Sequence record: NC_028927.1 | Direction: 5' to 3' (one strand) | Source: Escherichia phage slur02 | DNA length: 64,000 bases | In this document: piece by piece, positions 1-64,000 of the stretch | How positions within the stretch are numbered: position 1 is the first letter of the stretch | How the letters are laid out: every line of letters starts with the position of its first letter | The notes under the pieces: generated by a model | The model's input: the letters and a program-made list of their open reading frames with translations, nothing else | What the model was told of the DNA's origin: nothing | Databases searched by the model: none | Translations under genes and position numbers: made by a program

Positions 1-65
1 CAATAAAATGCCTTATTAGATTTTTATCTTTATCATTGAGAGAATTAAAATAATCAGATTTTGAA

Positions 66-362
66 TTAATTTCCCTGGCCAAATTGAATCACCTTCAGTT
101 GACGTTTTAATTCTTTTATCATCTCTTCGTTCATCGCAATATAAAGATCGCGTAAAGCAGGTTTTAGCATTCCATTTGCTGGAGAACTAAATGGACATAC
201 ATAATCTTTTCCTACGAGCTTTTTGGTGAATTCCATATTACAGAACTTAAACCCCGGTTCATTGGTATAAATTCCCCAATTAGTTGACATCATTTTATTG
301 GCATATTCTAGTGCCTGGATTTGATTCATAATTCCATCAATTTGAAACTTTTTAATATTCAT
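66..362 (-). CDS. hypothetical protein (98 aa)
   Basis: Track ORF; 1-nt stop/start overlap with upstream ORF; same strand as flanking early genes. Confidence 0.45.
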   Translation of the reverse strand: MNIKKFQIDGIMNQIQALEYANKMMSTNWGIYTNEPGFKFCNMEFTKKLVGKDYVCPFSSPANGMLKPALRDLYIAMNEEMIKELKRQLKVIQFGQGN

Positions 363-823
363 TAGTAAAGGTCCTCAGAGTAAAGTTCTTTTTCACTACC
401 ACCACGTTCAATACGTACTTGTCCAGCGTAAGTTGCAATAATCATTGCTTCTTCACGTGTCCAATAATTACTATATTGGTCAATAAACCCTTGGTCATCA
501 TTACAAACTTGTTGAGTAACTAATTGAGGTTTAACTACATCTAAAACTTCTGCCATATCTTTAGAATAATGACGAGCACCTGGAATAATAAGAGTTCGTC
601 CATCTTTTAATTTAAAACGGTTGGCTGCACAAACAATTCGTCGTTGATACTTTTGGTTTTCATCCCAATACGCAGTCTGCCAACAGATTTCAGGAACTTC
701 TTTCAGAATATCTTCTTCTGTGCATTTATAACCATGCGCTTTAAATTTTTCAACAAGACTTTCTGGAGTTTCACGAGATAAAGGCACATTCAGCATTTTT
801 AAACGATTAATAAATGGGTTCAT
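362..823 (-). CDS. hypothetical protein (153 aa)
   Basis: Track ORF; ATGA overlap with ORF 820..1149. Confidence 0.5.
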
Positions 824-1149
824 TTAAACCATCCTTTAATACGTTGCCACAAAGTTTTCTGTTGAGCTTTGTTAACACCAATTGAGCGAATAACTGGTTG
901 AGATTCCTGGAATTCTTTATAATCAGCAAGGTAAATTTCGTAAGCTGCATCCGTAAATGAACTTATCGCCGCCATAAAATTATTGCGAATACCTACTGGA
1001 GCATCTTTACTTTCACGAATAATCATGTATTTACCAGTCTTAATCTTTACGATAGTTCCAAGATAAGCTCCATGGTACCAGATGTCCCACCCCTCTTGAG
1101 TGGGTTCTGCACAACGACGAAGTTCATTAACAATTTCTAACTTGTTCAT
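820..1149 (-). CDS. hypothetical protein (109 aa), immediately downstream of motA
   Basis: Track ORF; position corresponds to motA.1 of T4. Confidence 0.5.
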
Positions 1150-1159
1150 TATTTATTCC

Positions 1160-1795
1160 TCACAGTTCAGATGCTACGGTGATTACTGCTTCAATGTTTT
1201 CTGCCGAGCGTTTAATGTCAAGATACACATTACCGTTTTTAGCGATTTTACATGACATTCCGATATCAGTAAATTTCTGAATATGATGTTCCATCATTTT
1301 GTATCCAAAAATTCGCATATTTCCATTGTTGTTAATTTCAAAATTGCGAATTCCGTGAGTGCGTTTTTCTAAAATAGCAAGATAGTTACTGCGGTAAGTT
1401 TCAACCTTTTTAAGAACAAATCCATTTTCATCTAAAAGTTTTAACATGAAGTCTTTATCTTCTTCCATATCGGAAGTAATCTCACGAGCTTTACGAGTCG
1501 CCCGTTTTTTCAGTAGTTCAGGAGCATTTTCCTGCGCATATAAAGTTGCTGCATTTGAAATAATATCCTGAGCTTCACCAGTAATGATTAATCCATCACC
1601 AGATTTCTCCACCAGGCCTTTTTTAATCAATACCCCAATATTACTATTAACTACTGCGTTACCTAAATCTGGATGCACCTCACGAACTTCTGCAGCTGTA
1701 ATGAAATCTTTCTTAGCAATAGTAATTAAAATCGCAGCGGTTTTTTCATTCAGAACATCGTTAGAAGCTTTGATGATGTAAGTTACTTTAGACAT
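1160..1795 (-). CDS. motA: MotA, activator of middle-mode transcription
   Basis: 211 aa, N-terminus MSKVTYIIKASNDVLNEK matches T4 MotA as recalled; GGAG SD upstream; early promoter upstream. Confidence 0.9.
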   Translation of the reverse strand: MSKVTYIIKASNDVLNEKTAAILITIAKKDFITAAEVREVHPDLGNAVVNSNIGVLIKKGLVEKSGDGLIITGEAQDIISNAATLYAQENAPELLKKRATRKAREITSDMEEDKDFMLKLLDENGFVLKKVETYRSNYLAILEKRTHGIRNFEINNNGNMRIFGYKMMEHHIQKFTDIGMSCKIAKNGNVYLDIKRSAENIEAVITVASEL

Positions 1796-1829
1796 TTTCT
1801 AATCTCCGTAATTCTGTATCAGTAGTTGA

Positions 1830-1872
1830 TAGTTGTATAGTACCACAGTATGCTTTGGTTGTAAACCGTTTT
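1830..1872 (-). promoter_or_regulatory. T4-type early promoter upstream of motA
   Basis: Minus strand AT-rich UP region, GTTTAC -35, 17-nt spacer, TACTAT -10. Confidence 0.6.
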
Positions 1873-1896
1873 GTGAAAAAAATTTTAAAATAAAAA

Positions 1897-1916
1897 GGGA
1901 GAGCCAAGGCTCTCCC
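1897..1916 (-). terminator. intrinsic terminator hairpin
   Basis: GGGAGAGCC / GGCTCTCCC stem followed by U-tract on minus strand. Confidence 0.6.
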
Positions 1917-1921
1917 TAAAA

Positions 1922-2071
1922 TTACTGCATGACTGTGATAACTGTCATGATAACACGTTGAATTCCGAACGCAAGAAGACCTCCTGCTACGGCTGGAACA
2001 ACGCCTAAACCCGCCAGTAAAATGCTACCGGATACTAATGCAGCGCTTGTAATACCAATGAATGGACTCAT
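1922..2071 (-). CDS. small hydrophobic membrane peptide (49 aa)
   Basis: ORF below track cutoff, MSPFIGITSAALVSGSILLAGLGVVPAVAGGLLAFGIQRVIMTVITVMQ; ATGA overlap with gene 52 stop; hairpin terminator follows. Confidence 0.4.
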   Translation of the reverse strand: MSPFIGITSAALVSGSILLAGLGVVPAVAGGLLAFGIQRVIMTVITVMQ

Positions 2072-3396
2072 TTGATTTCCTCTAAATCTTTAGTGTATTC
2101 AGTAACTACATCAGTAGTTTTCCAATATTCGTTTTCTTCTTTCTTAGCTTTAGCTTCTTCAGCAAGTTTCTTCGCTTCATCGGAAGTCATATGAAAAATA
2201 TTCATTCCAACTAGTTTATCAACATAAGAAGAATACATATCGATTTTCGAAAGTTCTTCGGTCAGTTCTTTACGAGTTTTACCTTGTACAACAATTTCAC
2301 CTGAAATTACTTTCTTAATGAAATGTGCCTTGGCAAAGGCTAAACGAAAAGCTGACTCAGTTTCTTTGATTTTGTTATCAATTCGTTTTTGGACATAAGT
2401 TTTACGAACTTCAACAAAGTCTTTAATTAAATCGACTACGTTATCGTAAACTTGTAGCTTTCCTTTCTCATTAATAACGGTAATATTTTGGGAACGACGC
2501 TCAATCAACCCAAAGTCTTTCATAATTTTTGCATGGCGTTCTTCTTCATTATCGCTCAAAGAATATTCTTTACGGAATTTAACTTTAAAGCCAAAACCAT
2601 GCTCACCACAAGCATCATCCCATGTAATGAAGCCTTTATCTTCAAGTGGGTCTAAGATTTTACTCACATAAGTTTCACGATCATACTTATACGGAATCTC
2701 AGTGATGTGCATTTGAGTTCGTGAAGTAAACTTATATGTTCCACGAATTTCATATTGTCCATCAATTTCAACGACTTCACCACGAAATTCTGGGAATTCT
2801 ACCTTCGGTTTAGTTACTTTCTTTCCTTGAAGAGCTTGTAGTACAGCTTTCTTGACAGAAGAAACACTATGAGGAAGAATGTAAGTTGCATAACCAGTTG
2901 CAATACCGGAAACGCCATTAAGAAGAACAGTAGGAATAATAGGCAAATAGAAAGCAGGCGGAATGTGTTCTTTATCTTGATGTACCGGAGCATACTCAGT
3001 ATCTTTATATACGTTATAGAAATTTTTACTTACACGAGCAAAAATATAACGACTTGCTGCTGCTTTTTGGACAGTACGAGAACCAAAGTTTCCTTGACCA
3101 TCTAACAGAGGAAAGTTATTATTCCAAGTGTTAGCCATCAAAGCACCTGCGTCTTGCGCAGAGTTTTCACCATGATGATATCCAAGGTCCGCTACACCAC
3201 CTGCAATAGAAGCGAGTTTGTGAAACTTATCTTTATTTCCTCGTGCCAAATCAAGAGCTCGAGCAATAACAAATCGTTGAACTGGCTTAAATCCATCAAT
3301 CATATTTGGAATAGCACGATTTTCAACCGTGTACATAGCATAAGCCAATGCTTCATTATCAATGATACTTTTTAAATCGCGATTATTCAGTTGCAT
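2068..3396 (-). CDS. 52: DNA topoisomerase II medium subunit gp52 (GyrA-like)
   Basis: 442 aa, same length as T4 gp52; GyrA-like N-terminus (AIPNMIDGFKPVQRFV). Confidence 0.9.
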   Translation of the reverse strand: MQLNNRDLKSIIDNEALAYAMYTVENRAIPNMIDGFKPVQRFVIARALDLARGNKDKFHKLASIAGGVADLGYHHGENSAQDAGALMANTWNNNFPLLDGQGNFGSRTVQKAAASRYIFARVSKNFYNVYKDTEYAPVHQDKEHIPPAFYLPIIPTVLLNGVSGIATGYATYILPHSVSSVKKAVLQALQGKKVTKPKVEFPEFRGEVVEIDGQYEIRGTYKFTSRTQMHITEIPYKYDRETYVSKILDPLEDKGFITWDDACGEHGFGFKVKFRKEYSLSDNEEERHAKIMKDFGLIERRSQNITVINEKGKLQVYDNVVDLIKDFVEVRKTYVQKRIDNKIKETESAFRLAFAKAHFIKKVISGEIVVQGKTRKELTEELSKIDMYSSYVDKLVGMNIFHMTSDEAKKLAEEAKAKKEENEYWKTTDVVTEYTKDLEEIK

Positions 3397-3468
3397 AAAT
3401 TTACCATACTAGTGAATGTAGTGCCATAATAACATCAGAAATGAAAAGCACGACTTGAATTAATCCGA
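3397..3468 (-). CDS. very small hydrophobic ORF (23 aa), possible 52.1-like peptide
   Basis: MFGLIQVVLFISDVIMALHSLVW read on minus strand just upstream of gene 52 start; weak SD. Confidence 0.2.
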
Positions 3469-3533
3469 ACATTATTCCGTAATATAATGCTATCAATAAA
3501 ATAGCAAGGGCTAATGAATAGCCCAAGATTTTC

Positions 3534-3692
3534 TTAATCATTAGTAGATAACAACACAAATGTTAAATATGCACACATACCCTGAGCTAAAGCTTGCGAA
3601 AACACACTGCTGGCATCAATACAGATAGTTAAAACACATGCTACTATCCAACAAATAAATGAAATAACTCCTAATAATTTTGCAATATTCAT
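3534..3692 (-). CDS. ac: Ac, small membrane protein (acriflavine sensitivity)
   Basis: 52-aa hydrophobic ORF MNIAKLLGVISFICWIVACVLTICIDASSVFSQALAQGMCAYLTFVLLSTND; GAGGA SD; position between 52 and stp as in T4. Confidence 0.6.
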   Translation of the reverse strand: MNIAKLLGVISFICWIVACVLTICIDASSVFSQALAQGMCAYLTFVLLSTND

Positions 3693-3699
3693 ATTTTCC

Positions 3700-3780
3700 T
3701 CACTGGTGTCCGAAGACGCCTTTGGTTTTAAGATTGTTACGATAGAACTGCATCACGTGTTCGTTGTGGAAATTACTCAT
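3700..3780 (-). CDS. stp: Stp peptide (26 aa), modulator of host Prr anticodon nuclease/restriction complex
   Basis: Hand translation [26 protein letters not shown]; TAATG overlap with ndd stop. Confidence 0.7.
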
Positions 3781-4238
3781 TAATATGCCTGCAAAACAAA
3801 TTTAAAGTTATCAGCCAACATACGGTTCATTTCTTCAAGTGTTTGATACTCAGAATGATGATTACGAGTAAACGCTAAAGCTAACTGTCCTTTTCCAAAT
3901 CCCGTCGTCAGAGGTTTCATCTTAGAAGCAGGCAGATAAAATACTGTGTATGGAACATTGTTATTTGCAATAGTACGTGCAAGTTGAGACCGACGCTGGC
4001 GAATATGACTTAGAACCGCACTGAATCCTTGCTTAGAACGCTGATTACCTACATAAAATCGTGCAGACACACATGGATTACTAAATGGACGACCATCTAA
4101 TTTACTTACTAAAAAGTAAAATCCAGGTTTAGATAAAATATCTTTATGCGGAGTTCCTAAAAACCATTCACCACCCTTGATTGTACCAATAACAGTTGCG
4201 CCTGCATTATTCAGATCAGTAACAGTCATGTATTTCAT
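3780..4238 (-). CDS. ndd: Ndd, nucleoid disruption protein
   Basis: Track ORF trimmed to internal ATG with GAGGA SD ([18 protein letters not shown]...), about 152 aa as in T4. Confidence 0.85.
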
Positions 4239-4298
4239 ATTAATTTCCTCTAAATTATTTTCTACTCCAAGGCCGCATAAATACACACGGCCATTAAA

Positions 4299-4514
4299 TT
4301 AATCGTCGCAGTCGACGCTCAATTCCCAAAACTCTTCTACAGTATAAGTTTCAGTATCATTTTCAATACAGAAACGTTCATTACTGTTATTTGCTAAAGT
4401 AGCGTTAACTGTCATTTTCTCGCTGGTGCTCTTAAGAGGTGAAATACGAATTAACTGATCACCGTTATCTAAACAGAAAATTTCACCAACTTTTACATCT
4501 TTAAAGATTTTCAT
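4299..4514 (-). CDS. hypothetical protein (71 aa)
   Basis: Track ORF in ndd-denB small-gene cluster. Confidence 0.45.
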   Translation of the reverse strand: MKIFKDVKVGEIFCLDNGDQLIRISPLKSTSEKMTVNATLANNSNERFCIENDTETYTVEEFWELSVDCDD

Positions 4515-4517
4515 AAT

Positions 4518-4631
4518 TCACCTCAAGGAGTATAAAATCCAAATGCAGTTGTTGACCATCCCATCCAATACGGAAAAATTTGCACCAATGTAAAACATAA
4601 GAATATAAAACCAAATGTTTAGTAAATTCAT
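4518..4631 (-). CDS. small hydrophobic peptide (37 aa)
   Basis: Hand-translated MNLLNIWFYILMFYIGANFSVLDGMVNNCIWILYSLR; TAATG coupling to upstream gene. Confidence 0.3.
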   Translation of the reverse strand: MNLLNIWFYILMFYIGANFSVLDGMVNNCIWILYSLR

Positions 4632-4828
4632 TATTTTACACCATTCCAAATTGTTTCAACCACAGATTTTAAACCATTTTGATGAATATCAATTCCGACT
4701 ACTGTCATCAAATAGATTCCAACTACAACTGAACCTAAGGCAAAAATCAGCATGAAAATGAATAAAGCCGGAAAAATATTATCGAAAAACCATTCAATAA
4801 ATGTAAAAGCACTGCGTTTACGCTTCAT
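4631..4828 (-). CDS. small membrane protein (65 aa)
   Basis: Track ORF trimmed to ATG with GAGGA SD (MKRKRSAFTF...); hydrophobic helix. Confidence 0.4.
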   Translation of the reverse strand: MKRKRSAFTFIEWFFDNIFPALFIFMLIFALGSVVVGIYLMTVVGIDIHQNGLKSVVETIWNGVK

Positions 4829-4835
4829 ATTTTCC

Positions 4836-4949
4836 TCACATAAATCCAAAGTAAACGTTTAATACATCAATCATTAAAACGATTGGGAATATACTCAAAA
4901 CTATTAGTATTATAACTACATTCCATATAGCTTTAATAATCTTTTTCAT
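4836..4949 (-). CDS. small membrane peptide (37 aa)
   Basis: MKKIIKAIWNVVIILIVLSIFPIVLMIDVLNVYFGFM; the longer track ORF contains an early promoter, so start moved to ATG after GGAGGAACAG. Confidence 0.35.
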   Translation of the reverse strand: MKKIIKAIWNVVIILIVLSIFPIVLMIDVLNVYFGFM

Positions 4950-5192
4950 TTTCTGTTCCTCCGTAGTTGATAGGGTAATAATACCACGGAAGAACAGTCC
5001 TGTAAACAACTTTTTTAAAAATATTCGTAATAAATGTGAATACCAACTACTACCGCTGAAACCTGTGCAACCCACCACGCACAAGCAATAAGTACAGAAT
5101 TCATAATTTTCATAATAACCTCATCACAAAAGTAAATGTTAAACAAATTACTGGAATACTAATTAACCAAACAAAACACCACCATAGTGAAC

Positions 5193-5465
5193 TCATAGCT
5201 CAATCTCAGCGATTTTCATTTCATTACTATTAATAGCCGCTTTAAGACTATCTGAAAGAATTACATTCCAGTGGTCATTCATATGACCATTAATTAAGCG
5301 TGTAATTTCTTCTGGAGTTGAAAAATAAGGCGTATCAGACTCCCAATGCGATAATCCTAAGCGAGTATAAATCATACCTTCATCATCGCTAGAATATTCA
5401 ACTGACACAAACTCATCAGTTATTTTATGTTTAGCGTAATAAAATTTAAATTTCATTTTACTCAA
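5193..5465 (-). CDS. hypothetical protein (90 aa)
   Basis: Track ORF; ATGA overlap with upstream ORF. Confidence 0.5.
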   Translation of the reverse strand: MSKMKFKFYYAKHKITDEFVSVEYSSDDEGMIYTRLGLSHWESDTPYFSTPEEITRLINGHMNDHWNVILSDSLKAAINSNEMKIAEIEL

Positions 5466-5668
5466 TAATCCGCTAAAAGATCGACGATTGCATCACGAAG
5501 ACACTTATTCGCAATACGTTTAAGAGCAATTTCAGTTTCTGGAGCATTTTGAATAATCATCGAATTCAACTCAGCCTCAGCAAACTGAAGTTCTTTAACT
5601 AGTTCAGCTTTATATTTCCCTTGCCCTTTCTTAGCCTTTGCCCGTTTTAATTCAGCTGTAGTAAACAT
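5462..5668 (-). CDS. hypothetical protein (68 aa)
   Basis: Track ORF trimmed to ATG after conserved leader TTGGAGAATAAAATG. Confidence 0.5.
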   Translation of the reverse strand: MFTTAELKRAKAKKGQGKYKAELVKELQFAEAELNSMIIQNAPETEIALKRIANKCLRDAIVDLLADY

Positions 5669-5695
5669 TTTATTCTCCAAATCCGTATCAGTTGA

Positions 5696-5738
5696 TAGTT
5701 GTATAGTACCACAGTCCTTGTGGTATGTAAACTGTTTT
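5696..5738 (-). promoter_or_regulatory. early promoter with conserved leader
   Basis: GTTTAC, about 17 nt, TACTAT, followed by leader ending TTGGAGAATAAAATG. Confidence 0.55.
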
Positions 5739-5750
5739 ATGAAATTTTTT

Positions 5751-6308
5751 TTAAATAGAAAGATACCATCCGTTGTAGTTGCTTTTTCTTACAACCTTAC
5801 GAAGGTCTTCTCTGTCACCGATGAACTTCGGAGTGTACTGGATGACACCTGGATGAATTTCTTTAGTGTTGAATATAATTATACAGTCCGCGACTTGATG
5901 ATTTAGAATGGGCCCTAGATTTATTCCAGAACCGTATGGATACTCTCCGCTGCATCCTGTTGTTACAGAAATCCAACGTGAGTCAGTTTGGTGTGTCTTA
6001 ACTTCTACACGAAGCCCGCAGTATCTTGGATGCGCCAATACATCCCATGCGTATGTATACGGGTCATTAACATCTTCTTGACCTTTATTAACATATCCGC
6101 TTAGCCAATCTGCCACAAAAAACTCTGCGTACACAGCGATACGACATCTTTCGATAACTTCTGCTTTATCCTGGTTCGGGTTTTGTTTTAAAGAGTATCT
6201 TGCTGTATCAGCAATTTTGACCTTCATTTCACTAGTCAAGTCACTGTTCGATAGGGTAAATGTCGGAATCTGAAATAGTCTCTGTAAACCCGGATTCGTT
6301 TTCTGCAT
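5751..6308 (-). CDS. denB: DenB, endonuclease IV
   Basis: 185 aa as in T4 DenB; synteny next to rIIB. Confidence 0.8.
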   Translation of the reverse strand: MQKTNPGLQRLFQIPTFTLSNSDLTSEMKVKIADTARYSLKQNPNQDKAEVIERCRIAVYAEFFVADWLSGYVNKGQEDVNDPYTYAWDVLAHPRYCGLRVEVKTHQTDSRWISVTTGCSGEYPYGSGINLGPILNHQVADCIIIFNTKEIHPGVIQYTPKFIGDREDLRKVVRKSNYNGWYLSI

Positions 6309-6570
6309 TTAGACTTTCCTTTTTGCCGCTGAGATAGGCGTTATATACTTTAAGAGTACCATAATAAATTCGGTCATTTTCATCTAAAGACTCGCGGTCA
6401 AGTTCATCGAGCTCCTTTTTATCCATGACTATAACATCATTACAGTAAAGAAACCCAAGTTTTTCGTGACCAAACTCAAATTTATTACAGTACACAATAT
6501 TAGCGTGATGATTTCCGTGCAGTTTAATCTCTTTTATGTCGGAATCACCGATATTCATACAATAAATCAT
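6241..6570 (-). CDS. hypothetical protein (109 aa)
   Basis: Track ORF; overlaps denB 5' end so one of the two starts is probably internal. Confidence 0.45.
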   Translation of the reverse strand: MIYCMNIGDSDIKEIKLHGNHHANIVYCNKFEFGHEKLGFLYCNDVIVMDKKELDELDRESLDENDRIYYGTLKVYNAYLSGKKESLNAENESGFTETISDSDIYPIEQ

Positions 6571-6587
6571 AATTTTTCCTTAAAACA

Positions 6588-6605
6588 AAAGGGCCGAAGC
6601 CCTTT
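6588..6605 (-). terminator. UUCG-tetraloop hairpin
   Basis: AAAGGGC-UUCG-GCCCUUU then U-rich run. Confidence 0.5.
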
Positions 6606-6608
6606 ATT

Positions 6609-6803
6609 TTACTTGAATTGTGCAATTCTTTTCTCTAGACATTCAGCATAAGATTTCATTGAGATGAACTGTGAAAGTAGTAGTTCTTGCTCAACTGCAC
6701 TAACTGTTAGAAACTTTGCGCTTTCTAAAAATTTGTTCAGTGCATTAATTTTGAGCATTAATTGATCGTATTCTTCTTTTACTCGTGCTTGATAACCTAA
6801 CAT
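6609..6803 (-). CDS. hypothetical protein (64 aa)
   Basis: Track ORF between rIIB and denB; flanked by hairpins. Confidence 0.5.
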   Translation of the reverse strand: MLGYQARVKEEYDQLMLKINALNKFLESAKFLTVSAVEQELLLSQFISMKSYAECLEKRIAQFK

Positions 6804-6831
6804 AATTTTCCTTAGTTAAGGGACGAAGCCC

Positions 6832-7770
6832 TTATTTAAATTGTTCAGTAACGTCTTCAACTACTTCGTATTGGCAGGTACGCATTTTAGCGTCGTTGTA
6901 ATCAATCGGAATTGATACTACATCGCGAGGATGTACTTTAACTTTTACAACTCGGCTGGTTGAACTGCCAAAGTGACGAATATAAGATTTAGAACACACA
7001 TGCAGACCACGAGAACAAGTTTGTGTATCATCGTCATTCACACGAGTACGTGGCATTTTAACTACTTTACCAGGACTGTTATCAAAGGTGTTTGAGTGAC
7101 AGTCAAAGTAATTGCTGCGAACTACTTTCCAAGCATAGAAGTAACCATCTTCTGTAATTTCAATATCGTTTGCTACCAAGAAATCAAAGAGTCGAGATAC
7201 AGCTTTTTGGCTTGGGTTTTCCAACAGATTTTCCAAGAACGGAAAATAAAATTCAAAGTTTTCGCCTTTTTCCATCGAGTCAAGAATACGATCAACCAAA
7301 CCAGACCGCAATTCGATATTTTGATAGAACAAGCTTCCACCTTCAATTCGAACATCACCGGAAATATATTTTTCAACAGCGCGACGAACATTAATTTTTT
7401 GTGCAGCTTCTTCCAGCTTATCCGCTACAAGCAGATTAAGAATTTCCTGGAAGTTTGAATGAGTATTAGGAGTTGCGTTATAAGTTACACCGTCAACAGT
7501 AATTGAAATGAATTTTTTAGATGCATTCCAAATAATGTCAGATTTAGCAACTGGAGCAATAACTGCATCGCTATTAACTTTAACTGTAATATCACCGCTA
7601 ATAGTAACTTTAGAGCGTTTAGCTTCTTCAGCATTTTTCAAAACACGACGGATTGTGTCAACTGATACATCCTTCCAATAAGCCAATTCCTGTTGGGTGT
7701 AATTACCGCTTGAATACAGTTTAACAATTTCAGCTTGTTCGTTTTTGGTCAGGCATTTAATATTGTACAT
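6832..7770 (-). CDS. rIIB: RIIB protein
   Basis: 312 aa, same length as T4 rIIB; synteny with rIIA. Confidence 0.9.
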   Translation of the reverse strand: MYNIKCLTKNEQAEIVKLYSSGNYTQQELAYWKDVSVDTIRRVLKNAEEAKRSKVTISGDITVKVNSDAVIAPVAKSDIIWNASKKFISITVDGVTYNATPNTHSNFQEILNLLVADKLEEAAQKINVRRAVEKYISGDVRIEGGSLFYQNIELRSGLVDRILDSMEKGENFEFYFPFLENLLENPSQKAVSRLFDFLVANDIEITEDGYFYAWKVVRSNYFDCHSNTFDNSPGKVVKMPRTRVNDDDTQTCSRGLHVCSKSYIRHFGSSTSRVVKVKVHPRDVVSIPIDYNDAKMRTCQYEVVEDVTEQFK

Positions 7771-7781
7771 AATTTTCCTTA

Positions 7782-9959
7782 TTAGGCCGCAAGGGCCTTC
7801 ATAGTTTTAGCGATTTGGGAAACTTCATCATCACTTAAAGAGTTGCGATAACCGATGAAGTCGGAAACAATACGGAATTTCTTGGTAAACTCAGCAACCA
7901 TTTTATCACTGTTTTTTGAAGCATTATTTGATAATACATCAAAAAGATTAGTTACTGTCCAGATGTCATGACCAATGGTATCTTTTCCACCATTAAAATA
8001 TACACCGCGCAATGAACTAACTATATTAGCGAGTCGTGTATATTCTTCAGAAACTTCATCTGTGCTGAAGTACTTCATCATAAAATCTAGTTCAGGATAC
8101 TTGATAATTTTATCAATATATCGTTGAGCTGAACTTGAATAACCTACGTACTTATCATAATCTACATCATCAAAAGCATCTACATATAAATCGCGCAAAG
8201 CTTCAAAAATACATTGGCACTGACCGAGTTCTTTTACCTTTTTCTGCAAAAGCGGACGAATAACATAAAACTCATTAATGCCAATAATATTAGCCATACG
8301 AATCAAAATATTCATAGATGGATGACAAAGAGATGTAGTACCATCCATAGAGAAAATATCAGAACGATGCATATACGCTACATAACCAGTAATTTCATCT
8401 GCTTCTGATGTGAGCGTAAATAATTCCTCTTTTTCCCAGCGCCCGTCTTTAATTTCAAACTTAAATGCTGTAGCAGCTTTAGGACGAGGAGCTTTACTTT
8501 TAACTACCTTTGGAATATAGCTTTTAACTAAAGCTTCAATTTCTGACAAATAATGAATGTTAACTTCATCACTTTCAAACATCGCCATAATATCAGGGAG
8601 TAAATCAATCTGCGATTCTACTTCTGGATTAATAAACAGAAGACGCTCATTATGATGAATATTCAGAGTGTTATTAAATTCACTATCATCTAACGCACGT
8701 GCTAATCCACGGACAATATTAACACGATTTTTAATATTATCAATAACGATATTAATTTTTGTTGTATTAATACCAAACAGACGATAACTTGATGCAACGG
8801 CTGAAGTTTCATGACTTTGCTTAATGCGCTTCAGTCGAGGGTCAAGATTTACTTCATACACAACTCCCGCGTTGCATAACTTACTGTCAGGTTCAAACAT
8901 GCTCTGCATCTTTTTATATGACAGATTTTTAGTCGTGAATTTGACTGAATTGCTAATCATATAATCTCGAGCAGAATACCCCATCTTCATCAATTCACGG
9001 TATGTATGACGAGGAGATGTAGATTCTTTAAATCGTTTTACATCTTCATTAAATGCTTTCTCACTGAGTTCTTTAACTCGTTCAATAATATTTTTACGAG
9101 TACGATCATCCAGTGAAAGAGCCTCGCGAGATGGAGCAATATCAAGCGAACCCATTGGAAACTTAATGTAATTCACTTCATTGCGGATGCTTAACCAGTT
9201 ACGGTCTCTAATAACACCATCGATAGGATAAACAATACCGCCGTAGATAGCATATAATCCACCACGATCTGGCCAGTATCTTTCTGGATTTACACCGTAA
9301 TAATCATCAAAATCCGGAAAATAATCAATTTCGCGGTCAAGACCATTAATGATAGCCAAATCTTTGAACGGTCGCATGATATAAGAAACTTCATAAGCAA
9401 AGTTTCTAAAGTCTTTTTCTTCAACTGGAACTACGATTTCAATACCAGTTTTATCATCTGGACCCATTTCTTTTACGAATGTAGGTTTAATCTGTGGACC
9501 ATCACCATCCATATAAGCTACATAACCACGAATTTCACCTTTATGATACGAAGTAATACTAAATGTATCAGTATAACTAAACGGAGATTTAGAACCTAAA
9601 CCAAATCCGCCAATGAAATCGTTAGATTCAGCCTTAGATGAACTGAAGTATGAATTATACAGACCAGGAGAATTATCATCACCCTGAATATCAAAATCAC
9701 TCATACCGGGACCAAAATCTCGGCAAACAAATCGTGGATCTAAACGTCCAGGAACTTGTATGATAAATTTTTCAGGATTTCCATTGAGTGCATGGGCATC
9801 AATCATGTTGGTAATCAATTCACGGACTACTGCGCGAATTTTGTTTGTATACAAATCAGATGACAGAATTTTAAATACTTTAGGAGATGCTGTGATGCTA
9901 AATGCTTTTGATTTAGAACCATTACCAAGAATTGTTTCTTTTTCAGTGGTGATAATCAT
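7782..9959 (-). CDS. rIIA: RIIA protein (GHKL ATPase-like N-terminus)
   Basis: 725 aa, same length as T4 rIIA; motif [11 protein letters not shown]. Confidence 0.9.
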
Positions 9960-9969
9960 AATTTCCTCA

Positions 9970-10173
9970 TTAATTCATATTACGCTTAATAACTTCAGCA
10001 ACTTCTAGTAGTTCATCTTTAGTTGCGGTGTCGGATTGAATTTTATCTCTAATATCTTTAAAGCGGTTTTTAAACTCTTCGGCTTCTCCCATATCGAAAA
10101 AGCGTTGAATAATTCTATATTCTCGATGAACTGCTTTATCAAAAAGTTCTAAATTTACTTTATATGATTTCAT
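9970..10173 (-). CDS. hypothetical protein (67 aa), rIIA.1 position
   Basis: Track ORF; early promoter upstream at about 10195-10230. Confidence 0.55.
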
Positions 10174-10191
10174 TTCAATATCCTCATTTGC

Positions 10192-10234
10192 CCAATTAAT
10201 TATACCACATCCTTGTGGTAAAGTAAACTACTGG
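10192..10234 (-). promoter_or_regulatory. early promoter upstream of rIIA.1/rIIA
   Basis: GTTTAC, 17 nt, TATAAT with TG upstream; palindromic spacer CCACAAGGATGTGG. Confidence 0.6.
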
Positions 10235-12048
10235 CTCATCCATTCTTTACGAAGGTCAGCATTATCTCCCATGAGCATTTCAAAAAGCTCTTTCCAGTTC
10301 TCAGGAAGTTTAACAACATCATATACTGGATTTTGAATCATCTCACGATATTCAGATTTTTCCAAAGAGCCAAGTCCTTTAATATAACGGATGCTATGTT
10401 TAGGTAGAGCATCTTTGGCACTCTCATATTCAGCGACTGTATAAAACCATTCTTGTTTTTTACCGACCTGAGCGATGATTACCGGAGTTTTGACAAAGCG
10501 AATTCGTCCTTGCTCAAACAATTCTGGCCAATTACTAAAAAACCCGAGCAGAGAAGGATAAATGCTTCCTAGACCATCATGGTCAGCATCAGTCATAATA
10601 GCAATATTGCGATAATTCAAGTTTTCAGCTTTTTCACCAAGAACTAGACCAGTGATTGCGCAAATATCAAATAGTTCTTTGTTTTTAAGCATATCAGCAT
10701 ATGACATACCCCAACTGTTGAGAACTTTACCACGCAATGGATAACCACCATGAAGTTCTTTATCACGAACATCAATAAGATATCCGATAGCCGAATCACC
10801 CTCAGTCAGGAAAAGAGTAGTGTCAGCATCTTTACCACAAAGATTCGCTTTGATATGTTTATGAACTTTAGCTTTAGAAGCCTTTTTAGCTGCTTTAGTT
10901 TCAGCTGCTTTTTCTGCTGCCAATTTACGGGCCAAGGCAGCTTCAATAATTGGCATCAAAATAGCTTCATTATTTAGAATAGCGCGTGAAATCTTTTTAG
11001 CATCAAGCTGAATATGACTACGAATTTCGCCAAATGGAGAAGTCAAACGCTCTTTAGTTTGAGAATCAAATCGCATGTTTTTCATATCACGAACAAACAT
11101 AACGATAGTCAAACATTCTTTAACACGTGCTTTAGTTACATCAATTTTGAATTTACGTTTGATTTGTGGAATAAGGTCTTCACAAATATCATCCATAACG
11201 CAGTCAATGTGATGGCCACCATTCTTAGTGTGAATGTTATTCACATAAGTTAATTGACGAAATCCATCCGGTGAACGACCAACCGCAATAGAACAATTTT
11301 CTTGTTCTTGAACAATAGCATGTTCATCATACTGTCGTGCATATTTCTTAAAATTGCCCTGAACCTTTTTACCATTAAAGGTAAATTGAATATCAGGATA
11401 AACAACAGCAAGTGTCTGGAGACGATCTAGTGTAATGTCAAGATAAACTTGGGACAGCTCATTAGTTTCAAATGACATAAAATCAGGAATGAAAGTAACA
11501 CGAGTTCCTTTCCATTTTCCAGGAATAGTTTCCCAGGATTTATTTTCCATGCCATTTGAACAACGAACTACAATATTATTTTGACCATCGCCAGTTTCAC
11601 CGACAAACATCACAGAAAAAATGTTAGTTAAACTAGAACCAACACCATTCATACCACCGGTGACGCGTTCTTTATCATCACCAAAGTTACCACCTGCTTT
11701 TGGAATAGTCCAAGCAGCAACTGGGCCAGGAATTTCTTCACCGGTAGGTGTTTTAACCATCGCTTGTGGAATACCGCGACCGTTATCTTCAACTGTTACC
11801 TGATTATTTTTAATGGTAACATTAATTTTATTTGCGAATTTAAACTTAGTACGAATACCTTCATCTACTGAGTTATCGATAATTTCATCAATAAGCTTAA
11901 CAAGACCAGGTACATACTGAACACTTTCCCATTTACCAAACAGAAAGCGCTCATGCATTTCATTAGCTGAAGAGCCAATGTACATGCCGCTACGCTTTTT
12001 GATATGTTCAATATCGCTCAGAATTTTAATTTCATTCTTAATCATCAC
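10228..12048 (-). CDS. 39: DNA topoisomerase II large subunit (GyrB-like), uninterrupted
   Basis: 606 aa; GHKL ATPase motif EIIDNSVDE and Toprim LTEGDSA; one continuous ORF with no gene 60 split. Confidence 0.9.
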   Translation of the reverse strand: MMIKNEIKILSDIEHIKKRSGMYIGSSANEMHERFLFGKWESVQYVPGLVKLIDEIIDNSVDEGIRTKFKFANKINVTIKNNQVTVEDNGRGIPQAMVKTPTGEEIPGPVAAWTIPKAGGNFGDDKERVTGGMNGVGSSLTNIFSVMFVGETGDGQNNIVVRCSNGMENKSWETIPGKWKGTRVTFIPDFMSFETNELSQVYLDITLDRLQTLAVVYPDIQFTFNGKKVQGNFKKYARQYDEHAIVQEQENCSIAVGRSPDGFRQLTYVNNIHTKNGGHHIDCVMDDICEDLIPQIKRKFKIDVTKARVKECLTIVMFVRDMKNMRFDSQTKERLTSPFGEIRSHIQLDAKKISRAILNNEAILMPIIEAALARKLAAEKAAETKAAKKASKAKVHKHIKANLCGKDADTTLFLTEGDSAIGYLIDVRDKELHGGYPLRGKVLNSWGMSYADMLKNKELFDICAITGLVLGEKAENLNYRNIAIMTDADHDGLGSIYPSLLGFFSNWPELFEQGRIRFVKTPVIIAQVGKKQEWFYTVAEYESAKDALPKHSIRYIKGLGSLEKSEYREMIQNPVYDVVKLPENWKELFEMLMGDNADLRKEWMSQ

Positions 12049-12072
12049 TTATCCTCGTTTGGTTTCGGGAAT

Positions 12073-12098
12073 ATTATACTCCAGTAATCATAAAGCTA
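12073..12098 (-). promoter_or_regulatory. MotA-dependent middle promoter candidate for gene 39
   Basis: MotA-box-like AGCTTTA, 12-nt spacer, TATAAT; immediately after UUCG hairpin. Confidence 0.5.
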
Positions 12099-12115
12099 AA
12101 GGCCCGAAGGCCTTT
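12098..12115 (-). terminator. UUCG-tetraloop terminator downstream of lipoprotein gene
   Basis: AGGCC-UUCG-GGCCU then UUU. Confidence 0.55.
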
Positions 12116-12384
12116 TATTTAAAACGGATAGTCGAATCCTTGAAGAATAGACCAGAACATACTGTTCCTTCTACTTTCTGCCCAGTAGGTCCAACAGCAC
12201 GAAATCCAGTGTGTTGGAAATCATTTTCAGAGCAACCGAACCAGTTATATCCAGTGATTTCAATATTAGTAAAACCGCTTGAAGATAAAACTTTGGTTGC
12301 ATTATCAGCATCAGTACATCCTACTAAAGATACTGCTAATACTAATGCTGCAATAGAACGATTAATATATTTCATAATTTTCAC
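12115..12384 (-). CDS. small lipoprotein (89 aa)
   Basis: Signal peptide with lipobox (LVGC); terminator hairpin downstream. Confidence 0.6.
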   Translation of the reverse strand: MKIMKYINRSIAALVLAVSLVGCTDADNATKVLSSSGFTNIEITGYNWFGCSENDFQHTGFRAVGPTGQKVEGTVCSGLFFKDSTIRFK

Positions 12385-12752
12385 TTAAATTTAATGGCTT
12401 GAAGAAGACTAATAATTCTCAAGCGACTTCTTTCATCTTTAACTGTAAAAGAAAGAGGGTCACCAGATTTCATAGTAATAGTACATTCAAAATCAAAATC
12501 TTCGGGAACTTCTTCGAATAGGTCAAATTCTTCATCATAAATTAGAACATTACTCTGAAAACTGTGAAGAATTTTTCCATCATTTCCAGATGCTGTACTA
12601 ATCATTGTAACATTATTACCTTTCATATCTTCAACGATAAATTCGCTTGTAGATATTACATTACTAATAGAACCATTCCTATAAATAGCAGAAAATAGAT
12701 ATTTCTTTTCTTCACCTTCGCGAATACGATACTTCTTACCGATTTTAAACAT
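12381..12752 (-). CDS. hypothetical protein (123 aa)
   Basis: Track ORF; ATGA coupling. Confidence 0.55.
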   Translation of the reverse strand: MFKIGKKYRIREGEEKKYLFSAIYRNGSISNVISTSEFIVEDMKGNNVTMISTASGNDGKILHSFQSNVLIYDEEFDLFEEVPEDFDFECTITMKSGDPLSFTVKDERSRLRIISLLQAIKFK

Positions 12753-12754
12753 AA

Positions 12755-12931
12755 TTACCCTTTAAGTAAGTCGTAAAAACCGCCATTCACATGCTTAGGA
12801 GCAGAAGGCCGACGAGTAGACAGACGATGACATTTAGGACAAACATCATTTTCTCGTTCAGAAATCTTTTTAATTTTTTCATATTCATGCCCGCAATCTT
12901 CGGATTGGCATTTATAATCATACATTGGCAT
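12755..12931 (-). CDS. small zinc-ribbon protein (58 aa, two CxxC pairs)
   Basis: Hand-translated MPMYDYKCQSEDCGHEYEKIKKISERENDVCPKCHRLSTRRPSAPKHVNGGFYDLLKG; coupled to flanking genes. Confidence 0.45.
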   Translation of the reverse strand: MPMYDYKCQSEDCGHEYEKIKKISERENDVCPKCHRLSTRRPSAPKHVNGGFYDLLKG

Positions 12932-12933
12932 AA

Positions 12934-13353
12934 TTATTCCTTAAAGTGTGCTTTCAACATCTGATACAAGGACCATGCCTGTTCATTATTTTCAATAGTA
13001 ACTTTCATGACCGGGAATTCTGTGAAATCTTCTATTTGTTCTTGCTCTTCCTGCTTTTGCTCTTCGGACGCTTGATATGGATTTCCAACTTCGTCAAAGA
13101 ACTCTGCTTCATTCGTGGAGAGCCAGATAAAGTTTTCATCAAGGATATCACCGCCTGTTGCGTATCCAACCGTGCCAGTAGATGTCACAATTTTAGTAGG
13201 ACGACTGAGATGGTCAACATCTAAAATTTTAAAAGGTTCCATACCTAAACGTCGTGCGTAGATTCCGTTATCAGTATGGTCTTTAATAAAAGCTTCTTGA
13301 GCTTGTTTATTTTTAAATTGATACCATTTATTAACTTCAAATCTAATAGCCAT
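12934..13353 (-). CDS. hypothetical acidic protein (139 aa), goF position
   Basis: Track ORF; Glu/Gln-rich segment; synteny only. Confidence 0.5.
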
Positions 13354-13568
13354 TAATAAATTTCCTTCCAGTAAGTTGTACCGTCTTCAGTGATTTCACG
13401 GAATACACCATAAATCGGTTGTTTATCACCAACCTTTTCATACACATAAACCGAAGTCAAGTGAGTAAACTTGATGGTGTGTTCCTTTTGAACTACTACC
13501 AAATCTGGATCGAATAATACATCTTCAAATTCGTCATTAGTACAATTCTGAACAATTTTACGTTTCAT
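13353..13568 (-). CDS. cef: Cef-like small protein (71 aa)
   Basis: 71 aa, position between goF-like and motB-like genes; synteny only. Confidence 0.45.
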
Positions 13569-13581
13569 TACAATTTCCTCA

Positions 13582-13851
13582 TTAATTAAACAGTGGAGCG
13601 ATGCGTTTCAGAAGAGTAGCAGCACCTTTGGCGAATTTTACATCATGAAAAACAGTTTCTTCTTCCGTTACAACACGAGCTTTAATGTTTTCACAATCCC
13701 AATTTTTGCGAACAATCTTCAAAAGCTGCAGTAAATCTTTACATTCAGCAATATCGATAACACATCCACGAGAATCTTCCATTATCGCACGATAACCGTA
13801 AGCCATACCATAATCGTTGAAAGATTGCTCGATGATAATTAAGTTTTCCAT
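13582..13851 (-). CDS. hypothetical protein (89 aa)
   Basis: Track ORF trimmed to ATG after TTGGAGAATAAAATG leader. Confidence 0.5.
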   Translation of the reverse strand: MENLIIIEQSFNDYGMAYGYRAIMEDSRGCVIDIAECKDLLQLLKIVRKNWDCENIKARVVTEEETVFHDVKFAKGAATLLKRIAPLFN

Positions 13852-13948
13852 TTTATTCTCCAAGTTGTTTTCTGTATCAGTAGTTGATATTGATATAGTA
13901 CCATAATCAACTACTGATGTATATAGTTTTATGAAAAAATTTTAAACT

Positions 13949-14437
13949 TTATGCATAGAGAGCATTGCTATAGTGTTTAATCCAACTTTCAGGAATGACT
14001 TTGTATGTTCCTAAAAATACCACATTGTATAACTTAACGCCATCTTCTACCCATTGATCGGTAATATATCCACACATAGCACGAGTATAAGCAGCCTTTC
14101 CATCATCTTTGATAAATTTAAATTCGCAAGGAGCAATGAACTTAATAGCTTGACCGAGTTTCCACTTAAAGTCTACGCCTACATGTGAAGTATCAATCGT
14201 TTCAATTACTTTAGCAGGAACAGCTTTCAAAAACGCAGATTCAAGAAATTTCGCACGAACATAGCCAAACTGGGGTTTAGACTTTCCATCTTTAGGAATG
14301 ATACGCACTTTTACTTCAGAATCTTCATCTTTAACGCCATGTTTAAGCTGAATGCTTACAATTTCGACCAATTTTCCTGCTGCTTTAGAGCGGGATTTAT
14401 CAGATACACGAGCTAATTCACCAATATTAATAATCAT
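13949..14437 (-). CDS. motB: MotB-like protein (162 aa)
   Basis: Length and position match T4 motB; C-terminal domain shared with ORF 14511..14948. Confidence 0.55.
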   Translation of the reverse strand: MIINIGELARVSDKSRSKAAGKLVEIVSIQLKHGVKDEDSEVKVRIIPKDGKSKPQFGYVRAKFLESAFLKAVPAKVIETIDTSHVGVDFKWKLGQAIKFIAPCEFKFIKDDGKAAYTRAMCGYITDQWVEDGVKLYNVVFLGTYKVIPESWIKHYSNALYA

Positions 14438-14475
14438 AGTTATTTCTCACTTGTTAAAAAGATTTTATACTCCGC

Positions 14476-14517
14476 GGGACCATTATACTCTGGTCCCAAG
14501 AGTTTGTAAACTAGCTT
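14476..14517 (-). promoter_or_regulatory. early promoter upstream of motB-like gene
   Basis: GTTTAC, 17 nt, TATAAT; -10 lies in loop of inverted repeat GGGACC...GGTCCC. Confidence 0.55.
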
Positions 14518-14948
14518 ACACGAACATTAATCACTGCGCTGCGAGGAACTACGGAGTACTCTCCAGCATGAACTACATTAAGAAGTTCAACGCCATCTTC
14601 AATCCACTGGTCAGTTACCCAACCGCCAATCGGATTCGCGAATGGACGACGAATATAAACTGCCTTACACAACAAATCAGTCGGGTCTTCAGGTTTTTCA
14701 ATTTCTGTCAATAGACTAAAATCTTTTTCATAAATAATAAGCGGTGATACCATTCCATAATAGTTTCTAATTTCAATATACATCATACCGATAAGAATTC
14801 CGCTATTAACACTAATAACAGTAAAAGGATATCCGCCAGTTAAACCAAGAAGTTCACAAAACTTATTATGAGCTGTATTAGACAGTACCGAAAAATTCTT
14901 AATTTCATCAAATTTTTTCAATTGATAAACAGCATTATTTTTAATCAT
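14511..14948 (-). CDS. MotB paralog (145 aa)
   Basis: C-terminal motif TDQW(V/I)EDGV(K/E)L.NVV shared with 13949..14437. Confidence 0.5.
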   Translation of the reverse strand: MIKNNAVYQLKKFDEIKNFSVLSNTAHNKFCELLGLTGGYPFTVISVNSGILIGMMYIEIRNYYGMVSPLIIYEKDFSLLTEIEKPEDPTDLLCKAVYIRRPFANPIGGWVTDQWIEDGVELLNVVHAGEYSVVPRSAVINVRVS

Positions 14949-14958
14949 AATTTTCTCT

Positions 14959-15462
14959 TTAATCTAAGGTAATAAAGCCTTTTAATTCGGCATGGGATTT
15001 GCGGAACATTACTTGGTGCCCACCAATGATAACTTCATCTTCAGGAACTTCGTATACAGCAAGATAAAATCCTTTAGAAGCTAATTCTTCACGCTCTTCT
15101 CGTGTGAACCATCTCATCATATCATATTCACTAGCGAAAGCAAAATGATAAAGAGCTATAAACCATCCTGGAATATAGTGATCTACGCCTACATATTCCT
15201 CTTTCTCAAATTTAGTATTAATTGCTATATTAGCATTTTTAACTAATAATTTGTCTTCGCGCGGAAGAGGAATTCTTTTGTTATCATTACTATGATGTGT
15301 AAAATTAGGTCTATCATAACCTACGTGTAATAACCACTCTTCGCTCCATGAATCTATTATACTCCTGTATGGCGTTATTTGAACACAAAGATTTCGACGT
15401 ATTGTTATAGCATCTTCACAATTAAGAATACTAAACGATGATTCAACACGGTAAATTTTCAT
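14959..15462 (-). CDS. hypothetical protein (167 aa)
   Basis: Track ORF trimmed to ATG with GAGGA SD (MKIYRVESSF...); early promoter upstream. Confidence 0.5.
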   Translation of the reverse strand: MKIYRVESSFSILNCEDAITIRRNLCVQITPYRSIIDSWSEEWLLHVGYDRPNFTHHSNDNKRIPLPREDKLLVKNANIAINTKFEKEEYVGVDHYIPGWFIALYHFAFASEYDMMRWFTREEREELASKGFYLAVYEVPEDEVIIGGHQVMFRKSHAELKGFITLD

Positions 15463-15485
15463 TTTATTATCCTCAGTAGCTATGG

Positions 15486-15522
15486 TGTTATAATACCACA
15501 ACTAACCGAGGAAGTAAACAAC
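15486..15522 (-). promoter_or_regulatory. early promoter
   Basis: GTTTAC, 17 nt, TATTAT. Confidence 0.5.
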
Positions 15523-15525
15523 TTT

Positions 15526-16209
15526 TTATCGTTTTGTTGGAAGAGATAGAGGATCGCACTCTTCCTCTGACGGAGCATCTTCAAGACCCATAGCATATCG
15601 CAAAGCATACTTCATCATCAGGATGTCTTTCGCACAATCATGAATAGAATCATGCGCAACGAATCCATCTAAAGTTCCCTTTGGAAGAGGACATGTAGTC
15701 ATATCACGAACAAGCAGAAGTGCTTCAATTCTGGTACGAATATCACGCTGATTCCAGAATTTACAAGGTTCTAACTTAAACGTATCAAGCTCATTCTCAG
15801 AAACGCCATTAAGACGTTGAATATCGCGAATGAGATCGACTAAAATTGGAAAATCAAACGACATTCCACGGCACCAACCTTGAGATTTCCAAGGATCGAT
15901 ATTATGCGCATTGATGTAATCATTAAATTTTGCAATACCATCGATAGTGCTTACATCTTCATCTGATGGTGCAATATTTTTTCGAGCTTCAGGAGATTGA
16001 TTTTTCCACCATTCGATAGTGCTTTTAGTAAAAAGACGATGTCCCTTTTGGCTTTTTAAATCAAACTTGATTTTAATGCCGCGTGAAACTAATTCATCAA
16101 AGGATTCAACTACTTCTGGATTAGGGTCAAAGGCAATAACAGCCAAATCAATAACAGCTGCCTTTTCACCGCTTCCCATTGTTTCAAAATCTATAATAAA
16201 ATCAAACAT
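15526..16209 (-). CDS. dexA: DexA, exonuclease A (DnaQ-like 3'-5' exonuclease)
   Basis: 227 aa as in T4 DexA; Exo I motif DFETMG near N-terminus. Confidence 0.8.
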   Translation of the reverse strand: MFDFIIDFETMGSGEKAAVIDLAVIAFDPNPEVVESFDELVSRGIKIKFDLKSQKGHRLFTKSTIEWWKNQSPEARKNIAPSDEDVSTIDGIAKFNDYINAHNIDPWKSQGWCRGMSFDFPILVDLIRDIQRLNGVSENELDTFKLEPCKFWNQRDIRTRIEALLLVRDMTTCPLPKGTLDGFVAHDSIHDCAKDILMMKYALRYAMGLEDAPSEEECDPLSLPTKR

Positions 16210-16484
16210 TAAATTTTCCTCGCTAAATCGCGAATTTGACCTACAGTATAATCTTGGATATAAACTTTATTAATGGGCTCATCAATAAATTTTGCCATAG
16301 ATTCAATATCTTTTTGTATCTCTTCAAGACTGTATACTATCTTTAAAGCTTTTTCGCGAATAGTAACATTATCAGGTCCTGGATTTTCCTCAATGACAGC
16401 TTTGACATTTGTCATAAGAGATTTAAACTGATGCAAACTTAATTCAATCATTAATAATCGCCTTATAAAGATGGCTAATTTCAC
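16209..16484 (-). CDS. hypothetical protein (up to 91 aa), paralog of 16444..16704
   Basis: Shared motif LEEI..D.......I.DY..G.I..L; start uncertain. Confidence 0.45.
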   Translation of the reverse strand: MKLAIFIRRLLMIELSLHQFKSLMTNVKAVIEENPGPDNVTIREKALKIVYSLEEIQKDIESMAKFIDEPINKVYIQDYTVGQIRDLARKI

Positions 16485-16704
16485 CTAAAATGTAATCACT
16501 GATTGTAACAGTTTTTACTTCACCACAAAAGAATTCTAACGCAATCAAATCTCGTTCAATTTCTTCCAATTGAAGCATTAACTTGCCTGATTCAATTTTT
16601 ACATTTCTGCGATTTTTACTATAAGCTATTTCATATATTTCGCTCACTTTATCTTGAAGTAGATAAAACTGGTCTTTAGTTATTTCCACGAATAGCTTCC
16701 TCAA
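16444..16704 (-). CDS. hypothetical protein (86 aa), paralog of 16209..16484
   Basis: Track ORF; sequence similarity to neighbour. Confidence 0.45.
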   Translation of the reverse strand: MRKLFVEITKDQFYLLQDKVSEIYEIAYSKNRRNVKIESGKLMLQLEEIERDLIALEFFCGEVKTVTISDYILGEISHLYKAIIND

Positions 16705-16710
16705 ATTTAA

Positions 16711-18030
16711 TCATACGTAAAACACATCATAACGACCACGAGTGACACCAACATAAAGAAGCTGCTGAGCTAGTTCAGCATCTGCATAATGAATACAAGG
16801 CGTATAGATAAAAGCACGGTCTACAGACATACCCTGAGCTTTATGGAATGTTGACGCAGGAAGTGCTTTCACTTTACTAAACTGTGATTTAGCATCCCAA
16901 AAATCACTCCACGGAGCTTTTCCACCTTTATTCCAATTTTTGTAAGTTTCTGCCGTTTTACCTAAAAATAAGTTAAACTTATACAGCTCTTCATCAGATG
17001 AAATTATTTTAATCTTTTCACGATAATATTCATCATCGCCGTAAGTTTCTACTGTTAAATCCCAATGACGAATTAGATATTCTCCAGAAACACCACGAGC
17101 TTTAACAAAGGTTGATGTATACTCTGCTTCTATAATACGAACTAATTGTCCGTTATTAAAAATAATTTCTGACACAGGCTTTCCATCAATTTTATATGTT
17201 TTAATTAATGGTTCCTGCATTACAATAATTTCACCGACAATAAAATCTTTATCAGTTTCAAAAATCTTTTTACGAATAATGCTATTTAACTTATCAACAG
17301 ATTTATTCGTAAATGCCATTACGCGATTTTCAAACAAATCATCTAGTGATTTGACGATTGAAAAATAATTTACCATAAAATCGCGTAAAGCGGTATCACC
17401 GGTAAATCCACGTACTCCATGACCGTCAACAACTTTATCATAAATCCACTTACCGTTACGAACGTCAGTAGCTACATCAATAATAGGAGCATTACTGCGT
17501 TTAACTTCAGTGAGTTCACACTGATAAAAGTCTTTGTGTGTAAAGAACGGACTGATATAAGCAGTGTTTTCTCCTGGGTCAACAGGTCTAATTTGCTTAT
17601 TATCGCCTATTCCAATTATAGTACACCATGGTGGAATAGTTGAAAGCAGAATTTTAAATAGCTTTCTATCATACATTGACACTTCGTCGCAGATTAATAC
17701 CCTGCATTTAGCTAAATCTGGTACTTCCTTCTGCTCAAAAAGAACATTTTCTTCATATGTTACTGGGTTAATTTTAAGAATACTATGAATAGTACTTGCT
17801 TCTTTCCCTGATAGTTTTGAAAGAATCTTTTTAGCTGCATGAGTAGGAGCTGCTAAAATAATACCAGTTTCACCCGTAGATATTAAAGCTTCAATGATGA
17901 ACTTAGTAAGAGTAGTCTTACCGGTACCGGCAGGTCCATTAATAGTTACATGGTGTTTCTTTTCTTTAATAGCCTTCATAATAATGTTAAAGGCATTTTT
18001 CTGGCCTTCGGTCAAATCATCAAATGTCAT
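16711..18030 (-). CDS. dda: Dda DNA helicase (SF1B)
   Basis: 439 aa; Walker A GPAGTGKTT; length as T4 Dda. Confidence 0.9.
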   Translation of the reverse strand: MTFDDLTEGQKNAFNIIMKAIKEKKHHVTINGPAGTGKTTLTKFIIEALISTGETGIILAAPTHAAKKILSKLSGKEASTIHSILKINPVTYEENVLFEQKEVPDLAKCRVLICDEVSMYDRKLFKILLSTIPPWCTIIGIGDNKQIRPVDPGENTAYISPFFTHKDFYQCELTEVKRSNAPIIDVATDVRNGKWIYDKVVDGHGVRGFTGDTALRDFMVNYFSIVKSLDDLFENRVMAFTNKSVDKLNSIIRKKIFETDKDFIVGEIIVMQEPLIKTYKIDGKPVSEIIFNNGQLVRIIEAEYTSTFVKARGVSGEYLIRHWDLTVETYGDDEYYREKIKIISSDEELYKFNLFLGKTAETYKNWNKGGKAPWSDFWDAKSQFSKVKALPASTFHKAQGMSVDRAFIYTPCIHYADAELAQQLLYVGVTRGRYDVFYV

Positions 18031-18338
18031 CGTAAATTCCCTGCAATTGGTATACTAACAATACGCCCAGTATCTAAAATTCGCTGATATAATCTTTGCG
18101 TGTCTACATCAGGCTTAACATGTTTAACTTCTATTTTATTAAACCAAAATTTACGTGGGGTCTCAACTAATCTCGGAATTCCCATACCTAAAGCTAGTCG
18201 ATACTGCTCTTTAAGAGTAGTAAATACTTTATCAGCAATCTCCCTTTCAAAAAATACAGCAGGACGATGTTCATCAAGTGGAACTGGCGCTGTAAATCCG
18301 TCTTTGTCTCGGTAAACTATCGCATATACATAAACCAT
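18027..18338 (-). CDS. hypothetical protein (103 aa), dda.1 position
   Basis: Track ORF; ATGA overlap with dda. Confidence 0.55.
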   Translation of the reverse strand: MVYVYAIVYRDKDGFTAPVPLDEHRPAVFFEREIADKVFTTLKEQYRLALGMGIPRLVETPRKFWFNKIEVKHVKPDVDTQRLYQRILDTGRIVSIPIAGNLR

Positions 18339-18339
18339 A

Positions 18340-19086
18340 TTATCCTCGGATAAGTTTAAAAATTGAACAATTTAGCGGGTATCCTCTTTTCAGTTTAAGT
18401 TTATCAATAAAAGACAAATTTTGATACCGCTCTACACCTTGAATAATTTTATCACACATATCATATTGCATTTCTGCTTCTGACAGCTTTTTCACAATTT
18501 TCCAATCCGAGCCTTTAAGAAGAACGTTCAATTTAACAACTTCAGCGCCTTCTGCTATGCGAGAACCATCAATACGTGCTTTAAGTGCTATAATCCTTAG
18601 CTTAATGTCAGAGGTCTGTTTTGATTTAGAAAGCTGAGAAATGTGTTCAATTCGGTTTTCACGTTTTTTCTGTATAGCTTTAATTTGATTATAAGTCTTT
18701 TTGATTTTAGCCCATTTCTTTTCATCTAAATTTAGTTTATGAACTTTTTTCGCAGATGAACGACCAATTCGCAAAGCAAATAAATCACGCTTTTCAATCA
18801 ACTCTTCTAAAGTATAATCAGAACGAAATGTATTATACTTTTTCTTTACTGCAATAACATTCCCTTTAATGTATCCAACGTTATTATCAAAACGTTCTAA
18901 TGATAATTTCTCTCCTTCAACACGATTATCAAAAGGTTCTCCTGAGTAAGCACAAACTTTCTGATCTAAAATGTTCTTAATGTAATTGAAGTCTAAGTTA
19001 AAATCTTTAGAACGTCTTTTTGCAGATGCCTGGGTATGCTCTAGACGACGTTTAATTTTACGAATTTGGTTATTAGACAGCTTCAT
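18340..19086 (-). CDS. srd: Srd-like protein (248 aa)
   Basis: Position between dda.1 and modA as in T4; basic, coiled-coil-rich. Confidence 0.5.
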   Translation of the reverse strand: MKLSNNQIRKIKRRLEHTQASAKRRSKDFNLDFNYIKNILDQKVCAYSGEPFDNRVEGEKLSLERFDNNVGYIKGNVIAVKKKYNTFRSDYTLEELIEKRDLFALRIGRSSAKKVHKLNLDEKKWAKIKKTYNQIKAIQKKRENRIEHISQLSKSKQTSDIKLRIIALKARIDGSRIAEGAEVVKLNVLLKGSDWKIVKKLSEAEMQYDMCDKIIQGVERYQNLSFIDKLKLKRGYPLNCSIFKLIRG

Positions 19087-19117
19087 ATTTTTCTCACATC
19101 TTACGGACGGTTAACTA

Positions 19118-19156
19118 CTTATACTATAACATTTTTACTTTAACTTGTAAACAACT
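19118..19156 (-). promoter_or_regulatory. early promoter upstream of srd-like gene
   Basis: GTTTAC, about 18 nt, TATAGT. Confidence 0.5.
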
Positions 19157-19208
19157 TTATGAAAAATGCTTTAAAACTTTCATGGTATAATGAATCTAAG
19201 TCCTTCCA

Positions 19209-19811
19209 TTATAGATTAAATCCTTCAAAATCAAGAGTATAGATAGTGTATGTTGAATACTTTTTGTATTCATATCTATCTGCAATTCTAAATACACTTC
19301 CAGCTGGTATCATTACTTCTTGTTCATCTGAAACTAATTCCATATTACGATAACGATGACTATCCGGAAACTTAAAGTTTGGATTGTATTCTTTACAACG
19401 TAGAGCTTTTATAGCATACTCCTGGAAATTGAATACCATAGGAGCTTTGAATTCAAAAATAACTTGTGTGTTATATTCTAAACCAGAAGCAAAATGTAGA
19501 GCTATATTTTTATCATATGAAGCTGATACTACTTTATCAAATGTAATAATATCAATTCCTTGATTTAATATTTGTTTAGTCTCAACTGGAACACCTCTCC
19601 AAAGAGGTTTATCGTTTGGAACCAAACGAGATTTGATTATTTCATTTAACCAAGTATGGTCATCTGGCTTATTAGTAATACAATGAATTAAAAGTTCAAT
19701 TTCAGATAAATTAAACCCTTCAGAAAGTAATTCTTCACGAATAGAAGCACGCACCGATGCATCCATTGATTTTATTTTAAAATCTTTTAGTTGCATTACT
19801 GAGTATTTCAT
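19209..19811 (-). CDS. modA: ModA ADP-ribosyltransferase
   Basis: 200 aa as in T4 ModA; C-terminal EQEVMIP (Q/E-x-E) motif. Confidence 0.75.
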   Translation of the reverse strand: MKYSVMQLKDFKIKSMDASVRASIREELLSEGFNLSEIELLIHCITNKPDDHTWLNEIIKSRLVPNDKPLWRGVPVETKQILNQGIDIITFDKVVSASYDKNIALHFASGLEYNTQVIFEFKAPMVFNFQEYAIKALRCKEYNPNFKFPDSHRYRNMELVSDEQEVMIPAGSVFRIADRYEYKKYSTYTIYTLDFEGFNL

Positions 19812-20431
19812 TCAACTACCTCAATATCATAAACTTTAAATGTTCCAAATGAATCGTGTAATTTTTCTTTTGAAATAGAAGTTATTTTATACTTTCCAAT
19901 TGGAATCATCCATTCTTGTTCACGCACAATCATCATTAAGTTATCAGTACGCTCTGAATCTAATCCATCAGTATCTTCATACGTGTACTTAAACTCAGTA
20001 TTAGGAGAAGAAAGTATAATATCGCTGATATGGTCAGAATAATTAAAAGCTTTATTAGTTTTTAAGCGAAGTATTATTTTAGTAAAATATTCAGCGTAAG
20101 AAAAAGAACATGCTGTGAGCAAACTAGTAGTAAATGAATCTACCCTGTTCGTTGAAAACACTTCTCCAACTTGTAAATCTTTAATAAGTTCTTCTGTTGA
20201 TTTTGATATACCACGATATAACTGATAAGGCGATTTAGTTAAATGCTTTTTAATGATTTTATTCAACTGTCTGTGAAGAGCTTCATTCTTTTTGGCTTCC
20301 ATACATTGCCAAAGAACAGACTGCTCAAAGTCAGTAAATTTTTCACAGACCTTTTTATACATATCATATTGAAAATCAACGCTTTCAGCTTTTATAGATA
20401 ACTGTTCAACATCTGCAAGATTAATAATCAT
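19808..20431 (-). CDS. modB: ModB ADP-ribosyltransferase
   Basis: 207 aa as in T4 ModB; REQEWMIP motif; ATGA coupling to modA. Confidence 0.75.
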   Translation of the reverse strand: MIINLADVEQLSIKAESVDFQYDMYKKVCEKFTDFEQSVLWQCMEAKKNEALHRQLNKIIKKHLTKSPYQLYRGISKSTEELIKDLQVGEVFSTNRVDSFTTSLLTACSFSYAEYFTKIILRLKTNKAFNYSDHISDIILSSPNTEFKYTYEDTDGLDSERTDNLMMIVREQEWMIPIGKYKITSISKEKLHDSFGTFKVYDIEVVE

Positions 20432-20454
20432 GATAGCCTCCGTATACTTCAGAA

Positions 20455-20490
20455 GCTATCATATCATCGTTAGAAAGGAAAGTAAACAAC
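20455..20490 (-). promoter_or_regulatory. early promoter upstream of modB
   Basis: GTTTAC, about 17 nt, TATGAT. Confidence 0.5.
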
Positions 20491-20498
20491 TTTTTGAA

Positions 20499-20681
20499 TT
20501 ATTTTGCCCAGGGAGCCCAGGGCGGAGGGTCAAGATGGTATGAAGCTAGTTCTTCTAGAAGAGCATCTGGGGCTTCAATTCCATAATTCTGTAATACTAT
20601 ACGGTACTCTTTCTTATAATCACTAGAATCATTCTGGATATTCGTAGAATGATTATCTTCTAACATCTCAAATAAATCCAT
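20499..20681 (-). CDS. hypothetical protein (60 aa)
   Basis: Track ORF. Confidence 0.4.
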   Translation of the reverse strand: MDLFEMLEDNHSTNIQNDSSDYKKEYRIVLQNYGIEAPDALLEELASYHLDPPPWAPWAK

Positions 20682-20689
20682 ATTAATTC

Positions 20690-21160
20690 CTAGCGATAAA
20701 AACCAAATTGACGATTAGCTTCAATAATCTTTCTTTCTTCTTCGGACATTCTCCAGCGTAGTCCAACATCAAAATGAGCCCAGACCATCTTAACGAATGC
20801 ATTTATATCTTTAATATCTTCAATAATGAATGTTTTACTTTTAGAAGGTTGACTCGCTAATTTAACTTTATCGTCTTCAAACAGGTCAAAAAGACCATAT
20901 TCATGAGCTCTTTTATAGCCTTTAATAGTTAAAGCTTCAGAAGAAGAAAACGGTGAATCAGTATTCTGCAAAATATCTTCAGTATGCTTTATAATTAGAA
21001 TAACATTTTCTGGGTATTTTCTTTCTTTTATATCTTTAATTAAAATATCCGGATTTTCTGCTAAAGGAATAATTAATGAGCACTTTTTGTCAAGTGTATT
21101 TACTGATTTACCTTCTTTAGACATAAATTCTATTGAATAATGTTTTGCTACTTCAATCAT
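20690..21160 (-). CDS. hypothetical protein (156 aa), mrh region
   Basis: Track ORF; synteny only. Confidence 0.45.
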
Positions 21161-21313
21161 GTGATTTCCTCTTGCCTACTAATGGGCCGTCAGGAATTTT
21201 GTTTTCCTGGATATATTTCTCATTTTCTTCCATCATTTTACTGCCAATTTTAAGAAGCAAATCCAGTGCTTCATTTGCTTTAGCTTTAGCCTCTTCCAGC
21301 GTCATATCTTTGT

Positions 21314-21517
21314 TCACGATTTATCCCCATAGATGTCTCTCATCAATTTAAGCGCTGAGCGTTCTAATTTCTTTTCTTTCTCAGCACTAATCATTGATTT
21401 CATCCATTCTTCCGATTCGTTCTGCATTTCTTTATTTGCTTGTTCAACCCAACCATCATCAATGTACATTGAGTTTGGTCTATTGAACCATTCAAGCATT
21501 TTCTTCAGAACTTTCAT
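21314..21517 (-). CDS. hypothetical protein (67 aa or shorter)
   Basis: Track ORF; start uncertain because of overlap. Confidence 0.4.
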
Positions 21518-21989
21518 TTGTTTTACCTAAAACAACAGTAGGAGCATCATCAAATTCATGAATTTTTAGCAAATTTGGATGTAAACTATTCCATACAGAA
21601 GAAATAAAGTATGATAAAGCATCTTCACTCACAATTATAAATTTATTTCCTTTATCTATTTTCCAGCTATATACTGAATCATACGAATAGAAAGATAAAG
21701 GTTTATCATTATATTGTTCTGCGCTAACATTGATGTATTCGGATTTAGTAAATGCTTCAATTGCTCTAAACGGAATATTTGGTACAGTTTCAATAATTCC
21801 GATCTTTTTAAGTTTTATTTCAGCATCTTCTGGAACTGGCATTGAAACAAAATTTTCTACGAGATACATTGGGTCACAATAACCCTTATCAATCATTACT
21901 GCTACGGTAATTGGAACGTCTTTAGCAAACGACATACTATTACTGCTAATATACATTTCAAACAAAATCGCTTCCATAATTTTCCTCAA
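21492..21989 (-). CDS. hypothetical protein (165 aa)
   Basis: Track ORF; ATGA coupling. Confidence 0.5.
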
Positions 21990-22327
21990 TCACAAGATGT
22001 AGATGAACAACTAGAATCACAAGAATTTCCACATGAATCGCCCGTCAATACATGAACAGGAACATTAGTGTCATATGAATCAGAACTAGACTGTGTATTC
22101 TGCGTATTAGATGATGTAGTAGGTGTTGACCAGCGCCAAGGATTTTTATAATATTCTTGGGCTTCTTCATAAGTCATAGTAACTGCTTCTACTGTTCCAT
22201 CTCCCATATAAACATATTCAACTACAGTTAAAGGAAGATAGTCATTTGAAATAGGAACTACACCTTCTCCAGGAGTCGTAGAGAAAAAATCTTTAAAGAA
22301 ACTTTTAAACCAATTAAAGATAAACAT
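21986..22327 (-). CDS. hypothetical protein (113 aa) with Cys/Ser-rich C-terminal tail
   Basis: C-terminus [18 protein letters not shown]. Confidence 0.5.
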
Positions 22328-22533
22328 TACAAAAAGCCTCTTTTGAATTCGACTTGCTTATCGCCATAATCATATCGAATCTCTGCGTTAAATTCAACAG
22401 AACCATCTGCGTACATCATAAATGAATGCACAACAACTTCTGTAGACCATGGTTGCAATTCATATTTCTTCATTACATGCCGTGAAATGATAATATCTAA
22501 ATCTTCATTTGGTTTAATCCAACGATTTAACAT
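22327..22533 (-). CDS. hypothetical protein (68 aa)
   Basis: Track ORF; early promoter and SD upstream. Confidence 0.5.
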   Translation of the reverse strand: MLNRWIKPNEDLDIIISRHVMKKYELQPWSTEVVVHSFMMYADGSVEFNAEIRYDYGDKQVEFKRGFL

Positions 22534-22555
22534 AGTGCTCTCCTCTATAAGATAA

Positions 22556-22592
22556 TTTTATTATACCATACTCATTTTGGAAAGTAAACCGG
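22556..22592 (-). promoter_or_regulatory. early promoter just downstream of soc terminator
   Basis: GTTTAC, 17 nt, TATAAT. Confidence 0.55.
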
Positions 22593-22603
22593 TAAAATGA
22601 AAA

Positions 22604-22626
22604 AAGGACTCCCGAAGGAGTCCTTG
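22604..22626 (-). terminator. soc terminator
   Basis: AAGGACUCC-UUCG-GGAGUCCUU then UUUUUCAUUUU, immediately after soc stop. Confidence 0.75.
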
Positions 22627-22629
22627 AAA

Positions 22630-22875
22630 TTATTCACCAGTTACTTTCCACAAATCTTCATTTGCAGCAATCCATTCAGTACGTTGATTTTCTTCATATA
22701 CTGTAGAATACGCTGCTTTTTCTGAAGGGAATGTCTGGTAATGAGCGCCAGAAATTTTGTGAACATCAGAATAAAGAGGGAAAGCTACAGAAATTTCCTT
22801 TCCTTCAATTTTCTTATTTCCATCTAATTTCTGCTCAAATGTTTTGATATTAACATAACCGCGAGTACTAGCCAT
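22630..22875 (-). CDS. soc: Soc, small outer capsid protein
   Basis: 81-codon ORF MASTRGYVNIKTF...; late promoter TATAAATA and AAGGAG SD upstream; UUCG terminator downstream. Confidence 0.85.
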   Translation of the reverse strand: MASTRGYVNIKTFEQKLDGNKKIEGKEISVAFPLYSDVHKISGAHYQTFPSEKAAYSTVYEENQRTEWIAANEDLWKVTGE

Positions 22876-22891
22876 GTAATTCTCCTTTTAT

Positions 22892-23101
22892 TTAAATTAC
22901 AAGACTATTTATAATAAATTCTTGCGGAACGTTAAAATACCCAATTTTAGTTAATATAACAACATCACCGTTAATAATTACCGGAGAATAATCGGCTGGA
23001 GCATTAAACTTCCAGTGGGCTCTAATATTATATCCATCAGAACCAAATGCTCGACTAGCAGGTCTACCGGCTTTTTGCCATGCATAAAAATCAAATTTCA
23101 T
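22892..23101 (-). CDS. hypothetical protein (69 aa)
   Basis: Track ORF. Confidence 0.45.
   Translation of the reverse strand: MKFDFYAWQKAGRPASRAFGSDGYNIRAHWKFNAPADYSPVIINGDVVILTKIGYFNVPQEFIINSLVI
22903..22915 (-). promoter_or_regulatory. late promoter of soc
   Basis: TATAAATA on minus strand about 30 nt upstream of soc ATG. Confidence 0.6.
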
Positions 23102-23301
23102 TTTGAATGCTCTATAATTAATTTTAAGGCTTCTTCATGCAACCACTTACCTGGTATATGTCCAGTTTTAATTGTGTGAGCTTTGCGGAGCTGATTAGAT
23201 AAGAGCTCACATATGAGCTCTTTGTCATAATTTTTAAATAGCTGGTCAATACGTTTCTTGCGGGCTTTCTTAAGCTGACGTTTATTTAAACGAGCCATCA
23301 A
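23098..23301 (-). CDS. hypothetical basic protein (67 aa)
   Basis: Track ORF; ATGA coupling. Confidence 0.45.
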   Translation of the reverse strand: MMARLNKRQLKKARKKRIDQLFKNYDKELICELLSNQLRKAHTIKTGHIPGKWLHEEALKLIIEHSK

Positions 23302-23816
23302 TAACCTCGGTCTTGACGAGCAAAGTTTTCAGCATTTTTCAGATAATAAAGTTTAAAGATTTCTTCAGCCGTAAGACCGAGACCTTGGAACATGTTCAGA
23401 ACGAAATGAAGAATATCAATCATTTCGAATTTAATTTCCAACTGGTCTTGTGGAGACAAATCAGTAATTAGAGTTTCACGACGTTCACCATGCTGTGACT
23501 TCCAAGGTTTCCATACAGCAGATGCATCTTTTTCACCATTGCTCATACCGCCAAGAGAAGTCAGAAGTTCACGGAATTCATCATCAATGTAATCTTTCTG
23601 ATTACGCAGCCAATCAACAACTTCGCCTGCAGTAGCCAAATCATCAGGATGACGGTTATATTCAGGTTTATCTTTAGCTAAACGAATCTGCAGAGATTTC
23701 TGCATGTCAAGCATTACCTGCAGCGGGTCTTTTTCATCACCGAGAATATCCCAATATTCATTTTGAGCTTTATCAGCGCCTTCAATCAGTTGTGAACATT
23801 CATTAAAATATGCCAT
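23298..23816 (-). CDS. 56: gp56 dCTPase/dUTPase (MazG-like NTP pyrophosphatase)
   Basis: Track ORF trimmed to MAYFNEC... start with AAAGGAAAAATA SD; about 172 aa. Confidence 0.85.
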   Translation of the reverse strand: MAYFNECSQLIEGADKAQNEYWDILGDEKDPLQVMLDMQKSLQIRLAKDKPEYNRHPDDLATAGEVVDWLRNQKDYIDDEFRELLTSLGGMSNGEKDASAVWKPWKSQHGERRETLITDLSPQDQLEIKFEMIDILHFVLNMFQGLGLTAEEIFKLYYLKNAENFARQDRGY

Positions 23817-23850
23817 TATTTTTCCTTTCAATTCATGGGTTAGTAGATTA

Positions 23851-23876
23851 ATTATACAATAAATATATAAAGCAAT
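23851..23876 (-). promoter_or_regulatory. MotA-dependent middle promoter candidate for gene 56
   Basis: TTGCTTTA MotA box, about 11 nt, TATAAT. Confidence 0.5.
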
Positions 23877-23887
23877 AAGGAGGACAT

Positions 23888-24088
23888 ATGGTACAAAAAT
23901 TAATGGCACTTGTTGATGCCATAAAAGGTAATAAAAAACGTATAGCTTTTACTATTTCTGCTATGGTAGGAATTTTACTCTGGAACTTTATTTTATCACC
24001 TGTTGCAATTGCACATGGTATTAATATTCCAGTAGTTACTCTTGATACATTCGTAGATTTAGCATTTGCTTTAGTTGGGTTAATTTAA
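23888..24088 (+). CDS. candidate small hydrophobic protein (65 aa) on opposite strand
   Basis: Only plus-strand ORF lying in a minus-strand intergenic region; AAGGAGG 4 nt before ATG, though that sequence also overlaps the gene 56 middle promoter on the other strand. Confidence 0.25.
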   Translation: MVQKLMALVDAIKGNKKRIAFTISAMVGILLWNFILSPVAIAHGINIPVVTLDTFVDLAFALVGLI

Positions 24089-25113
24089 ATCTTAGCATAT
24101 TTAGATAGCCGCATTTTAGCCATCAACCCCTGGGCAATATTATTTTTCATATATTCCATAATTTGTTCAGGGGTTGCACCTTCCTTTCTAATCATATCAT
24201 TAACATCTTTTGATTTCCAGGGAGATTTATCCCAAAACATAACCCTTTCTCCTGCATCAACTAATTTAGTCATTCGCTTAATAGTGTCAGGATGACGAGG
24301 TTCATTATCTAAAACCCACACTCGTCTATCTTTAAATGGAACAACTTCTAGGTCTAATTGACCACCCGTAATAGCTATACCATTTTCAATAAAAAGTGAA
24401 TCTATAGGTCCTTCTAGAACATATACATCACCATCTTTAACTCGTTCGACTCCATAGATTTTTGTTGCTTCAGGATAAGCTTTGATAGTGATATATTTTT
24501 GGGGAGCATCTTTCTTTAATGCACGTCCTTGAAAAGACTCAGCTTTTCCATTAGCATTATAAATTGGAATAACAAGACGAGGCTCAGGTATTTCCTTTTT
24601 ATATGTTCCCGGTGCTATGCTATTAACTAATTTAGGCCATTCAGTTGTAAACCAAAGATATTTCCATTTATCCTTTGGAATACAACGAGCTTTTACATAT
24701 TTTATAATTGGATGGTCTTCCGCCAGTTTATCTAATCTAACACATGACGGAAGAGATTTAATTATTTTCTTCTCAGGTTGTTTAGGAAGTTCTTTAGGTT
24801 TTTCTACTGGACGACTTTTACCTTTTTCTTTTCTTATTTCAAAGATATACTCACGATATAAATCAGGTTCAAACTCCTTTAAATATATTCCGATTGGTGC
24901 ATGATAGTTACAGTTATAACAATGAATATTTCCTTCATTATTATCACCATAATACCATCCACGAGCTTTATTCTGGTCGGTTTTTGAATCTCCACAAACA
25001 GGACATCTAAACCGTAATTTAAAAGTTGAACTATTATTTACTTGTGTGAATTTAGGTAAATGAGCTAATGCACGGTATGCAAACTCATTATCAATCCAAG
25101 GTATTGATGACAT
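24085..25113 (-). CDS. 61: gp61 DNA primase
   Basis: 342 aa as in T4 gp61; N-terminal zinc ribbon CPVCGDSK...CYNC. Confidence 0.9.
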   Translation of the reverse strand: MSSIPWIDNEFAYRALAHLPKFTQVNNSSTFKLRFRCPVCGDSKTDQNKARGWYYGDNNEGNIHCYNCNYHAPIGIYLKEFEPDLYREYIFEIRKEKGKSRPVEKPKELPKQPEKKIIKSLPSCVRLDKLAEDHPIIKYVKARCIPKDKWKYLWFTTEWPKLVNSIAPGTYKKEIPEPRLVIPIYNANGKAESFQGRALKKDAPQKYITIKAYPEATKIYGVERVKDGDVYVLEGPIDSLFIENGIAITGGQLDLEVVPFKDRRVWVLDNEPRHPDTIKRMTKLVDAGERVMFWDKSPWKSKDVNDMIRKEGATPEQIMEYMKNNIAQGLMAKMRLSKYAKI

Positions 25114-25115
25114 TT

Positions 25116-25280
25116 TTACTCTTCTTTTTCTTTAGATTCCTCTTTTTTCTTTTTAGGAATCTGTTCAGGGCCTTTATTTACTACAGCGCCTGACGTTGTT
25201 CCAATAGAGATATTTTCAGGATTACCACCTGAATCTCCAGCGACCATATCTTCTTTAATAAATTCTTTATATGTTTTCAT
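25116..25280 (-). CDS. small protein (54 aa), 61.1 position
   Basis: Hand-translated MKTYKEFIKEDMVAGDSGG...; TAA-T-ATG coupling. Confidence 0.5.
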   Translation of the reverse strand: MKTYKEFIKEDMVAGDSGGNPENISIGTTSGAVVNKGPEQIPKKKKEESKEKEE

Positions 25281-25325
25281 ATTAACCTCTATTCATAAAA
25301 GCATTAAAAATTTGGTCATCAATAG
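25278..25325 (-). repeat. 48-bp direct repeat copy 1 (gene 3' end plus stop/start junction)
   Basis: Near-identical to 25636..25683 (1 mismatch). Confidence 0.8.
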
Positions 25326-25638
25326 ATGGAATAGCAACCTTTTCGGCATCATTTAGCAAATCATTAATTTCATCAGATAGCATAACACATGTGCCTTTAT
25401 TTCCTGTAATTGTTACTGCACAATTACGAACGTTTTCTTTATCAAATTTTAGGTTAATATTTTCGTAGTGAAAATCCTTTAATGCCGAATATATCTTTAA
25501 AATGAAATTGTCTTTTACTACAATAAACCCAACTTCACTATTAAAACGTGGTTCATGGAAACTGTAATAAACCTTTTCATCTATGAAATCGTATGAAATT
25601 TTTTCCATTTTTAAATATGAAAATTCAGAACTATACAT
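25282..25638 (-). CDS. hypothetical protein (118 aa)
   Basis: Track ORF; C-terminal 14 aa shared with 25640..26266. Confidence 0.5.
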   Translation of the reverse strand: MYSSEFSYLKMEKISYDFIDEKVYYSFHEPRFNSEVGFIVVKDNFILKIYSALKDFHYENINLKFDKENVRNCAVTITGNKGTCVMLSDEINDLLNDAEKVAIPSIDDQIFNAFMNRG

Positions 25639-25683
25639 ATTAATCTCTATTCATAAAAGCATTAAAAATTTGGTCATCAATAG
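25636..25683 (-). repeat. 48-bp direct repeat copy 2
   Basis: Near-identical to 25278..25325. Confidence 0.8.
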
Positions 25684-26266
25684 AAACATTTACTTTAGAC
25701 TGTTTTTCAGATGGCAATTCATATCCACATATTACAATTTTATGATCAATATCAAAATACACAGAAGCAATATGATTAATGATATTTTCAGTGAAGTCTA
25801 AATCGACATCAATATCTTTTTGACCAAATCCCAGAGGATAAATAATGCGAGTAATTCGATTATCTTTAACAAAGATTCCACCGACATACTCTGTACTGCG
25901 TTTAAAGTCTACACGCCGACGAAATGAAAAATATTCAGGCTCTTTATGAGCTCGGCTCATAGGACACAACGAATAACTAGAATAAGAGATGTCAAATCCT
26001 ACGCCTTCGATATGAGCCAAAGTGTCATGATTAAACCAATTATAATCGTACGCCAAATCCATTAGATTATAATATGTAAAAGGCACCGGATTAACATCAT
26101 TAGTCACAAGCATGTAATTAGCAACTGCTATAATTTCATTGTTTTTAACGAATACAAACCGTGATTGATGCGAATGACCTGGACCCGCGTTTTCACGATT
26201 AATGATATAACACTGGGCACCTTTATATTTGTATGTATCTTTGCACTTGTGCATTTGATAGAGCAT
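25640..26266 (-). CDS. hypothetical protein (208 aa)
   Basis: Track ORF; shares C-terminal SIDDQIFNAFMNR with neighbour. Confidence 0.5.
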   Translation of the reverse strand: MLYQMHKCKDTYKYKGAQCYIINRENAGPGHSHQSRFVFVKNNEIIAVANYMLVTNDVNPVPFTYYNLMDLAYDYNWFNHDTLAHIEGVGFDISYSSYSLCPMSRAHKEPEYFSFRRRVDFKRSTEYVGGIFVKDNRITRIIYPLGFGQKDIDVDLDFTENIINHIASVYFDIDHKIVICGYELPSEKQSKVNVSIDDQIFNAFMNRD

Positions 26267-26559
26267 TATTCACCTACCACTTCAGCGATGATATTTTTGT
26301 TATTAAAGTTTTTATCGCAATACAGAACATAATTATACTGCATTACACCACCAGACTTAAGTTGTTTTTGCACTTCAGCTTTCATTTCAGGGCGATCGCG
26401 CTCAACGATATTCATAATATCTGCTTCAATTTGAGTTTCAACTTCAGTCTGATCCGCAGTCATAGACCATTCGCACAAATCTTTATCATAACCTGCCATA
26501 GCAGGCTGAGCAGCACAAGAAGCTAAAGCAAAAATTGTGGCAAAGATAAATTTTTTCAT
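26266..26559 (-). CDS. sp: Spackle periplasmic protein
   Basis: 97 aa with signal peptide; position between 61 and 41. Confidence 0.75.
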   Translation of the reverse strand: MKKFIFATIFALASCAAQPAMAGYDKDLCEWSMTADQTEVETQIEADIMNIVERDRPEMKAEVQKQLKSGGVMQYNYVLYCDKNFNNKNIIAEVVGE

Positions 26560-26573
26560 GATAATCTCCTCAG

Positions 26574-26610
26574 TAATTTATGTTTATATAGTATCTCAAT
26601 TTCCAACAAA
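26574..26610 (-). promoter_or_regulatory. early promoter upstream of sp
   Basis: GTTTAC, 17 nt, TACTAT. Confidence 0.5.
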
Positions 26611-26619
26611 AGTAAACAG

Positions 26620-26877
26620 TTATTTTAAAACTTCTGCGTAATCACATGTTACAAACTGTTTCTCTAGCTTAACGATCTTACGAAAATACCTTTTACACTG
26701 ACGAATCTGTCGCTTCGTAGGACGTACAGCAAACTTAATAAATTCCACTCGACCAAATGGAGGACTTTCTTCTGCTGGAATATCTAACACCAATTCCCAC
26801 GTATCTGCAATAAGTGCTTTGAATTGCGTATTTTTCCTGACGTTATACGGAGTAGGTTTAAATAAAACAATATGCAT
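26620..26877 (-). CDS. hypothetical protein (85 aa)
   Basis: Track ORF trimmed to ATG coupled to dmd stop. Confidence 0.5.
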   Translation of the reverse strand: MHIVLFKPTPYNVRKNTQFKALIADTWELVLDIPAEESPPFGRVEFIKFAVRPTKRQIRQCKRYFRKIVKLEKQFVTCDYAEVLK

Positions 26878-26878
26878 A

Positions 26879-27061
26879 TTATCCTCGGCAATCCACTTCA
26901 CATACTTTCTTGTCATCAATGAAAGCTTTAACTAATGCTTTATTAACTTCAGCATACTGAGTAGTAACCCATTGAACGTCATCTTTCATCATTGTGGTTT
27001 CTTTAGTAAACATGCTTTCATTCTTAAACCACCCCATAAAAACTACCTTTACCAATTCCAT
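26879..27061 (-). CDS. dmd: Dmd, antitoxin against host RnlA/LsoA RNase toxins
   Basis: 60 aa MELVKVVFMGWFKNESMF...; immediately upstream of gene 41 as in T4. Confidence 0.8.
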   Translation of the reverse strand: MELVKVVFMGWFKNESMFTKETTMMKDDVQWVTTQYAEVNKALVKAFIDDKKVCEVDCRG

Positions 27062-27086
27062 AACAATCTCCTCATTTAACCAACAA

Positions 27087-27124
27087 GACTACTATACCAT
27101 AGTCTCGTCAGCTTGTAAACTAAA
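27087..27124 (-). promoter_or_regulatory. early promoter upstream of dmd
   Basis: GTTTAC, 17 nt, TATAGT; -10 within inverted repeat AGACTA...TAGTCT. Confidence 0.55.
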
Positions 27125-28547
27125 ATTTTAATTCATTCGCCAAAGCATCTAACTGAGCTCGAGTGGATTCATTTCTTTGATAGCGATTCTGCTCAGCCTG
27201 AATCTGTTGTGAACCTGCTACTTCACTCACTTCAGTTGGAGTAGAATCTTGTTCAATTTCTACCCATTTCTGATTTCCCTTTTGAACACCCATCAAAAAC
27301 TTATTCCACTTATTCTTATCGCCATATCGTGATTTGATTTGCTTAATGAGTTGTTGTTCAGCAGCTGCTAGCTCCTCAGTTTCAATGACCGCAAGCATAA
27401 AATCGGCTGTTGCTGGAAGACCAGCAGATTCTGCAATATCGCTCATGTTAACATCAGAAGAATCCCAAGCCTGTTTGCCGACCTGTGCTGCAGTCCAAAG
27501 AACAGTTTCGGTTTCAACAGCCAGAGCACGCAATTCCTCTGCAATAGCTTTAACAGTTGTGTAACTATTTTCTGAATAAACTCTAATGCGGCAAGATTTA
27601 CAAATACCTAGATAGTCGACAATAATGATTGTTGGAACAAAATTCTTTTTGAGCTTCAATTCATTCAAGAGAGACCTGAATGTATTAGCATCTGCTCCAC
27701 CAGTAGGATACTGTTTAACGATTAAACGACCAAGAGTAGATTTCTCACGCCATTTTTCCATTTTTCCTTTATACTCAGCGTAAGAAATATGCCCATCATC
27801 AATGTCATCAAGAGAAACATCAAGCATATTAGCATCAATACGTTTCGCACAGACTTCTTCAGCCATTTCCATGGAAATGTAAAGAACGTTATGACCAAGC
27901 TGCAAATAATCTGCTGCCAATGAACACAATCCTAATGACTTACCAACGTTAACGCCAGCCATTAAAACGTTCAGTGTTCCAGTCTCAGCTCCGCCTTTAG
28001 TAATTTTGTTTAGAATTCTGAGTTTAAATGGAACCTTACGAGCTTTATTCATATAAGATAGCCAACGCGCTTCATAGTCATCCATCCAATCATGACCAAC
28101 GTAGCTATCAAATGAAATTGATAATGCTTGGCGCATGATGTCAGGAATAGCACCAACATCCGGCATTTTCTTATTTCGTTTTTCCGGAGGAAGCTCAGCA
28201 TTAGTTTGAATTTCGATTATTTTAGACGTAGCATTAAACATCGCCCTTTGCTGAACATATTTTTCTGTTTCTTTTATTAACCAACTGTGGTCTTCCGGAG
28301 AATCAGCTAGTTTTGAAATAAGTGTTTTTACACCAGAATATTCTGTTTCAGTAAATGAACTATTTTCTAATGCAACATTTAACGCATTAATAGATGGAAC
28401 GCTATGATACTCATTAACATGAGATTTAATTAATTTGAATGTATTTTTAGCTGGACCACTTTCAAAATATTCTGAATCCATATATGGCCAAACTTTTGAA
28501 AAATAAGCTTGATCAAATATGAGATGAGAAAGAATAATTTCTACCAC
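27120..28547 (-). CDS. 41: gp41 replicative DNA helicase (DnaB-like)
   Basis: 475 aa; Walker A AGVNVGKS. Confidence 0.9.
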   Translation of the reverse strand: MVEIILSHLIFDQAYFSKVWPYMDSEYFESGPAKNTFKLIKSHVNEYHSVPSINALNVALENSSFTETEYSGVKTLISKLADSPEDHSWLIKETEKYVQQRAMFNATSKIIEIQTNAELPPEKRNKKMPDVGAIPDIMRQALSISFDSYVGHDWMDDYEARWLSYMNKARKVPFKLRILNKITKGGAETGTLNVLMAGVNVGKSLGLCSLAADYLQLGHNVLYISMEMAEEVCAKRIDANMLDVSLDDIDDGHISYAEYKGKMEKWREKSTLGRLIVKQYPTGGADANTFRSLLNELKLKKNFVPTIIIVDYLGICKSCRIRVYSENSYTTVKAIAEELRALAVETETVLWTAAQVGKQAWDSSDVNMSDIAESAGLPATADFMLAVIETEELAAAEQQLIKQIKSRYGDKNKWNKFLMGVQKGNQKWVEIEQDSTPTEVSEVAGSQQIQAEQNRYQRNESTRAQLDALANELKF

Positions 28548-28556
28548 ACTTACTCC

Positions 28557-28919
28557 TTAAAAGAATTTAAATTTTTTCTTTGACCTTTTATTAAATGCAT
28601 CTTGCAGTTGCATTGTAATACATTTTTCTACATGAGGAGCTAACTCAGCTTTTCTTTCTTGGTCAAGAACAGCAAAGTCCATTACAACCTTTCCATCAAC
28701 CCAATCCAGTTTTGTTACATACACTATATGTGTAGAACCGTCTTCTAGTTTAATGACAATCTCCTGGATAACATTTTCCATGGCAGATTTAATTATCTTA
28801 AGAGATTCATTAAAAAGACGTTCTTTTCTTTCTTCTTCCCCCTCCGAAGAGGGGGATTCATCGATAATTTCTAGATCTAAATCTAAATCATCTTTATTCA
28901 TTAAATTCTTCCATATCAC
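28557..28919 (-). CDS. 40: gp40-like protein (120 aa)
   Basis: Position between 41 and uvsX; acidic N-terminus; start may be an internal ATG. Confidence 0.6.
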   Translation of the reverse strand: MIWKNLMNKDDLDLDLEIIDESPSSEGEEERKERLFNESLKIIKSAMENVIQEIVIKLEDGSTHIVYVTKLDWVDGKVVMDFAVLDQERKAELAPHVEKCITMQLQDAFNKRSKKKFKFF

Positions 28920-30075
28920 TTAACTGTTCGAGGTCAGTTTCTAAATCAGCAGCTGATTTACTTTTACTTTCTGGAGATTTAAATTTTTCAACCTTTGAGT
29001 TAATCAATTCATCAACTTCAGCTTCAACAATTTCATTACTATCAATAGCACCTAACTGATAAGCACGTTTAATAGCATCTCGGAATGGTTGATGCTTAAA
29101 TAAAGGACCCCAGAATGTAGTGCAGTTGGTATCTTTTGCACGCCAAGATTTTTCTTCGCGAATCATCTCGCCGGTTTCTTCATCAAGAAATTCGCGAGCA
29201 TACCAGCCATTTTTTGGTTTTACTACAAATCCTAATTCTAGAGCCATATCTAACAATCCAGAATAAGGATCGATACCACCGTCAAATTTAACATCAATAA
29301 AGAATTTACTTTTTTCTTTAACGGTACGAGATTTTTCTACATTTAGAACAAATTGATACCCCTGAAGATCAGAACCATCTTTAATCTGGCGTTTACCGAT
29401 AATGAATACGGTATCAGCCGAATACATTACGCCTGTACCACCTGTCATCACGGTTTTACTAAACATTTCAATTGTTTCAATTGTATGGTTAACCGCAACA
29501 CATGGAATATTTTTAATGCTAAAATAAGGAGTAACAATACGGAATAATGACTTCAGTGATTTAGCACGAGTCATATCTGCCACAGATTTTTCATTCAAGG
29601 CATCTTCCGTTTCTTTCTTAGAAGCCATATTACCGATTGAGTCGATGAATACAATAACCTTTTCACCACGCTCAATAGCTTCAAGCTGATTCACCATGTC
29701 AATTTTCAGTTGTTCAACTGACTGGATTGGTGTATGAATTACTCGTTCCGGGTCAACTCCCATGGATCGCAAATAAGCTGGAGTAATACCAAATTCGCTA
29801 TCATAGAATAGACAAACCGCGTCAGGATATTTGTTCAAATATGCCGCAACCATAGTCAAAGACATATTTGATTTAAAGTGTTTAGAAGGCCCTGCGAAAA
29901 TAGTTAAACCAGACTGCATACCGCCATCAATCGCACCAGAAATAGCGATATTAAGCATTGGGATTTTTGTACGGATTACATCCTTTTCATTAAAGAATTT
30001 AGATGTAGTCAGTTCAGCAGTCATTTTAGAAGTGGAAGCTTTAATCAAACGGGATTTTAAATCTGCAATAGACAT
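28894..30075 (-). CDS. uvsX: UvsX recombinase (RecA-like)
   Basis: 393 aa; Walker A GPSKHFKS. Confidence 0.9.
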   Translation of the reverse strand: MSIADLKSRLIKASTSKMTAELTTSKFFNEKDVIRTKIPMLNIAISGAIDGGMQSGLTIFAGPSKHFKSNMSLTMVAAYLNKYPDAVCLFYDSEFGITPAYLRSMGVDPERVIHTPIQSVEQLKIDMVNQLEAIERGEKVIVFIDSIGNMASKKETEDALNEKSVADMTRAKSLKSLFRIVTPYFSIKNIPCVAVNHTIETIEMFSKTVMTGGTGVMYSADTVFIIGKRQIKDGSDLQGYQFVLNVEKSRTVKEKSKFFIDVKFDGGIDPYSGLLDMALELGFVVKPKNGWYAREFLDEETGEMIREEKSWRAKDTNCTTFWGPLFKHQPFRDAIKRAYQLGAIDSNEIVEAEVDELINSKVEKFKSPESKSKSAADLETDLEQLSDMEEFNE

Positions 30076-30128
30076 TCATTTTTTCCATAGGCATCATTAT
30101 ATTTTCCTCACTGGTTAAAGATAGAGTA

Positions 30129-30154
30129 ATTATAACACAATAAATTTAGGCATT
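30129..30154 (-). promoter_or_regulatory. middle promoter candidate for uvsX
   Basis: ATGCCTAA box-like element about 11 nt upstream of TATAAT. Confidence 0.35.
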
Positions 30155-31001
30155 AATCAACTGCTATTGGATGAATAGCATTAAACTTATGAAATGCTTC
30201 TGATTTTTCTTTACGCGAAACACACATGCGAAGAACCTTTAGTGGTTCATCTTCTTCACCCAACGATTTTCGTTTTTCAATATTCGATGTTTTCCAACGA
30301 GCTTGCTCTGGAAACTCTCTATTGATTTGCTCAAGCGCTCTATTATGTTTAGAATTACTGCGAATTGAACTACATCCGCCAGGAGCTTGTGCTTTTCCAG
30401 ATACAACCAGATATTTGAACAAGGCCAAATGCGGATAACCTTGATTAATTAAATTGAGAAATGCATACATATCTTCGCATAAATCAATTTTTCCATACCC
30501 AATTTGTTCTGTCGTAAGTTTTCCGAGGTCATACCATGTATTCGTGAATCCATATGAATTTTCACGATAATTACCCCAAGATGAAGTAATTTTAAAAATA
30601 GGTAGACGAGCATGGCCATGATAATACCCGCAATCCATAGCATCCTCAACATATTGAATCAATTCATAGAACTGTTCACGAGTCAATTGATTAATTTTAT
30701 CTACACAACGACGATCATCTCTTTTTCGCATTGAACTCATACGAATAGTAGTATCATCGTCAATCATCCAAATTCGTTGACCTGCATACATATCAGTAAT
30801 TGCTTTACGAGTTCCAGCAATTCCATTTACATCATCAGGAATAGTTATAATTTTAGCTCTAGACCCATAGGCATCATAATAAGCTTTTTCTTCGTGTTCA
30901 CGTACTACAATATGTGGTTCATAATCAGTCGGAAACATATCAAGGGCAGAAACTGCCCCTACACGTTGATAGCTTGGAATTACGAATTGAATCATTTCCA
31001 C
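30153..31001 (-). CDS. putative GT-A-fold glycosyltransferase (candidate DNA glucosyltransferase)
   Basis: 282 aa; IPSYQR strand and IDDD (DxD) motif; occupies the beta-gt position between uvsX and 42. Confidence 0.5.
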   Translation of the reverse strand: MEMIQFVIPSYQRVGAVSALDMFPTDYEPHIVVREHEEKAYYDAYGSRAKIITIPDDVNGIAGTRKAITDMYAGQRIWMIDDDTTIRMSSMRKRDDRRCVDKINQLTREQFYELIQYVEDAMDCGYYHGHARLPIFKITSSWGNYRENSYGFTNTWYDLGKLTTEQIGYGKIDLCEDMYAFLNLINQGYPHLALFKYLVVSGKAQAPGGCSSIRSNSKHNRALEQINREFPEQARWKTSNIEKRKSLGEEDEPLKVLRMCVSRKEKSEAFHKFNAIHPIAVD

Positions 31002-31732
31002 TCACCGTTATAATCTTTTTTCACAATATGAGTTTCGCCAGTATTCCACCAATGATCAACCAAGTAAAAATGACGAGAATATACATGAAGACTTCCAACA
31101 TTCCATATAATAGAACCTGCTTTATACTGACGAGTTGAATCGCCTGCATTCAAATCAGATACTAATTTATCTAATACGTATTTTTGCCATGCATAATCAT
31201 TACGGAATCCGAAGACCACGTCATTTGAGCGCATGCTTACTACTGCATTGACTTTCTTATCACGAATCAGGTATTGTACTGTATTAGTACACATGAAATC
31301 TGACATGCCATCTTTATTGTAGTCAAATTGCATGGATGGACGAGTATAAATCATGATACCACGTCGAGAATCAGGGTTTTGACCAAGTTCAGCTAAACAC
31401 ATATCATACTGGGCATAGTTATCTTCTGACCAAATAGCCCAACCATAATTTGAGTTAATTTCACCTTTAGAAGATGCTACCTGCTGCCAAATCTTTGGTG
31501 TTTCACCTGGAATATCTTTAACAAACAAGCTTTTAGATTTATACCATTCAAGTTCACGCTGAATGTATTCATCATTAAGAGCGCCAAAAATAAACGGTTC
31601 ATCTGCTACAAATGATGCGCCAATAATTTCAATAGTTTTAACACCAGTTTTATCAACTACGAAATCTTTTTCTTTTAATGCAATCCCCAAATGAAGACGG
31701 ATTTCTTCAACTGTCATAGAGTCATTAATCAT
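30992..31732 (-). CDS. 42: gp42 dCMP hydroxymethylase
   Basis: 246 aa as in T4 gp42; thymidylate-synthase-like. Confidence 0.9.
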   Translation of the reverse strand: MINDSMTVEEIRLHLGIALKEKDFVVDKTGVKTIEIIGASFVADEPFIFGALNDEYIQRELEWYKSKSLFVKDIPGETPKIWQQVASSKGEINSNYGWAIWSEDNYAQYDMCLAELGQNPDSRRGIMIYTRPSMQFDYNKDGMSDFMCTNTVQYLIRDKKVNAVVSMRSNDVVFGFRNDYAWQKYVLDKLVSDLNAGDSTRQYKAGSIIWNVGSLHVYSRHFYLVDHWWNTGETHIVKKDYNGEWK

Positions 31733-31739
31733 TTAAACC

Positions 31740-31889
31740 TCAATTGATACATTCATATTTAACTTGTAACAGTAATAAGCTCCAACCTAAAATAATAGTT
31801 GGAATCATAAGAGGAACCGTTACACTATAGTATATACTTATTATAACCATCAAGATTAAAAGCAACACTGTTATAATTTTGCTTTTCAT
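31740..31889 (-). CDS. small membrane peptide (49 aa)
   Basis: Hand-translated MKSKIITVLLLILMVIISIYYSVTVPLMIPTIILGWSLLLLQVKYECIN; ATGA coupling to imm. Confidence 0.35.
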   Translation of the reverse strand: MKSKIITVLLLILMVIISIYYSVTVPLMIPTIILGWSLLLLQVKYECIN

Positions 31890-32137
31890 TCCTTCTCTCT
31901 GATGATAATTACCTGATTTAGTTGTGCAGACTTTTTAGTTTCACCCGCAATTGACCAAATAAATGTAATAAACCAACCAATAATTGACCAGTTAAACAGT
32001 AAAGATGTGAAAAAGATTCCTACTGTCGATTTTGACCCACGCATCAAGGCGATAAACCATGGAAGCATGTATATAATAATAGCCAACACACCTGAAACTA
32101 AAACCATAAAAATTGAACCTGCTACTAAAGTTTCCAT
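31886..32137 (-). CDS. imm: Imm, superinfection immunity membrane protein
   Basis: 83 aa, two hydrophobic helices, length as T4 Imm. Confidence 0.8.
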   Translation of the reverse strand: METLVAGSIFMVLVSGVLAIIIYMLPWFIALMRGSKSTVGIFFTSLLFNWSIIGWFITFIWSIAGETKKSAQLNQVIIIREKE

Positions 32138-32144
32138 GTTTTCC

Positions 32145-32525
32145 TCACTTAGTCAAATTTTTTACACATGAATTATAAGAATTCACTACATACTCCATCG
32201 GAGCATTTTTACCAGTACGCCATTGGTAATTATTAGCCCAATTAGCCCAAAGCTCGGCGCAGTAGTTTTCAATTTTTTCTTCGCGTGTAATTACATCCGA
32301 ATTACGATATGCTTGAGCAGATTCATCTGGACGAATAGCTTCGTCAAAATTCGCCTGCATTTGTTCTACTGTTTGCTTTGGAGCTTCTTTATAACACTTG
32401 ACATTAGGATTATAAAATTTGCTTGAACAGTTTACAATTTTTCCTACATCAGACTGATTTACTACCGGTCCTTGAGCTACACAACCAGTAAGACCTAATG
32501 CAATAACCAAAATAGCGATTTTCAT
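32145..32525 (-). CDS. lipoprotein (126 aa)
   Basis: Signal peptide with LTGC lipobox. Confidence 0.55.
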   Translation of the reverse strand: MKIAILVIALGLTGCVAQGPVVNQSDVGKIVNCSSKFYNPNVKCYKEAPKQTVEQMQANFDEAIRPDESAQAYRNSDVITREEKIENYCAELWANWANNYQWRTGKNAPMEYVVNSYNSCVKNLTK

Positions 32526-32535
32526 AATAATTTCC

Positions 32536-32772
32536 TCAAATGCAAGTAGTAATTACTCCAGTAGTGCTTATGCAGGTATTACCCATTTGCACACCTAAAG
32601 ATCCATTGGTATTCACATGAAGATTATCATCAATTTTAACTGATATTTTACCATTAGTGTGAATAACGGTGCTAGATTCAATCACAGGTTGAGTATCATT
32701 TTCAACACTAACAAATGGAACTGCTGCTAATGCAACTAAACAAACTGCTAAGCATCCCATAACAATTTTCAT
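32536..32772 (-). CDS. secreted small protein (78 aa)
   Basis: Track ORF trimmed to ATG after TTGGAGAATAAAATG leader; N-terminal signal peptide. Confidence 0.5.
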   Translation of the reverse strand: MKIVMGCLAVCLVALAAVPFVSVENDTQPVIESSTVIHTNGKISVKIDDNLHVNTNGSLGVQMGNTCISTTGVITTCI

Positions 32773-32802
32773 TTTATTCTCCAAATCTGTATTAGTTGAT
32801 AG

Positions 32803-32840
32803 TTGTATAGTACCATGGAAGAACAGTCTTGTAAACAGTT
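32803..32840 (-). promoter_or_regulatory. early promoter with conserved leader
   Basis: Same module as at 1830, 5696, 57505, 58944 and 62514. Confidence 0.55.
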
Positions 32841-32922
32841 TTGTGAAATTTTTTTAGGGAATCCAAAGGGTCCAGAATCATCTGTTTTTCATAAGTATAG
32901 ATTTATATTACTTGTATGAAAA

Positions 32923-32940
32923 AGGGACCCGGAGGTCCCT
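32923..32940 (-). terminator. terminator downstream of gene 43
   Basis: GGGACC-UCCG-GGUCCC then UUUUUC. Confidence 0.65.
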
Positions 32941-32952
32941 AGATTTATTCTA

Positions 32953-35649
32953 TCAGCCAAACAGGAAGTCTAACGAAGCTTTTTCTTCATAGTCCATACC
33001 AGCCGATTCACACATGCCCGCAAGCGGTTTAACAAACGATTTTTGGAACAAAGTTGAGTAGTCAATCCAAGACAGTACGTCAGAACGAATTTCTTTTGGA
33101 AGTTCTGTTCCCGACGGCCAAGCAATGCACTTGTCACCAAATGGATTTCCTTCACGCAATGGAAGAACCATTACCTTATTTCCATCCAAAATTGGAGCTA
33201 CACCTAAACCGCTAACAGCTCGACGATAAGTTAGCACACCACGAATATGGAACGGACATTTAAATCCTGGCCAACCTTTATCATCATATTTCGCTATATC
33301 GTTCGCAGTTTTTACTTCAGCAATAACTTTATAGTCAAGCTGACGATATTCTTTCTCGAAGTTTTTGTAATATTCTTGGACAGACTCTTCACCTTCCTGA
33401 AGAATACGACGAATACTTTCTTCGAGAGCTTCTTGCACTGCTTTTGGTGTTGAACTCTGCTGAGTTTCCATACCCATGATTTTTAGATGTGGTTCAGCAA
33501 ATCGCTTATCTTCCATATCATAAACGTTCAGAGCATAACGCTTTTTCGCTTTCCAAAATCCGCCAACGCCCTTTGAACCAAGTGGAGGGCAAGAAATAGC
33601 TTCACGGTCCATATGCATCAGATGCTCGCGGTTATTCATATAATCACATAACTCACGATATGCAACATCAATCATAGGTTCCATCTTTTTCTTACCGAAC
33701 TGATTCATGAATTCAACTAAATCATTTTGTTCTTTAAAGCGGTCAAGACCAACTTTTTCAATAACTTTATCTACGCAAACATATACCGAATCAGTATCAC
33801 CTGCCGCGATGAAATCTTCACCATTAGTTCCGCATACTTTATTCAGATATTCATTAATTTTACGAGCAATCCACTGAATACCAACTTGGCCGAAAATTGT
33901 GATAGCAGTAGCATTTCGCAAATCATAGTAACGGAAATGAATATTACCAAGAGCACCATAAAGACTGTTAATGAGAATTTTACGGTTCAGCTGATTTGTG
34001 TTAGCAAGTGTAGCTGCTTTTTCACATTCTTCAATCAGACTATTGAGAACAGATTCAGTATAATTCGATAGTTCATTTAAGAAATCATCACTGAACTTAA
34101 CATATCGTTCAACTTCTGGTTTAGTTGAACAGGACCCTGCGCCTTTCATAATAATCTTTTTAATAGCTTCGGCATTCATTTCTTCAGCGAACATTTTCTT
34201 TTTCCAATCTTTACGCTGGAAAAATACTTTAGCGATTTCCTTTGGAATGATACCTTCTTGATGCTTGTCATACATCCATCCATTCGGAGAACAAGAATAT
34301 TCATCACTCGGTTTAGGAGCTGTTCCTGCGATATATTCATGAATTGGATGAACTTTAAACTGCCCACGAATAGTCTCAGGACTAATGTTAACCTGACGAA
34401 TAATGCTCGGATACAGAGACGTCAAGTCAAAACTCATAATATATCGACGAGCAATTGGTTTAGGTTCAAACACAAATGCACCCGGAAAACTCTGTTTAAC
34501 GTGCGAACCTTGTTGAGGAATAACCTTATGTTCACTTTTCAGTGAGTTAAAAATAATAGCATCCCAAGTTTTAATAGGACTCATTACACCAGAAAAAGGC
34601 ATTTTAGCATAATAAGACATACTTAAAACTAGATCGATAAACCCACGAATTTTATCAATCGCTTGAACTGATTCTACGTCAATGATGTTATAACTAATGT
34701 ATCGTTGATGATTAGTCTCACGAAGTTTATTAATAGGACCGTCGTATGGTAATTTACCTTTTTTGGTTTCATGTTGAGCAACTGATTCCAAAGAGAATGA
34801 CGGCAAATTAGTAAATGCGAATTTCTTATACAAATCTAAATAATCAAGAATAGATACGCCATCAATAGAATAAATTTCTTTGCTGCCGTACATATTTTGA
34901 ATTAGTTTAGATTTTACTCGACCGATTGGAGAGAAGCGTTTCATACTGCGTTCACCGAGAATCATTTTAACACGATTCATAATATACGGAACGTCAAATC
35001 CCTCAATATTCCAACCAGTAAAAATAGCAGGTCGTTTCTGTTCCCAGAGATTGATATATTCCATGAGCATATCACGCTCATTATCGAATGGCATATAAAT
35101 TACTCGGTCAAGAATTTCTTGAGGAACTTCATCACCACCTTCACAGTCAAGCTTAGCAGCTAACTTTGCATCCCATTTTGATACTGAACCGTACATTGAA
35201 TTCAAAAGGTCGAAAACATAAAAACGATCATCAATTGAATCATAATGAGTGATAGCATCAATTTCATATTCTGCTTTCATTGGGTCAGGAAATTTATCGC
35301 CAGTAACCTCAATGTCACAGTTAGCTACACGAACAAATTTTCGGTCATAAACAATTTCTGAACCGTATGTATCACTGATATAAGCGAGTTTAAAATCGTT
35401 CATACCGAGAGCTTCGAGACCGATGTCTTCCATTCGTTTCATCCAATCTCGAGCATCTTTCATTGATGGAAATTTTTGAGGAGCGCAGTTTTTACCATAG
35501 ATGTCTTTGTACTTTGACTCTTCCTTACAATGCCTAAACATAGTTGGAAGATATTCTACTTCACGAGTACGTTCCTTTCCGTTTTCATCAATATAACGTT
35601 CAACAATGTTATTTCCGACTGTTTCGATAGAGATATAAAATTCTTTCAT
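32953..35649 (-). CDS. 43: gp43 DNA polymerase (family B)
   Basis: 898 aa; exonuclease FDIE and polymerase DTDS motifs. Confidence 0.95.
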   Translation of the reverse strand: MKEFYISIETVGNNIVERYIDENGKERTREVEYLPTMFRHCKEESKYKDIYGKNCAPQKFPSMKDARDWMKRMEDIGLEALGMNDFKLAYISDTYGSEIVYDRKFVRVANCDIEVTGDKFPDPMKAEYEIDAITHYDSIDDRFYVFDLLNSMYGSVSKWDAKLAAKLDCEGGDEVPQEILDRVIYMPFDNERDMLMEYINLWEQKRPAIFTGWNIEGFDVPYIMNRVKMILGERSMKRFSPIGRVKSKLIQNMYGSKEIYSIDGVSILDYLDLYKKFAFTNLPSFSLESVAQHETKKGKLPYDGPINKLRETNHQRYISYNIIDVESVQAIDKIRGFIDLVLSMSYYAKMPFSGVMSPIKTWDAIIFNSLKSEHKVIPQQGSHVKQSFPGAFVFEPKPIARRYIMSFDLTSLYPSIIRQVNISPETIRGQFKVHPIHEYIAGTAPKPSDEYSCSPNGWMYDKHQEGIIPKEIAKVFFQRKDWKKKMFAEEMNAEAIKKIIMKGAGSCSTKPEVERYVKFSDDFLNELSNYTESVLNSLIEECEKAATLANTNQLNRKILINSLYGALGNIHFRYYDLRNATAITIFGQVGIQWIARKINEYLNKVCGTNGEDFIAAGDTDSVYVCVDKVIEKVGLDRFKEQNDLVEFMNQFGKKKMEPMIDVAYRELCDYMNNREHLMHMDREAISCPPLGSKGVGGFWKAKKRYALNVYDMEDKRFAEPHLKIMGMETQQSSTPKAVQEALEESIRRILQEGEESVQEYYKNFEKEYRQLDYKVIAEVKTANDIAKYDDKGWPGFKCPFHIRGVLTYRRAVSGLGVAPILDGNKVMVLPLREGNPFGDKCIAWPSGTELPKEIRSDVLSWIDYSTLFQKSFVKPLAGMCESAGMDYEEKASLDFLFG

Positions 35650-35667
35650 AGATATTCCTTAGTTTAT

Positions 35668-35685
35668 AGCCCGAGTTATTAGGCT
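35668..35685 (-). promoter_or_regulatory. gene 43 translational operator hairpin
   Basis: Minus-strand RNA AGCC-UAAUAACUCG-GGCU just 5' of gene 43 SD; loop matches the AAUAACUC operator loop recalled for T4 gp43. Confidence 0.55.
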
Positions 35686-35707
35686 CTTGATATATTATAC
35701 TCCAAAT

Positions 35708-35725
35708 AAGGGGCCGAAGCCCCTT
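35708..35725 (-). terminator. UUCG hairpin downstream of regA
   Basis: AAGGGGC-UUCG-GCCCCUU; weak U-tract, may be a stability element rather than a terminator. Confidence 0.4.
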
Positions 35726-35727
35726 GC

Positions 35728-36096
35728 TTAATTACCAATCGTATATTTAGGAACGAGTTTCCATTCATGTTTTTGTTTAAAAGAAATAACTCGGAAGTTA
35801 TTAGTTAAATCTTTCATAAAAGTTCTTTGACCAGGAACGATTTCAATCAGTCCCCAATCTTCTAATAGCCATGCAATCGAATCACGACGAACTTCATCTT
35901 CTTCTGTCATTTCAACTTGACGACCATCCATACGAAGCATTTCTTTAAAATGAACGATATAGTATAGTCCTTTTTTCTGAAGAATATGACAGGACTGATA
36001 CAGAACTTTATCTTTATTATTAGCAATTCCCATACGAGTCAAAGTTTCTTTTACTTTCAGAAAATCTTCAGGTTTTTTAAGAGTAATTTCAATCAT
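35728..36096 (-). CDS. regA: RegA translational repressor
   Basis: 122 aa as in T4 RegA; directly upstream of gene 43. Confidence 0.85.
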   Translation of the reverse strand: MIEITLKKPEDFLKVKETLTRMGIANNKDKVLYQSCHILQKKGLYYIVHFKEMLRMDGRQVEMTEEDEVRRDSIAWLLEDWGLIEIVPGQRTFMKDLTNNFRVISFKQKHEWKLVPKYTIGN

Positions 36097-36097
36097 T

Positions 36098-36661
36098 TTA
36101 CCATTCCAATGCTAGTTTTTTGAGTTGTTTCTGTTCTTTTACGTTCTTAGTCACTTCTTTCAAAAAATCATCCGTGACTAAACCTTTTAGTTCTTTTAAT
36201 ACTAAAGGAAGTTTTCCATTTTTAGTAAGAATTGATTTATAGTTAATTGCATCATTTGTATTAACTTGATACCGTTTAGCAAGTAACTTAATAATCAATA
36301 CTTCGGTGGAATCTTCAACCAGTTTTGCCCATTTACCATATCTTTTACCACGAGGAACTGCAGCCATTAGATAATTAAAATGAGCTTCATCACTTAAGCC
36401 TGATCCAATTAAATTCATAGCATATACAGCTGGCATGCACTCTGGAAATTGTGATAATGCATTTTCAACCATGAATTTTGAATAATCTTTTTGAGCAATA
36501 GAGCATTTAGTTTTATTATTAATAGCTCCAATTATTTCAAAAAACTCATTTTCAGCTTTTTCTTTAAAAGAATCAGCAGCGGATTGGACAGCTGTCCAAT
36601 CTTTTGAATACCAAGCAATTTGATGCTCGTTTAATTGAATATCATCTTCAAATAAGCTCAT
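36098..36661 (-). CDS. 62: gp62 clamp-loader small subunit
   Basis: Track ORF trimmed to [10 protein letters not shown] start (187 aa); TGA-T-ATG junction with gene 44. Confidence 0.85.
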
Positions 36662-36662
36662 A

Positions 36663-37622
36663 TCACTTCCACTGCATTTCACATGCTAATTGAATGAAAA
36701 GATAAGCTAAATGTAATTCAGTGTTAGCTGCAATACCATGATACTGATTATTTTCACCAACAATTTCGTACATACGAATAATACTTTGTGGAGTTACACG
36801 TGAATAGATTTCTTCGGCAAGTTTACCCACGAACCACGAATAATCAGCTGCATATTTTGGTGCTAAAGCTCTGAGTTGTTTAACATCTTTATTTTTGAGA
36901 GACTCAAGAACATCATCAATAGCACCACGATCGTTAGTAACCAGTGATAAAATACCAGCATCCAAAACACCTTTAGATGAATAACTATCGAGCTCGCCAA
37001 TAGTTTTACGAAAATCAGGAAAATTCTTTTTAACCAAAGCTGCTACAACTTTCATATCAGCTATAGCAATTCCTTCATGCTTGCAGATTTCAGTCAATCG
37101 ACGAATCATCTGCTTCATCATTTCAATTTTATCTTCATCGGTCGGTTGACCGAATGTAATAACTCGGCAGCGTGACTGAAGCGGTTTAATAATACCATCA
37201 ATATTGTTAGCAGTAATAATAATACTACAGTTTGAACTATAAGCTTCCATAAAGGAACGAAGATGTCGCTGAGACTCTGCTAACCCTGAGCGGTCAAATT
37301 CATCAATAACGATTACTTTTTGACGACCATCAAATGAAGCTGCACTGGCAAAATTAGTCAAAGGACCACGAACGAAATCAATTTTACAATCTGACCCATT
37401 CACAAACATCATATCAGCATTTACATCATGACACAATGCTTTCGCTACAGTTGTTTTACCTGTTCCTGGAGAAGGAGAATGAAGAATAATATGTGGAATC
37501 TTACCTTTACTTGTAATAGATTTAAAGGTTTCTTTATCAAAGGCGGGAAGAATACATTCATCGATAGTAGATGGACGATATTTCTGTTCAAGAATGTGTT
37601 CTTTTTCATTTACGGTAATCAT
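36663..37622 (-). CDS. 44: gp44 clamp-loader AAA+ subunit
   Basis: Track ORF trimmed to MITVNEKEH start (319 aa); Walker A SPGTGKTT. Confidence 0.9.
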
Positions 37623-37656
37623 AATTTCCTCATTCAAGTTTTAGTGTAAATTATAA

Positions 37657-37670
37657 AGGGCCGAAGCCCT
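37657..37670 (-). terminator. UUCG hairpin between genes 45 and 44
   Basis: AGGGC-UUCG-GCCCU then UUAUAAUUU. Confidence 0.45.
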
Positions 37671-37673
37671 CTA

Positions 37674-38360
37674 TTAAAAATCGTGGGTAGAATCAGCTTC
37701 AAGAGCTACTACATAATTCGCGTGTTCACCTTCAAATTTAGCAGCACCTTGTTTACCTTTTGCCCAGAGCAGAAGTTTATAATTTCCTGGTTGCATTTTC
37801 ATATTTGCCATATTGATAATGAAATTAAATGTATTTTCACCATCATAATCACCAAGAGTCAAAGAATATTTAACACGAGTCAAAGCAGAATCTTCTACTT
37901 TATTAAAACCGTTAATTACGATTTTACCTTCTTTTACTGTGATAGCAATTGTATCAATCTGCAGACCACGAGATACACGCAACAGCTGTTGAAGGTCTTC
38001 AGCTTTAATTTCAGTAACAACAGATGCTACCGGGAATGGAATTGGTTTATTAGGAGCAACTACTGTACTCGGATCGGCTGCTGGCCAAAAAATTGTTGAA
38101 CGGGCATCAGCAATTTTAATATTACCATCTTCTGACTGGGAAATTTCTGCATCGTCATTAACTAGAGACAGAATACCGAGAAAACCGTTCAAATCGTAAA
38201 TTGCTACATCAAAATCAATAGTGTCAGAAATATTTGCTTCTGCATAAGTTGTACCATTAACTGCGCGAGTCATAATAAATTGACCGGATTTAAGCATAAT
38301 ACCAGAGTTAATAGTAGCGAAATTTTTAAGCAGAGCAGTAGTATCTTTAGACAGTTTCAT
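37674..38360 (-). CDS. 45: gp45 sliding clamp
   Basis: 228 aa as in T4 gp45. Confidence 0.9.
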   Translation of the reverse strand: MKLSKDTTALLKNFATINSGIMLKSGQFIMTRAVNGTTYAEANISDTIDFDVAIYDLNGFLGILSLVNDDAEISQSEDGNIKIADARSTIFWPAADPSTVVAPNKPIPFPVASVVTEIKAEDLQQLLRVSRGLQIDTIAITVKEGKIVINGFNKVEDSALTRVKYSLTLGDYDGENTFNFIINMANMKMQPGNYKLLLWAKGKQGAAKFEGEHANYVVALEADSTHDF

Positions 38361-38415
38361 GTAATTTCCTTCAATTCAAATGAGATTTAATTTTATAACT
38401 AATTTAATAAAGCAA

Positions 38416-38805
38416 TTAACGATTAAAATCAGCAGCAATTGTTTCAGCAACAATTTGAGCAGCAACAATTAGACGTTCATCTGCATTACCGCAATAATCA
38501 TCTTCAAGGCGTTCACCACATGAAGTCATAATAAATTTGGCACCAGCGTTTAGAGATTCTGCCGTATGTTTGCGCATCAGTTCAATCCATTTATCACTCA
38601 CTTCACGATCGATAGCTTCATAATACGCATGACGAGCAGGTGCAGATTTAATTTTATTCTGAATAACTTCCATTGCGTTATCAGAAAGAGACAAAACCCA
38701 TGCTCGACGAATTTTATTTTGGTTTTGTGGATTTGATTCAGAACGCACGTGTTTTGGCTGAATATCTTTTACGTCAACAGTATAATTCACAGTAATTTTA
38801 GTCAT
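38416..38805 (-). CDS. rpbA: RpbA, RNA polymerase-binding protein
   Basis: 129 aa; position between 45 and 46. Confidence 0.65.
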
Positions 38806-38814
38806 AATACACCT

Positions 38815-39015
38815 TTAGTCATAATAATCAGTAACAGTCCAAGCTTCATTTCTATTGGACATTATTTTTGTATATTCTGATTTAAATGCATTCCTAAGCA
38901 TAGATTCAGTAACTATATGCTCTTCATTAGAAAAATTATTTCTCAGAATATATCGTTTTATTTCAGGAATAGTTAATAGATGCTGTCCAGTTGAATATTC
39001 CATGTTTTCCTCCAT
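38815..39015 (-). CDS. hypothetical protein (66 aa)
   Basis: Track ORF. Confidence 0.45.
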   Translation of the reverse strand: MEENMEYSTGQHLLTIPEIKRYILRNNFSNEEHIVTESMLRNAFKSEYTKIMSNRNEAWTVTDYYD

Positions 39016-39057
39016 AGAGATTATACTCTAATAAATTAAAGCATAATCTCTTATAAA

Positions 39058-40740
39058 TTAAACCATTACAGTAAATCGACCAACTTTCTTCATTTGAAGA
39101 TGCTGACCATATTCTTGTGGGTCGTGGTCTTTATGCGAAATTATAAAAACATTAGTATTTTTCATTGAATTTATAATATTAGCTACACCTTTAATACCTT
39201 CAGCATCAAATGACCCATCAAACACTTCATCAAGAATTAATGTACTAATACTAACACCAGATACGATAGAAGCAATATCACGCCAAGTAAATAAAAGAGC
39301 AATATCGATTCGTGCTTTTTCACCTTCACTGAATGAAGCATAACTAAAATCTTCACGACCACGGGATTTAATTGTCTCATTAAATTCTTCATCTAATGTA
39401 AACACATAATCCGCTTCCATTATTTTAAGATAATGGTTAATCTGCTTATTAAATAATGGAATGTACTTTTTAATAATAGCACCTTTAATACCAGAATCTT
39501 TGAGCATATCAGTCAAAATTCCTCGGTGGTATTTTTCCATTACTAAATTAGTTTTTGTCTTAACAATTTTATCAAGTTCTTCTTGAAGCAGTGCTATTTC
39601 ATCAGCATGGTCAATAAACTCAGAAGATGCTTTTTCTATAGCCGCTTTAACTTTTTTAGCTTTATCTACTGCTGCGATCAGAGATTGCTTTTTATTGCGA
39701 ATATCATTTGCCAACGACTGCTGAGTTTTAATATTATCTCGGTATTCATCAACAAGAACTTTTAAATTATCACGATGTGTTAAAAGCTGTTCAAACGAAT
39801 GCGTACATTCAGAAACTTTATCTTTAATTTTAGAAACAACTTTATCACCTGAACTTAATTGTGACAAGCAGGTTGGACATAATCCGCCTTCGTGATACAT
39901 ATTAATGACTTTATTATACGAGTCAATTTTTGATTTAATTAAAACTGCTTCTTGACCGATTTTATTAAATGCATCAGTCGGGTCTTCATCTAAAACAATA
40001 TTAACTAATCTTTCATTAGCTTCTTCTATTTCCGATTTTAGCGTTCTAGCTTCTTTTGCCAAATCATCATACATATTTTGCAGACGAGTAAGGTTGTCAC
40101 CAGTTAATTTTTTCTGGCGTTCAACGTTATCATTATATATTTTAATTTGTTGGATAATACTATCTTTTTTAACATCAAGCACTTGGTTCTGCGAATTTAA
40201 TTCGCGTATTAGTGCTTTATTAAGCTTATCCATTTCAGCTAATGTTCCTACCTCAAGCAGGTCTTCCACAAGCTTTCTTCGCGCAGGGGTCGACAAACCC
40301 ATGAAAGGGGTATACCCTGCTGTACCAAGGACAACAATCTGCTTGAAACTGGCATATGACATTCCGATAAGCTGTTCAAATTCTGCTTGGAAATCTTTAC
40401 TGCTGGCAGATTCATTAAGACGTGTACCGTTAACGGTGATTTCGAAAACGTTCGGTTTTTGTCCTCTTTTGATATAGTACTTTTTCTCATCATATTCCAT
40501 CCACAGTTCAACTAAAAGTTCTTTCTTATTTGTGCTGTTTATTAATTGACCTTTCTTTACATCGCGAAATGGCTTACCAAAAAGCCCAAATGTGATGGCT
40601 TCTAACATAGTAGACTTACCACCGCCATTTCGTCCAGTAATAAGAGTTTTTTGAACCTTATCTAGTTGAATGTCAATAGGATTTCCACCTACTGACATTA
40701 TATTTTGATACCTAACTCGGTTTAGTTTAAAATTCTTCAC
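39058..40740 (-). CDS. 46: gp46 recombination nuclease ATPase subunit (Rad50/SbcC-like)
   Basis: 560 aa; Walker A GRNGGGKST; central coiled coil. Confidence 0.9.
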   Translation of the reverse strand: MKNFKLNRVRYQNIMSVGGNPIDIQLDKVQKTLITGRNGGGKSTMLEAITFGLFGKPFRDVKKGQLINSTNKKELLVELWMEYDEKKYYIKRGQKPNVFEITVNGTRLNESASSKDFQAEFEQLIGMSYASFKQIVVLGTAGYTPFMGLSTPARRKLVEDLLEVGTLAEMDKLNKALIRELNSQNQVLDVKKDSIIQQIKIYNDNVERQKKLTGDNLTRLQNMYDDLAKEARTLKSEIEEANERLVNIVLDEDPTDAFNKIGQEAVLIKSKIDSYNKVINMYHEGGLCPTCLSQLSSGDKVVSKIKDKVSECTHSFEQLLTHRDNLKVLVDEYRDNIKTQQSLANDIRNKKQSLIAAVDKAKKVKAAIEKASSEFIDHADEIALLQEELDKIVKTKTNLVMEKYHRGILTDMLKDSGIKGAIIKKYIPLFNKQINHYLKIMEADYVFTLDEEFNETIKSRGREDFSYASFSEGEKARIDIALLFTWRDIASIVSGVSISTLILDEVFDGSFDAEGIKGVANIINSMKNTNVFIISHKDHDPQEYGQHLQMKKVGRFTVMV

Positions 40741-41000
40741 AAAAGATTCCTTTTAATGTATCTTTTAGACCATTCTATCATATCATCATAATCTAAAAAG
40801 TATTCATCAAATTCAGCCATGCAAACAACGCCTTGTGCTGCTTTTGATGTGATATAAATTATTCCAACATATCTAGAATCTTCTTCGGTGTAATCAATAT
40901 TTGCTATGAATTCATCATTAATGTCAAATGTCGAAAACTTCACAGTATGCATCCTTAATACAAGATACAGCCATATCTTGTAATGATTTAGGTGTGTCAT
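40737..41000 (-). CDS. hypothetical protein (start uncertain)
   Basis: Track ORF; overlaps neighbour, true start probably internal. Confidence 0.35.
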   Translation of the reverse strand: MTHLNHYKIWLYLVLRMHTVKFSTFDINDEFIANIDYTEEDSRYVGIIYITSKAAQGVVCMAEFDEYFLDYDDMIEWSKRYIKRNLL

Positions 41001-41187
41001 TATCTAAAATGTTGAAGTTAAAAGATACAGCCCAGTCAGTGCAGACTGTAACCTTTTTAATACAATTATCTTCAACCTCTAACGGTTCAAACCAATATTC
41101 AATAATTTCTTTATGCCCAATATCATCTTTTACTTCGCATTCAAAATGCTGACTCATCATAACATTTTTAAATTCATCAAAAGTCAT
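40924..41187 (-). CDS. hypothetical protein (87 aa)
   Basis: Track ORF; ATGA coupling to gene 47. Confidence 0.45.
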   Translation of the reverse strand: MTFDEFKNVMMSQHFECEVKDDIGHKEIIEYWFEPLEVEDNCIKKVTVCTDWAVSFNFNILDNDTPKSLQDMAVSCIKDAYCEVFDI

Positions 41188-42203
41188 TGTGTTGCCTCTA
41201 CATATAACTGATTTGCATATTGAATAAGTGCTTCACGGTCAGAATCAGTGATGTCTGGAATTGCATTAATGTATTCTTCCATCAACGTCTGAAGAGATTG
41301 AACTTCAACTTCTTCACTGTCATCTGACTCGACAGAGTTATCAATTTTTGACACAACTCGTAATGAATGCACAACTTTTTCTAGTTCAGATTCGAACTTC
41401 GTTAGATTTTTGTCTACTTCAGTTACTATAACACGTACTGATAGATTTGTAAAATCTTTATAGTCAATTTTTCCTTTAAATGGATAATGAATTCTACGAT
41501 GCCAGGTAGTGTTGTTTGGAATAAATTCCATTCGTTCTGTTTCTGTATCAAACATCCAGAACCCACGAGGGTCATTCTCGTCACCTGCGGTTAGTGTCCA
41601 TGGTGTCCCAATATATCTGACGTTAGCAGCCTCAGAGATAGTATGGAAGTGACCAGACCACACTTCTTTATAAGTCTTAAGGAAATCAGGTTCAAGACCA
41701 TGAGATTTCATTCCTTTATAAAAATAAAATCCGTTCAGTTCCCAGTGACCAACGCAAAAAGAAGCAGATGAAGTTTTGATGTGTTCAAGAATTTCACCAG
41801 TATTTTCTTCACACATCCAAGGAATTAAATCAATTAAACATCCGTCAAAATCTACTGTAGTAGGCTTATCATACACTTTAACATTAGGATATTTAGCCAA
41901 AAGCTCAGTAGAAGCATTTGGAGTTAAAGTATTTTTAAAGTGCATATCATGGTTTCCTACAACAGTATGCAGTGTAATACCAGCATCATCAAGCATTTGA
42001 ACTATTTCACGAGCGAACTCCATAGTTTTATGCGTGATTGCTTTTCGCACATCAAAAATATCGCCGTATTGAATCCATGTAGTAATTCCATTTTTCTTAG
42101 AATATTCTATTGCTTGTTTAATTCCATCCAACTGAATGGATTGAATCCACTCATCATCGGCTTTAACACCTAAATGCCAATCACCTAAATTTAAAATTTT
42201 CAT
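41184..42203 (-). CDS. 47: gp47 recombination nuclease subunit (Mre11/SbcD-like)
   Basis: 339 aa; phosphoesterase motifs GDWHLG and GNHD. Confidence 0.9.
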   Translation of the reverse strand: MKILNLGDWHLGVKADDEWIQSIQLDGIKQAIEYSKKNGITTWIQYGDIFDVRKAITHKTMEFAREIVQMLDDAGITLHTVVGNHDMHFKNTLTPNASTELLAKYPNVKVYDKPTTVDFDGCLIDLIPWMCEENTGEILEHIKTSSASFCVGHWELNGFYFYKGMKSHGLEPDFLKTYKEVWSGHFHTISEAANVRYIGTPWTLTAGDENDPRGFWMFDTETERMEFIPNNTTWHRRIHYPFKGKIDYKDFTNLSVRVIVTEVDKNLTKFESELEKVVHSLRVVSKIDNSVESDDSEEVEVQSLQTLMEEYINAIPDITDSDREALIQYANQLYVEATQ

Positions 42204-42338
42204 ATATCAAGAACCGTCATTGAAATGCAAAATAAAATTATTGAAATAAATCCATCTGGAGTGCTAAAGAACCCAATCCAACATGCTCTAGTGAATAGAT
42301 AAAATGCAAGAAAAAGTATCACATATCCAAGAAATATC

Positions 42339-42365
42339 ATTATATCAAACTCCGTATAAAGCTAA
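42339..42365 (-). promoter_or_regulatory. MotA-dependent middle promoter candidate upstream of gene 47
   Basis: AGCTTTA, 12 nt, TATAAT directly after a-gt terminator hairpin; near-identical in layout to 12073..12115. Confidence 0.45.
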
Positions 42366-42381
42366 AGGGCCGAAGCCCTTT
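42364..42381 (-). terminator. terminator downstream of a-gt
   Basis: AAAGGGC-UUCG-GCCCUUU overlapping the a-gt stop codon. Confidence 0.55.
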
Positions 42382-43582
42382 ATTTTGTAATAATGTCAAA
42401 CTGTTCTTTAAAGCAGAAGCTTGAATCTTGATGCTGATACAAAAATTCATACGCTTTTTCTCGCTCACGGTCATAAAGAGCTCGGTCAGATGACAGTTCT
42501 TTAATACGTTCAAACGTTGATTCCATATCATTTTCATCAAACCAAACGATACCGCTATCATGCGAGGTCAAAGGAGTATTATCAACACGGAATTTTAAAT
42601 TTTCGCCAGTAGATTTCCAAAATACCGGAATTGTTCCACATGCACCAAGCTCGAGGTGAGTATATTCTAAAGAGCGCTGTAAATATTTTTTGTCCAACTT
42701 ACTCAACTGATAACCAAATCCGGATTTACTCATACGTTCAAGCATTTCGCTATTTACATAACGGTCAAGAATTTGCGTTGGCAAATTAGGAGCAATTTTA
42801 ATTTGGTCTACTTGATGAAGACGATAATACTCGTATGGAATTCCTTTTTCTTTAATAGGAATGAACGCTGGAGAACGTTCCAGACCTTCCATAATAGTAC
42901 TTAGTCCTGCAGGTTTAAGATGTTTTTCGTGAAAATCAAACATCTGATAAAAACCTTTCCATGTAGTCGTACGACCAATCCAGCGGTTGATATTCATATT
43001 AATTTCAGAAACATCTTTCCAGTAGGTTGACCGAACCTTCGCAATATCCATAGGAGGCTGAAAGTTATATACTGTCGGCGCTTCTTCAATATCATCAAAC
43101 AAAGAAACTGTTTCAGGATACCATTCTTTCATCAGAACTTTATTAAAATCACCATTATCAGAATGGCTAAAAATAACATCAGCTCGACGAACAGTTTCTT
43201 CTAATCCCAAATTTCGACGCAAAGAAAGAGAAGAATGGTCATGCTGATAAACTACAACACGAACAGAAGGTTTAATGTTATCAATAATTTTTTTATAGTT
43301 ATTAATAGTGTCTTCTTCAACCGAAGTAGCAGGAACTGAATTGATAATTAGAATATCACAATCATTTACCAGCTTAAGTGTTTTATCGTATTCTTTTGAC
43401 AATAAAACCGGAATTGAAAATGATTTATAATCATGTGCACAGTTACGAGTAAATGATTTATCTTTAGCATAAACCAAAGTTACTTCATGACCATTTTTAA
43501 TAAACCAATCACGTTGCTCAAGAGAAAATTTAGTTACACCACAACCTTCAAGACCTCGAGCCATAAAAATACATACTTTCAT
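42380..43582 (-). CDS. agt: alpha-glucosyltransferase
   Basis: 400 aa as in T4 a-gt; N-terminus CIFMARGLEGCGVTKFSLEQRDWF. Confidence 0.9.
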   Translation of the reverse strand: MKVCIFMARGLEGCGVTKFSLEQRDWFIKNGHEVTLVYAKDKSFTRNCAHDYKSFSIPVLLSKEYDKTLKLVNDCDILIINSVPATSVEEDTINNYKKIIDNIKPSVRVVVYQHDHSSLSLRRNLGLEETVRRADVIFSHSDNGDFNKVLMKEWYPETVSLFDDIEEAPTVYNFQPPMDIAKVRSTYWKDVSEINMNINRWIGRTTTWKGFYQMFDFHEKHLKPAGLSTIMEGLERSPAFIPIKEKGIPYEYYRLHQVDQIKIAPNLPTQILDRYVNSEMLERMSKSGFGYQLSKLDKKYLQRSLEYTHLELGACGTIPVFWKSTGENLKFRVDNTPLTSHDSGIVWFDENDMESTFERIKELSSDRALYDREREKAYEFLYQHQDSSFCFKEQFDIITK

Positions 43583-43825
43583 TTAATATCCTCTTTGTTT
43601 TGGTTTATTTTACCAAAATTTTATAAAGCAATATAGGAGCCGAAGCTCCTATCCACATAATACGCCATACAGAGGCTCATTAGAACTTTTAAATTTTATG
43701 CGCTTATATTTTATAGTTCCTTCTGCTTTAGCTTTATCATGAGACTCTTTAAAGAGTCTCATCATTTCCTCTTTAGAGGAACGAATTTTATTATAATCTA
43801 TTTCAGAAGTCTGGGTGTTCATCTT

Positions 43826-44032
43826 TCATAACTGCCACCATTTTTTGACTTGATAAGAATCAACCCACACTTTCATATTAGGGTCTGCTCTTACAATAGG
43901 AGGATTAACTTCTTTAATTGAACTATCATGGTATTCTTTTTCAGAAATTTTCACACAAAGATGACCATTCAAAGATTCAGTAAATCCTGCATTAATTTTA
44001 AGACGCTTGAATTTTACGTGTGTAAGCATCAA
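43826..44032 (-). CDS. hypothetical protein (68 aa)
   Basis: Track ORF. Confidence 0.4.
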   Translation of the reverse strand: MMLTHVKFKRLKINAGFTESLNGHLCVKISEKEYHDSSIKEVNPPIVRADPNMKVWVDSYQVKKWWQL

Positions 44033-44315
44033 TCATATCCTCAATTTGCGATCTAGTAGTCTTCCAAAGAATACTGATGAGTTCATCGTTATATGGCTGT
44101 TTTAGAATATCCCGACTTTTCTTGATAGCATATTCGTATTGAGCAAAATTATTGTTTTCAGCTGCAATCTGAGCGTGCTTATAAAGACGATTCAGTTCGC
44201 GTTTGTTTTTAGACAATAACTTATTTGCTTTTCTTTCTGCTTCAAGACGGTTCTTTTCTTCAATAGAAGAAATAAGCTTTTCCACTTCATCATTAATTTC
44301 GGGTTTATCAGTCAT
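43998..44315 (-). CDS. hypothetical coiled-coil protein (105 aa)
   Basis: Track ORF. Confidence 0.45.
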   Translation of the reverse strand: MTDKPEINDEVEKLISSIEEKNRLEAERKANKLLSKNKRELNRLYKHAQIAAENNNFAQYEYAIKKSRDILKQPYNDELISILWKTTRSQIEDMIDAYTRKIQAS

Positions 44316-44316
44316 A

Positions 44317-44535
44317 TTATTTCTCTAATATAAAATAAAAATCATCATCTGTTAAATGATACCTGTAATTTAATTCTACACCATTAGATTTAAAAGCGGT
44401 ATCATACGGATTTTCTGGATCAATATCAATGTCAAGAGCTAAAACTTCCCTGAGATACATTTTAAGTAAATAGGGAATAGCTTCAACTTCAGGTATTTCT
44501 TCCAAGAATCCGGAGAGGTTAATCGTTAGCCTCAT
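44317..44535 (-). CDS. hypothetical protein (72 aa)
   Basis: Track ORF. Confidence 0.45.
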
Positions 44536-45076
44536 ATAAAAAATCCAAACTAGGAGAATCGTCTACAACACTTTTCTTTTCAGCCCCCGGTGTTCTATAG
44601 GTTGATTCTTCGTAATGCGTCATTTTATCGTAGATGTCTTGAATAAAAGTTTCATCTACTAACGCAACCATATCGTCGTCACGGCTGTCATAGACATTGT
44701 GAACGAAGTAACTATATTTCTTTGCAACTTCCTTACGTTCTTTTTTAATACGTTGGACGAATGCATTAAAACAAGCTTGAGTTATATATGCATGTGGGTT
44801 TTTATATTTCGTTTCATCAAAATTATGAAGCCCCTTAATAGAAGCTTCTATACCATCTGCAATCATTTCTTGTTTCCAAGACTGGGTGTATCCTGAAAAG
44901 TTGAAACGTTTAGATAAGCCTTCTGCAATAAGCATAATGGCTAATCCGATAGTATCATTCTGACGAACTACTTTATTTGGGTCTTTATTATTTGCTAATT
45001 CTGTTTTCCAATCAATAATAGCTTGTAAAAGCTCTTTATTGTTTACGTAATTATATTTAGGCTTAGTTTCTGACAT
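44519..45076 (-). CDS. 55: gp55 late-transcription sigma factor
   Basis: Track ORF trimmed to [10 protein letters not shown] start (185 aa); GAGGTG SD. Confidence 0.85.
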
Positions 45077-45154
45077 TTTCACCTCTTAGCTCAATTCATA
45101 GATCTATTATATCATAATATTTGAAGATCTATCTTAAAGCATAGAGGATATCAG

Positions 45155-45424
45155 TTATCTAAGTAAACAGTATGCTTGGAATACTTTTTCCATCATCTTT
45201 TTAAATTCATGAATATCTATATAATGACTAGTTAGATCAGCATGATATAAAAAGTCTAAAAACTTTTCATGTGTGCTAACATATTCGCTTTCATTTAATT
45301 CAGAAACATGGCTTTCCCAATATCCAACACCAGTCTTATTTGGGAAAAATGAAATTTTCATGCATTGATCAACATAGAAAATGCCATAATTTTCAATAGT
45401 AATAGAAATATTAATAAATTTCAT
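45155..45424 (-). CDS. hypothetical protein (89 aa)
   Basis: Track ORF. Confidence 0.45.
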   Translation of the reverse strand: MKFINISITIENYGIFYVDQCMKISFFPNKTGVGYWESHVSELNESEYVSTHEKFLDFLYHADLTSHYIDIHEFKKMMEKVFQAYCLLR

Positions 45425-45636
45425 ACATTCATCAGCTTAGCCGCTCCAAGAGCTGCATCTAGTGAATCAAATTGGTCAACATATTCAATCAATTCGCCGT
45501 AATTGGCATATAACCACCATTGGCTAAATTCATACTCAAGGATGAATCCATTTCCTTCAATTTGAGTTAAACCAATGTCATTTGTATTTACTTCATACCC
45601 AGCGAGACGTAAATCGTTAATAAGAGCTTCGTTCAT
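45421..45636 (-). CDS. hypothetical protein (71 aa)
   Basis: Track ORF; ATGA coupling. Confidence 0.45.
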   Translation of the reverse strand: MNEALINDLRLAGYEVNTNDIGLTQIEGNGFILEYEFSQWWLYANYGELIEYVDQFDSLDAALGAAKLMNV

Positions 45637-45638
45637 AA

Positions 45639-45965
45639 TTATACCTTAGTAATTTTCAGGTCTGCAAATTTTTTCTTGCGTTGATTTTTCATGCGACGAA
45701 TAGTTTTATCGGAAATTTCATGCTTTTGATAAGCTTTAGATTCTACACCAAAAGCTTTAACATCAAATTCTGACAAGATATATTGAACCAACAATTCACG
45801 GATAGTATTACGTCCAATCTTCTGATCATTCTGTTTCATCGTCTGATGAAGCTCTTTTTCCCATTTATCCAAAATTTGAGGAGTTACAATATCGCCTTTT
45901 TCTAGCAAAGAAACTACTTTATCATATGCGTAAGAATTGATGGCGTTTTTAATTTGAATAGTCAT
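45639..45965 (-). CDS. hypothetical protein (108 aa)
   Basis: Track ORF. Confidence 0.45.
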   Translation of the reverse strand: MTIQIKNAINSYAYDKVVSLLEKGDIVTPQILDKWEKELHQTMKQNDQKIGRNTIRELLVQYILSEFDVKAFGVESKAYQKHEISDKTIRRMKNQRKKKFADLKITKV

Positions 45966-46003
45966 ACATTATCCTCAATTACGTTAAAATTTTATTATCC
46001 AAA

Positions 46004-46020
46004 AAGGGCCGAAGCCCTTA
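46004..46020 (-). terminator. UUCG-tetraloop terminator
   Basis: AGGGC-UUCG-GCCCUUUUUGG. Confidence 0.6.
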
Positions 46021-46218
46021 GCTAAACTTTTTGGCACCCTTCCAGCCTTCATACATCATTGCGGCTGATATTAATATTGCTCCTGAGCAACTTGAATATT
46101 TGTGATTCCAAAACCAGTTTAGAAAAACTTCGTCATCAATACCTTGGGCTATCATATTTTCAAAGAACTGACGACGAGCTTCGGCAATTCGCTGCGATAA
46201 TTTAGATTCAGGATTCAT
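46018..46218 (-). CDS. hypothetical protein (66 aa)
   Basis: Track ORF; UUCG terminator hairpin overlaps stop. Confidence 0.45.
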   Translation of the reverse strand: MNPESKLSQRIAEARRQFFENMIAQGIDDEVFLNWFWNHKYSSCSGAILISAAMMYEGWKGAKKFS

Positions 46219-46350
46219 TTAAATTTTCCAATTACCATTTTCATCAATAAATTTAATCCAGTCATTTACTGACCACTTAGTTGTATCACCTTTTGGAGTA
46301 ACATTTAAAGTGTATAACCCCTGCTTAAAAAGCATTCGTTTGATATTCAT
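46219..46350 (-). CDS. small protein (43 aa)
   Basis: Track ORF trimmed to ATG with GAGGA SD (MNIKRMLFKQ...). Confidence 0.35.
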   Translation of the reverse strand: MNIKRMLFKQGLYTLNVTPKGDTTKWSVNDWIKFIDENGNWKI

Positions 46351-46357
46351 ATTTTCC

Positions 46358-46651
46358 TCAGCTGTAACGATAACACTCGTTTGATTTACGTTTAGCAACT
46401 CGTTGAGAAGTATTATAATCAAAATCATCGTCAATGTAAACTGATTTTTTCAACTTTCTTACTTCACCGCGTAATTGACGATTTAGCTCATCTTTAACTT
46501 CTGAATCAATACCTTTCATTCTACGCCATTTATCTGAGCGAAAAATGTTTTCAACCATATCTTTATGACTTACACCATCAGGAGCTTTACGCTTTCCGAA
46601 ATAGTCATAATCACGTACTTTTAAATCTTTACGACGATACGTTTTACCCAT
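46358..46651 (-). CDS. hypothetical basic protein (97 aa)
   Basis: Track ORF trimmed to ATG with AAGGAA SD (MGKTYRRKDLK...). Confidence 0.45.
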   Translation of the reverse strand: MGKTYRRKDLKVRDYDYFGKRKAPDGVSHKDMVENIFRSDKWRRMKGIDSEVKDELNRQLRGEVRKLKKSVYIDDDFDYNTSQRVAKRKSNECYRYS

Positions 46652-46820
46652 GGAGTTTAATTTCCTTAGCAACTGAACTAAATACAGCACGATCACAAAC
46701 CATGCGTTTGTTCCATTTAATCACAGTATAATGAACATCTAGATCATCGACTGCTGTAACAATAACGATATGTCCGTTAACACGATAGTACTGGTCAATT
46801 TTAATCTCTTTATCAACCAT
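46644..46820 (-). CDS. small protein (58 aa)
   Basis: Hand-translated MVDKEIKIDQYYRVNGHIVIVTAVDD...; GAGGAA SD; early promoter upstream. Confidence 0.35.
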   Translation of the reverse strand: MVDKEIKIDQYYRVNGHIVIVTAVDDLDVHYTVIKWNKRMVCDRAVFSSVAKEIKLHG

Positions 46821-46846
46821 ATCAATTCCTCAAAGGTAATTCATAT

Positions 46847-46884
46847 GTTAATAATACCACGGTTTGAACCTGTTGTAAACAACT
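46847..46884 (-). promoter_or_regulatory. early promoter
   Basis: GTTTAC, 17 nt, TATTAT. Confidence 0.5.
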
Positions 46885-46978
46885 TTGTGAAAAATATTTT
46901 AGGGAATGATAAGAAAGGAACGATAGCTTAGAATGGTAATATACAGAATGTGAGAAAGAAAGGCCCAGAGGGCCCGTC

Positions 46979-47302
46979 TTAATCTTCTATGATATCTCTA
47001 TCATATCCAAGTGAAATGAGAGTTTCTTTGAAGTGTTTAATGTTCTTTTGTCTAGAATCATTAATGAAAATGACTGGATAACGAATGTTAAGAGATGTGA
47101 ATCCAGCGCGTTTAGCAAGAGATACAATCAGTGGACGATCATACTCAATCTTACCGTTATTTGTAAGAACTTTATAGAAAGTAAAAGGAGCATTGAGCTC
47201 CTTTAGAAGTTTTGTAACTGATTGACATCCAGGACAACGACCTACTTCATCTGGAATTCCATAGACTTCAATCTTATTCTTTAAGTTCGAGTTTTGTTCC
47301 AC
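46979..47302 (-). CDS. nrdH: NrdH-like glutaredoxin
   Basis: KIEVYGIPDEVGRCPGCQSV redox motif; no in-frame ATG near conserved N-terminus, start tentatively a GTG. Confidence 0.55.
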   Translation of the reverse strand: MEQNSNLKNKIEVYGIPDEVGRCPGCQSVTKLLKELNAPFTFYKVLTNNGKIEYDRPLIVSLAKRAGFTSLNIRYPVIFINDSRQKNIKHFKETLISLGYDRDIIED

Positions 47303-47585
47303 GAGAAATAATTCCTTGGTAAGCCCAATAAGGAGGATTAACAGAATCCTCACCAGAGTTTTCTTCAGGAAAATAAACCTGGATAACAAATCCAGACGCA
47401 TCAAAGGTAAAATAAACCGTAGGTAGTTCACCTAACAATTCGGCACGAGTATTAATTTCTTCGAGATCTCGTTCACGTCCAGCCCAAAAACTAGGATTTA
47501 GACTACATTCGTAAAAATAATAGTCATTACCGAACATATCAAAACCCTTCCAACTCTCTACCACATACCGCTCAAAACTAATCAT
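47274..47585 (-). CDS. hypothetical protein (103 aa)
   Basis: Track ORF. Confidence 0.45.
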   Translation of the reverse strand: MISFERYVVESWKGFDMFGNDYYFYECSLNPSFWAGRERDLEEINTRAELLGELPTVYFTFDASGFVIQVYFPEENSGEDSVNPPYWAYQGIISRGTKLELKE

Positions 47586-47587
47586 AA

Positions 47588-47803
47588 TTAAGCCTTTTTA
47601 TCAAGAACAGAATTCAGCTTGTTAGTAATTTTATCCAGACGCTCATTAAACTCACTAGAAGATAAGCCCTTTTCTGGAGAAATTAAACTAATAACGAAAA
47701 ATATAGCAATAAAAGGAATAAGGAAAATAGCTCCAACTGCCATAAACAGAAAGAATGTTACAGTTGTAAGAAAATCAGCTAAACCTTTACGAAATTTATA
47801 CAT
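47588..47803 (-). CDS. small membrane protein (71 aa)
   Basis: Track ORF; hydrophobic helix. Confidence 0.45.
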   Translation of the reverse strand: MYKFRKGLADFLTTVTFFLFMAVGAIFLIPFIAIFFVISLISPEKGLSSSEFNERLDKITNKLNSVLDKKA

Positions 47804-47918
47804 ATTTTACCCTTAATTAATTAACAAAGCATTGATAAGTACTAAACTATATTGGGAATAAAATTCTGGACCAAAATGAAAAATCATATCATTTATAGTA
47901 TCCATAATGCAATTCAAT

Positions 47919-48389
47919 TTAATCATGTTTCCACACCCCATCGGTATTTGACCAAAGTCGCTGATTATCTGATCCTCGCCACAGCTTTTTAGTCGGAAGA
48001 TTTTTCTCATACTTCCCATCAATAATAACATCAACATATTTAAGCATTTCTAGTTGTTTAATATCTTCAAACTTATATCCTGTCCACAACCAAATGCTTT
48101 TATTGGGATAAAGATTTTTTACTGTTTGAACCACAGAGTGAATCACATCTCTGTTATCAGGATAAAGAGGGTCACCCCCAGTTATAGTTAATCCTTCTAT
48201 ATAATCATTATTCAAACATTCAATTAATTGTTCTAGTGTTTCACCAGTGAATGGAACACCATTTCTAGCATTCCATGTTGATTTATTATAACACCCTTCG
48301 CATTTATGCAAACAACCCGTAACGAAAAGAACGACCCTGCAACCAGGGCCATTCACAAAATCGCAAGGATAAAATCTATCATAATTCAT
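47919..48389 (-). CDS. nrdG: NrdG, anaerobic ribonucleotide reductase activating enzyme (radical SAM)
   Basis: 156 aa; cysteine cluster CLHKCEGC. Confidence 0.9.
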   Translation of the reverse strand: MNYDRFYPCDFVNGPGCRVVLFVTGCLHKCEGCYNKSTWNARNGVPFTGETLEQLIECLNNDYIEGLTITGGDPLYPDNRDVIHSVVQTVKNLYPNKSIWLWTGYKFEDIKQLEMLKYVDVIIDGKYEKNLPTKKLWRGSDNQRLWSNTDGVWKHD

Positions 48390-50203
48390 TGGTGTTTAAC
48401 CCTATGCATGATTTCTTTATTTTTACCGAGATTAAATCCGCGTTCGTTCGGATTTCCCAAATAACCACATGTTCTTCTTATTGTGTTCATCTTTTTAGGA
48501 TCAGTTTCTCCACAGATAGAACAAACAAATCCGTTTTCAGTAGGAGTCATTTCATGGGTACTTCCGCATGTAAAACATTTATCTACTGGCATATTAACAC
48601 CAAAATAATCTAAATGTTGTGCAGCATAATCCCAGACGGCCTCAAGCCCCTTTAAATTGTTTTTCATATCAGGAAGTTCAACATAAGAAATGTGACCACC
48701 TGTCGCAATGAAATGATATGGCGCTTCACGAGAAATCTTTTCAAACGGAGTAATATTTTCTTCTACTGAAACATGGAAACTGTTAGTGTACCAGCCTTTA
48801 TCGGTAACATCCTTTACATTTCCGTATTTTTCTGTATCGAGTTTACAGAAGCGATAACAAAGGTTTTCAGCAGGAGTAGAATATAAACTAAAAGCAAATC
48901 CGGTTCTTTCAGTCCACTGTTTAAGATGAGCATTCATTTTAGTTAAAATTTCTCGTCCAATATCACGACCGACAAGAATATTCAATTCGTGAATACCAAT
49001 GTATCCTAAAGACACTGAACTTCTACCGTTTTTAAATAACTCAATTATGTCGTCATCAGGTTTAAGACGAACCCCGAATGCACCTTCTTGGTAAAGAATA
49101 GGAGCAACAGTTGCTTTAACTCCTTTTAAGGAACTAATTCTACACATCAAAGCTTCAAAACATAAATCCATTCGTTCATTGAACAATTCGATAAATTTCT
49201 GTTCATTGAACTGTGTTCCAATATAAGAATCTAATGCGATACGAGGAAGATTCAGTGTTACAACACCGAGATTATTACGTCCATCAAGAATTTCATTGCC
49301 AGTCGAATCTTTCCATACGCCCAAGAAACTACGGCAACCCATTGGAGAAACAGGAACAGATGAACCAGTGATAGCTTTATTATTCTTAGCTGAAATAATA
49401 TCAGGATACATCCTTTTGCTTGCGCACTCTAGAGCAAGTTGCTTAATGTCGTAATTCGGATCGTCTTTATAAAGATTAACGCCTTCTTCAACGAACATAA
49501 CAAGCTTAGGGAAAATAGGAGTTATTCCATCACGACCAAGACCTTTAATACGATTTTTCAGAATTGCTTTCTGAATCATTCGTTCAGTCCAGTCAGTTCC
49601 CGTACCAAATGTAATTGTTACAAAAGGAGTTTGTCCGTTTGAACTAAAGAGAGTATTTACTTCATATTCATAAGCTTGGAATGCATCGTATACGTCTTTT
49701 TCTGTTTTAGATTGAGCATAATTCAGTGCATCGGCGATTTGCCATTTTTCTGCATCCTCAATATGTTTTGCATAGGTGCGTTTAACATAAGGAGAAAGTA
49801 CTTTATCTACATTCGCAAAAGTCGTTCCGCCGTATTGGTGAGAAGCAACCTGTGCAGTAATTTGTGCCATAATTGCAGTAGCAACTCCAATTGATTTAGG
49901 AGTTTCAATCTGTGCATTACCAAGCTTAAATCCGTTCTCAAGCATTCCTTTTAAATCTACTAAACAGCAATTAGTAAATGGAAGAGCAGGGGAATAATCA
50001 ATATCATGGAAATGAATAATTCCGCTTTCATGCGCTTTCATAATAAAAGACGGGACCATATTTTTGGCAATGTGTTTAGACACAATACCAGCCATAAGGT
50101 CCCGTTGAGTTGGAAAAACACGAGAATCTTTATTAGCATTCTCGTTTAAAAGGTCTTTATTAGTTTTATGAATCAATCCTTCAATTTCTTTTTCAATTGT
50201 CAT
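48386..50203 (-). CDS. nrdD: NrdD, anaerobic ribonucleotide reductase, intron-less
   Basis: 605 aa continuous ORF; C-terminal glycyl-radical motif RTCGYLG and zinc cysteines. Confidence 0.95.
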   Translation of the reverse strand: MTIEKEIEGLIHKTNKDLLNENANKDSRVFPTQRDLMAGIVSKHIAKNMVPSFIMKAHESGIIHFHDIDYSPALPFTNCCLVDLKGMLENGFKLGNAQIETPKSIGVATAIMAQITAQVASHQYGGTTFANVDKVLSPYVKRTYAKHIEDAEKWQIADALNYAQSKTEKDVYDAFQAYEYEVNTLFSSNGQTPFVTITFGTGTDWTERMIQKAILKNRIKGLGRDGITPIFPKLVMFVEEGVNLYKDDPNYDIKQLALECASKRMYPDIISAKNNKAITGSSVPVSPMGCRSFLGVWKDSTGNEILDGRNNLGVVTLNLPRIALDSYIGTQFNEQKFIELFNERMDLCFEALMCRISSLKGVKATVAPILYQEGAFGVRLKPDDDIIELFKNGRSSVSLGYIGIHELNILVGRDIGREILTKMNAHLKQWTERTGFAFSLYSTPAENLCYRFCKLDTEKYGNVKDVTDKGWYTNSFHVSVEENITPFEKISREAPYHFIATGGHISYVELPDMKNNLKGLEAVWDYAAQHLDYFGVNMPVDKCFTCGSTHEMTPTENGFVCSICGETDPKKMNTIRRTCGYLGNPNERGFNLGKNKEIMHRVKHQ

Positions 50204-50673
50204 TTTAAACTCTTTCTAAGCTGCTTCTTAAATGAAGCTATTAACTGTGTTTTAGTGTCAGATTCATTATATTCAAATCCTCTTTGAAGCATCTCGGCCA
50301 TCATTTCCTCTTTTCCTAAACGAGAAAATTCCTTTGATTTATCTCCAACAAAGTTAGGGTGAATATTATTTTGGGTGTAATCGGATTTTAAATAAGTAAG
50401 TAAATTTTCTAACCATTCAAGATAATCAACACCCTGTCCCTTTAAGCCAGAACGATTAAATTTATGCTTCATTTGACCTTCTGCGGCATTGCAGAGATTA
50501 CAAAGCAATCCACGTACTTTTCCTGCTTTTGGTCCATTTAATTCATGGTCATGGTCAAGGTGATTAGCTTGAACATCAGGATTTAGTTCTCGTTGGCAAA
50601 TTAAGCATTTACCATTTTGTGCATCATAAAATTTCTGTTTTTCTTCTTTATATAATTTGCCAGTCAATAACAT
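50200..50673 (-). CDS. 49: gp49 endonuclease VII (Holliday junction resolvase)
   Basis: 157 aa; zinc/His-Me motifs CLICQ and HLDHDH. Confidence 0.9.
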   Translation of the reverse strand: MLLTGKLYKEEKQKFYDAQNGKCLICQRELNPDVQANHLDHDHELNGPKAGKVRGLLCNLCNAAEGQMKHKFNRSGLKGQGVDYLEWLENLLTYLKSDYTQNNIHPNFVGDKSKEFSRLGKEEMMAEMLQRGFEYNESDTKTQLIASFKKQLRKSLK

Positions 50674-50714
50674 AATAAACCCTTACCTTAAATAGATAAG
50701 GGTATTTATTATTT

Positions 50715-51218
50715 TCAAGTATTGTAAAACATTTGATTCAATCGCTTATATTGCCGAATCTTTTGGTCAGAAAAAGAAATTTGGGTTTCAAGCCATTCAA
50801 TATATTCTGCCGCAGCTTGCATTAAATTTCCTTCATAGCCATCGTTATTTTCTTGTGCAGCTAATTTAGCTAATGCGTATGAAATACGTTCACCTTGAAA
50901 ATCGGCTTTAGACTTCTGAACAGCTTGATTAGTTCGCTCTACAACTTCTTCAATTTCGCCATTTTCGACTGATTCAGTATTCCACAAGCACCAATACGTA
51001 ATTGGCTTATCATAGATGTTAATAATCTTTCCATCAGAAAGTTCAATTTCAATAATTCCAGTATCAGGTTCTATATCATCTTCACATTCTTTTGCAAGTT
51101 CACGAACTTTAAAGACAGTACCTGCACTAAGTTCCGGCCAGTAATTACATAGCCCTGTATCAGCACGATTAATTCTAAACCACTTATCTACTGTAATCAT
51201 GTCCCATCTCCATATCAA
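50715..51218 (-). CDS. pin: Pin-like protein (167 aa)
   Basis: Position downstream of gene 49; synteny only. Confidence 0.45.
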   Translation of the reverse strand: MIWRWDMITVDKWFRINRADTGLCNYWPELSAGTVFKVRELAKECEDDIEPDTGIIEIELSDGKIINIYDKPITYWCLWNTESVENGEIEEVVERTNQAVQKSKADFQGERISYALAKLAAQENNDGYEGNLMQAAAEYIEWLETQISFSDQKIRQYKRLNQMFYNT

Positions 51219-51322
51219 TTAAGTCATTTATCGTTGGTTCATTATACACCGTTTCTTCATCAGTGTAAACCGGTTCTTCCGGCTCTGGCTCTACAGTTTC
51301 CCATCTAGCCGCCCACCAAGGT

Positions 51323-51493
51323 TTAACCCCGAAGCTTATTAAGTTCTTCATAATCAATCCAGGATTCTAATCCTGATGGCAAATCAGATTCAATTTCCCA
51401 AAGAAGTTCTTCAATTTTCTGAAGACGATCTAGTTCTTCGGCTGGAATAGTAACCATTGACGGAGCTCGTGATACACTAATATCGTAAATCAT
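51323..51493 (-). CDS. small protein (56 aa)
   Basis: Track ORF trimmed to ATG coupled to upstream stop. Confidence 0.35.
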   Translation of the reverse strand: MIYDISVSRAPSMVTIPAEELDRLQKIEELLWEIESDLPSGLESWIDYEELNKLRG

Positions 51494-51495
51494 AT

Positions 51496-51711
51496 TTACC
51501 CCAGTTTGACCATGCAATCGCCGTATTTCCACTTAGAAATAGACTTTTCACCGTTAGAATAATAAACTTCGAGTTTAGCACGATTATTTTTAATTTGAAT
51601 AACCTTGGCTGTCATCAAAGTTCCATACCCATAGTAAACTGCAACTTCATCACCTACATATACCGCGCTTCCGCGGTAATCGTGAATATAGTCAGTTCCT
51701 TCGAGCATCAT
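51496..51711 (-). CDS. hypothetical protein (71 aa)
   Basis: Track ORF; ATGA coupling to nrdC. Confidence 0.45.
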   Translation of the reverse strand: MMLEGTDYIHDYRGSAVYVGDEVAVYYGYGTLMTAKVIQIKNNRAKLEVYYSNGEKSISKWKYGDCMVKLG

Positions 51712-51971
51712 TTAAAATATTCTCGCAGTTGGTCAAATCCACCAATATGACTTCCATCAGGAGCAAATACCTGAGGCATTGTCAAGCCGATTTGAGTATC
51801 ACGACCTAGTTTCGTTAGAAGCTCAGCGATTTTCTCATCATCAAAAACACCTTTTTCCGGCATAATGTTGATAAATTCAAACGGCTGTTTCTTCACGGTC
51901 AAAAGACGTTTTGCATTATCGCAATACACACATTTGTGGATGTTGCTATCATAACCATATACTTTAAACAT
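51708..51971 (-). CDS. nrdC: NrdC thioredoxin/glutaredoxin
   Basis: 87 aa; CVYC active site. Confidence 0.8.
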   Translation of the reverse strand: MFKVYGYDSNIHKCVYCDNAKRLLTVKKQPFEFINIMPEKGVFDDEKIAELLTKLGRDTQIGLTMPQVFAPDGSHIGGFDQLREYFK

Positions 51972-51972
51972 A

Positions 51973-52215
51973 TTATTCCTTAATTCCTAGTACTTGTTTA
52001 AAAGTCTCGTCGTAATCAAGACTTTGGCCCGTTTGTTCTTTATGTTTGTATATAATATCACTTACTTCTGATAGCATATTTTTATATGAACGAGTTAAAG
52101 CAGATTTAAGCACACTGTATCTATCAGGAAATTTACCATGTTCATTATAATAAGCTATTGCTAATTCACGGACTGCCTTTTCAGCAGCCTCCATATATTC
52201 TTTACGCTTGGTCAT
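51973..52215 (-). CDS. hypothetical protein (about 80 aa)
   Basis: Track ORF trimmed to [13 protein letters not shown] start. Confidence 0.4.
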
Positions 52216-52519
52216 TTTCTTCTCGGTCAAATCGGTGTTTACAATGGCGGCATTTATAACGAAGATTACTAGTCTGCCAATGGACCAATTGCACCTGTTC
52301 AGTTCCACATTCAGGGCAATTAGGAACGTTTTTAGAAGCCCTTTCGCGACGTTTAACCATAGCCATAATGGCATCCCATGCTGGAGGTTTAAAATCTAAA
52401 TCGTCACAACCATGAATCTTTCCACGCATTTCCATATCATCTTCCTCACCAGCCATAATAATTTTAATTAAACTGGAATTACTTGAAGCTGCAATGTCTT
52501 CTAATAGACGCTTTTTCAT
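52202..52519 (-). CDS. zinc-finger protein (105 aa)
   Basis: CPECG...CRHCKH zinc ribbon. Confidence 0.5.
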
Positions 52520-53445
52520 TTCAATACCTCAATAGCATTACGTAAACCATTTGCTTTTGCATTAAGAGCTTTTAACAATTTGGTGTGTTCTGCAATTTGG
52601 GCTTCAACTTCAATCAAACGAGCATTGAGATATTCGCGTTCTTCACTCAGATTATCAACCTTTTCTACTTTAGGCTCTTTTACAACTGTCTTATATGTAT
52701 TAGGGTTCTTCAGTTTAATTAGAATGCGTGAACTGTATAACATTGAACCATTATCTTCGGTTTCGTCATACATTTCTACTACATCCATAATTTTTAACAT
52801 CATGCGGAGTTTATAAGACAACGAACGAATAGTTTTGTTGTGCTTATTAATTTCTTTAGCTGTCATGGTGCCGAGATTACGTGAGTAATAATAAGGAACC
52901 TGGATATTAATTAATACTGATGAACCACCTGGCTTGTGTGTTACTTCATCAGCAATAACCCAATCCTTAACATGAACTGTATTTGTACGGTCATCGCCCG
53001 CGGTAAATAGTTTGCGAGCATGCTTAAAAAGCATATTCACTTGGTCATTGAATTGACAAGCAAATTTATCAGCAAATTTAGTTTCAGGAATGGTAGATAA
53101 CCAATCAGCCAAATGGGTCTTTTTAACATCGTTAACAATAGTAAATTCAACCAAATCAGTTATAGATGTCTCAGATTTAATAAAGCTCGGCTTCATAAAG
53201 TTTTTAATGTTATCGCGAGCTACAGTAGAAGATAACATACGAGAACGTTTAAACCATTGAAGCAAATTGCCCAACGAATGAGAATAAGCGTTTTGAGTAT
53301 CTTTACAGATATGATTTTCCTGGCCAACATATTGAAGGAAATCACGAAGAATATTATTGATTACTGCTCTGTGTCCGATCTGATAATTACGGTGTTTAGT
53401 AATAAGACTGTCAAAATAATCAATATAATGTTTACGAGTTTTCAT
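52516..53445 (-). CDS. paralog family member A (309 aa) with C-terminal coiled coil
   Basis: Shares motif LFKHARKLFTAGD with next three ORFs; heptad C-terminus. Confidence 0.6.
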   Translation of the reverse strand: MKTRKHYIDYFDSLITKHRNYQIGHRAVINNILRDFLQYVGQENHICKDTQNAYSHSLGNLLQWFKRSRMLSSTVARDNIKNFMKPSFIKSETSITDLVEFTIVNDVKKTHLADWLSTIPETKFADKFACQFNDQVNMLFKHARKLFTAGDDRTNTVHVKDWVIADEVTHKPGGSSVLINIQVPYYYSRNLGTMTAKEINKHNKTIRSLSYKLRMMLKIMDVVEMYDETEDNGSMLYSSRILIKLKNPNTYKTVVKEPKVEKVDNLSEEREYLNARLIEVEAQIAEHTKLLKALNAKANGLRNAIEVLK

Positions 53446-53497
53446 ATTCTTCTCACTTGGTTAATGATTTATACTCCGAGCCATCCTTGGCTTTAAA

Positions 53498-54499
53498 TTA
53501 CTTAATTAACTGTAAAGCTTGTTCAAGACGATCAAGACGATTAACGGATTCTTCCCAAATCTTTTTAGCCTGCTCATATTCTTTCTGCGCTTTATTAGAA
53601 ATTTCTAGAACTTCTTTATAAGCTTTTTCTAGTGCAATAACTTCTGGACGAATTTCTACCGGTTCAGGAGAATCATCAAGATTATCCATTAGTTCCTCAA
53701 GGGTAGTTTCTTCTTTAGGAGTATTCACAATTTCATCACATTTTTGTTGGTAAATTTCTTTATCAGTCGGTGAGTACGCACACTTTACTTCACGAAGACT
53801 AACTACAATTTTATATCCTTCCCAACCGCATATATTCTTAAAAGGATATGTATGAATATTTTCTACTGTTTCCATACAAAGTAATGCGGTCTCTAATTGA
53901 CGAGTTATAGTGCTAGCAATTGAGAAAAATTTATTAATGTTCTTTTGGTTAGTTTCTGGTGTAAAAAATCCATAATTCACAAAAATAGCTACTTTATTTT
54001 TATCAAGTTCATATTCTTTTATGATAATCATATCAGAAGCCAAAGGATGAATTTGACGATAATCACCATAACATAATTTAGAAGCTGATTTTAGAATTTG
54101 CTTCTTAAAAAGTCTGAAATTACTAATCCAACGACGAGTAAAAATATTCTCAGGGTCTTCTTTATTATTAAGATGATAAGAATTAACATCACCGAACCAA
54201 TTATATCCTACTACATCTTTGGTTCGTTTAATTTCTTTCCCAAAATTACCAAGAATATCCCGATTAACCAAATATGAAAGAAGACGAGACTCTTTAAAGG
54301 TTTTCTTGATAACATCTTTATCTACACGGCTAGAAATTTTACGAATTTCATGAATAAATTTAGTAGAAGAAACAATACTTGCATCAACACTATTGAGCCA
54401 TTGATTGATAATAGAAAGAACGATATTTTGACCAAACATCGGTATAGCTTTATCATCAATAACGCTATTGAATGATTTGATATATTCGTTACGAGTCAT
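53498..54499 (-). CDS. paralog family member B (about 333 aa)
   Basis: Start moved to ATG after GAGGAG SD; motif QILKSASKLCYGD; C-terminal coiled coil. Confidence 0.6.
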   Translation of the reverse strand: MTRNEYIKSFNSVIDDKAIPMFGQNIVLSIINQWLNSVDASIVSSTKFIHEIRKISSRVDKDVIKKTFKESRLLSYLVNRDILGNFGKEIKRTKDVVGYNWFGDVNSYHLNNKEDPENIFTRRWISNFRLFKKQILKSASKLCYGDYRQIHPLASDMIIIKEYELDKNKVAIFVNYGFFTPETNQKNINKFFSIASTITRQLETALLCMETVENIHTYPFKNICGWEGYKIVVSLREVKCAYSPTDKEIYQQKCDEIVNTPKEETTLEELMDNLDDSPEPVEIRPEVIALEKAYKEVLEISNKAQKEYEQAKKIWEESVNRLDRLEQALQLIK

Positions 54500-54527
54500 A
54501 TTAATCTCCTCATTAGAAAGTAAGAAC

Positions 54528-54560
54528 ATTATACCACATCTTTGTGGCGAAGTAAACTAG
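54528..54560 (-). promoter_or_regulatory. early promoter upstream of paralog B
   Basis: GTTTAC, 17 nt, TATAAT; palindromic spacer CCACAAAGATGTGG. Confidence 0.55.
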
Positions 54561-55582
54561 TTTAGTGCATTTAGTGCATTGTTCAGTTTAGAACGTTGCT
54601 TTGTCAGATTTTGAACCCTTGACTGAGCTTGTTCTAACACCTTTTCAGCTTCTAGCACTTCATTGGTCGCTTTAACGAGTTCATCATCTACTGCCTTAAG
54701 AGACTTCTCAATCGCGTCAGCGTGCCATTTTTCTACAGGTTTAAGACTCGGATTTTCAACAGGAAGAAAATTCACTTTATTGAATTTCCATGCATCATTA
54801 TTACCTGAACTATACATCCAAAATTTAGAATCGTTTGATGAGTAATTGGATAAATTTAAATTTAAGTTATCTTGCACTTCTTGCTTTTTCTCTTGCGGGA
54901 CTTCGTCCTTTCTCAAAAAATCGTATTTAAATGAAACGATCATATCAAGTTCATATGTTGTCGTATCTAACTTAAATCGTTCAAAACGAGGTAAAATCTT
55001 AGATTGAACAGCAGCAACAACATCCATATACTTAAATGCTTCTGTCAACTGTGATTTAAGGCATTCACAAATTGAAAGAGAATTTTTTGTATTAGGTTTA
55101 AAGCTAATTCGTGCAGTTCTATTATTTTCTTTTAACGGTCTTACTTCCATCTGAAGAGTATAACCATCAAATTTCAGATTCTTTAAGTTAATATCAGAAC
55201 CTTTTAATCGACTAGCCGTAGACAAAATTTGCTTTAATTGTTTACGGAATAGAGCAATAAATCTCCATTCAAGACGATAATGATTTGGATTAAAAAATCC
55301 TGTTGATAAATCAACCTTACTCTGACCAACGCCTTGAACAAATAGAGGATTTTTATAATCAATAGTTTTACAGAAATCGGTGAGCTGCTCACGAGCAGTC
55401 ATTTGTGTAATATATCCCGCTTTACTAAAATGACGTAACCATTCACTGCTATTCATATATTTAAAGTGAATGGAACTATTAACTCTATCAGGGTCTAAAT
55501 TATTTTGGCACAAAAATGTCATAACATTACGGGTATAGCTAGCATTACGAACCATATCTTCAATTTGAGAACGAGTTTTCAT
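54557..55582 (-). CDS. paralog family member C (341 aa)
   Basis: Motif QILSTASRLKGSD; C-terminal coiled coil. Confidence 0.6.
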   Translation of the reverse strand: MKTRSQIEDMVRNASYTRNVMTFLCQNNLDPDRVNSSIHFKYMNSSEWLRHFSKAGYITQMTAREQLTDFCKTIDYKNPLFVQGVGQSKVDLSTGFFNPNHYRLEWRFIALFRKQLKQILSTASRLKGSDINLKNLKFDGYTLQMEVRPLKENNRTARISFKPNTKNSLSICECLKSQLTEAFKYMDVVAAVQSKILPRFERFKLDTTTYELDMIVSFKYDFLRKDEVPQEKKQEVQDNLNLNLSNYSSNDSKFWMYSSGNNDAWKFNKVNFLPVENPSLKPVEKWHADAIEKSLKAVDDELVKATNEVLEAEKVLEQAQSRVQNLTKQRSKLNNALNALN

Positions 55583-55590
55583 GGTGTTCC

Positions 55591-56478
55591 TTAAGATTTA
55601 AGTAAATCAACAATTTTAATTAATTTTTCACGCTCAGATTTAGCTTTACTACTCAGTCCAGATAGTCTGAAAATTTCATCGTCATATTGTTGAATAGAAA
55701 TATTCAGCTCTTCAATCTGCTTATTAAAATAATCAATTTGTTCAGAATGTTTTTCGTTACTACGAACTGGTACAGGTTTTGTAGGCAATTTAGTTGAACT
55801 GGATTCATCCGGGCGATAAATTAAAATACAACTTGAACCAATAGGGCATTTAGCACCAGATGAATATTCTAATGTTCCGGCTTCTTTTAAAACTTCAAAA
55901 GCTAAACAGAGATGATGCCCCATATTAACATAATCTGTAGAGTGAGCTCTGATATAATAATCATCGCCGCGAATACTAAATTTAAAGCATTTAAGGTCTT
56001 CTGTATTATTGGTCTTAAAAATCATTTGTTTATCTAGACCTTTAGCTAATCGAGCGCCTAATGCTAATAATCGTCGTTGATTTTCCCACAAATCCGTAAT
56101 CATTTGATCGAATGATAATTTAGGCATTAGTCGACCATAAAGGTCATATCCTTTATTATAATTGCGAAGGATTTCACTCGCATTAATACGAGACAACGCT
56201 CCAATTTTATTAAGGGCTTTCATGATGCGATCAGATAAACTCATTCCAGACCCGTTTGTTCGCTGTAAATGTTTATCTAATCCAAACCCAATATCAACTT
56301 TAAACTTATCTAAAATTTCTGCATGAACATCTCTGTCAATAACATTCAAATCCAAAGTTGGGTTAAATCTATGAAAAAATTTATCTGGCTCTCCACGACG
56401 AAGTACAGTCCATTCATTCAATTTTTTATTAACTAAAGATTTAATTACTGCATTGACATTATTAATTACTACTGACAT
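55591..56478 (-). CDS. paralog family member D (about 295 aa)
   Basis: Start moved to ATG after GAGGA SD; motif LLALGARLAKGLD; C-terminal coiled coil. Confidence 0.6.
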   Translation of the reverse strand: MSVVINNVNAVIKSLVNKKLNEWTVLRRGEPDKFFHRFNPTLDLNVIDRDVHAEILDKFKVDIGFGLDKHLQRTNGSGMSLSDRIMKALNKIGALSRINASEILRNYNKGYDLYGRLMPKLSFDQMITDLWENQRRLLALGARLAKGLDKQMIFKTNNTEDLKCFKFSIRGDDYYIRAHSTDYVNMGHHLCLAFEVLKEAGTLEYSSGAKCPIGSSCILIYRPDESSSTKLPTKPVPVRSNEKHSEQIDYFNKQIEELNISIQQYDDEIFRLSGLSSKAKSEREKLIKIVDLLKS

Positions 56479-56485
56479 ATTTTCC

Positions 56486-56893
56486 TCACTCAATTTCAAT
56501 TTTACTAAATACGCAGAATATGATGGAAAAGACTATATAAGCACCGCATACAGATTGAACTAATACCATTCCAAAGAACCAAACAATATTATCAAACAAT
56601 GTCTGTTTTACGTCGAAAGGACGTAAACTTACAGTAATATTATCGCCTTTTTCTATTGATGAATACATCTCTGGGGAAATATATTCACTAAATCTATAAC
56701 CGTCTTTGAGTTCATATACGGCAATAAACGATAAACTAGACCCCTTTCCTTGAGTTCCTGTAAGGGTATTAACTACAGTAACATCATAATCTTTATAATG
56801 CATATAATCATTAATTGCGTAATAACCATATGCAATTACTATACATAAACAACATATCAATAAATTCAATCTTTTAATTATCAACTGTTTCAT
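56486..56893 (-). CDS. membrane protein (135 aa)
   Basis: N- and C-terminal hydrophobic helices. Confidence 0.5.
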   Translation of the reverse strand: MKQLIIKRLNLLICCLCIVIAYGYYAINDYMHYKDYDVTVVNTLTGTQGKGSSLSFIAVYELKDGYRFSEYISPEMYSSIEKGDNITVSLRPFDVKQTLFDNIVWFFGMVLVQSVCGAYIVFSIIFCVFSKIEIE

Positions 56894-56948
56894 AATAATC
56901 TCAATTAAAAGGGCTTAGAACCATTATACCATCCTTGGTATAAAGCGG

Positions 56949-57476
56949 TTATGCGAGTACCGTCTTTAACCGTTCTTCAAACTTCCGAAGAGTATTCTGG
57001 CGTTCAGCTCTTTGCTTTTTGTAAGTTTCAATACGCTCTGAAATGAGAGTGTATCGTTCATTTACTGATTCTTTCATAAAATCAGGAATTTCACGAGAAG
57101 CTTTAATCTCGTCAAATTTATCAATAACAGCTTGCTCTTCAGCAATTAAGTTATCATACATCAAAATATCTTTCTTGATGAACTCAATATCTTCTTGAGT
57201 TACACGAGATAATTTAGATGCTTTATCCTTTTTGTACTGTTCGTTAGTATCACGAGACCAGTGTAATGTACGATTTTTATTCGTATTTTTGTAAATTTCT
57301 ACAATACCAATCTCATCAATAATAACGATCCAATTCCAACGAGATTTGTAAATTTGCCCTCCATCAACTGTGATTTCACCTCCGATTGAGATGTCATTAA
57401 AGAACTTGCTTTGTGCTTCTGATTTAAATTTACCATCATTGTAATTTACCAGGTTGAAAATATCTTTAGCGTTCAT
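56949..57476 (-). CDS. hypothetical protein (175 aa)
   Basis: Track ORF; early promoter module upstream. Confidence 0.5.
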   Translation of the reverse strand: MNAKDIFNLVNYNDGKFKSEAQSKFFNDISIGGEITVDGGQIYKSRWNWIVIIDEIGIVEIYKNTNKNRTLHWSRDTNEQYKKDKASKLSRVTQEDIEFIKKDILMYDNLIAEEQAVIDKFDEIKASREIPDFMKESVNERYTLISERIETYKKQRAERQNTLRKFEERLKTVLA

Positions 57477-57504
57477 TTTCTGTTCCTCCGTAGTTGATAG
57501 TTGT

Positions 57505-57538
57505 ATAGTACCACAGAGGAACAGTCTTGTAAACCACT
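57505..57538 (-). promoter_or_regulatory. early promoter with conserved leader
   Basis: Conserved module GTTTAC...TACTATACAACTATCAACTAC. Confidence 0.55.
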
Positions 57539-57851
57539 AAAAGAAACTTCTTTCACAATTTTTTCCACTGAACCACGCGCTCACTGCTTTCTTAGTCTCA
57601 GGAGCAGTGTTATCCATAAACCATTCAAAGGCAGCCTTTTTATGATTCTGGAGGGCTTCTCGGGCTTTAATCTGCTCACGGTCTATTAACACTAACATAT
57701 GAGCCTTTCTTGTCACCAAGGGCTTCTTATGATTTTTTGAATACTCCCAGTCATTTGTCCATCGCATTGTCGTTGCGAATTGAAATACAGCTTCTTTAAT
57801 TTTAGTTTCGTAAATTTCACGAGCCTTTGAGTATAACATCATTACCTCCAT
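57537..57851 (-). CDS. hypothetical protein (104 aa)
   Basis: Track ORF. Confidence 0.45.
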   Translation of the reverse strand: MEVMMLYSKAREIYETKIKEAVFQFATTMRWTNDWEYSKNHKKPLVTRKAHMLVLIDREQIKAREALQNHKKAAFEWFMDNTAPETKKAVSAWFSGKNCERSFF

Positions 57852-57940
57852 TTACCAGTTTAATTCTAGTCATCTTTTTGATGGCAGTCCATATAATCTA
57901 TTTCTGAACTGCCTTTTTATCTTAGAAGTCCTCTTATGAA

Positions 57941-58909
57941 TTATTTCAGAAGAGTAACCTCAGCAATTTCTTCCCAACCGTTTTTGTCGGTCATAATAAA
58001 GTCAGCAAGATAAAGAGCAGTACGCAGTGAAACATTGCGTAAACGATTAACATTGACTTTCATCCATGATAATGCTTTATAAGTTTCTTCATCAGAAAGA
58101 CCGCGCTTTTGCATCATGTCGGTTGAAAGAATAACATCTTCAACCCTGACCATAATTTCTTCATTAGTGTGAACACCCAAATCCAAATAAACTGAGCGGG
58201 ACACTAATGCTTGTAAATGTGGAGCAAGTTTAGTACCACGGTCTAATTCGCGGTCAATGTCAACGTTTGTGATAAAAACAATCGTTCCTTTAAATTCAAA
58301 CTCACGCTCAATGCCTTTTTCTTCTAAGTAAGAAGATGCAGTGCTCCAGCAGACTTTACGGGTCTCTCCAGTGTCCAGAGCAGCTTTCAGAAGATTAAGA
58401 ATGTCCATATCAGAGAAAACATCCACATCATCAATCAAAAGGACAGAATTCTCTTCACGATTATTCCAAAGCTGTTCATAAAGACCGATACCGGAGATTT
58501 TACCGTTAATGCTTTTATATTCAATGTATCCAATATCATTTGCTTTATTTAAAGCTTTATCTAAAGAATACGTTTTACCAATACCTGCCGCACCAGAGAT
58601 AATTAATGAACGAATGTTTCCGTTAATAATACCATTCGTCATCATTCCCATAACATTAAATCTTTTATTAATGCGGGTTTTCATATCTTCATACGATTCT
58701 TTAACTTCTTCAACTTTTACACCATCATATGAAATGTCTGATTTGTAAACCCAAACACCGCGACGTTTACCGTCAATTTCAACAAAAACTTTACCATCTC
58801 CTTGCGCATCTACCGGAGCATTATCTGGGAACCATTCGCCTAAGAGCTCAAAAGTTCCAGAGATTTCTTTACCGAAGTAGATACCCTTATTGATAGTTAC
58901 AGTTTTCAT
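57941..58909 (-). CDS. predicted AAA+-like P-loop ATPase (about 322 aa)
   Basis: Walker A GAAGIGKT, Walker B LLIDDVD, sensor-1-like FITN; start set to ATG after TGGAGAATAAA; own early promoter. Confidence 0.6.
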   Translation of the reverse strand: MKTVTINKGIYFGKEISGTFELLGEWFPDNAPVDAQGDGKVFVEIDGKRRGVWVYKSDISYDGVKVEEVKESYEDMKTRINKRFNVMGMMTNGIINGNIRSLIISGAAGIGKTYSLDKALNKANDIGYIEYKSINGKISGIGLYEQLWNNREENSVLLIDDVDVFSDMDILNLLKAALDTGETRKVCWSTASSYLEEKGIEREFEFKGTIVFITNVDIDRELDRGTKLAPHLQALVSRSVYLDLGVHTNEEIMVRVEDVILSTDMMQKRGLSDEETYKALSWMKVNVNRLRNVSLRTALYLADFIMTDKNGWEEIAEVTLLK

Positions 58910-58943
58910 TTTATTCTCCAAATCCGTATCAGTTGATAGTTGT

Positions 58944-58976
58944 ATAGTACCATAAAGCTTTATGCTTGTAAACAAC
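58944..58976 (-). promoter_or_regulatory. early promoter upstream of AAA+-like gene
   Basis: Conserved module followed by TTGGAGAATAAAATG. Confidence 0.55.
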
Positions 58977-59003
58977 TTTGTGAAAAATTTTTGAAATAAA
59001 AAA

Positions 59004-59021
59004 AGGGAGCCCGAAGGCTCC
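59004..59021 (-). terminator. terminator downstream of nucleotidyltransferase gene
   Basis: GGGAGCC-UUCG-GGCUCCC then UUUUUUUAUUU. Confidence 0.75.
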
Positions 59022-59024
59022 CTA

Positions 59025-60038
59025 TCATTTATAATAACTTCGGTGGTTTTCAAGATAAACCTGTTCGAGGAAATTATTCCAAAAGCTCATATCTACTGTT
59101 TTAGGCATACCATTCTTAGAAGCTTCAGTAGATGCTGCTTCTACTTGATCGACCACATCTTCCAAAAACTCTTGAACCGTTTTAAATGGATGTTTACCCA
59201 ACTTCACGTCGAGAATAAATGGAGCGTCTTGAAGTGGATAAACCAAGTCACCAGTTTTGTAAATTTCCAATAGTTGAAGTCCACCACGACAAGCATGGCT
59301 CAGAGCTTTCCAGTCAATGCCTTCATTGGCTTCGGCCTTTCGAGCGCGTTCACCATATTCAGCATCTAATTTGTTCAGTGACTGCTTAAGCTCAATAAGA
59401 GAAAGCGTTGTCTGATATTTACGACCCAACACTGTGTAAAACGTCTGTGGGCCTGTTTTCTCATGATTATGGAACACCCATTCACAGAATTCGTTTTCTG
59501 GAAGACGATGCTTAATATCTTCAACTTTAGTACGACGCTGCTTAATGGAACCGTCTTCTTGGTAATCAACCCATTGCTCAGGGATTTGATTAACTACTTT
59601 CAATACATCACGTAATGCAGCCAAACGAGAACCCTTGACACCGTATTTAGAAGCTTGCTTGCGGACATATCCTAAATAGGATTTCATGTTAGTCGTATAA
59701 AAACGAGAACGGTTGTCTTGAATAAACTTCCACACATCAGGCAAATCTGATTTAACTACTAGCTCAGGTGGAGTGTGAAGCATATCCAATGCTACGGTTT
59801 CACCATCTGCTGCTAATTTAAAGAAATATTTAAGACTGTATAGTTCATGGTCAATATCATCTTTAGTGTTTTTAGATGATGTATTGTTAGTATTTTTACT
59901 CATATGCTCTTTAACATTTCCGATAAGAATATCGCGAGCAGGAGGAACAAAGATTTCTTTAAAATCTACATCAGATTCTGGGGTAGAAGTTCCATAAAGA
60001 TGACTACCAAAATAGCTTTTCATTACTGTTTTCATCAT
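59025..60038 (-). CDS. predicted Pol-beta-superfamily nucleotidyltransferase (337 aa)
   Basis: N-terminal FGSHLYGTSTPESDVDF ([GS]-x10-DxD) with third acidic residue about 60 aa later (VALDMLH); ATGA-coupled to upstream membrane protein gene; strong terminator downstream. Confidence 0.55.
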   Translation of the reverse strand: MMKTVMKSYFGSHLYGTSTPESDVDFKEIFVPPARDILIGNVKEHMSKNTNNTSSKNTKDDIDHELYSLKYFFKLAADGETVALDMLHTPPELVVKSDLPDVWKFIQDNRSRFYTTNMKSYLGYVRKQASKYGVKGSRLAALRDVLKVVNQIPEQWVDYQEDGSIKQRRTKVEDIKHRLPENEFCEWVFHNHEKTGPQTFYTVLGRKYQTTLSLIELKQSLNKLDAEYGERARKAEANEGIDWKALSHACRGGLQLLEIYKTGDLVYPLQDAPFILDVKLGKHPFKTVQEFLEDVVDQVEAASTEASKNGMPKTVDMSFWNNFLEQVYLENHRSYYK

Positions 60039-60496
60039 TCAGCCTTATATTCAATAACAGGACATACTTTAGCTTTACGAGCTTTTAAAAATTCGACGAT
60101 AATCGATTTCTTGGGTTGAATAGGAGGTAAACCTTTATACGCTCTATCAATATTTTCTACGTGTAAAGCATAATCCTTTTTCCATTTATAATCTTTATAT
60201 TTTTCACGCAAATGTGCAGGAATAACAAATGAACCGATAATAAGTAAAACAACCAAAAGCGCAAGTATAAATGCTGATGGAAGCAAAGTCCATAAACTAC
60301 CGAAAATAAGCCAACGTTGTAGGCTTTCTGCACAAATAATTGTTAACCCTACGAGTATAGCACACCCAAAAATAGAAACGAAAAATGTAGGAATGGCAAT
60401 AGACCAAAAATATGCGCATAATGTCTTAGGTCGTTGCCATTCATCGTTAAACAATTTGAATAATTTATAGTGCCAAGAGTTTTCATTAATAATCAT
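60035..60496 (-). CDS. integral membrane protein (153 aa)
   Basis: Three predicted transmembrane helices. Confidence 0.5.
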   Translation of the reverse strand: MIINENSWHYKLFKLFNDEWQRPKTLCAYFWSIAIPTFFVSIFGCAILVGLTIICAESLQRWLIFGSLWTLLPSAFILALLVVLLIIGSFVIPAHLREKYKDYKWKKDYALHVENIDRAYKGLPPIQPKKSIIVEFLKARKAKVCPVIEYKAE

Positions 60497-60498
60497 AA

Positions 60499-61020
60499 TT
60501 ATCCTTTCATTGAAGGCGTAATGGTTGTTAAATACTTAATCATAGCTTCAGCTTCTGATTTTGATAATGAAATTTCTCCATTGTTTTGACGAATAGAAAT
60601 AAAATCCGGATGACGGTCACCACCAGCTTTTAAAACACACATATAAGTATCAACTTCACCTTCAATATTTGAAATGATTGAAGCAGTTCCACATGAATGT
60701 GGTTTTTGATAAATCAATGCAGCTTTTCTTCCACCATTTGACTGTTCATAGGCTTTTAATACATCAAACAAATCAGTTCTTTTATCAATAGCTAAAATGT
60801 TATTTTCATCTTCAATGTTAAATCCTTCGGATACTTCATAAAGCGTTACCCATAAATCACCGATGTCAATAACAGCATTTACTTTTCCACGGCTTTCAAG
60901 AGTATGACAAATTTTCTTGATTTCGTCATAACTCATTTTAATAATATCATCTCCTTGACTAAGGAAGATGTCATTTTTAAATTCAACACGAATTAAACCA
61001 CTTTCACTTGAAATAAACAT
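60499..61020 (-). CDS. hypothetical protein (173 aa), paralog of 61027..61572
   Basis: Shared C-terminal and central motifs with neighbour. Confidence 0.5.
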   Translation of the reverse strand: MFISSESGLIRVEFKNDIFLSQGDDIIKMSYDEIKKICHTLESRGKVNAVIDIGDLWVTLYEVSEGFNIEDENNILAIDKRTDLFDVLKAYEQSNGGRKAALIYQKPHSCGTASIISNIEGEVDTYMCVLKAGGDRHPDFISIRQNNGEISLSKSEAEAMIKYLTTITPSMKG

Positions 61021-61026
61021 ATTTCC

Positions 61027-61572
61027 TCACTTTGAAATCATAGTTGGAATAACAGAATCAAGATAAGTCTTTAGTGCAATAGCTTCGTCTTTGGTAAATG
61101 TGACAATATGTGCTCGAAAATCATCAATTTGACGAATAGTTAAGACATCTCCATCTTCATAACATTTTGATACGTTTAAAACAGTTTCATCATTCTGATT
61201 GCAAGCGTTAGTAATAATAGCATTGCAATTTTTAAACCATTTTAAACTATGTTTTCTTTCATTAGAATAATAAAAATATTTAATCTTATCTATAAAACTA
61301 TCCCAATGGATAACTGATAAGCATATTGACTCGCTTTCAATATTAAATCCTGGGCATGAAGAATAAAAATGAATTTTATGCTTATCATTAATGCTTACAA
61401 TTTTATCAGTATAAGGATTTTCAATTTTGGTTAAATGAATGATTTCACTAGGCGTAAAATACAGCATATCGTCTTCTTGTGTCAAACGATACATATTATT
61501 TACTTTTTCTATAGCCAATTCACCAAAAAGTGAACTAACTTCTAATACTAATCGTTTCGCCGCTACCGTCAT
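61027..61572 (-). CDS. hypothetical protein (181 aa), paralog of 60499..61020
   Basis: Track ORF; sequence similarity to neighbour. Confidence 0.5.
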   Translation of the reverse strand: MTVAAKRLVLEVSSLFGELAIEKVNNMYRLTQEDDMLYFTPSEIIHLTKIENPYTDKIVSINDKHKIHFYSSCPGFNIESESICLSVIHWDSFIDKIKYFYYSNERKHSLKWFKNCNAIITNACNQNDETVLNVSKCYEDGDVLTIRQIDDFRAHIVTFTKDEAIALKTYLDSVIPTMISK

Positions 61573-61701
61573 TACATACTCCTCTGAATCATATCAATAA
61601 TGTTGTTTACCAGATTATAAGTAAACATTGGGTAATTATATTGAATCATCACATACACAACAAACAAAACTTTCATTCTCTTCTCCTTGGCAGTTGACAA
61701 G

Positions 61702-61738
61702 ATTACTATACCATAACCTTGCCAACTTGTAAACCATT
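61702..61738 (-). promoter_or_regulatory. early promoter upstream of paralog pair, membrane protein and NTase genes
   Basis: GTTTAC, 17 nt, TATAGT. Confidence 0.5.
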
Positions 61739-61910
61739 AAATGACGTTTTCAATAAAATTCTGAAGCTTTGTATGAGCATCAACCATGATTTTCATTTCT
61801 TCTTTGGCGAAAGCTATACCTCTTTCCCGAGAAGAACACTCATAGTCAGAAACTGCATTAGCATATTCTTCAATTAACTTCATTAAAAACATCTGCTTTT
61901 CAGTTTTCAT
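61737..61910 (-). CDS. small protein (57 aa)
   Basis: Hand-translated MKTEKQMFLMKLIEEYANAVSDYECSS...; AGGTGG SD. Confidence 0.3.
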   Translation of the reverse strand: MKTEKQMFLMKLIEEYANAVSDYECSSRERGIAFAKEEMKIMVDAHTKLQNFIENVI

Positions 61911-62094
61911 TATTCCACCTAATCATTTCAAGATATTGAACTAACTTAGCTTTAGATTTATCCAAATCCTTTTTAGCTGCTTCTATACCGTCGTATGAAT
62001 ATCCTTCACAATGCTCAACTGCTAATTGATATGAATCTATTTCAATATCACGTGCTAATTTAATGATTTTTTCAAACTGTTCGCGTGTTAGCAT
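61900..62094 (-). CDS. hypothetical protein (64 aa)
   Basis: Track ORF. Confidence 0.45.
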   Translation of the reverse strand: MLTREQFEKIIKLARDIEIDSYQLAVEHCEGYSYDGIEAAKKDLDKSKAKLVQYLEMIRWNNEN

Positions 62095-62096
62095 AC

Positions 62097-62300
62097 TTAA
62101 ACTCTCGTATTATGATCGATAATTTCATCAAGAAACATATCTAACGCTTCTACAGCATTATTAACTTTATCTTCAAGTTCTTCAATACTTTTATTTGCAA
62201 TGCCTGACGAAAACCAAGCAAAGTCACTAAGTTCCTCATCTGCTTTACGAATTAAAGCTACCAATTCCTTAATTTTATCCGCTTGTTCGATACTAATCAT
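62097..62300 (-). CDS. hypothetical protein (about 67 aa)
   Basis: Track ORF trimmed to ATG coupled by TAATG. Confidence 0.4.
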   Translation of the reverse strand: MISIEQADKIKELVALIRKADEELSDFAWFSSGIANKSIEELEDKVNNAVEALDMFLDEIIDHNTRV

Positions 62301-62488
62301 TATTCCACCACATATGAAAGAGAGAATATTGCACACGCCATGTGAGTTGCAACTTCATCACACATATTATAACGTTTCTTAAGAAATTCTACAAGTTCTT
62401 CACTAGTAACTTCATCCATGTCGACGAAAAAATCACCATTAATGATGACGTAGATATTTCCTTCTTGATTAAGTGCTTCAATTTTCAT
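62300..62488 (-). CDS. hypothetical protein (62 aa)
   Basis: Track ORF trimmed to ATG after AAAGAGGAG SD. Confidence 0.45.
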
Positions 62489-62513
62489 GATGTTCTCCTC
62501 TTTATCCGATAGT

Positions 62514-62548
62514 TGTATAGTACCACAGCTCAAACGGAAAGTAAACCG
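62514..62548 (-). promoter_or_regulatory. early promoter with conserved leader
   Basis: GTTTAC, 17 nt, TACTAT; directly after UUCG terminator. Confidence 0.55.
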
Positions 62549-62562
62549 GTAAAATGAAAAAA

Positions 62563-62578
62563 GTCTCCCGAAGGAGAC
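62563..62578 (-). terminator. terminator downstream of rI.-1-position gene
   Basis: GUCUCC-UUCG-GGAGAC then UUUUUUCAUUUU. Confidence 0.7.
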
Positions 62579-62583
62579 TAATG

Positions 62584-62970
62584 TTATTCGAGGGAAAGAA
62601 GATACTTACTCTGGTAAAACATTCCAGTAATATCATCTATCGTGCTTTGGATGGCTGGAGGCATTTCTTTATAAATGCTGTTAGATTGGTCTAGTATGTG
62701 ATCAATCATTTTAATTGTGTCGGTAGGAAGTTTACTGGCATCTGGAATTGAAGGTGTGTATTTTCTACCAGAATACCCCAAATATTGCTCACCAAATTTA
62801 TCAATCAAATCTGGCAACTCGGAGAAAATAAAATCGTATGCTTTGTGTCTAGCATAACTTTTAGTTTCAAAATGTGCAGAATGAAAATAAGCTTGTGCAG
62901 CCATTAATAAACCTAAGTATTCATCTGCCTTTGAAGGTTTTCCACTTTGTGAAAAGTCGCTGAATTTCAT
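62584..62970 (-). CDS. hypothetical protein (128 aa), rI.-1 position
   Basis: Track ORF adjacent to rI. Confidence 0.5.
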
Positions 62971-63260
62971 TCAGTCTCCAATTTAATGTTCATAATTCTA
63001 GCGTATGATTGTGCCATCTCCGCGCCTCGCTCTATACATTCAAAATCAGAAGAGCACGGGTCATTTTTATAGGTCGTTCTCATAAAACTATAGAATTGTT
63101 CAGACGATTCTACGCTTTTATTTTCAAAAAGCATATAAACGTGCCTAATACCAGATTCCATAAATTTATCAAAATGAGGATCGACATTCGCTTCAATCGG
63201 TGGAGATAAAACAAATGACAATCCTAGCATGGCAAATAGTGCCGTTGCTTTTAAGGCCAT
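62967..63260 (-). CDS. rI: RI lysis-inhibition regulator
   Basis: 97 aa with N-terminal signal anchor, length as T4 rI; immediately downstream of tk. Confidence 0.8.
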   Translation of the reverse strand: MALKATALFAMLGLSFVLSPPIEANVDPHFDKFMESGIRHVYMLFENKSVESSEQFYSFMRTTYKNDPCSSDFECIERGAEMAQSYARIMNIKLETE

Positions 63261-63272
63261 AAAGGCCTCCTA

Positions 63273-63485
63273 TCATTTTTGTCCTGTATTTACTTTATGC
63301 CGATGCACGGCCTTAACTTTATCAAGGTATTTTTCAAAATTTCGCAATCTAGTATAGTCTGCCGGAGATTGGTTGAGTGATACTTCTCGACGCAAAGCTG
63401 AAATGATATTTCCAACTTCCCTACGAATTTCATCTAATTGAAGCACAGTAAGATTGCGAAGTTGCTTTTCAGTTAATTGTAGCAT
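63273..63485 (-). CDS. hypothetical protein (70 aa), rI.1 position
   Basis: Track ORF. Confidence 0.5.
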
Positions 63486-63527
63486 ATATACCCCTTTAGT
63501 TAGATAAACCTATTTATAACTTTTGCA

Positions 63528-64000
63528 CTAACCGAGCTTTTTAGTTAATTCATTCCAATGTTTTCTACACAAAGAAACATAAATTTCATCACCAATACAG
63601 ATTTGATTACCTTCTTTAACTGGTGTTCCATCTTCCATTAATCGAGCTGTCATAATCGCTTTTTTACCACAATGACAAACTGCTTTTAATTCAATAAGTT
63701 TATCTGCAATCGCTAAAAGTTCTTTAGAACCTTCAAATAATTTTCCAGCGAAATCAGTCCTTAATCCATAAGCCATAACAGGAACATTATATGTATCAAC
63801 AATTCGGCTCAATTGATGCACTTGTTCAGTTTTTAAAAACTGAGCTTCATCTACAAATACGCAATGAATATCTTTTTGTGCTTCAGCCCATTTATAGAAC
63901 TCGAAAATATCCATATCATCTGTAATAATATTCGCTTCCTGTTTAATTCCAATGCGAGAAACAACTTCACAGACAGAATCGCGAGTATCAATAGCAGGCT
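63528..64000 (-). CDS. tk: thymidine kinase, 3' part (5' end lies beyond window)
   Basis: Walker B VDEAQF and zinc cysteines; reading frame stays open to the window edge. Confidence 0.8.
   Translation of the reverse strand, partial: PAIDTRDSVCEVVSRIGIKQEANIITDDMDIFEFYKWAEAQKDIHCVFVDEAQFLKTEQVHQLSRIVDTYNVPVMAYGLRTDFAGKLFEGSKELLAIADKLIELKAVCHCGKKAIMTARLMEDGTPVKEGNQICIGDEIYVSLCRKHWNELTKKLG

Follow-up and report, generated by a model that had tools for sequence, protein, structure and literature searches.

Two stem-loop and MotA-type middle promoter modules upstream of gene 39 and of genes 47.1 and 47 in Escherichia phage slur02

Background

Composite motifs that join a terminator to a promoter have been described in the T4-like phages under the name PeSL (Arbiol et al. 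2010, PMC2839356; Comeau, Arbiol & Krisch 2014, PMC4122927). A variant of these with a TGCTT Mot box and a -10 box was named PmSL in the Vibrio phage nt-1 (PMC4122927). In both kinds of motif a stem-loop is immediately upstream of a promoter, followed by a Shine-Dalgarno sequence and the start of the next gene, and the arrangement is repeated within a genome. The two elements described here share this organization. The published motifs sit at boundaries of variable gene content, and the gene content beside the gene 47 module also varies among relatives; a difference is that the present elements flank core genes rather than hyperplastic regions. The PeSLs described for the phage pair PST and T4 carry early promoters (PMC4122927), while the elements reported here have MotA boxes and a stem that abuts the box without a linker.

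T4 makes its middle RNA in two ways, by extending early transcripts and by starting at middle promoters (PMC2988021). The middle-promoter consensus is (a/t)(a/t)(a/t)TGCTTtA, centred near -30 and separated by 12 +/- 1 bp from TAtaaT (PMC2988021). There are 58 identified T4 middle promoters in Table 1 of Hinton 2010 (PMC2988021), including the MotA-dependent P39, with its start at position 5349, and P47, with its start at 36576, which are credited there to Guild et al. 1988 and Hsu & Karam 1990.

It was in T4 mRNA that UUCG tetraloops were first identified (Tuerk et al. 1988, as told in Hall 2015, PMC4371310). The T4 C(UUCG)G hairpins of that work resemble the present ones in their loop, their C-G closure, their intercistronic location and their exceptional stability; the work is about the stability of the hairpins, not their juxtaposition with a MotA box (PMC4371310).

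The window analysed here is a stretch of 64,000 nucleotides from Escherichia phage slur02 (NC_028927.1), identified by its sequence similarities as part of a Tequatrovirus genome. Two sites within it are compared below with the T4 promoters and with the composite motifs.

Results and discussion

Layout and location of the two elements

The sequence-only reading of the window had proposed a duplicated element, made up of a UUCG hairpin, AGCTTTA, 12 nt and TATAAT, at 12073-12115 (site 1) and 42339-42381 (site 2). Both copies are present at these positions. A degenerate pattern search for the whole layout returned two matches, which are sites 1 and 2, with an expectation of 0.00 from 100 dinucleotide-preserving shuffles. 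Read directly on the minus strand, site 1 (12115..12073) is AAAGGCCTTCGGGCCTTTAGCTTTA-TGATTACTGGAG-TATAAT, in which the hairpin part AAAGGCCTTCGGGCCTTT is followed by AGCTTTA and the spacer TGATTACTGGAG. Site 2 (minus strand, 42381..42339) is AAAGGGCTTCGGCCCTTTAGCTTTA-TACGGAGTTTGA-TATAAT, with the hairpin part AAAGGGCTTCGGCCCTTT, then AGCTTTA and the spacer TACGGAGTTTGA. The minus-strand pattern common to the two is AAAGG(S)CTTCGG(S)CCTTT-AGCTTTA-12 nt-TATAAT, and the 12-nt spacer and a perfect TATAAT are found in both copies. The copies had been called nearly identical in layout. The repeat finder placed sites 1 and 2 in one repeat family (D11) with 87% identity over 31 nt, and a single compensatory swap separates the stems (GGCC/GGCC in one, GGGC/GCCC in the other). 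Measured from the stop codon before it to the start of transcription, each module is approximately 50 nt long, and its hairpin and promoter parts have three base pairs in common.

At site 1, the C(UUCG)G hairpin is at 12098..12115 on the minus strand (AAAGGCC-UUCG-GGCCUUU; RNA fold of -10.7 kcal/mol), and its stem covaries in the orthologues. The first A of the hairpin is the final base of the TAA stop codon of a 39.1-like ORF (12115..12384). The MotA box, TTT-AGCTTTA, is at 12091..12100 on the minus strand and is orthologous to that of T4 P39; its TTT doubles as the 3' arm of the hairpin, and its fourth position is A where the consensus has T. The -10 element TATAAT (12073..12078, minus strand) is 12 nt downstream of the MotA box. 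The probable P39 start, a G at 12066 on the minus strand, corresponds by homology to T4 position 5349. From there a 21-nt leader with a GAGGA Shine-Dalgarno sequence would lead to the ATG at 12045. This is the start of the gene for the topoisomerase II large subunit (10228..12045, minus strand; 605 aa), which was recognised from the ORF list, the Pfam domains DNA_gyraseB, HATPase_c and TOPRIM_C, and the RB14 annotation '60plus39'. The large subunit is a single fused ORF, as it is in RB14, without the T4 gene 39/60 split, the mobA remnant or the gene 60 bypass region.

At site 2, the C(UUCG)G hairpin is at 42363..42382 on the minus strand (UAAAGGGC-UUCG-GCCCUUUA; -11.3 kcal/mol), again with covariation in the orthologues. 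The base of its stem is formed by the TAA stop codon (42382..42380) of a-gt, the upstream gene for DNA alpha-glucosyltransferase (42380..43582, minus strand; Pfam AGT, E = 1.4e-236). The MotA box TTT-AGCTTTA (42357..42366, minus strand), orthologous to that of T4 P47, overlaps the 3' arm of the hairpin. The last two bases of the -10 element TATAAT (42339..42344, minus strand), together with the next G, are the ATG (42340..42338) of 47.1. The likely P47 start, placed at 42332 on the minus strand by homology with T4 position 36576, is downstream of this ATG. According to the T4 annotation 47.1 is a 46-aa predicted membrane protein (42200..42340, minus strand), and homologues are downstream of the module in relatives. 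Its stop codon overlaps the ATG of gene 47 in the sequence ATGA. Gene 47 (41184..42203, minus strand) encodes a recombination endonuclease subunit with a metallophosphoesterase domain. The neighbours named in the sequence-only reading were thus right for site 1, upstream of gene 39, and for the position of site 2 after a-gt, but site 2 is not directly before gene 47 because ORF 47.1 intervenes.

Both site regions are 100% identical to those of Escherichia phage slur04, and site 1 is also identical in Shigella phage CM8. Other Tequatrovirus genomes, T4 included, are approximately 98% identical over both regions.

Identity of the promoters

Both elements are present in the T4 genome sequence (AF158101.6), site 1 with one difference in the spacer and site 2 with none. 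The orthologous sequences have the same MotA box, 12-nt spacer, TATAAT and start sites, and at site 2 the identity extends over 201 nt. The last bases of the two T4 TATAAT boxes are 5356 and 36583, and the published P39 and P47 starts follow at a distance of exactly 7 nt. The differences are that slur02 is another Tequatrovirus isolate and that it has the fused 60plus39 gene. At both sites the box TTTAGCTTTA agrees with the consensus at 9 of 10 positions, the one mismatch being A for T just before GCTT. Such deviations of the MotA box are reported to be tolerated by MotA (PMC2988021), and T4 promoters carrying the AGCTTTA-type box are listed as active. A sigma-70 consensus scan called no -35/-10 promoter using the -10 box of either site. 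In OL960581, the GenBank record of a close relative, a 'T4 middle promoter' is annotated overlapping a 'rho-independent terminator' at site 1.

The activator that reads MotA boxes is encoded in the window by motA (1160..1795, minus strand; Pfam MotA_activ, E = 5e-61, and MotCF, E = 9e-67). Its partner gene asiA should be outside the window, judging from T4 synteny. The proposal that these are MotA middle promoters has therefore fared well, as the sites correspond to mapped T4 starts 7 nt after the -10 boxes and motA is in the window. Sites 1 and 2 are almost certainly the orthologues of the MotA-dependent promoters P39 and P47 of T4, to judge by their sequence. In T4 itself the promoter reading is already established experimentally, and by homology the slur02 transcripts would start at 12066 and 42332.

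Conservation and strand of the hairpin

Both stems have 7-8 bp with four G-C pairs, and in the RNA sense a C-G pair closes the UUCG loop. Loci encoding relatives of gp39 and gp47 were fetched from IMG/VR and their upstream regions were read. Compared with named phages, some of these contigs are exact matches to JS98 and VR20, and others are close to IME523 or myPSH1140. The architecture is kept at both the gene 39 and the gene 47/47.1 loci in relatives with 70-79% protein identity. The order in these is a stop codon, a GC-rich stem-loop, a T-rich linker of 0-5 nt, a TGCTTT box, 12 nt (11 in one case) and a -10 box. The stems vary in sequence and are always complementary, with GGCC, GGGC, GGGCC, GGACC, GGAGC, GGAGCC, AGAGCC and GGAAGC all being found. 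The loop is UUCG in most, with UACG, UAAC, UUAG, UUUG and CUAGU in the others.

Covariation was counted on 18-mers anchored on the loop, from 13 distinct elements, because a full-length MAFFT alignment put the stems of unequal length out of register. Among these 13, 97.8% of cells are paired and six of the seven pairs have changed on both sides, although the count leans towards structure because the alignment is anchored on the hairpins themselves. These values were reached by none of 500 shuffles, and they collapse in slid registers. The closing C-G pair is invariant in 13/13 aligned elements.

In the complete T4 genome all GC-rich UUCG hairpins (18/18) have the UUCG on the locally transcribed strand, including two that are within plus-strand late regions. 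This bias points to a function at the level of RNA rather than of DNA. The hairpin is very likely to be a selected RNA-level element. A scan of the whole window with Rfam at gathering thresholds found no Rfam family.

Apparent need for read-through into 47.1

At site 2 the ATG of 47.1 overlaps the P47 -10 box (TATAATG) and is upstream of the probable P47 start at 42332, and the GGAG of the spacer (42358..42355) has been placed as the 47.1 Shine-Dalgarno sequence. As the mapped T4 P47 start is downstream of the 47.1 ATG, P47 transcripts cannot encode full-length 47.1. Transcripts that have read through the hairpin thus appear to be needed for 47.1. For gene 47, which overlaps the stop codon of 47.1, no Shine-Dalgarno sequence is obvious, so that it may depend on translational coupling. 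A separate leader precedes 47.1 downstream of the promoter in the JS98- and VR20-like relatives.

Possible termination at the hairpins

On the minus strand the stem is followed at both sites by the tract TTTAGCTTTAT, the tail being written UUUAGCUUUAU. This U-tract is broken, with only UUU, because the stem runs straight into the MotA box. There are four T in the 8 nt after the full stem, which is below the criterion of >=5/8, with a borderline 5/8 if the A-U pairs are counted as tail. A consensus terminator scan called neither site on the minus strand; site 2 was called on the plus strand only. The approximate d'Aubenton-Carafa score, which is a relative measure only as the 1990 formula was used with modern ViennaRNA energies, is approximately -13 at both sites, against +23 to +57 for the clear terminators at 62562, 22604 and 59004, which have long T-runs and early promoters behind them. 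The intergenic hairpin of genes 45/44 scores similarly to sites 1 and 2, at -8. Like sites 1 and 2, canonical Rho-independent terminators in the window (59004-59023 and 22604-22625, minus strand) combine a stop codon with a following GC-rich stem-loop on the transcribed strand. They differ in having 6-7 consecutive U after the stem and then early promoters, where sites 1 and 2 have only UUU.

In MK373781 the site 2 hairpin is annotated as a 'putative transcriptional terminator, -10.80'. Termination is possibly stronger than the slur02 features imply, since tools of the TransTermHP/WebGeSTer type have called terminators in related records (OL960581, MK373781). No 3'-end or terminator mapping of T4 at these sites was found in the accessible literature; P39 and P47 are absent from the DksA RNA-seq paper, and the 2026 alpha-gt/beta-gt paper covers only promoters upstream of a-gt. 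The earlier suggestion that the hairpin stops early transcripts stands as far as a stable hairpin is concerned, but the broken U-tract, the negative scan and the low d-score lend little support to termination. We infer the degree of termination at the hairpins, and in slur02 the balance tips somewhat towards a leaky rather than an efficient terminator.

Behind the site 2 inverted repeat the plus strand reads TTTTGTAATA (42363-42392), and the scan calls the repeat terminator-like in this orientation. It could stop antisense transcription entering from the gene 47 side.

Hairpins and promoters found apart or in other arrangements

MotA-type promoters without a hairpin are found at the gene 39 locus of phages close to myPSH1140 (loci L026-L029) and also at L030, L037 and L064/65. 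Conversely, there are hairpins without a promoter at 6588 and 46004 in the window and at L066. A third module, the homologue of T4 PmobB (P-alpha-gt.1), is at 43607..43652 on the minus strand and reads AUAGGAGC-UUCG-GCUCCUAU, then ATTGCTTTA, 11 nt and TAAAAT. T4 carries an insertion between the PmobB module and a-gt, namely the homing endonuclease gene mobB; since slur02 is without mobB, its PmobB homologue is directly upstream of a-gt. A hairpin is not a general feature of middle promoters, and this idea was rejected, as one that abuts the box is present in only P39, P47 and PmobB among the 58 T4 promoters. Two other T4 middle promoters have a hairpin in a different place, over the box position in P43 and approximately 40 nt upstream in P24.3.

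The slur02 homologue of T4 P43 (35708-35725, minus strand) consists of a CUUCGG hairpin, AAGGGGCTTCGGCCCCTT, followed by 8 nt and TATAAT. Near the position of a MotA box the sole GCTT belongs to the loop of the hairpin (G-GCTT-CGG) and is 17 nt away from the -10 box. This geometry of hairpin and box is atypical for a listed MotA-dependent promoter.

Interpretation of the modules

Each site is best read as a compact intercistronic module of the T4 type that would combine an RNA hairpin with a MotA/AsiA-dependent middle promoter, a reading to which we give a probability of about 0.8. In the early message from the 39.1-like ORF or a-gt upstream, the C(UUCG)G hairpin would form the 3' end and would act as RNA. 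Rather than terminating efficiently, it would most likely be both a leaky attenuator of read-through and a stable 3' cap for the upstream message. Such a role in stabilising the 3' end of the mRNA is probable. The MotA/AsiA-dependent promoter would then start transcription anew for gene 47 or the gene of the topoisomerase large subunit. In its MotA box, the A/T-rich 5' part is the UUU arm of the hairpin. The downstream genes would in this way be served twice, by read-through of early transcripts and by MotA-dependent initiation, which agrees with the two origins published for T4 middle RNA.

It is conceivable instead that the hairpins are efficient Rho-independent terminators closing the early unit, with genes 39 and 47 expressed essentially only from the MotA promoters. 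The GC-rich stem, the unusually stable UUCG loop and the folding energies of -10.7 and -11.3 kcal/mol right after a stop codon would fit such a role, as would the predictor calls in related records and the better tail of those relatives that have a T-rich linker, with 5-6 T in the first 8 nt. This is nevertheless unlikely given the tail UUUAGCUUUAU, the lack of a minus-strand scan call and d-scores of approximately -13 against +23 to +57. In addition, the start codon of 47.1 is present only on transcripts that read through, and with the stop codon overlapping the stem a terminating ribosome would be expected to hinder folding. The same stem can be taken as an inverted repeat acting in the DNA, as a cruciform, a protein binding site or a part of promoter recognition, and it does overlap the upstream edge of the MotA box, while in T4 P43 the GCTT is inside the hairpin loop. 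With a palindrome acting as DNA there would be no need for the asymmetric UUCG to be on the transcribed strand in 18/18 T4 hairpins, and promoters persist without the hairpin and hairpins without the promoter; a role in DNA is accordingly very improbable.

The likeness of the two copies raises another possibility, that they are a mobile or recombining cassette of the PmSL type kept alike by gene conversion, with their significance being mainly as recombination points for module shuffling and less as regulators. PeSL and PmSL motifs have been described as recombination substrates in T4-like phages (PMC4122927), and the window has many longer repeated early-promoter cassettes. The two copies share approximately 33 nt including the derived zero-linker CCTTTAGCTTTAT junction. 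Other lineages lack this junction at both loci, and within one of their genomes the elements of gene 39 and gene 47 differ from each other. Relatives vary in the genes on either side of the gene 47 module, and in T4 the third module has mobB as its neighbour. Yet both modules keep fixed positions next to conserved core genes in all of the lineages examined; nearly all of the sequence that the copies share is functional motif, and no recombination junction was seen at either site. We regard this as a rather poor prospect, a little below that of the efficient terminator. A time-dependent switch has a smaller chance still. It starts from the zero-linker overlap of the hairpin 3' arm with the MotA box, which may be more than compaction. 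In that scheme the hairpin would be leaky before MotA builds up and let delayed-early transcripts through, 47.1 included, and a MotA roadblock would afterwards enhance termination while the site initiates. Gene conversion, as proposed for PmSL cassettes, may keep the copies identical. Were a polymerase to pause or terminate 7-9 nt past the stem, it would sit exactly on the MotA box and cover the whole promoter, and bound MotA would stand where the elongating polymerase must cross the U-tract.

Relation to the known motifs

Sites 1 and 2 fit the definition of the PmSL. Site 2 is unusual for a PmSL, having the 47.1 Shine-Dalgarno sequence and ATG inside the promoter. The layout of a stem-loop and middle promoter is real, under selection and already described in T4-like phages, and the feature as a whole is therefore known. 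The conservation of this architecture with covariation in several T4-like lineages and at both loci is a comparative confirmation of the PmSL idea in the T-even group. For slur02 the value is mainly one of annotation, fixing in its genome the orthologues of P39 and P47, each with an upstream RNA hairpin.

What is modestly new is the derived zero-linker CCTTTAGCTTTAT junction common to the two Tequatrovirus copies, with AGCTTTA rather than TGCTTTA; it was not seen at either locus in other lineages. This pattern is compatible with concerted evolution or with functional overlap and proves neither. If it is true that the overlap couples termination to MotA binding, one short segment of DNA would be both the tail of a terminator and the site of an activator.

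Other repeats and motifs in the window

CUUCGG hairpins with long T-runs, followed by T4 early-promoter sequence (GTTTAC ... TATA), are found on the minus strand at 22560-22625 and 62516-62579, and also at 59004-59023. These composites of hairpin and early promoter are PeSL-like, and two of them are nearly identical. The direct-repeat families D1-D4 have 4-8 copies of 67-96 nt with 60-87% identity, at 1800-1895, 4945-5015, 5666-5761, 32770-32865, 57472-57542, 58907-59002, 61672-61742 and 62484-62554. On the minus strand they read as T4 early promoters whose conservation extends both upstream and downstream, in up to eight copies of 71-96 nt.

The sequence GGAG or GGGA recurs directly upstream of the -10 box, as CTGGAGTATAAT in P39 (12079-12083) and as TTGGAGTATAAT in P43. 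It is also found at L048-L053, L058, L061 and L067, and as CTGGAGTATAGAATATAAT in the gene 47 module of the myPSH1140-like contigs. Compared with the RegB context GGAGRAYARAA (consensus from PMC3014915), the site 1 spacer matches at 5 of the 7 positions after GGAG, and the match of site 2 is poor. A separate direct repeat of 49 nt (D18) is present at 25278-25326 and 25636-25684, with 98% identity and a spacing of 358 nt.

Follow-up and report, generated by a model that had tools for sequence, protein, structure and literature searches.

In bacteriophage T4, the gene for the Dam methyltransferase (dam, 16846-17625) lies between gene 56 (16270-16785) and gene 61 (17935-18963), as the earlier note on the present DNA stated. 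Upstream of T4 gene 56 lies P(M)16.53, the promoter of the oriA primer, whose mot-box and -10 element were annotated in the original T4 sequence (X01416). The early and middle transcripts of T4 all run counterclockwise, and either strand is used by the late ones only (Geiduschek and Kassavetis 2010, PMC2988020). In relatives of T4, small open reading frames (ORFs) of the same region have been catalogued as RB32ORF030w, RB69ORF029w, and VR7ORF033w, and the product of RB69ORF029w has been predicted to contain a transmembrane (TM) helix at residues 21-41 (Nolan et al. 2006, PMC1524935, Additional file 2).

The window considered here, meaning the whole 64-kb stretch of DNA that was analysed, spans the ends of RefSeq record NC_042130, the last 127 bp of which repeat the first 127 bp. 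Its 1.8-kb stretch from gene 56 through gene 61 is 100% identical to those of Escherichia phages slur04, slur11, and slur13 (Tequatrovirus) and 97-98% identical to those of hundreds of other T-even-type phages; the locus is referred to below as that of slur04. The interval between the two genes was estimated in the earlier note at about 270 bp, with no dam-sized gene, and this is the case: it extends from 23817 to 24084, and at only 268 bp it has no room for one. The note went further in supposing that a small plus-strand ORF sits there instead of dam, and on this point it is contradicted by T4, where a nearly identical ORF lies next to dam. The account that best covers the observations as a whole (to which we assign a probability of roughly 0.8) is that slur04 shows the usual state, without dam, of a slot whose contents vary among T-even-type genomes, that the small ORF is a fixed resident of the locus and no stand-in for dam, and that it would be a late gene encoding a small membrane protein.

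A small plus-strand gene next to the primase gene

The left border of the interval is gene 56, whose true ATG is at 23816 and whose product begins MAYFNECSQ..., as does T4 gp56. The right border is gene 61, which converges with the small ORF (Table 1), such that the stop codons of the two overlap in TTTAAA (24085-24088). The same overlap is seen in RB69, CkP1, S16, and L033. The ORF was correctly described in the earlier note as preceded by AAGGAGG, though its length was given as 65 codons, one short of the actual figure. It was also called the only credible plus-strand gene in the window, and RefSeq agrees: in the part of the record that the window covers, about 124 coding sequences are annotated, and none but FDJ55_gp008 runs along the plus strand.

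Table 1. Coordinates of genes and predicted signals at the gene 56-gene 61 locus (window numbering)
Feature	Position	Strand	Basis and remarks
Gene 56 (dCTPase; dCTP/dUTP pyrophosphatase)	23298-23816	-	ORF and translation; RefSeq FDJ55_gp007; homologous to T4 gene 56; left border of the interval
Predicted MotA-type middle promoter of gene 56	23851-23874	-	MotA box TGCTTTA 23874-23868, 11-nt spacer, -10 TATAAT 23856-23851
Late-promoter-like element AATAAATA	23858-23865	+	A(-13) variant of TATAAATA; 22 nt upstream of the small ORF's ATG; predicted start near 23871
Junction of the T4 insert	23876..23877		T4 16847-17724, 878 bp: dam, upstream region, and replacement late-promoter motif GATAAATA
Shine-Dalgarno sequence AAGGAGG of the small ORF	23877-23883	+	4 nt before the ATG (sequence)
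Small ORF, 66 codons plus stop (FDJ55_gp008)	23888-24088	+	Homolog of RB32ORF030w and RB69ORF029w; phrog_2024
Terminator-like hairpin with T-run	23893-23922	-	Inside codons 5-12 of the small ORF (scan, folding)
Gene 61 (DNA primase)	24085-25113	-	Convergent with the small ORF; ORF and RefSeq

The ORF is another copy of an already catalogued conserved hypothetical gene. Its protein matches the family phrog_2024 (function unassigned) with E = 4.1e-31, residues 2-66 falling on positions 1-65 of the 65-position profile, and the profile is matched as well by all 23 relatives that were aligned. It also has the location typical of that family, on the plus strand between genes 56 and 61 and convergent with the latter. 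RB69ORF029w, RB32ORF030w, and VR7ORF033w share its family, position, and orientation, and nothing material distinguishes them from it; the copy in RB14 is 98.5% identical.

The earlier note had suggested that conservation in relatives be checked, and the ORF is found intact in about 690 phage records. Profile searches place the family in Tequatro-, Mosig-, Gapriver-, Karam-, Gelderland-, and Jiaodavirus, for which taxonomy was checked, and also in numerous other phages of T4 type that infect Citrobacter, Klebsiella, Enterobacter, Kosakonia, and Edwardsiella. The order 56-[plus-strand ORF]-61 recurs in RB14, RB69, CkP1, pKp20, VR20, VR7, S16, Pu-Krd-SF6, and one metagenomic T4-like contig, the last added by a single metagenome scan. 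In T4 itself, as in all six genera of Tevenvirinae that were sampled, the ORF is conserved beside the primase gene and convergent with it. HMMER searches, both word-indexed and exhaustive, added further T4-like phages and a single type of E. coli prophage to the family and nothing else, and scans of IMG/VR with two distant members (P0058 and P0054) gave no matches. The prophage copy, of 70 amino acids, is the last gene before yegD, with a gene containing a lysozyme domain about 1.5 kb away on the other strand, a context that is uninformative. A search of the literature on the names of the ORF, and on small proteins or ribosome profiling in T4, turned up nothing specific.

The pattern of change within the ORF shows that it is a protein-coding gene under purifying selection and not a chance reading frame. 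Substitutions fall mostly at third codon positions, and dN/dS (by the method of Nei and Gojobori) lies between 0.10 and 0.35 in every informative pair, for example 0.10 between RB69 and a relative, while CkP1 and S16 differ by a dS of 1.16 and a dN of 0.14. The frame thus survives a dS greater than 1 between genera. Since the overlap with gene 61 amounts to only 4 nt, the signal does not come from the other strand. At the level of protein, the motif WN[FY]xxxPxAxxxGxxLPxxxL[DE] is kept at an overall identity of 25-30%, with P38 invariant and W32, N33, and G44 nearly so. A strong Shine-Dalgarno sequence (AGGAGG or AAGGAG) is kept in all genera.

A predicted membrane protein and its resemblance to holins

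The earlier note took the product of the ORF to be hydrophobic and membrane-like, and its hydropathy bears this out. Residues 1-18 constitute a basic amphipathic helix, which is followed by a strong TM helix at about 19-42, a loop (HGINIPVVT), and a short hydrophobic C-terminal helix (52-66) with two Asp residues. Charges are distributed +5/-1 in the N-terminal part and 0/-2 in the C-terminal part. The AF2 model (mean pLDDT 79) has helices at 2-14, 16-42, and 52-63. By the positive-inside rule, the N terminus should be cytoplasmic, and we infer that the ORF encodes a small protein of the inner membrane whose basic N-terminal end would face the cytoplasm and which would have, besides one full TM helix, a second hydrophobic helix that is short.

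Searches of Pfam, NCBIfam, and PDB sequences with the protein or the family gave nothing, or else noise from TM segments, and a Foldseek search of BFVD with the AF2 model returned only the family itself. One member carries the label "Holin" in UniProt without evidence, and the label "head morphogenesis protein" attached to the copies in T2 and BW-1 is likewise a transferred annotation without evidence.

A lead, and only a lead, comes from PF11351 (GTA_holin_3TM, "Holin of 3TMs"), of which the RcGTA holin is the namesake. Four of 23 family members, all distant ones, match the C-terminal part of this model at 13.6-15.3 bits (E = 0.03-0.1), below its gathering threshold of 24.8 bits, and in each of them the conserved W falls on one and the same position of the model (as counted from the reported ranges). 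Sub-threshold matches are found also to holin PHROGs. The protein of the window itself does not reach the PF11351 threshold and in fact has no match in Pfam at E up to 10. Comparison of profiles by hhalign, using a bona fide PF11351 subfamily seeded from the holin of phage DSL-LC05 (which, as positive control, scores 78.5 bits), aligned columns 17-69 of the family with columns 68-127 of the holin, corresponding to TM2-loop-TM3, with a probability of 78.8% and P = 1.7e-5 over 53 columns, the holin profile being shallow (Neff 2.2). The score of 32.2 compares with a maximum of 20.4 over 300 column-shuffled controls and with 11.2 for the reversed holin profile. When 44 hydrophobic ORFs of the window were run against the holin profile, the small ORF gave the best and longest match; Imm and RI of the window scored lower, over short stretches only. 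The similarity is weaker when single sequences are used: the probability falls to 27.5% for the family against a single holin sequence and to 10.6% for the ORF of the window as a single sequence. One can also find noise of similar strength among TM proteins, such as the match of P0055 to a model of MFS transporters (E = 0.0012) and that of the family profile to TM segments of the nicotinic receptor (E = 0.05). Altogether, the family profile appears to bear a moderate similarity to TM2-loop-TM3 of the 3TM holins that holds up when composition is controlled.

The similarity to these holins is an ordered one, running from a basic anchor through a TM helix that bears an aromatic-[NQ]-F..xP motif and a loop rich in Gly and Pro, closed by L/I-D/E, to a second hydrophobic helix with G-L at its end. 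The protein of the small ORF, however, is half the size of a 3TM holin and lacks TM1, the long amphipathic N-terminal domain, and the charged C-terminal tail; with 66 amino acids, one clear TM helix, and a short second hydrophobic helix, it does not have the three TM segments and N-terminal domain of PF11351 proteins. ICP1 TeaA, a tested holin, has been placed in PF11351 by remote homology (PMC7182436); by hmmscan it gave no hit to PF11351, and it showed no similarity to the present family.

Among the membrane proteins of T4, the antiholin RI and the holin T (which control lysis) and Imm (which confers superinfection immunity) are, as is predicted for the ORF product, small, phage-encoded, and located in the inner membrane, and the gene for T lies, like the ORF, on the late (plus) strand. 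No sequence similarity of the ORF to RI, T, or Imm was found, and Imm belongs to the early genes. Because lysis fails in t mutants of T4, the ORF protein cannot be a sufficient holin. What might be imagined instead is that the protein would derive from the TM2-loop-TM3 hairpin of the PF11351 family and would act late in the membrane as an auxiliary of the holin/antiholin type, modulating permeability or the timing of lysis alongside the main holin T. We regard this derivation and mode of action, taken together, as tentative, with the odds against them; descent from a hairpin of the holin type has by itself about an even chance, and a function related to lysis is possible but on balance doubtful. 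It is less likely still that T4 and its relatives possess, in addition to T, RI, and RIII, another late membrane protein of holin descent, one reduced to two helices of a 3TM holin, with a part in the timing or inhibition of lysis or in depolarising the membrane late in infection. Should the resemblance prove real, the biology of T4 lysis would gain a component that is easily tested.

Perhaps the ORF encodes a late inner-membrane protein whose role has nothing to do with lysis (for example, in membrane-associated assembly of the head or packaging of DNA, or in protecting the envelope of the infected cell), and its resemblance to holins is the convergence of two hydrophobic helices. We give this reading a real chance, though short of an even one. 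It would account for a similarity that stays below family thresholds and that unrelated TM proteins can equal, and it suits the surroundings of the ORF: no gene for an endolysin, spanin, or antiholin is annotated beside it in any locus examined, its neighbors in the window being genes 56 and 61. T-even phages, moreover, already have a complete lysis set. On the other hand, convergence does not readily explain a profile-profile match that is ordered, that takes in the loop motif, and that exceeds every shuffled and reversed control, nor why this ORF should be the one hydrophobic ORF of the window that fits the holin profile best, and nothing that was found points to any specific alternative role.

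Predicted promoters on both strands

Upstream of gene 56, the earlier note placed a middle promoter with a MotA box on the minus strand, and a sequence of that type is present. What marks a middle promoter dependent on MotA is the MotA box, (a/t)(a/t)(a/t)TGCTTtA, followed some 12 bp downstream by a -10 element of sigma-70 type, and the sequence TTATTGCTTTA-N11-TATAAT has this form. The pattern TGCTTTA-N11-TATAAT occurs 10 times in the window against 3.6 expected. The element is the predicted MotA-dependent middle promoter of gene 56.

On the opposite strand, within the spacer of this promoter, lies AATAAATA, so that two predicted promoters of different classes share 24 bp. The element has the features of a T4-type late promoter, a sequence of the TATAAATA type at -13 to -6 upstream of a coding region, in variant and not consensus form. 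The A(-13) variants are the commonest deviation among T4 late promoters, making up 9 of the 50 listed (PMC2988020). Sequences of the form WATAAATA are depleted fourfold in the window (6 copies, where 24.9 +/- 5.2 are expected), and only two of the copies are on the plus strand, one of these being the copy before the small ORF. One of the minus-strand copies lies just upstream of soc, a late gene.

A similar element precedes the ORF, as NATAAATA or TTAAATA, in every genus, despite upstream DNA that is not homologous. It takes the form GATAAATA in T4, T2, and HY03 (at the right end of the dam insert), AATAAATA in RB69 and in a Jiaodavirus variant with a different neighbor, CATAAATA in VR20, VR7, and pKp20, and TTAAATA in CkP1 and S16. 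Two observations fit less well. For Jiaoda-, Karam-, and Gelderlandvirus, the prediction puts the start of the transcript at the Shine-Dalgarno sequence or within it, and the list of RB69 late promoters obtained with an HMM by Nolan et al. contains no site before ORF029w.

Since only the late transcripts of T4 use either strand, a plus-strand gene at this place should be late. The ORF would then be transcribed by gp55-RNA polymerase, with AATAAATA as a late promoter of variant sequence, and it is very probably the lone late gene of the early region, its promoter nested within a middle promoter. It is the single gene on the late strand in about 82 kb of genes otherwise uniformly on the early strand.

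A late plus-strand transcript could, in principle, serve mainly to regulate, running antisense into gene 61 and shutting down the expression of primase late in infection, with the peptide of secondary importance. The overlapping stop codons invite the thought, as does the scan of the 300 nt beyond the ORF, in which no terminator-like site appears on the plus strand. We consider this improbable. The protein sequence itself is under purifying selection, and in Jiaodavirus a GC-rich hairpin stands between the ORF and gene 61, while in Gaprivervirus they are separated by about 200 nt, from which it follows that antisense read-through is not a conserved feature of the locus.

The minus strand also carries a signal within the ORF, a terminator-like hairpin that might possibly stop the transcript of gene 61 ahead of the promoter of gene 56. 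Among the phages whose sequences were folded, it is present only in slur04 and T4 (both Tequatrovirus) and is missing in the five other genera. Its position in the 5' part of the ORF, the proximity of oriA in T4, and the lack of annotation in the T4 reference could be taken to mean that the ORF is untranslated and the stretch conserved for signals in DNA or RNA (the gene 61 terminator, promoters, or sequence associated with oriA). This is very improbable, given third-position substitutions and low dN/dS in a frame that persists at a dS above 1 between genera, a ribosome-binding site and protein motif kept throughout, and a hairpin that, of the phages folded, only slur04 and T4 have.

A variable slot beside a constant gene

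The earlier note proposed a search of the whole genome for a Dam homolog. T4 Dam, used as a tblastn query against the whole slur04 genome, gave a best E-value of 1.0, compared with 8e-177 for the T4 locus as control, and no methyltransferase is annotated anywhere in the slur04 genome. There is no Dam homolog in the 56-61 interval or elsewhere in slur04, and the note's claim of absence is upheld, its two points of possible failure (a Dam gene at another site and a small ORF lacking conservation) having both gone its way. Dam-type methylation of GATC should be absent from slur04 virion DNA unless a host enzyme supplies it, and the modification of that DNA is presumably glucosyl-HMC without m6A made by the phage.

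This absence is ordinary. A Dam at least 90% identical to that of T4 is found in 182 phage records, compared with about 501 that carry the Tequatrovirus form of the small ORF (at least 80% identity), from which about 64%, or roughly two thirds, of Tequatrovirus records are without dam. The order 56-[small ORF]-61 without dam is found in RB14, Pu-Krd-SF6, RB69 (Mosigvirus), VR20 and VR7 (Gaprivervirus), S16 (Gelderlandvirus), and pKp20 (Jiaodavirus); dam is absent at the locus in four other genera of Tevenvirinae that were checked, and a fifth has an unrelated ORF there. By the counts of records, the dam-less state is that of the majority. A search of the literature found nothing specific on the distribution of dam. 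The gene is a dispensable accessory, and slur04 is typical in lacking it.

T4, with dam, has the small ORF nonetheless. In NC_000866 the gap of 309 bp between dam and gene 61 is unannotated, and within it, at 17738-17938 on the plus strand, is the same ORF of 66 codons, identical to the slur04 copy at 63 of 66 positions, with the same Shine-Dalgarno sequence and the same overlap with the stop of gene 61. That T4 has the ORF alongside dam, with no entry for it in the reference record, is something the annotation does not show, and that record should be amended with a coding sequence at T4 17738-17938 (+). A gene fixed next to the primase gene across Tevenvirinae has been absent from the reference annotation of the best-studied phage among them. 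Other dam+ phages, T2 and HY03 included, also carry the ORF, with 90-97% identity and adjoining the dam cassette on its right.

The point of divergence between slur04 and T4 was read by eye, since the automated global alignment was fragmentary. The two sequences are homologous from gene 56 up to and including the MotA box, which reads AAGCAAT on the plus strand; in slur04 this box abuts AAGGAGG, and in T4 it is separated from it by 878 bp. The T4-specific insert lies wholly to the left of the ORF's Shine-Dalgarno sequence. The idea that the ORF replaced dam, the two being alternative occupants of one slot, draws on slur04 having no gene but the ORF in the interval that houses dam in T4, and it has next to no chance of being right in view of the position of the insert and of the dam+ phages (T4, T2, HY03, and others) that carry both genes. 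A loss of dam by recombination between the two AATTATA(C/T)(A/C)AT repeats of T4 was considered separately and rejected; it would have removed the MotA box, which slur04 retains.

The slot may be empty (as in slur04) or may hold dam (T4), dam and an ORF of about 185 amino acids (T2 and HY03), an ORF of 101 amino acids (CkP1), or one of 112 amino acids (the metagenomic T4-like contig). Such varied contents mark it as an insertion site for cassettes, and the small ORF and gene 61 form the constant part of the locus. The dam gene and the other small ORFs are optional cassettes placed between the middle promoter of gene 56 and the ribosome-binding site of the small ORF.

The comparison with T4 may be put as follows. 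The dam cassette of T4 occupies the same chromosomal slot, with left and right flanks homologous in the two phages, and the difference is that T4 has the extra 878 bp while slur04 is without any dam sequence. The MotA box and -10 element of the window stand at the same place as those of T4 P(M)16.53 (a match judged by eye, the automated alignment of this stretch being fragmentary). In slur04, however, the spacer of that promoter also houses the late-promoter motif of the opposite strand, whereas in T4 the motif is found at the right end of the dam insert.

The junction between gene 56 and gene 61

The interval between genes 56 and 61 contains a recurrent insertion site, which lies between the promoter of gene 56 and the Shine-Dalgarno sequence of the small plus-strand ORF that converges on gene 61. 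Equivalent points can be located in the T4 locus (L001) and in the loci of relatives (L006, L027, L028, and L033). The site is unoccupied in slur04, the Tequatrovirus represented by the window, and other phages carry at this point dam, dam plus an ORF of roughly 185 aa, an ORF of 101 aa, or one of 112 aa. Tequatrovirus genomes that have an insert here share the right end GATAAATATTAATTTAAAGGAGG.

The small ORF is found on the far side of the insert in T4 itself. The 309 bp that separate dam from 61 are left without annotation in both NC_000866.4 and KJ477686, yet they contain an intact ORF of 66 codons with its own Shine-Dalgarno sequence, which shares 95% identity with the annotated gene of slur04 and RB14. 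The ORF seems to have been overlooked when T4 was annotated.

Coordinates of features discussed in the text (window numbering unless otherwise stated)
Feature	Position	Strand
Intact 66-codon ORF, T4 dam-61 gap	NC_000866.4 17738-17938 (L001 4239-4439)	+
Insertion site	23876/23877	
Late-promoter motif AATAAATA, in the MotA box to -10 spacer of the opposing middle promoter	23858-23865, inside the 24 bp of the middle promoter (23851-23874, minus strand)	+
Terminator-like hairpin and T-run, in first codons of small ORF	23893-23922	-
WATAAATA sites	1150, 12680, 22906, 23858, 50703, 63511	
WATAAATA directly upstream of soc	22906-22913	-
69- and 67-aa ORFs	22892-23301	-
118- and 208-aa ORFs	25282-26266	-
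Glucosyltransferase genes, slur04	about 30153-30995 and 42380-43582 (genome 8666-9508 and 20893-22095)	
70-aa prophage family member	L011-L014, 8001-8213	

Promoters and a possible terminator

Two predicted promoters of different temporal classes, a late one on the plus strand and a middle one on the minus strand, have a single 24-bp stretch in common just before the insertion site; the T4 counterpart of the middle one is the promoter tied to oriA. Over the whole 64-kb window the octamer of late promoters, WATAAATA, is about four times rarer than expected, with 6 copies found against 24.9 +/- 5.2. No credible ORF lies downstream of the plus-strand copy at 12680. The minus-strand hairpin is placed so that it could end transcripts of gene 61 shortly ahead of the gene 56 promoter. 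Both slur04 and T4 have this hairpin, and RB69, VR20, CkP1, S16, and pKp20 lack it.

Neighboring genes, a prophage relative, and DNA modification

Between soc and gene 56, where T4 has the homing endonuclease gene segF, slur04 carries a pair of short ORFs (69 and 67 aa). Their RefSeq names ("head protein" and "virion structural protein") look as if they were transferred. Downstream of 61.1 are ORFs of 118 and 208 aa with nearly identical C-terminal peptides, SIDDQIFNAFMNRG and SIDDQIFNAFMNRD. The 118-aa ORF matches RB32ORF033c ("similar to gp61.2") in position and size, and the pair probably arose when part of 61.2 was duplicated.

The only home outside T4-like phages found for the small-ORF family is a prophage of E. 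coli, integrated beside yegD/alkA, whose final gene is a 70-aa member. That gene adjoins a GIY-YIG fragment, and a gene with a lysozyme domain is located on the opposite strand at a distance of about 1.5 kb.

The terminal 127 bp of the slur04 record NC_042130 (L032) duplicate its initial 127 bp (L008). The repeat is probably an overlap left by the assembly of a circularly permuted genome, and the window sequence crosses the junction a single time.

The glucosyltransferases annotated in slur04 are an alpha-glucosyltransferase and a beta-glucosyl-HMC-alpha-glucosyltransferase, the pair typical of T2/T6; the beta-glucosyltransferase of T4 is not among them. The modification of slur04 DNA would then differ from that of T4 in its pattern of sugars, besides the absence of Dam.

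Follow-up and report, generated by a model that had tools for sequence, protein, structure and literature searches.

A 49-bp repeat closing the AdfA-family genes of a T4-like phage combines a conserved peptide, a middle promoter sequence and a translational junction, and probably serves cassette exchange

The window, by which we mean the whole 64,000-nucleotide stretch of DNA analyzed here (Escherichia phage slur02, NC_028927.1), is 100% identical in sequence to Escherichia phage slur04, a Tequatrovirus. The minus-strand gene order of the region under study is 41 (helicase), dmd, 61.4, sp, a 208-residue open reading frame (ORF), a 118-residue ORF (ORF118), 61.1 and 61 (primase); the flanking genes are 95–99% identical to those of T4 (Table 1). 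The 208-residue ORF matches the Pfam family PF23813 with 451.9 bits over model positions 1–210, a full-length match above the gathering score, and corresponds to adfA, gene 61.2 of T4. AdfA, or anti-DarT factor A, is reportedly the subject of work by LeRoux and colleagues from 2022. Because dmd and tifA (61.4), which are also anti-toxin genes (PMC9391042), lie next to adfA, the region is an anti-defense island. An HNH endonuclease gene is located between gene 41 and the dmd region in one contig from an uncultured T4-like phage (L025, 871–1491).

Table 1. Genes and sequence elements around the repeat, in window coordinates
Feature	Position	Strand	Description
sp (spackle)	26266..26559	-	conserved left flank of the variable cassette site
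adfA (T4 gene 61.2), anti-DarT factor A	25640..26266	-	208 aa; PF23813, E=3e-136
Repeat copy B (internal)	25636..25684	-	final 14 codons of adfA (SIDDQIFNAFMNRD), TAA, ATG of ORF118
MotA box, copy B	25655..25665	-	TAATGCTTTT
-10 TAATAT, copy B	25637..25642	-	
ORF118	25282..25638	-	118 aa; short paralog of the AdfA C-terminal half, as judged from profile matches; phrog_4122; Pfam AdfA 34.1 bits
Repeat copy A (P61-proximal)	25278..25326	-	final 14 codons of ORF118 (SIDDQIFNAFMNRG), TAA, ATG of 61.1
MotA box, copy A	25297..25307	-	TAATGCTTTT, within codons F-N-A-F
-10 TAATAT, copy A	25279..25284	-	12 bp past the MotA box; shares bases with the ORF118 stop codon and with the AT of the 61.1 ATG
Gene 61.1	25116..25280	-	54 aa; starts with the final ATG of copy A
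Gene 61 (DNA primase)	24085..25113	-	namesake of promoter P61

The 3′ ends of adfA and ORF118 are occupied by the two copies of a 49-nt direct repeat, which are spaced 358 bp start to start and share 48 of their 49 bases. The sole mismatch, C at plus-strand position 25286 versus T at 25644, reads on the coding (minus) strand as GGT (Gly) in copy A and GAT (Asp) in copy B. A preliminary description of this DNA had reported a direct repeat with a single mismatch; we re-found it in the raw sequence, one base longer than claimed. When queried with up to three mismatches tolerated, the 40-nt core of the repeat is present at these two sites only in the 64-kb window, and it has no match in 100 dinucleotide-preserving shuffles of the window. 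On the minus strand, each copy comprises the final 14 codons of the upstream gene (SIDDQIFNAFMNR followed by G or D), the stop codon TAA, a single T and the ATG that starts the following gene. The codons and the stop codon make up 45 of the 49 nt, and the earlier proposal that a gene 3′ end was duplicated together with the coupled start of its neighbor holds for both copies. Copy A is the same as the tail copies in phages T4, T2, RB27 and REP2.

The last 13 nt of the repeat are a Shine-Dalgarno/stop/start junction, organized as GAGG, 5 nt and ATG with the stop codon lying in between; the coupling signal suggested in the preliminary description is thereby located. The single base change of copy B, which falls at −14 in the promoter numbering used below, weakens the Shine-Dalgarno sequence before ORF118 from GAGG to GAGA and replaces the terminal Gly of AdfA with Asp. 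The internal copies of the Gaprivervirus phages VR7 and RZ also end in Asp, like the window AdfA. A repeat at such a position could act as a structured RNA, that is, as a terminator, an attenuator or a hairpin controlling translation of the next gene, and a weak hairpin predicted in copy B (UCUAUU...AAUAGA) could mask part of the Shine-Dalgarno sequence. We regard this possibility as extremely improbable: i) the fold z-scores of the copies, −0.19 and −0.76, correspond to folding no better than that of shuffled sequences, ii) neither a terminator-like site in a scan of positions 24900–27200 nor an Rfam match at E ≤ 1 was found, and iii) the sites that vary across genera are codon third positions, not paired columns.

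Overlapping the peptide and the junction is a promoter sequence. Transcription from the T4 middle promoter P61 starts at position 19122 (Marshall, Sharma and Hinton 1999, per Table 1 of PMC2988021). In the T4 genome (NC_000866), the 61.1 ATG is found at 19130–19128, and position 19122 is an A, 8 nt past the first base of this start codon. The −10 element of P61, TAATAT, spans −12 to −7 and lies over the 61.2 stop codon and the 61.1 ATG; progressing upstream, it is followed by a 12-bp spacer and the MotA box TAATGCTTTT, all within the 61.2 tail. The repeat corresponds to T4 P61 positions −54 to −6. Over these positions copy A is base-for-base the same as P61, with the same MotA box, the same 12-bp spacer, the same TAATAT and the same place at the boundary between a 61.2-type tail and the 61.1 start, while copy B differs at −14 only (G to A). 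Relative to T4, the window phage adds this second copy, with its one spacer change, 358 bp upstream and before ORF118. At the level of sequence, the window phage carries the P61 promoter twice. In both copies, the MotA box, centered near −30, agrees with the consensus (a/t)(a/t)(a/t)TGCTTtA (PMC2988021; wwwTGCTTtA) at 9 of 10 positions, the final base being T and not A, and TAATAT conforms to the sigma-70 −10 pattern TAnnnT placed 12 ± 1 bp after the MotA box.

The transcription start of copy A is predicted at 25272, the equivalent of T4 19122, and that of copy B would lie near 25630, inside ORF118. For either copy, and for copy B especially, we infer promoter activity from identity with the T4 sequence; copy B, too, would be an active middle promoter. 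Both copies in phage Lutter carry the label ‘promoter’, given independently by its depositors. As a Tequatrovirus so close to T4 in its flanks, the window phage is expected to encode MotA and AsiA. MotA-type motifs (box, 11–13 bp and TAnnnT) number nine in the window versus 1.2 ± 1.1 in shuffles, and eight of the nine are on the coding (minus, early/middle) strand. The seven matches outside the repeat, at 23877, 21262, 7926, 38417, 39046 and 43633 on the minus strand and at 19164 on the plus strand, are probably other middle promoters; the match at 23877 is just downstream of gene 61. A sigma-70 scan did not flag the repeat site, passing over it because the site has no −35 element.

The preliminary description took the two ORFs that share the repeat to be otherwise unrelated. 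This is not so: with the tails removed, the bodies align with 34% identity over 62 aa (BLASTP E = 0.002). ORF118, which has a PHROG of its own, scores 34.1 bits against PF23813 (cut-off 27) over model positions 113–211 only and is not a full-length AdfA. It aligns to AdfA residues about 105–208, and a profile of short-form bodies matches the AdfA body with E = 4e-8. By these comparisons ORF118 is a distant C-terminal-domain paralog of AdfA. It is without the N-terminal half, for which BLASTP detected no similarity to ORF118 (E = 0.15); by this value BLASTP gave no support to the idea that AdfA contains an additional ORF118-like domain in its N-terminal half, and the profile gave only faint support. 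The RB69 AdfA(R164H) variant binds the DarT1 toxin, T4 AdfA binds more weakly, and His at residue 164 enables DarT1 binding (Johannesman et al. 2025, PMC11825919). The window AdfA possesses His (ENIINHIAS) at the position aligned to residue 164 of RB69 AdfA, and ORF118 possesses Cys73 where AdfA has His164.

An AlphaFold model of ORF118, computed from a 10-sequence alignment, placed body residues 8–101 at pLDDT above 90 and the tail, following a disordered linker, as a separate helix of residues 106–115 at pLDDT 55–60. A single-sequence AlphaFold model of AdfA was unusable (pLDDT 38). No PDB entry matched the ORF118 fold by Foldseek (best E = 0.24) or the AdfA sequence by sequence search, and a structure search of BFVD returned family members only. 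Among sequences, a word-indexed protein search recovered close relatives of ORF118 only, and an exhaustive profile search recovered a tiny family with five real representatives. Weak matches to the short-form profile (E about 1e-5 to 7e-4) were also seen for three long, highly repetitive proteins of 459–1921 aa (P0009, P0011 and P0012), each with 6–8 matched stretches and P0012 being a near-perfect tandem repeat; these matches look spurious.

The alignment of ORF118 to the C-terminal half of AdfA and its position directly downstream of adfA are what would be expected if ORF118 were a recent partial tandem duplication of the adfA 3′ half, with the repeat as the remnant of that event. We judge a recent duplication very unlikely, since synonymous sites in the bodies are saturated at an amino acid identity of only 34%, T2-type phages have ORF118 without adfA, and relatives at 46% identity are present in Gaprivervirus. 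Body divergence together with this wide distribution argues that the ORF118 lineage is old, with an ancient duplication as its possible origin. For the 122/145-aa type of Dhakavirus and Gaprivervirus, body homology was not demonstrable by sequence and the fold match was weak. One published study describes T2 as being without an adfA homolog; T2 carries ORF118 at the site of adfA. The short AdfA paralog appears to be previously undescribed.

The C-terminal peptide is the constant element of the family. The sequence DDQIFNAFM is invariant in 11 family sequences, down to 30% identity, and is preceded by a linker of variable length. About 10 synonymous positions of the tail vary, with the peptide kept, across Tequatrovirus, Mosigvirus, Dhakavirus, Gaprivervirus and two unclassified metagenomic T4-like phages, and in one locus (L028) the −10 element is gone with the peptide retained. 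Since the peptide is kept while synonymous positions vary, the peptide itself is under selection, and the conserved C-terminal peptide envisaged earlier is confirmed. The core of the MotA box also varies in other genera, from GCT to GCA or GCC; the promoter role therefore cannot mainly explain the conservation of the tail, and it may be confined to Tequatrovirus and some relatives. The tail helix would be a partner-binding or oligomerization element.

In the phage collection, the tail is present in 708 records at 905 places; the ORF118 body is found in 293 records (T2 included), the adfA body in 356 and both in about 155. A pattern scan of IMG/VR returned only 8 loci. Four arrangements were observed between sp and 61.1: adfA and ORF118 (slur04, RB27 and Lutter), adfA only (T4), ORF118 only (T2 and JK23), and neither (RB3). 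Together, the ORF118 body and one repeat copy make up a unit of 358 bp, which some phages have and others lack. T4 is slur04 minus exactly 358 bp, and RB3 is T2 minus exactly 358 bp, the unit there being bounded solely by the 14-nt linker TAGAGG(T/C)TA(G/A)TATG. The copies are spaced by 358 bp in 8 of 8 tandem phages, and the arrangement does not track flank similarity.

Within Tequatrovirus, the proximal copy hardly varies (≥99% identity in 387 records), and the internal copy occurs as three haplotypes that differ from the proximal copy at 1–3 positions and leave the MotA box untouched. In phages 132 and sutha, which have adfA only, the single tail matches internal haplotype b in its 5′ markers (GAC GAT) and the proximal copy in its 3′ markers (AGA GGT). 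This chimeric tail places the exchange point between repeat positions 12 and 38. It could be an ancestral adfA allele and not a deletion product; the joint is inside the repeat either way. Gaprivervirus carries another tandem pair, the 145-aa type followed by the 119-aa type, with tails that differ at 3–7 nt; the two copies of VR7 differ at 7 of 49 nt. That cassette content may vary among related phages, raised as a check in the preliminary description, was borne out by four presence/absence combinations, exact 358-bp indels and chimeric tails in two phages. That description had offered a recombination footprint that shuffles cassettes and a conserved peptide tag with a coupling signal as alternatives; each is right in part, and both the AdfA paralogy and the overlap with P61 had been missed.

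The synonymous sites bear on why the two tails are so alike. At residues shared by ORF118 and AdfA, the same codon is used at 12 of 12 positions in the tail and at 11 of 25 in the body (Fisher p = 7e-4); same-codon use between genera is about 0.5 in core genes. The tail of the Dhakavirus phage C6 is identical to that of slur04 at 47 of 49 positions, and in genes 61, sp and 41 none of the 1887 49-nt windows compared between the two phages exceeds 40/49. Because the synonymous sites of the tail are identical and those of the body are not, selection on the peptide alone is insufficient to account for the DNA identity. Constraint from the promoter is limited to the MotA box and the −10 element; 5′ of the box, synonymous sites do vary, both in other genera and in haplotype b of the internal copy.

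Purifying selection on the peptide, the promoter and the ribosome-binding site, acting without recombination, might nonetheless keep the copies identical. The invariance of the peptide across the family, the nucleotide-level constraint added by promoter and Shine-Dalgarno sequence, and the near-invariance of the proximal copy in the 387 Tequatrovirus records would all fit such a regime. However, at least seven synonymous sites 5′ of the MotA box could differ freely, yet all are identical in slur04, and neither the exact 358-bp indels nor the chimeric tails can arise without exchange inside the repeat, which renders selection alone unlikely. The identity of the slur04 tails would rather reflect shared descent through homologous exchange, not independent conservation. 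Continuing gene conversion between copies left no sign in the internal and proximal tails that were compared.

Exchange at the repeat could also be the work of a site-specific mobile element, with the repeat as its target or footprint, as in cassette transfer driven by a homing endonuclease. T-even genomes hold many homing endonucleases, and the HNH gene of L025 is near one related locus. We find this hardly credible for the present site: the slot contains no endonuclease, integrase or transposase gene, within or beside it, in slur04, T4, T2 or RB3, both cassettes encode AdfA-family proteins, and homologous recombination accounts for every junction.

Two known systems invite comparison with the repeat and the homologous exchange proposed here. 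The first are the PeSL/PmSL regulatory cassettes of T4-like phages (Arbiol et al. 2010, PMC2839356; Comeau et al. 2014, PMC4122927). Like these, the motif recurs, bears a promoter and finishes with the Shine-Dalgarno sequence and start codon of the next gene, in this case a middle-type promoter followed by GAGG(T)TAATATG, and it resides in a hyperplastic region where it marks insertions, deletions and replacements between close relatives. PmSLs likewise use a TGCTT Mot box plus −10 (PMC2839356, PMC4122927). PeSLs, however, are intergenic, contain a stem-loop terminator and exist in many dispersed copies, whereas the window element is located in coding sequence, doubles as a peptide, is without a significant stem-loop and is found at AdfA-family gene ends only. 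Of the PeSL/PmSL hallmarks, then, the promoter with Shine-Dalgarno sequence and the flanking indels are present, and the stem-loop and the intergenic location are absent. The repeat works like a PeSL/PmSL without being one, and is best described as a coding-embedded, middle-promoter variant of the idea. The second system is the T4 dmd–tifA locus, at which microhomologies of 6–10 bp brought about amplification and deletion during laboratory evolution (Srikant et al. 2022, PMC9391042). The neighborhood is the same, an anti-toxin island between genes 41 and 61, and short direct repeats alter gene content in both cases. In contrast to the chance 6–10 bp microhomologies of that experiment, the repeat described here is a 49-bp functional sequence whose recombination products are fixed in natural phages.

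Taken together, a model for this locus emerges that we consider likely: a variable slot between sp and 61.1/61 holds AdfA-family cassettes, and a three-function tail module, duplicated in the window phage, serves their exchange. The slot, bounded by conserved sp and 61.1/61, holds AdfA-family anti-defense cassettes, each family member ending in one and the same C-terminal peptide. In T-even phages, the DNA of this peptide doubles as the MotA-dependent middle promoter P61 and as the Shine-Dalgarno/stop/start junction. The window phage has adfA and then ORF118 in tandem, so that the three-function module occurs twice, 358 bp apart. The repeat would furnish the substrate at which T4-type recombination inserts or deletes the ORF118 cassette, and such insertion or deletion would leave expression of the downstream genes intact. 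While P61, AdfA and the plasticity of the region are already known, the combination of peptide, promoter and junction in one repeat that also acts as an exchange site appears to be undescribed.

If this model is correct, the locus offers a concrete case of anti-defense gene swapping in T-even phages, in which one 49-bp sequence supplies a peptide, a promoter, a junction and the homology for exchange; as all of these roles are carried by that one sequence, gene content may change with expression of the primase gene preserved. A short AdfA paralog is moreover seen to be widespread, and phages deemed to be without adfA, such as T2, have it at the same site. For studies of DarT neutralization, the family-invariant C-terminal helix suggests itself as a region to mutate. 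As a tentative extension, which we hold to be possible though doubtful, the invariant tail may be the docking helix of the AdfA family, joined by the variable linker to divergent bodies that recognize different toxins or defenses. Because the tail DNA is also the middle promoter and the ribosome-binding site of the next gene, each cassette would then be self-contained and could recombine, alone or in tandem, without disturbing primase expression. Should the docking-helix reading be true, ORF118, present in about 290 sequenced phages, would be an uncharacterized counter-defense factor.

Several further observations were made at related loci. The adfA alleles are mosaics of T4-like and RB69-like segments: that of RB27 (L005, 2041–2673) has a Mosigvirus/RB69-like N-terminus and a T4-like C-terminal part, that of REP2 (L007, 1683–2318) has an RB69-like body and becomes T4-like from about 20 codons before the stop codon, and that of Lutter (L018, 355–987) is also among the mosaic alleles. 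The 12-nt spacer between sp and the next gene, TTAGAGG(T/C)TA(G/A)T (T2, L002, 2040–2051; RB3, L003, 1683–1694), resembles the last 12 nt of the tail before the ATG, and the internal copy of Shfl2 has the T2-type GGTTAGTATG, a hint that unequal exchange of a T4-type tail with a T2-type linker gave rise to the tandem form. A simple microhomology deletion in the tandem form does not yield the T2-type sp/ORF118 junction, missing it by 4 nt. In RB3 (L003, 2046–2300), sp and 61.4 are separated by an additional gene whose annotation reads goF mRNA metabolism modulator, further plasticity of this anti-defense island. In phage C6 (L004, 2309–2505), the tail is followed by an annotation gap in which a 73-aa ORF (MFVLTQFSKAVYSY...) begins at the coupled ATG; this ORF resembles 61.4/tifA, and the records of VR7 and AnYang name the same gene 61.4 and ‘nucleotidyltransferase’, respectively.

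Follow-up and report, generated by a model that had tools for sequence, protein, structure and literature searches.

The product of gene 61.1 (gp61.1) of a T4-like phage is, to judge by its sequence, a chimera, because a leader of the kind found on the T4 internal proteins (IPs) is joined in it to a segment homologous to the cleavage-site and N-fist region of the capsid protein gp23. The gene lies in a window of 64,000 nucleotides from Escherichia phage slur02 (NC_028927.1), a Tequatrovirus sequence of which positions 24000–26600 are 100% identical to Escherichia phages slur04, slur11 and slur13 and 95–99% identical to hundreds of T4-like phages. The complete open reading frame (ORF; 25116..25280, minus strand) starts with ATG, comprises 54 codons plus TAA and translates as MKTYKEFIKEDMVAGDSGGNPENISIGTTSGAVVNKGPEQIPKKKKEESKEKEE. 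A Shine–Dalgarno sequence, GAGG, was read from the sequence at 25286..25289 (minus strand), 5 nt upstream of the ATG, and the TAA of an upstream ORF of 118 amino acids is located at 25282–25284. Immediately downstream of 61.1 lies gene 61, encoding the DNA primase (24085..25113, minus strand; given for context only), whose ATG at 25113 is separated by 2 nt from the gp61.1 TAA and whose ribosome-binding region is overlapped by the last codons of the gp61.1 tail. The gene order is that of T4 (uvsX-40-41-dmd-61.4-sp-61.2-61.1-61), with 61.1 placed between 61.2/adfA and 61, and the gene is the ortholog of T4 gene 61.1, the product of which (NP_049649) differs from the window protein at a single residue, Y4F (98% identity).

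Translation, synteny and this identity to T4 gp61.1 confirmed the 54-residue ORF starting with MKTYKEFIKED that the initial annotation had placed at the 61.1 position, and the ORF is a real gene. Its full length (residues 1–54) matched PHROG 1823, a family of unassigned function, with an E value of 3e-33; the PHROG scan as a whole returned only function-unassigned families together with marginal matches of the leader alone to IP families, and neither Pfam (at E <= 1) nor NCBIfam gave a match. The gene, leader included, is under purifying selection, the pN/pS values calculated from six short-form genes (the class to which gp61.1 belongs, see below) being 0.26 for the leader, 0.16 for the rest and 0.17 for codons 2–42, with a pS of ~0.6. 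Counts of 10 Lys, 9 Glu, 6 Gly and 4 Ser make the protein Lys/Glu/Gly-rich, and the earlier description of the remainder as Gly/Ser/Lys-rich is corrected accordingly.

Codons 1–10 (25251..25280, minus strand) encode the leader MKTYKEFIKE, which ends in I-K-E, a candidate site for cleavage by the gp21 protease after Glu10. The first 10 residues of IPIII are enough for packaging (Mullaney and Black, 1996, as summarized in PMC9026906), residues 4 and 7 being the main determinants of targeting by this capsid-targeting sequence (CTS) and residues 8 and 10 those of processing (PMC9026906), and foreign proteins have been packaged into T4 heads by the 10-residue CTS alone (PMC9026906; PMC3012670). Cleavage by gp21 occurs after L/I-X-E (PMC9026906), in agreement with the motif that the initial annotation gave for the prohead protease. 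When the T4 genes were translated from the T4 record, IPII and IPIII were found to begin with MKTYQEFIAE, to which the gp61.1 leader is identical at 8 of 10 positions, IPI with MKTFKEFTST...ITE, whose first seven residues are identical to those of T4 gp61.1 (residue 4 of the T4 protein being Phe, as in IPI), and Alt with MELITELFDE. The proposed similarity to the IP leaders was thus borne out by the alignment with IPI, IPII and IPIII, which matched the experimentally defined CTS consensus at all four mapped positions; the accompanying statement that T4 internal proteins start with MKTYQEFIAE holds for IPII and IPIII, fails for IPI, and was mistaken where it included Alt.

In gp61.1, Y4 and F7 (targeting) as well as I8 and E10 (processing) are the same residues as in IPII and IPIII, and I8-K9-E10 fits the L/I-x-E site of gp21, so that the leader carries, at the level of sequence, every determinant of a CTS. 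Position 9, which is not a mapped determinant, is Lys in gp61.1 versus Ala, Thr or Asn in IP-type leaders, and the P1′ residue of the candidate site is Asp, whereas Ala, Ser or Leu occupies that position in the compiled T4 gp21 sites. Of the five IP-type ORFs in Klebsiella phage Marfa, four, the IPIII-like one included, begin with MKTYKEFI(A/T)E; their first eight residues (MKTYKEFI) are identical to those of gp61.1, which indicates that the Q5K change occurs naturally in IP-type leaders.

A degenerate DNA pattern for M-K-T-[YF]-[KQ]-E-F-I had one match in the window versus 0.02 expected. In an all-against-all comparison of the N-terminal 11-mers of 488 candidate starts, covering ~164 kb of the slur04 genome with the window included, the gp61.1–IP pairs scored 36 and 34, the IP–IP pair 47 and the two Alt paralogs 36 with each other, and unrelated pairs scored at most 25, plus a single pair at 31. 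A close gp61.1-like N-terminus was hence present in these ~164 kb only in two internal-protein genes, and a chance resemblance of the leader is excluded. At the DNA level the first 30 nt of 61.1 are identical to ipII/ipIII at 26 positions; the DNA upstream of 61.1 and of the ip genes is unrelated and therefore no recent recombination tract is indicated.

The rest of the protein, which the initial annotation described as Gly/Ser/Lys-rich, is more than low-complexity sequence, as BLASTP, a PDB profile search and hhalign all identified it as a paralog of the gp23 cleavage-site/N-fist segment. BLASTP aligned gp61.1 residues 2–38 with T4 gp23 residues 57–93 ungapped (16/37 identities, E 2e-8). When a profile built from 13 gp61.1 sequences was run against the whole PDB (177,635 distinct sequences), T4 gp23 was the sole match, the precursor scoring an E value of 1.4e-5 and the mature chains one of 6e-4, and hhalign of the gp61.1 and gp23 profiles gave a probability of 96.7% (E 3e-10) over 46 ungapped columns, in a register that places gp61.1 residues 1–45 on gp23 residues 55–100. 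A six-frame hmmsearch of two whole phage genomes and 50 kb of Marfa ranked the gp61.1 genes first and those of gp23 next (E 5e-8 and 7e-7), and most of the weak matches that followed were IP N-termini.

This register pairs Glu10 of gp61.1 with Glu65 of gp23, after which the maturation cleavage takes place (P1 in LTE|AEIGGD), and Ile8 with Leu63; solved mature gp23 chains have 456 residues and start at Ala66. Codons 11–38 (25167..25250, minus strand; DMVAGDSGGNPENISIGTTSGAVVNKGP) form a module homologous to gp23 66–93, in which gp61.1 residues 11–36 correspond to the N-fist, defined as gp23 residues 66–91 (PMC7136217). Before the prohead expands, the N-fist lies inside it in a disordered state, probably in contact with the scaffolding core (PMC9546572); expansion brings it to the outer face of the capsid, where it contacts four subunits and contributes to the Soc site (PMC9958956; PMC9546572). 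The gp61.1 and gp23 families have in common the consensus G-D-x-G-(4)-N-I-A-x-G-x-T-S-G-A-V-(3)-G-P, with G70, D71, G73, N78, I79, A80, G82, T84, S85, G86, A87, V88, G92 and P93 (gp23 numbering) invariant in both. Codons 39–54 (25119..25166, minus strand; EQIPKKKKEESKEKEE) encode a conserved Pro and a basic cluster, followed by a variable charged tail; in the family alignment P42 and K44 do not vary and K45 hardly varies, and the counterpart of the basic cluster in gp23 is R100–R101.

Several database records name gp61.1 ‘major capsid domain-containing protein’ or ‘major capsid protein’. The former name arises from the real homology to the gp23 segment and is nevertheless misleading, the HK97-fold body (P, A and I domains) being absent from gp61.1, as judged from its 54 residues, the lack of any Pfam match at E <= 1 and a disordered model. 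The AlphaFold model of gp61.1 alone had a pLDDT of 59 and was otherwise uninformative, the N-fist-like module being predicted to be disordered on its own. Two further candidate relationships between the module and gp23 were examined and set aside. A mimicry of Gol was rejected because the module does not extend into the Gol core of gp23 and ends directly ahead of it, the 29-residue Gol region having been placed by us on the most conserved gp23 stretch, at about residues 93–122. A co-evolution of the module with the N-fist of the gp23 of the same phage was compared in 31 unique pairs from IMG/VR and gave 14.63 identities for own versus 14.23 for other pairs (permutation p 0.03); with a longer stretch p rose to 0.09, and the P side showed no signal, so that the result is too weak to be used.

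Homologs of gp61.1 were found by tblastn in 1421 phage records, with hosts including Escherichia, Klebsiella, Shigella, Aeromonas, Acinetobacter, Enterobacter, Vibrio and others, and an exhaustive profile search resolved the family into at least 51 clusters at 50% identity. Two architectures were distinguished. Short forms of 50–70 amino acids consist of leader, module and basic cluster and occur in Tequatrovirus, Krischvirus, Marfavirus and several other genera; their leaders (for example MKTFKDFINE, MIGFKQFVEE, MKNFNIFYEE and MIKFKDFVES) follow, as judged by eye, the pattern aromatic-x-x-hydrophobic-aliphatic-x-E in ~12 of 17 distinct clusters. Long forms of 130–165 amino acids (PHROG 2086), in which a ~100-residue N-terminal domain replaces the leader, were found in Slopekvirus, Enterobacter phage PG7 with its relatives, and phages of Acinetobacter, Aeromonas and Vibrio, an example being the 162-residue protein of Klebsiella phage PMBT1 (YP_009626265). 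AlphaFold modelled residues 11–70 of the long-form N-domain confidently (pLDDT 87–96) as mainly helical, with module and tail disordered. The N-domain model had no fold match in the PDB and matched proteins of 672 and 913 amino acids in BFVD, and a profile search with the N-domain matched only small proteins. Small proteins of other T4-like contigs have the N-domain and no module; in both contigs examined the N-domain is again encoded just after the gene 41 helicase.

Among 50 module-bearing cluster representatives, long forms included, a Glu is present in 49, at −5 or −4 relative to the GD-motif Gly, and this Glu belongs to [LI]-x-E in 31 and to [LIVMF]-x-E in 44. Because the Glu and its [LIVMF]-x-E context are conserved across these representatives, what is invariant family-wide is, in sequence terms, a protease-type site followed by the N-fist copy and a basic patch, and it is the N-terminal partner that varies. 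The long forms have no N-terminal CTS, and the core function of the family therefore cannot depend on the leader. Even among short forms the leader has diverged: Marfa gp61.1 starts with MTLLDQYKQSLSE, having lost Phe7 (Ser instead) and gained three N-terminal residues, and retains a Tyr six and a Leu two residues ahead of the Glu, whereas the Marfa IPs retain the canonical CTS (MKTYKEFIAE). The whole genome of Krischvirus pEJ01 contains no IP-like ORF with the gp61.1 leader MIGFKQFVEE of that phage; the sole similar N-terminus is that of UvsW.1 (PF11637), a likeness attributable to that protein's own conservation since the T4-type UvsW.1 has the same motif. A covariation of the gp61.1 leader with the IP leaders of other genera was accordingly discarded, as no positive covariation was seen and Marfa is a clear counter-example. 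In Krischvirus and Slopekvirus two ORFs lie between 61.1 and the primase gene.

The T4 61.1 transcript has been classed as early, and gp61.1 was not detected in a whole-cell proteome time course of T4 (PMC9697503). The transcripts of ipII and ipIII are also early, with their proteins appearing late (PMC9697503), and hence early transcription alone does not exclude head incorporation. The late promoter consensus TATAAATA was not found upstream of 61.1 (three sites in the 64-kb window, none of them near) and is absent from T4 coordinates 17–24 kb; T4 ipII/ipIII and ipI, near genes e and 1, are located downstream of late promoters. The neighbours of 61.1 are the counter-defence genes dmd, tifA (61.4) and adfA (61.2), with no head genes among them. 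The dmd–tifA (61.4)–sp–adfA (61.2) region has been termed an anti-TA island by authors who consider its remaining genes attractive anti-toxin candidates (bioRxiv 10.1101/2022.04.14.488369). No similarity of gp61.1 to anti-toxins of the Dmd, TifA or AdfA type was found in the PHROG, Pfam and NCBIfam scans. Our literature search found no account of the function, the leader, the gp23 homology or the virion detection of gp61.1, and Selick et al. (1993) and Miller et al. (2003) may mention the leader.

Our preferred reading, held tentatively, is that gp61.1 would be a prohead-targeted pro-peptide cut by gp21 and built from two borrowed head-assembly signals. Residues 1–10 would serve as an IP-type CTS and direct the peptide into the scaffolding core while the prohead assembles, and gp21 would then cut after Glu10 (I-K-E), as it does in IPII, IPIII and gp23. 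This cleavage would free a 44-residue peptide of 4.6 kDa, with a predicted pI of 5.0, in which seven Lys stand against nine Asp and Glu and the KKKK patch alone is basic; the predicted N-terminal fragment from Asp11 is DMVAGDSGGNPENISIGTTSGAVVNK. The new N-terminus would copy that of mature gp23*, with the N-fist segment followed by a short Lys cluster. Inside the prohead the free N-fist copy could meet the partners of the gp23 N-terminal region, namely the scaffolding core and gp21, and after expansion its partner could be the pocket of the capsid surface that takes an N-fist. The peptide might then stay in the head, possibly to be ejected, or be lost like other scaffold fragments; the freed form may thus associate with the core or gp21, as the gp23 N-terminal region does, fill an N-fist pocket or accompany the DNA. 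We infer targeting, cleavage, head retention and the role of the mature peptide from the sequence features described above.

This pro-peptide reading is supported by the leader, which equals IPII/IPIII at the four mapped CTS positions and at 8 of 10 positions overall, by the placement of E10 on gp23 E65 with a Glu kept in 49 of 50 representatives, and by the disorder of the module on its own, which is like that of the gp23 segment in the unexpanded prohead. Counting against it are the early transcript without a late promoter and the lack of detection in the T4 time course, the mature pI of 5.0 (IPs being basic) and the Asp at P1′, the loss of Phe7 in Marfa gp61.1 together with the long forms without CTS, and the location of the gene among early anti-defence and replication genes. 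As for what the freed 44-residue peptide would do, it might conceivably be a free-standing N-fist, an improbable proposal in our estimate, either positioned in or on the capsid lattice or the core and tuning assembly, or a mimic blinding a host sensor. The lattice sites in question could be those filled by no gp23 subunit, and the sensor one of capsid protein or of prohead-protease activity.

The main rival reading, which we consider rather unlikely, is that gp61.1 acts outside the head, as a cytoplasmic early mimic of the gp23 cleavage-site/N-fist region. In that case it might tune or mask the activity of the gp21 protease, either as a decoy or by competing as a substrate; alternatively, it might be a counter-defence peptide and block a sensor with which the host detects capsid protein or the activity of the prohead protease. 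Such mimicry would suit the early T4 transcript without an upstream late promoter, the location of the gene within the dmd–tifA (61.4)–sp–adfA (61.2) anti-toxin island and the family-wide conservation of the cleavage-site Glu and the gp23-like module next to a variable leader. Host immunity has moreover been reported to detect gp21 activity through loops in which L-x-E occurs (CBASS CdnG preprint), and gp23 peptides as well (Gol–Lit). Mimicry in the cytoplasm would, however, leave unexplained why the short forms of many lineages keep a leader with every sequence determinant of a CTS; the module ends just before the Gol core and is hence no mimic of Gol, and the PHROG, Pfam and NCBIfam scans gave no homology to a known anti-defence protein. 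We also know of no defence system that reads the N-fist, which counts against a cytoplasmic mimic as well.

The position of 61.1 directly before the primase gene, with its stop codon 2 nt before the gene 61 ATG and its tail codons overlapping the ribosome-binding region of that gene, speaks for an account that we regard as improbable, in which gp61.1 is either a small protein linked to the primosome or encoded by an upstream ORF translationally coupled to gene 61, and the CTS likeness is a recombination relic. The relic would stem from recombination among T-even 5′ gene ends. The leader DNA, 26/30 identical to ipII/ipIII, would agree with this, as would the homologs of the long-form N-domain that are encoded, even in T4-like contigs from distant, marine phages, between gene 41 (helicase) and the large gene that follows; this large gene had no Pfam match and is presumably primase-like. 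The two ORFs that separate 61.1 from the primase gene in Krischvirus and Slopekvirus nevertheless argue against a coupling, as does the strong conservation of the peptide sequence (pN/pS 0.16), which has kept its homology to gp23 in at least 51 clusters, with purifying selection extending to the leader; moreover, the unrelated untranslated DNA upstream of 61.1 and the ip genes speaks against a recent recombination tract. That the leader match is due to chance or that the ORF is not a gene, as its very short length, partly biased composition and lack of a Pfam or NCBIfam family might suggest, is hardly credible in view of its 1421 phage records and 51 clusters at 50% identity, the pN/pS of 0.17 at a pS of ~0.6, the single match of the leader pattern against 0.02 expected and the genome-wide N-terminus comparison, which groups gp61.1 with the IP genes.

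T4 is the reference system for head assembly, and to our knowledge the list of its head-targeted proteins (Alt, IPI, IPII and IPIII) has long been taken as complete. Should gp61.1, which is conserved in more than 1400 phage records, be targeted and cleaved as the pro-peptide reading predicts, it would be the fifth CTS cargo of T4 and the first with a mature part that copies an element of a capsid protein. If the protein is instead cytoplasmic, it would represent a mimic of the capsid or of a protease substrate within a phage anti-defence island and would bear on recent work on the bacterial sensing of capsid proteins and prohead proteases. A free-standing N-fist would, if real, mean that a fragment of the capsid protein has been retained as a separate gene across the T4-like phages sampled. 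The present analysis also corrects a misleading automatic capsid annotation that is now spreading through phage records.

When compared with known systems, gp61.1 shares with the CTS-bearing T4 IPs the 10-residue leader MKT[YF][QK]EFIxE with positions 4, 7, 8 and 10 and the final L/I-x-E; in both cases the protein is also small, contains a Lys cluster and is encoded among non-structural genes. The mature part of the IPs, however, is folded, basic, hypervariable and of anti-restriction type, whereas that of gp61.1 is a conserved, disordered copy of a capsid segment with a pI of 5.0; the gp61.1 gene is widely conserved and syntenic beside the primase gene, and the ip genes are hypervariable and, unlike 61.1, follow late promoters. 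With gp23 there is ungapped homology over gp23 55–100, with the P1 Glu and the aliphatic P3 residue in register. In gp23 the N-terminal part is the Delta-domain, and the homologous segment is followed by the Gol core and attached to an HK97-fold body; gp61.1 has no such body, the N-terminal part in its family is a CTS or an unrelated ~100-residue domain, and a Lys/Arg cluster takes the place of the Gol core. The small internal peptides that remain after scaffold cleavage (tabulated in PMC9026906, Table 1) offer a further parallel, as the gp22 and gp67 fragments of 2.5 and 3.9 kDa kept in T4 heads are gp21 products of a few kDa, and the mature gp61.1 of a predicted 4.6 kDa would be nearer to them in size than to the basic IPs. 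These peptides nonetheless derive from abundant late scaffold proteins, whereas gp61.1 is encoded by a dedicated early gene without scaffold homology. Also related to gp61.1 are the long forms of PHROG 2086, which are likewise located between genes 41 and 61 and have in their C-terminal part the same [LIVMF]-x-E, MVAGDSGG..NIASG.T.G....GP and basic cluster, and which differ in carrying a folded, mainly helical N-domain of ~70–100 residues and no CTS where gp61.1 has its CTS-like leader.

Between 61.2/adfA and gene 61.1, the window carries a 118-aa ORF (25282–25638, minus strand) at a position where T4 has no ORF. This ORF adjoins a 208-aa ORF (25640–26266), to which T4 gp61.2 is 98% identical, and it aligns with the C-terminal half of gp61.2/AdfA with 34% identity over 102 aa, both proteins sharing the C-terminal end ...SIDDQIFNAFMNR. 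The 118-aa ORF is a diverged paralog of that half of gp61.2/AdfA. Across the whole 64-kb window, TATAAATA, the late-promoter consensus of T4, was found at three sites as against 10.9 ± 3.5 expected from shuffles, and at least three sites were present in 100 of 100 shuffled windows; the motif is depleted in the window, which is an early-gene region.

Stretches resembling the N-terminal capsid-targeting sequence (CTS) of T4 internal proteins were also detected elsewhere. Beyond the window, the slur04 genome contains a 157-aa ORF that belongs to PHROG 2280 (function unknown; L006:11253–11726, minus strand) and starts with MKSYTQFLNE followed by A; because this N-terminus is a CTS-like leader that includes an L-N-E site, the protein may possibly be a further head-targeted product of slur04. 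UvsW.1 (PF11637) of slur04 (L007:3832–4062, plus strand), starting MLLEFKQFLYE, and that of Krischvirus pEJ01 (L008:40943–41179, plus strand), starting MISFKRFLVE, share an N-terminal motif F-K-x-F-[LV]-x-E similar to the CTS pattern, which is probably UvsW.1's own helix. Three gp61.1-family homologs, P0039, P0052 and P0057, possess an additional domain of ∼100 aa C-terminal to the basic cluster, and this domain starts with a CTS-like ...M-N-E-V-x-x-F-K-x-F-[VM]-E-G...; either adjacent genes have been fused or mis-called in these homologs, or a CTS-like motif is used internally.

In the long-form homologs, a ∼100-aa N-terminal domain takes the place of the gp61.1 leader. A profile search with this domain returned small proteins only. 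In a Foldseek comparison, the long-form model aligned with the N-terminal start of the BFVD entries A0A411BBR2 (672 aa, 40% identity) and A0A1B1IT15 (913 aa, 23% identity), both of them viral proteins much larger than the long-form homologs. Proteins consisting of the domain alone, with the W.AYKLGIID..G motif and without the N-fist module, are encoded on a 140-kb JGI metagenome contig (L149:8001–8387) and a 14-kb ENA assembly contig (L150:8001–8378), in both cases directly preceded by a gene 41-type helicase. On L149, the following gene specifies a 348-aa protein that has no match in Pfam. The domain-only gene is small, deeply conserved and of unknown function, and lies beside primosome genes.

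Two tandem full-length Alt paralogs of 685 and 697 aa, both with the N-terminus MELITELFD, are encoded in slur04 (L007:12712–16866, minus strand), whereas T4 carries one alt gene together with the alt.-1 and alt.-2 remnants.
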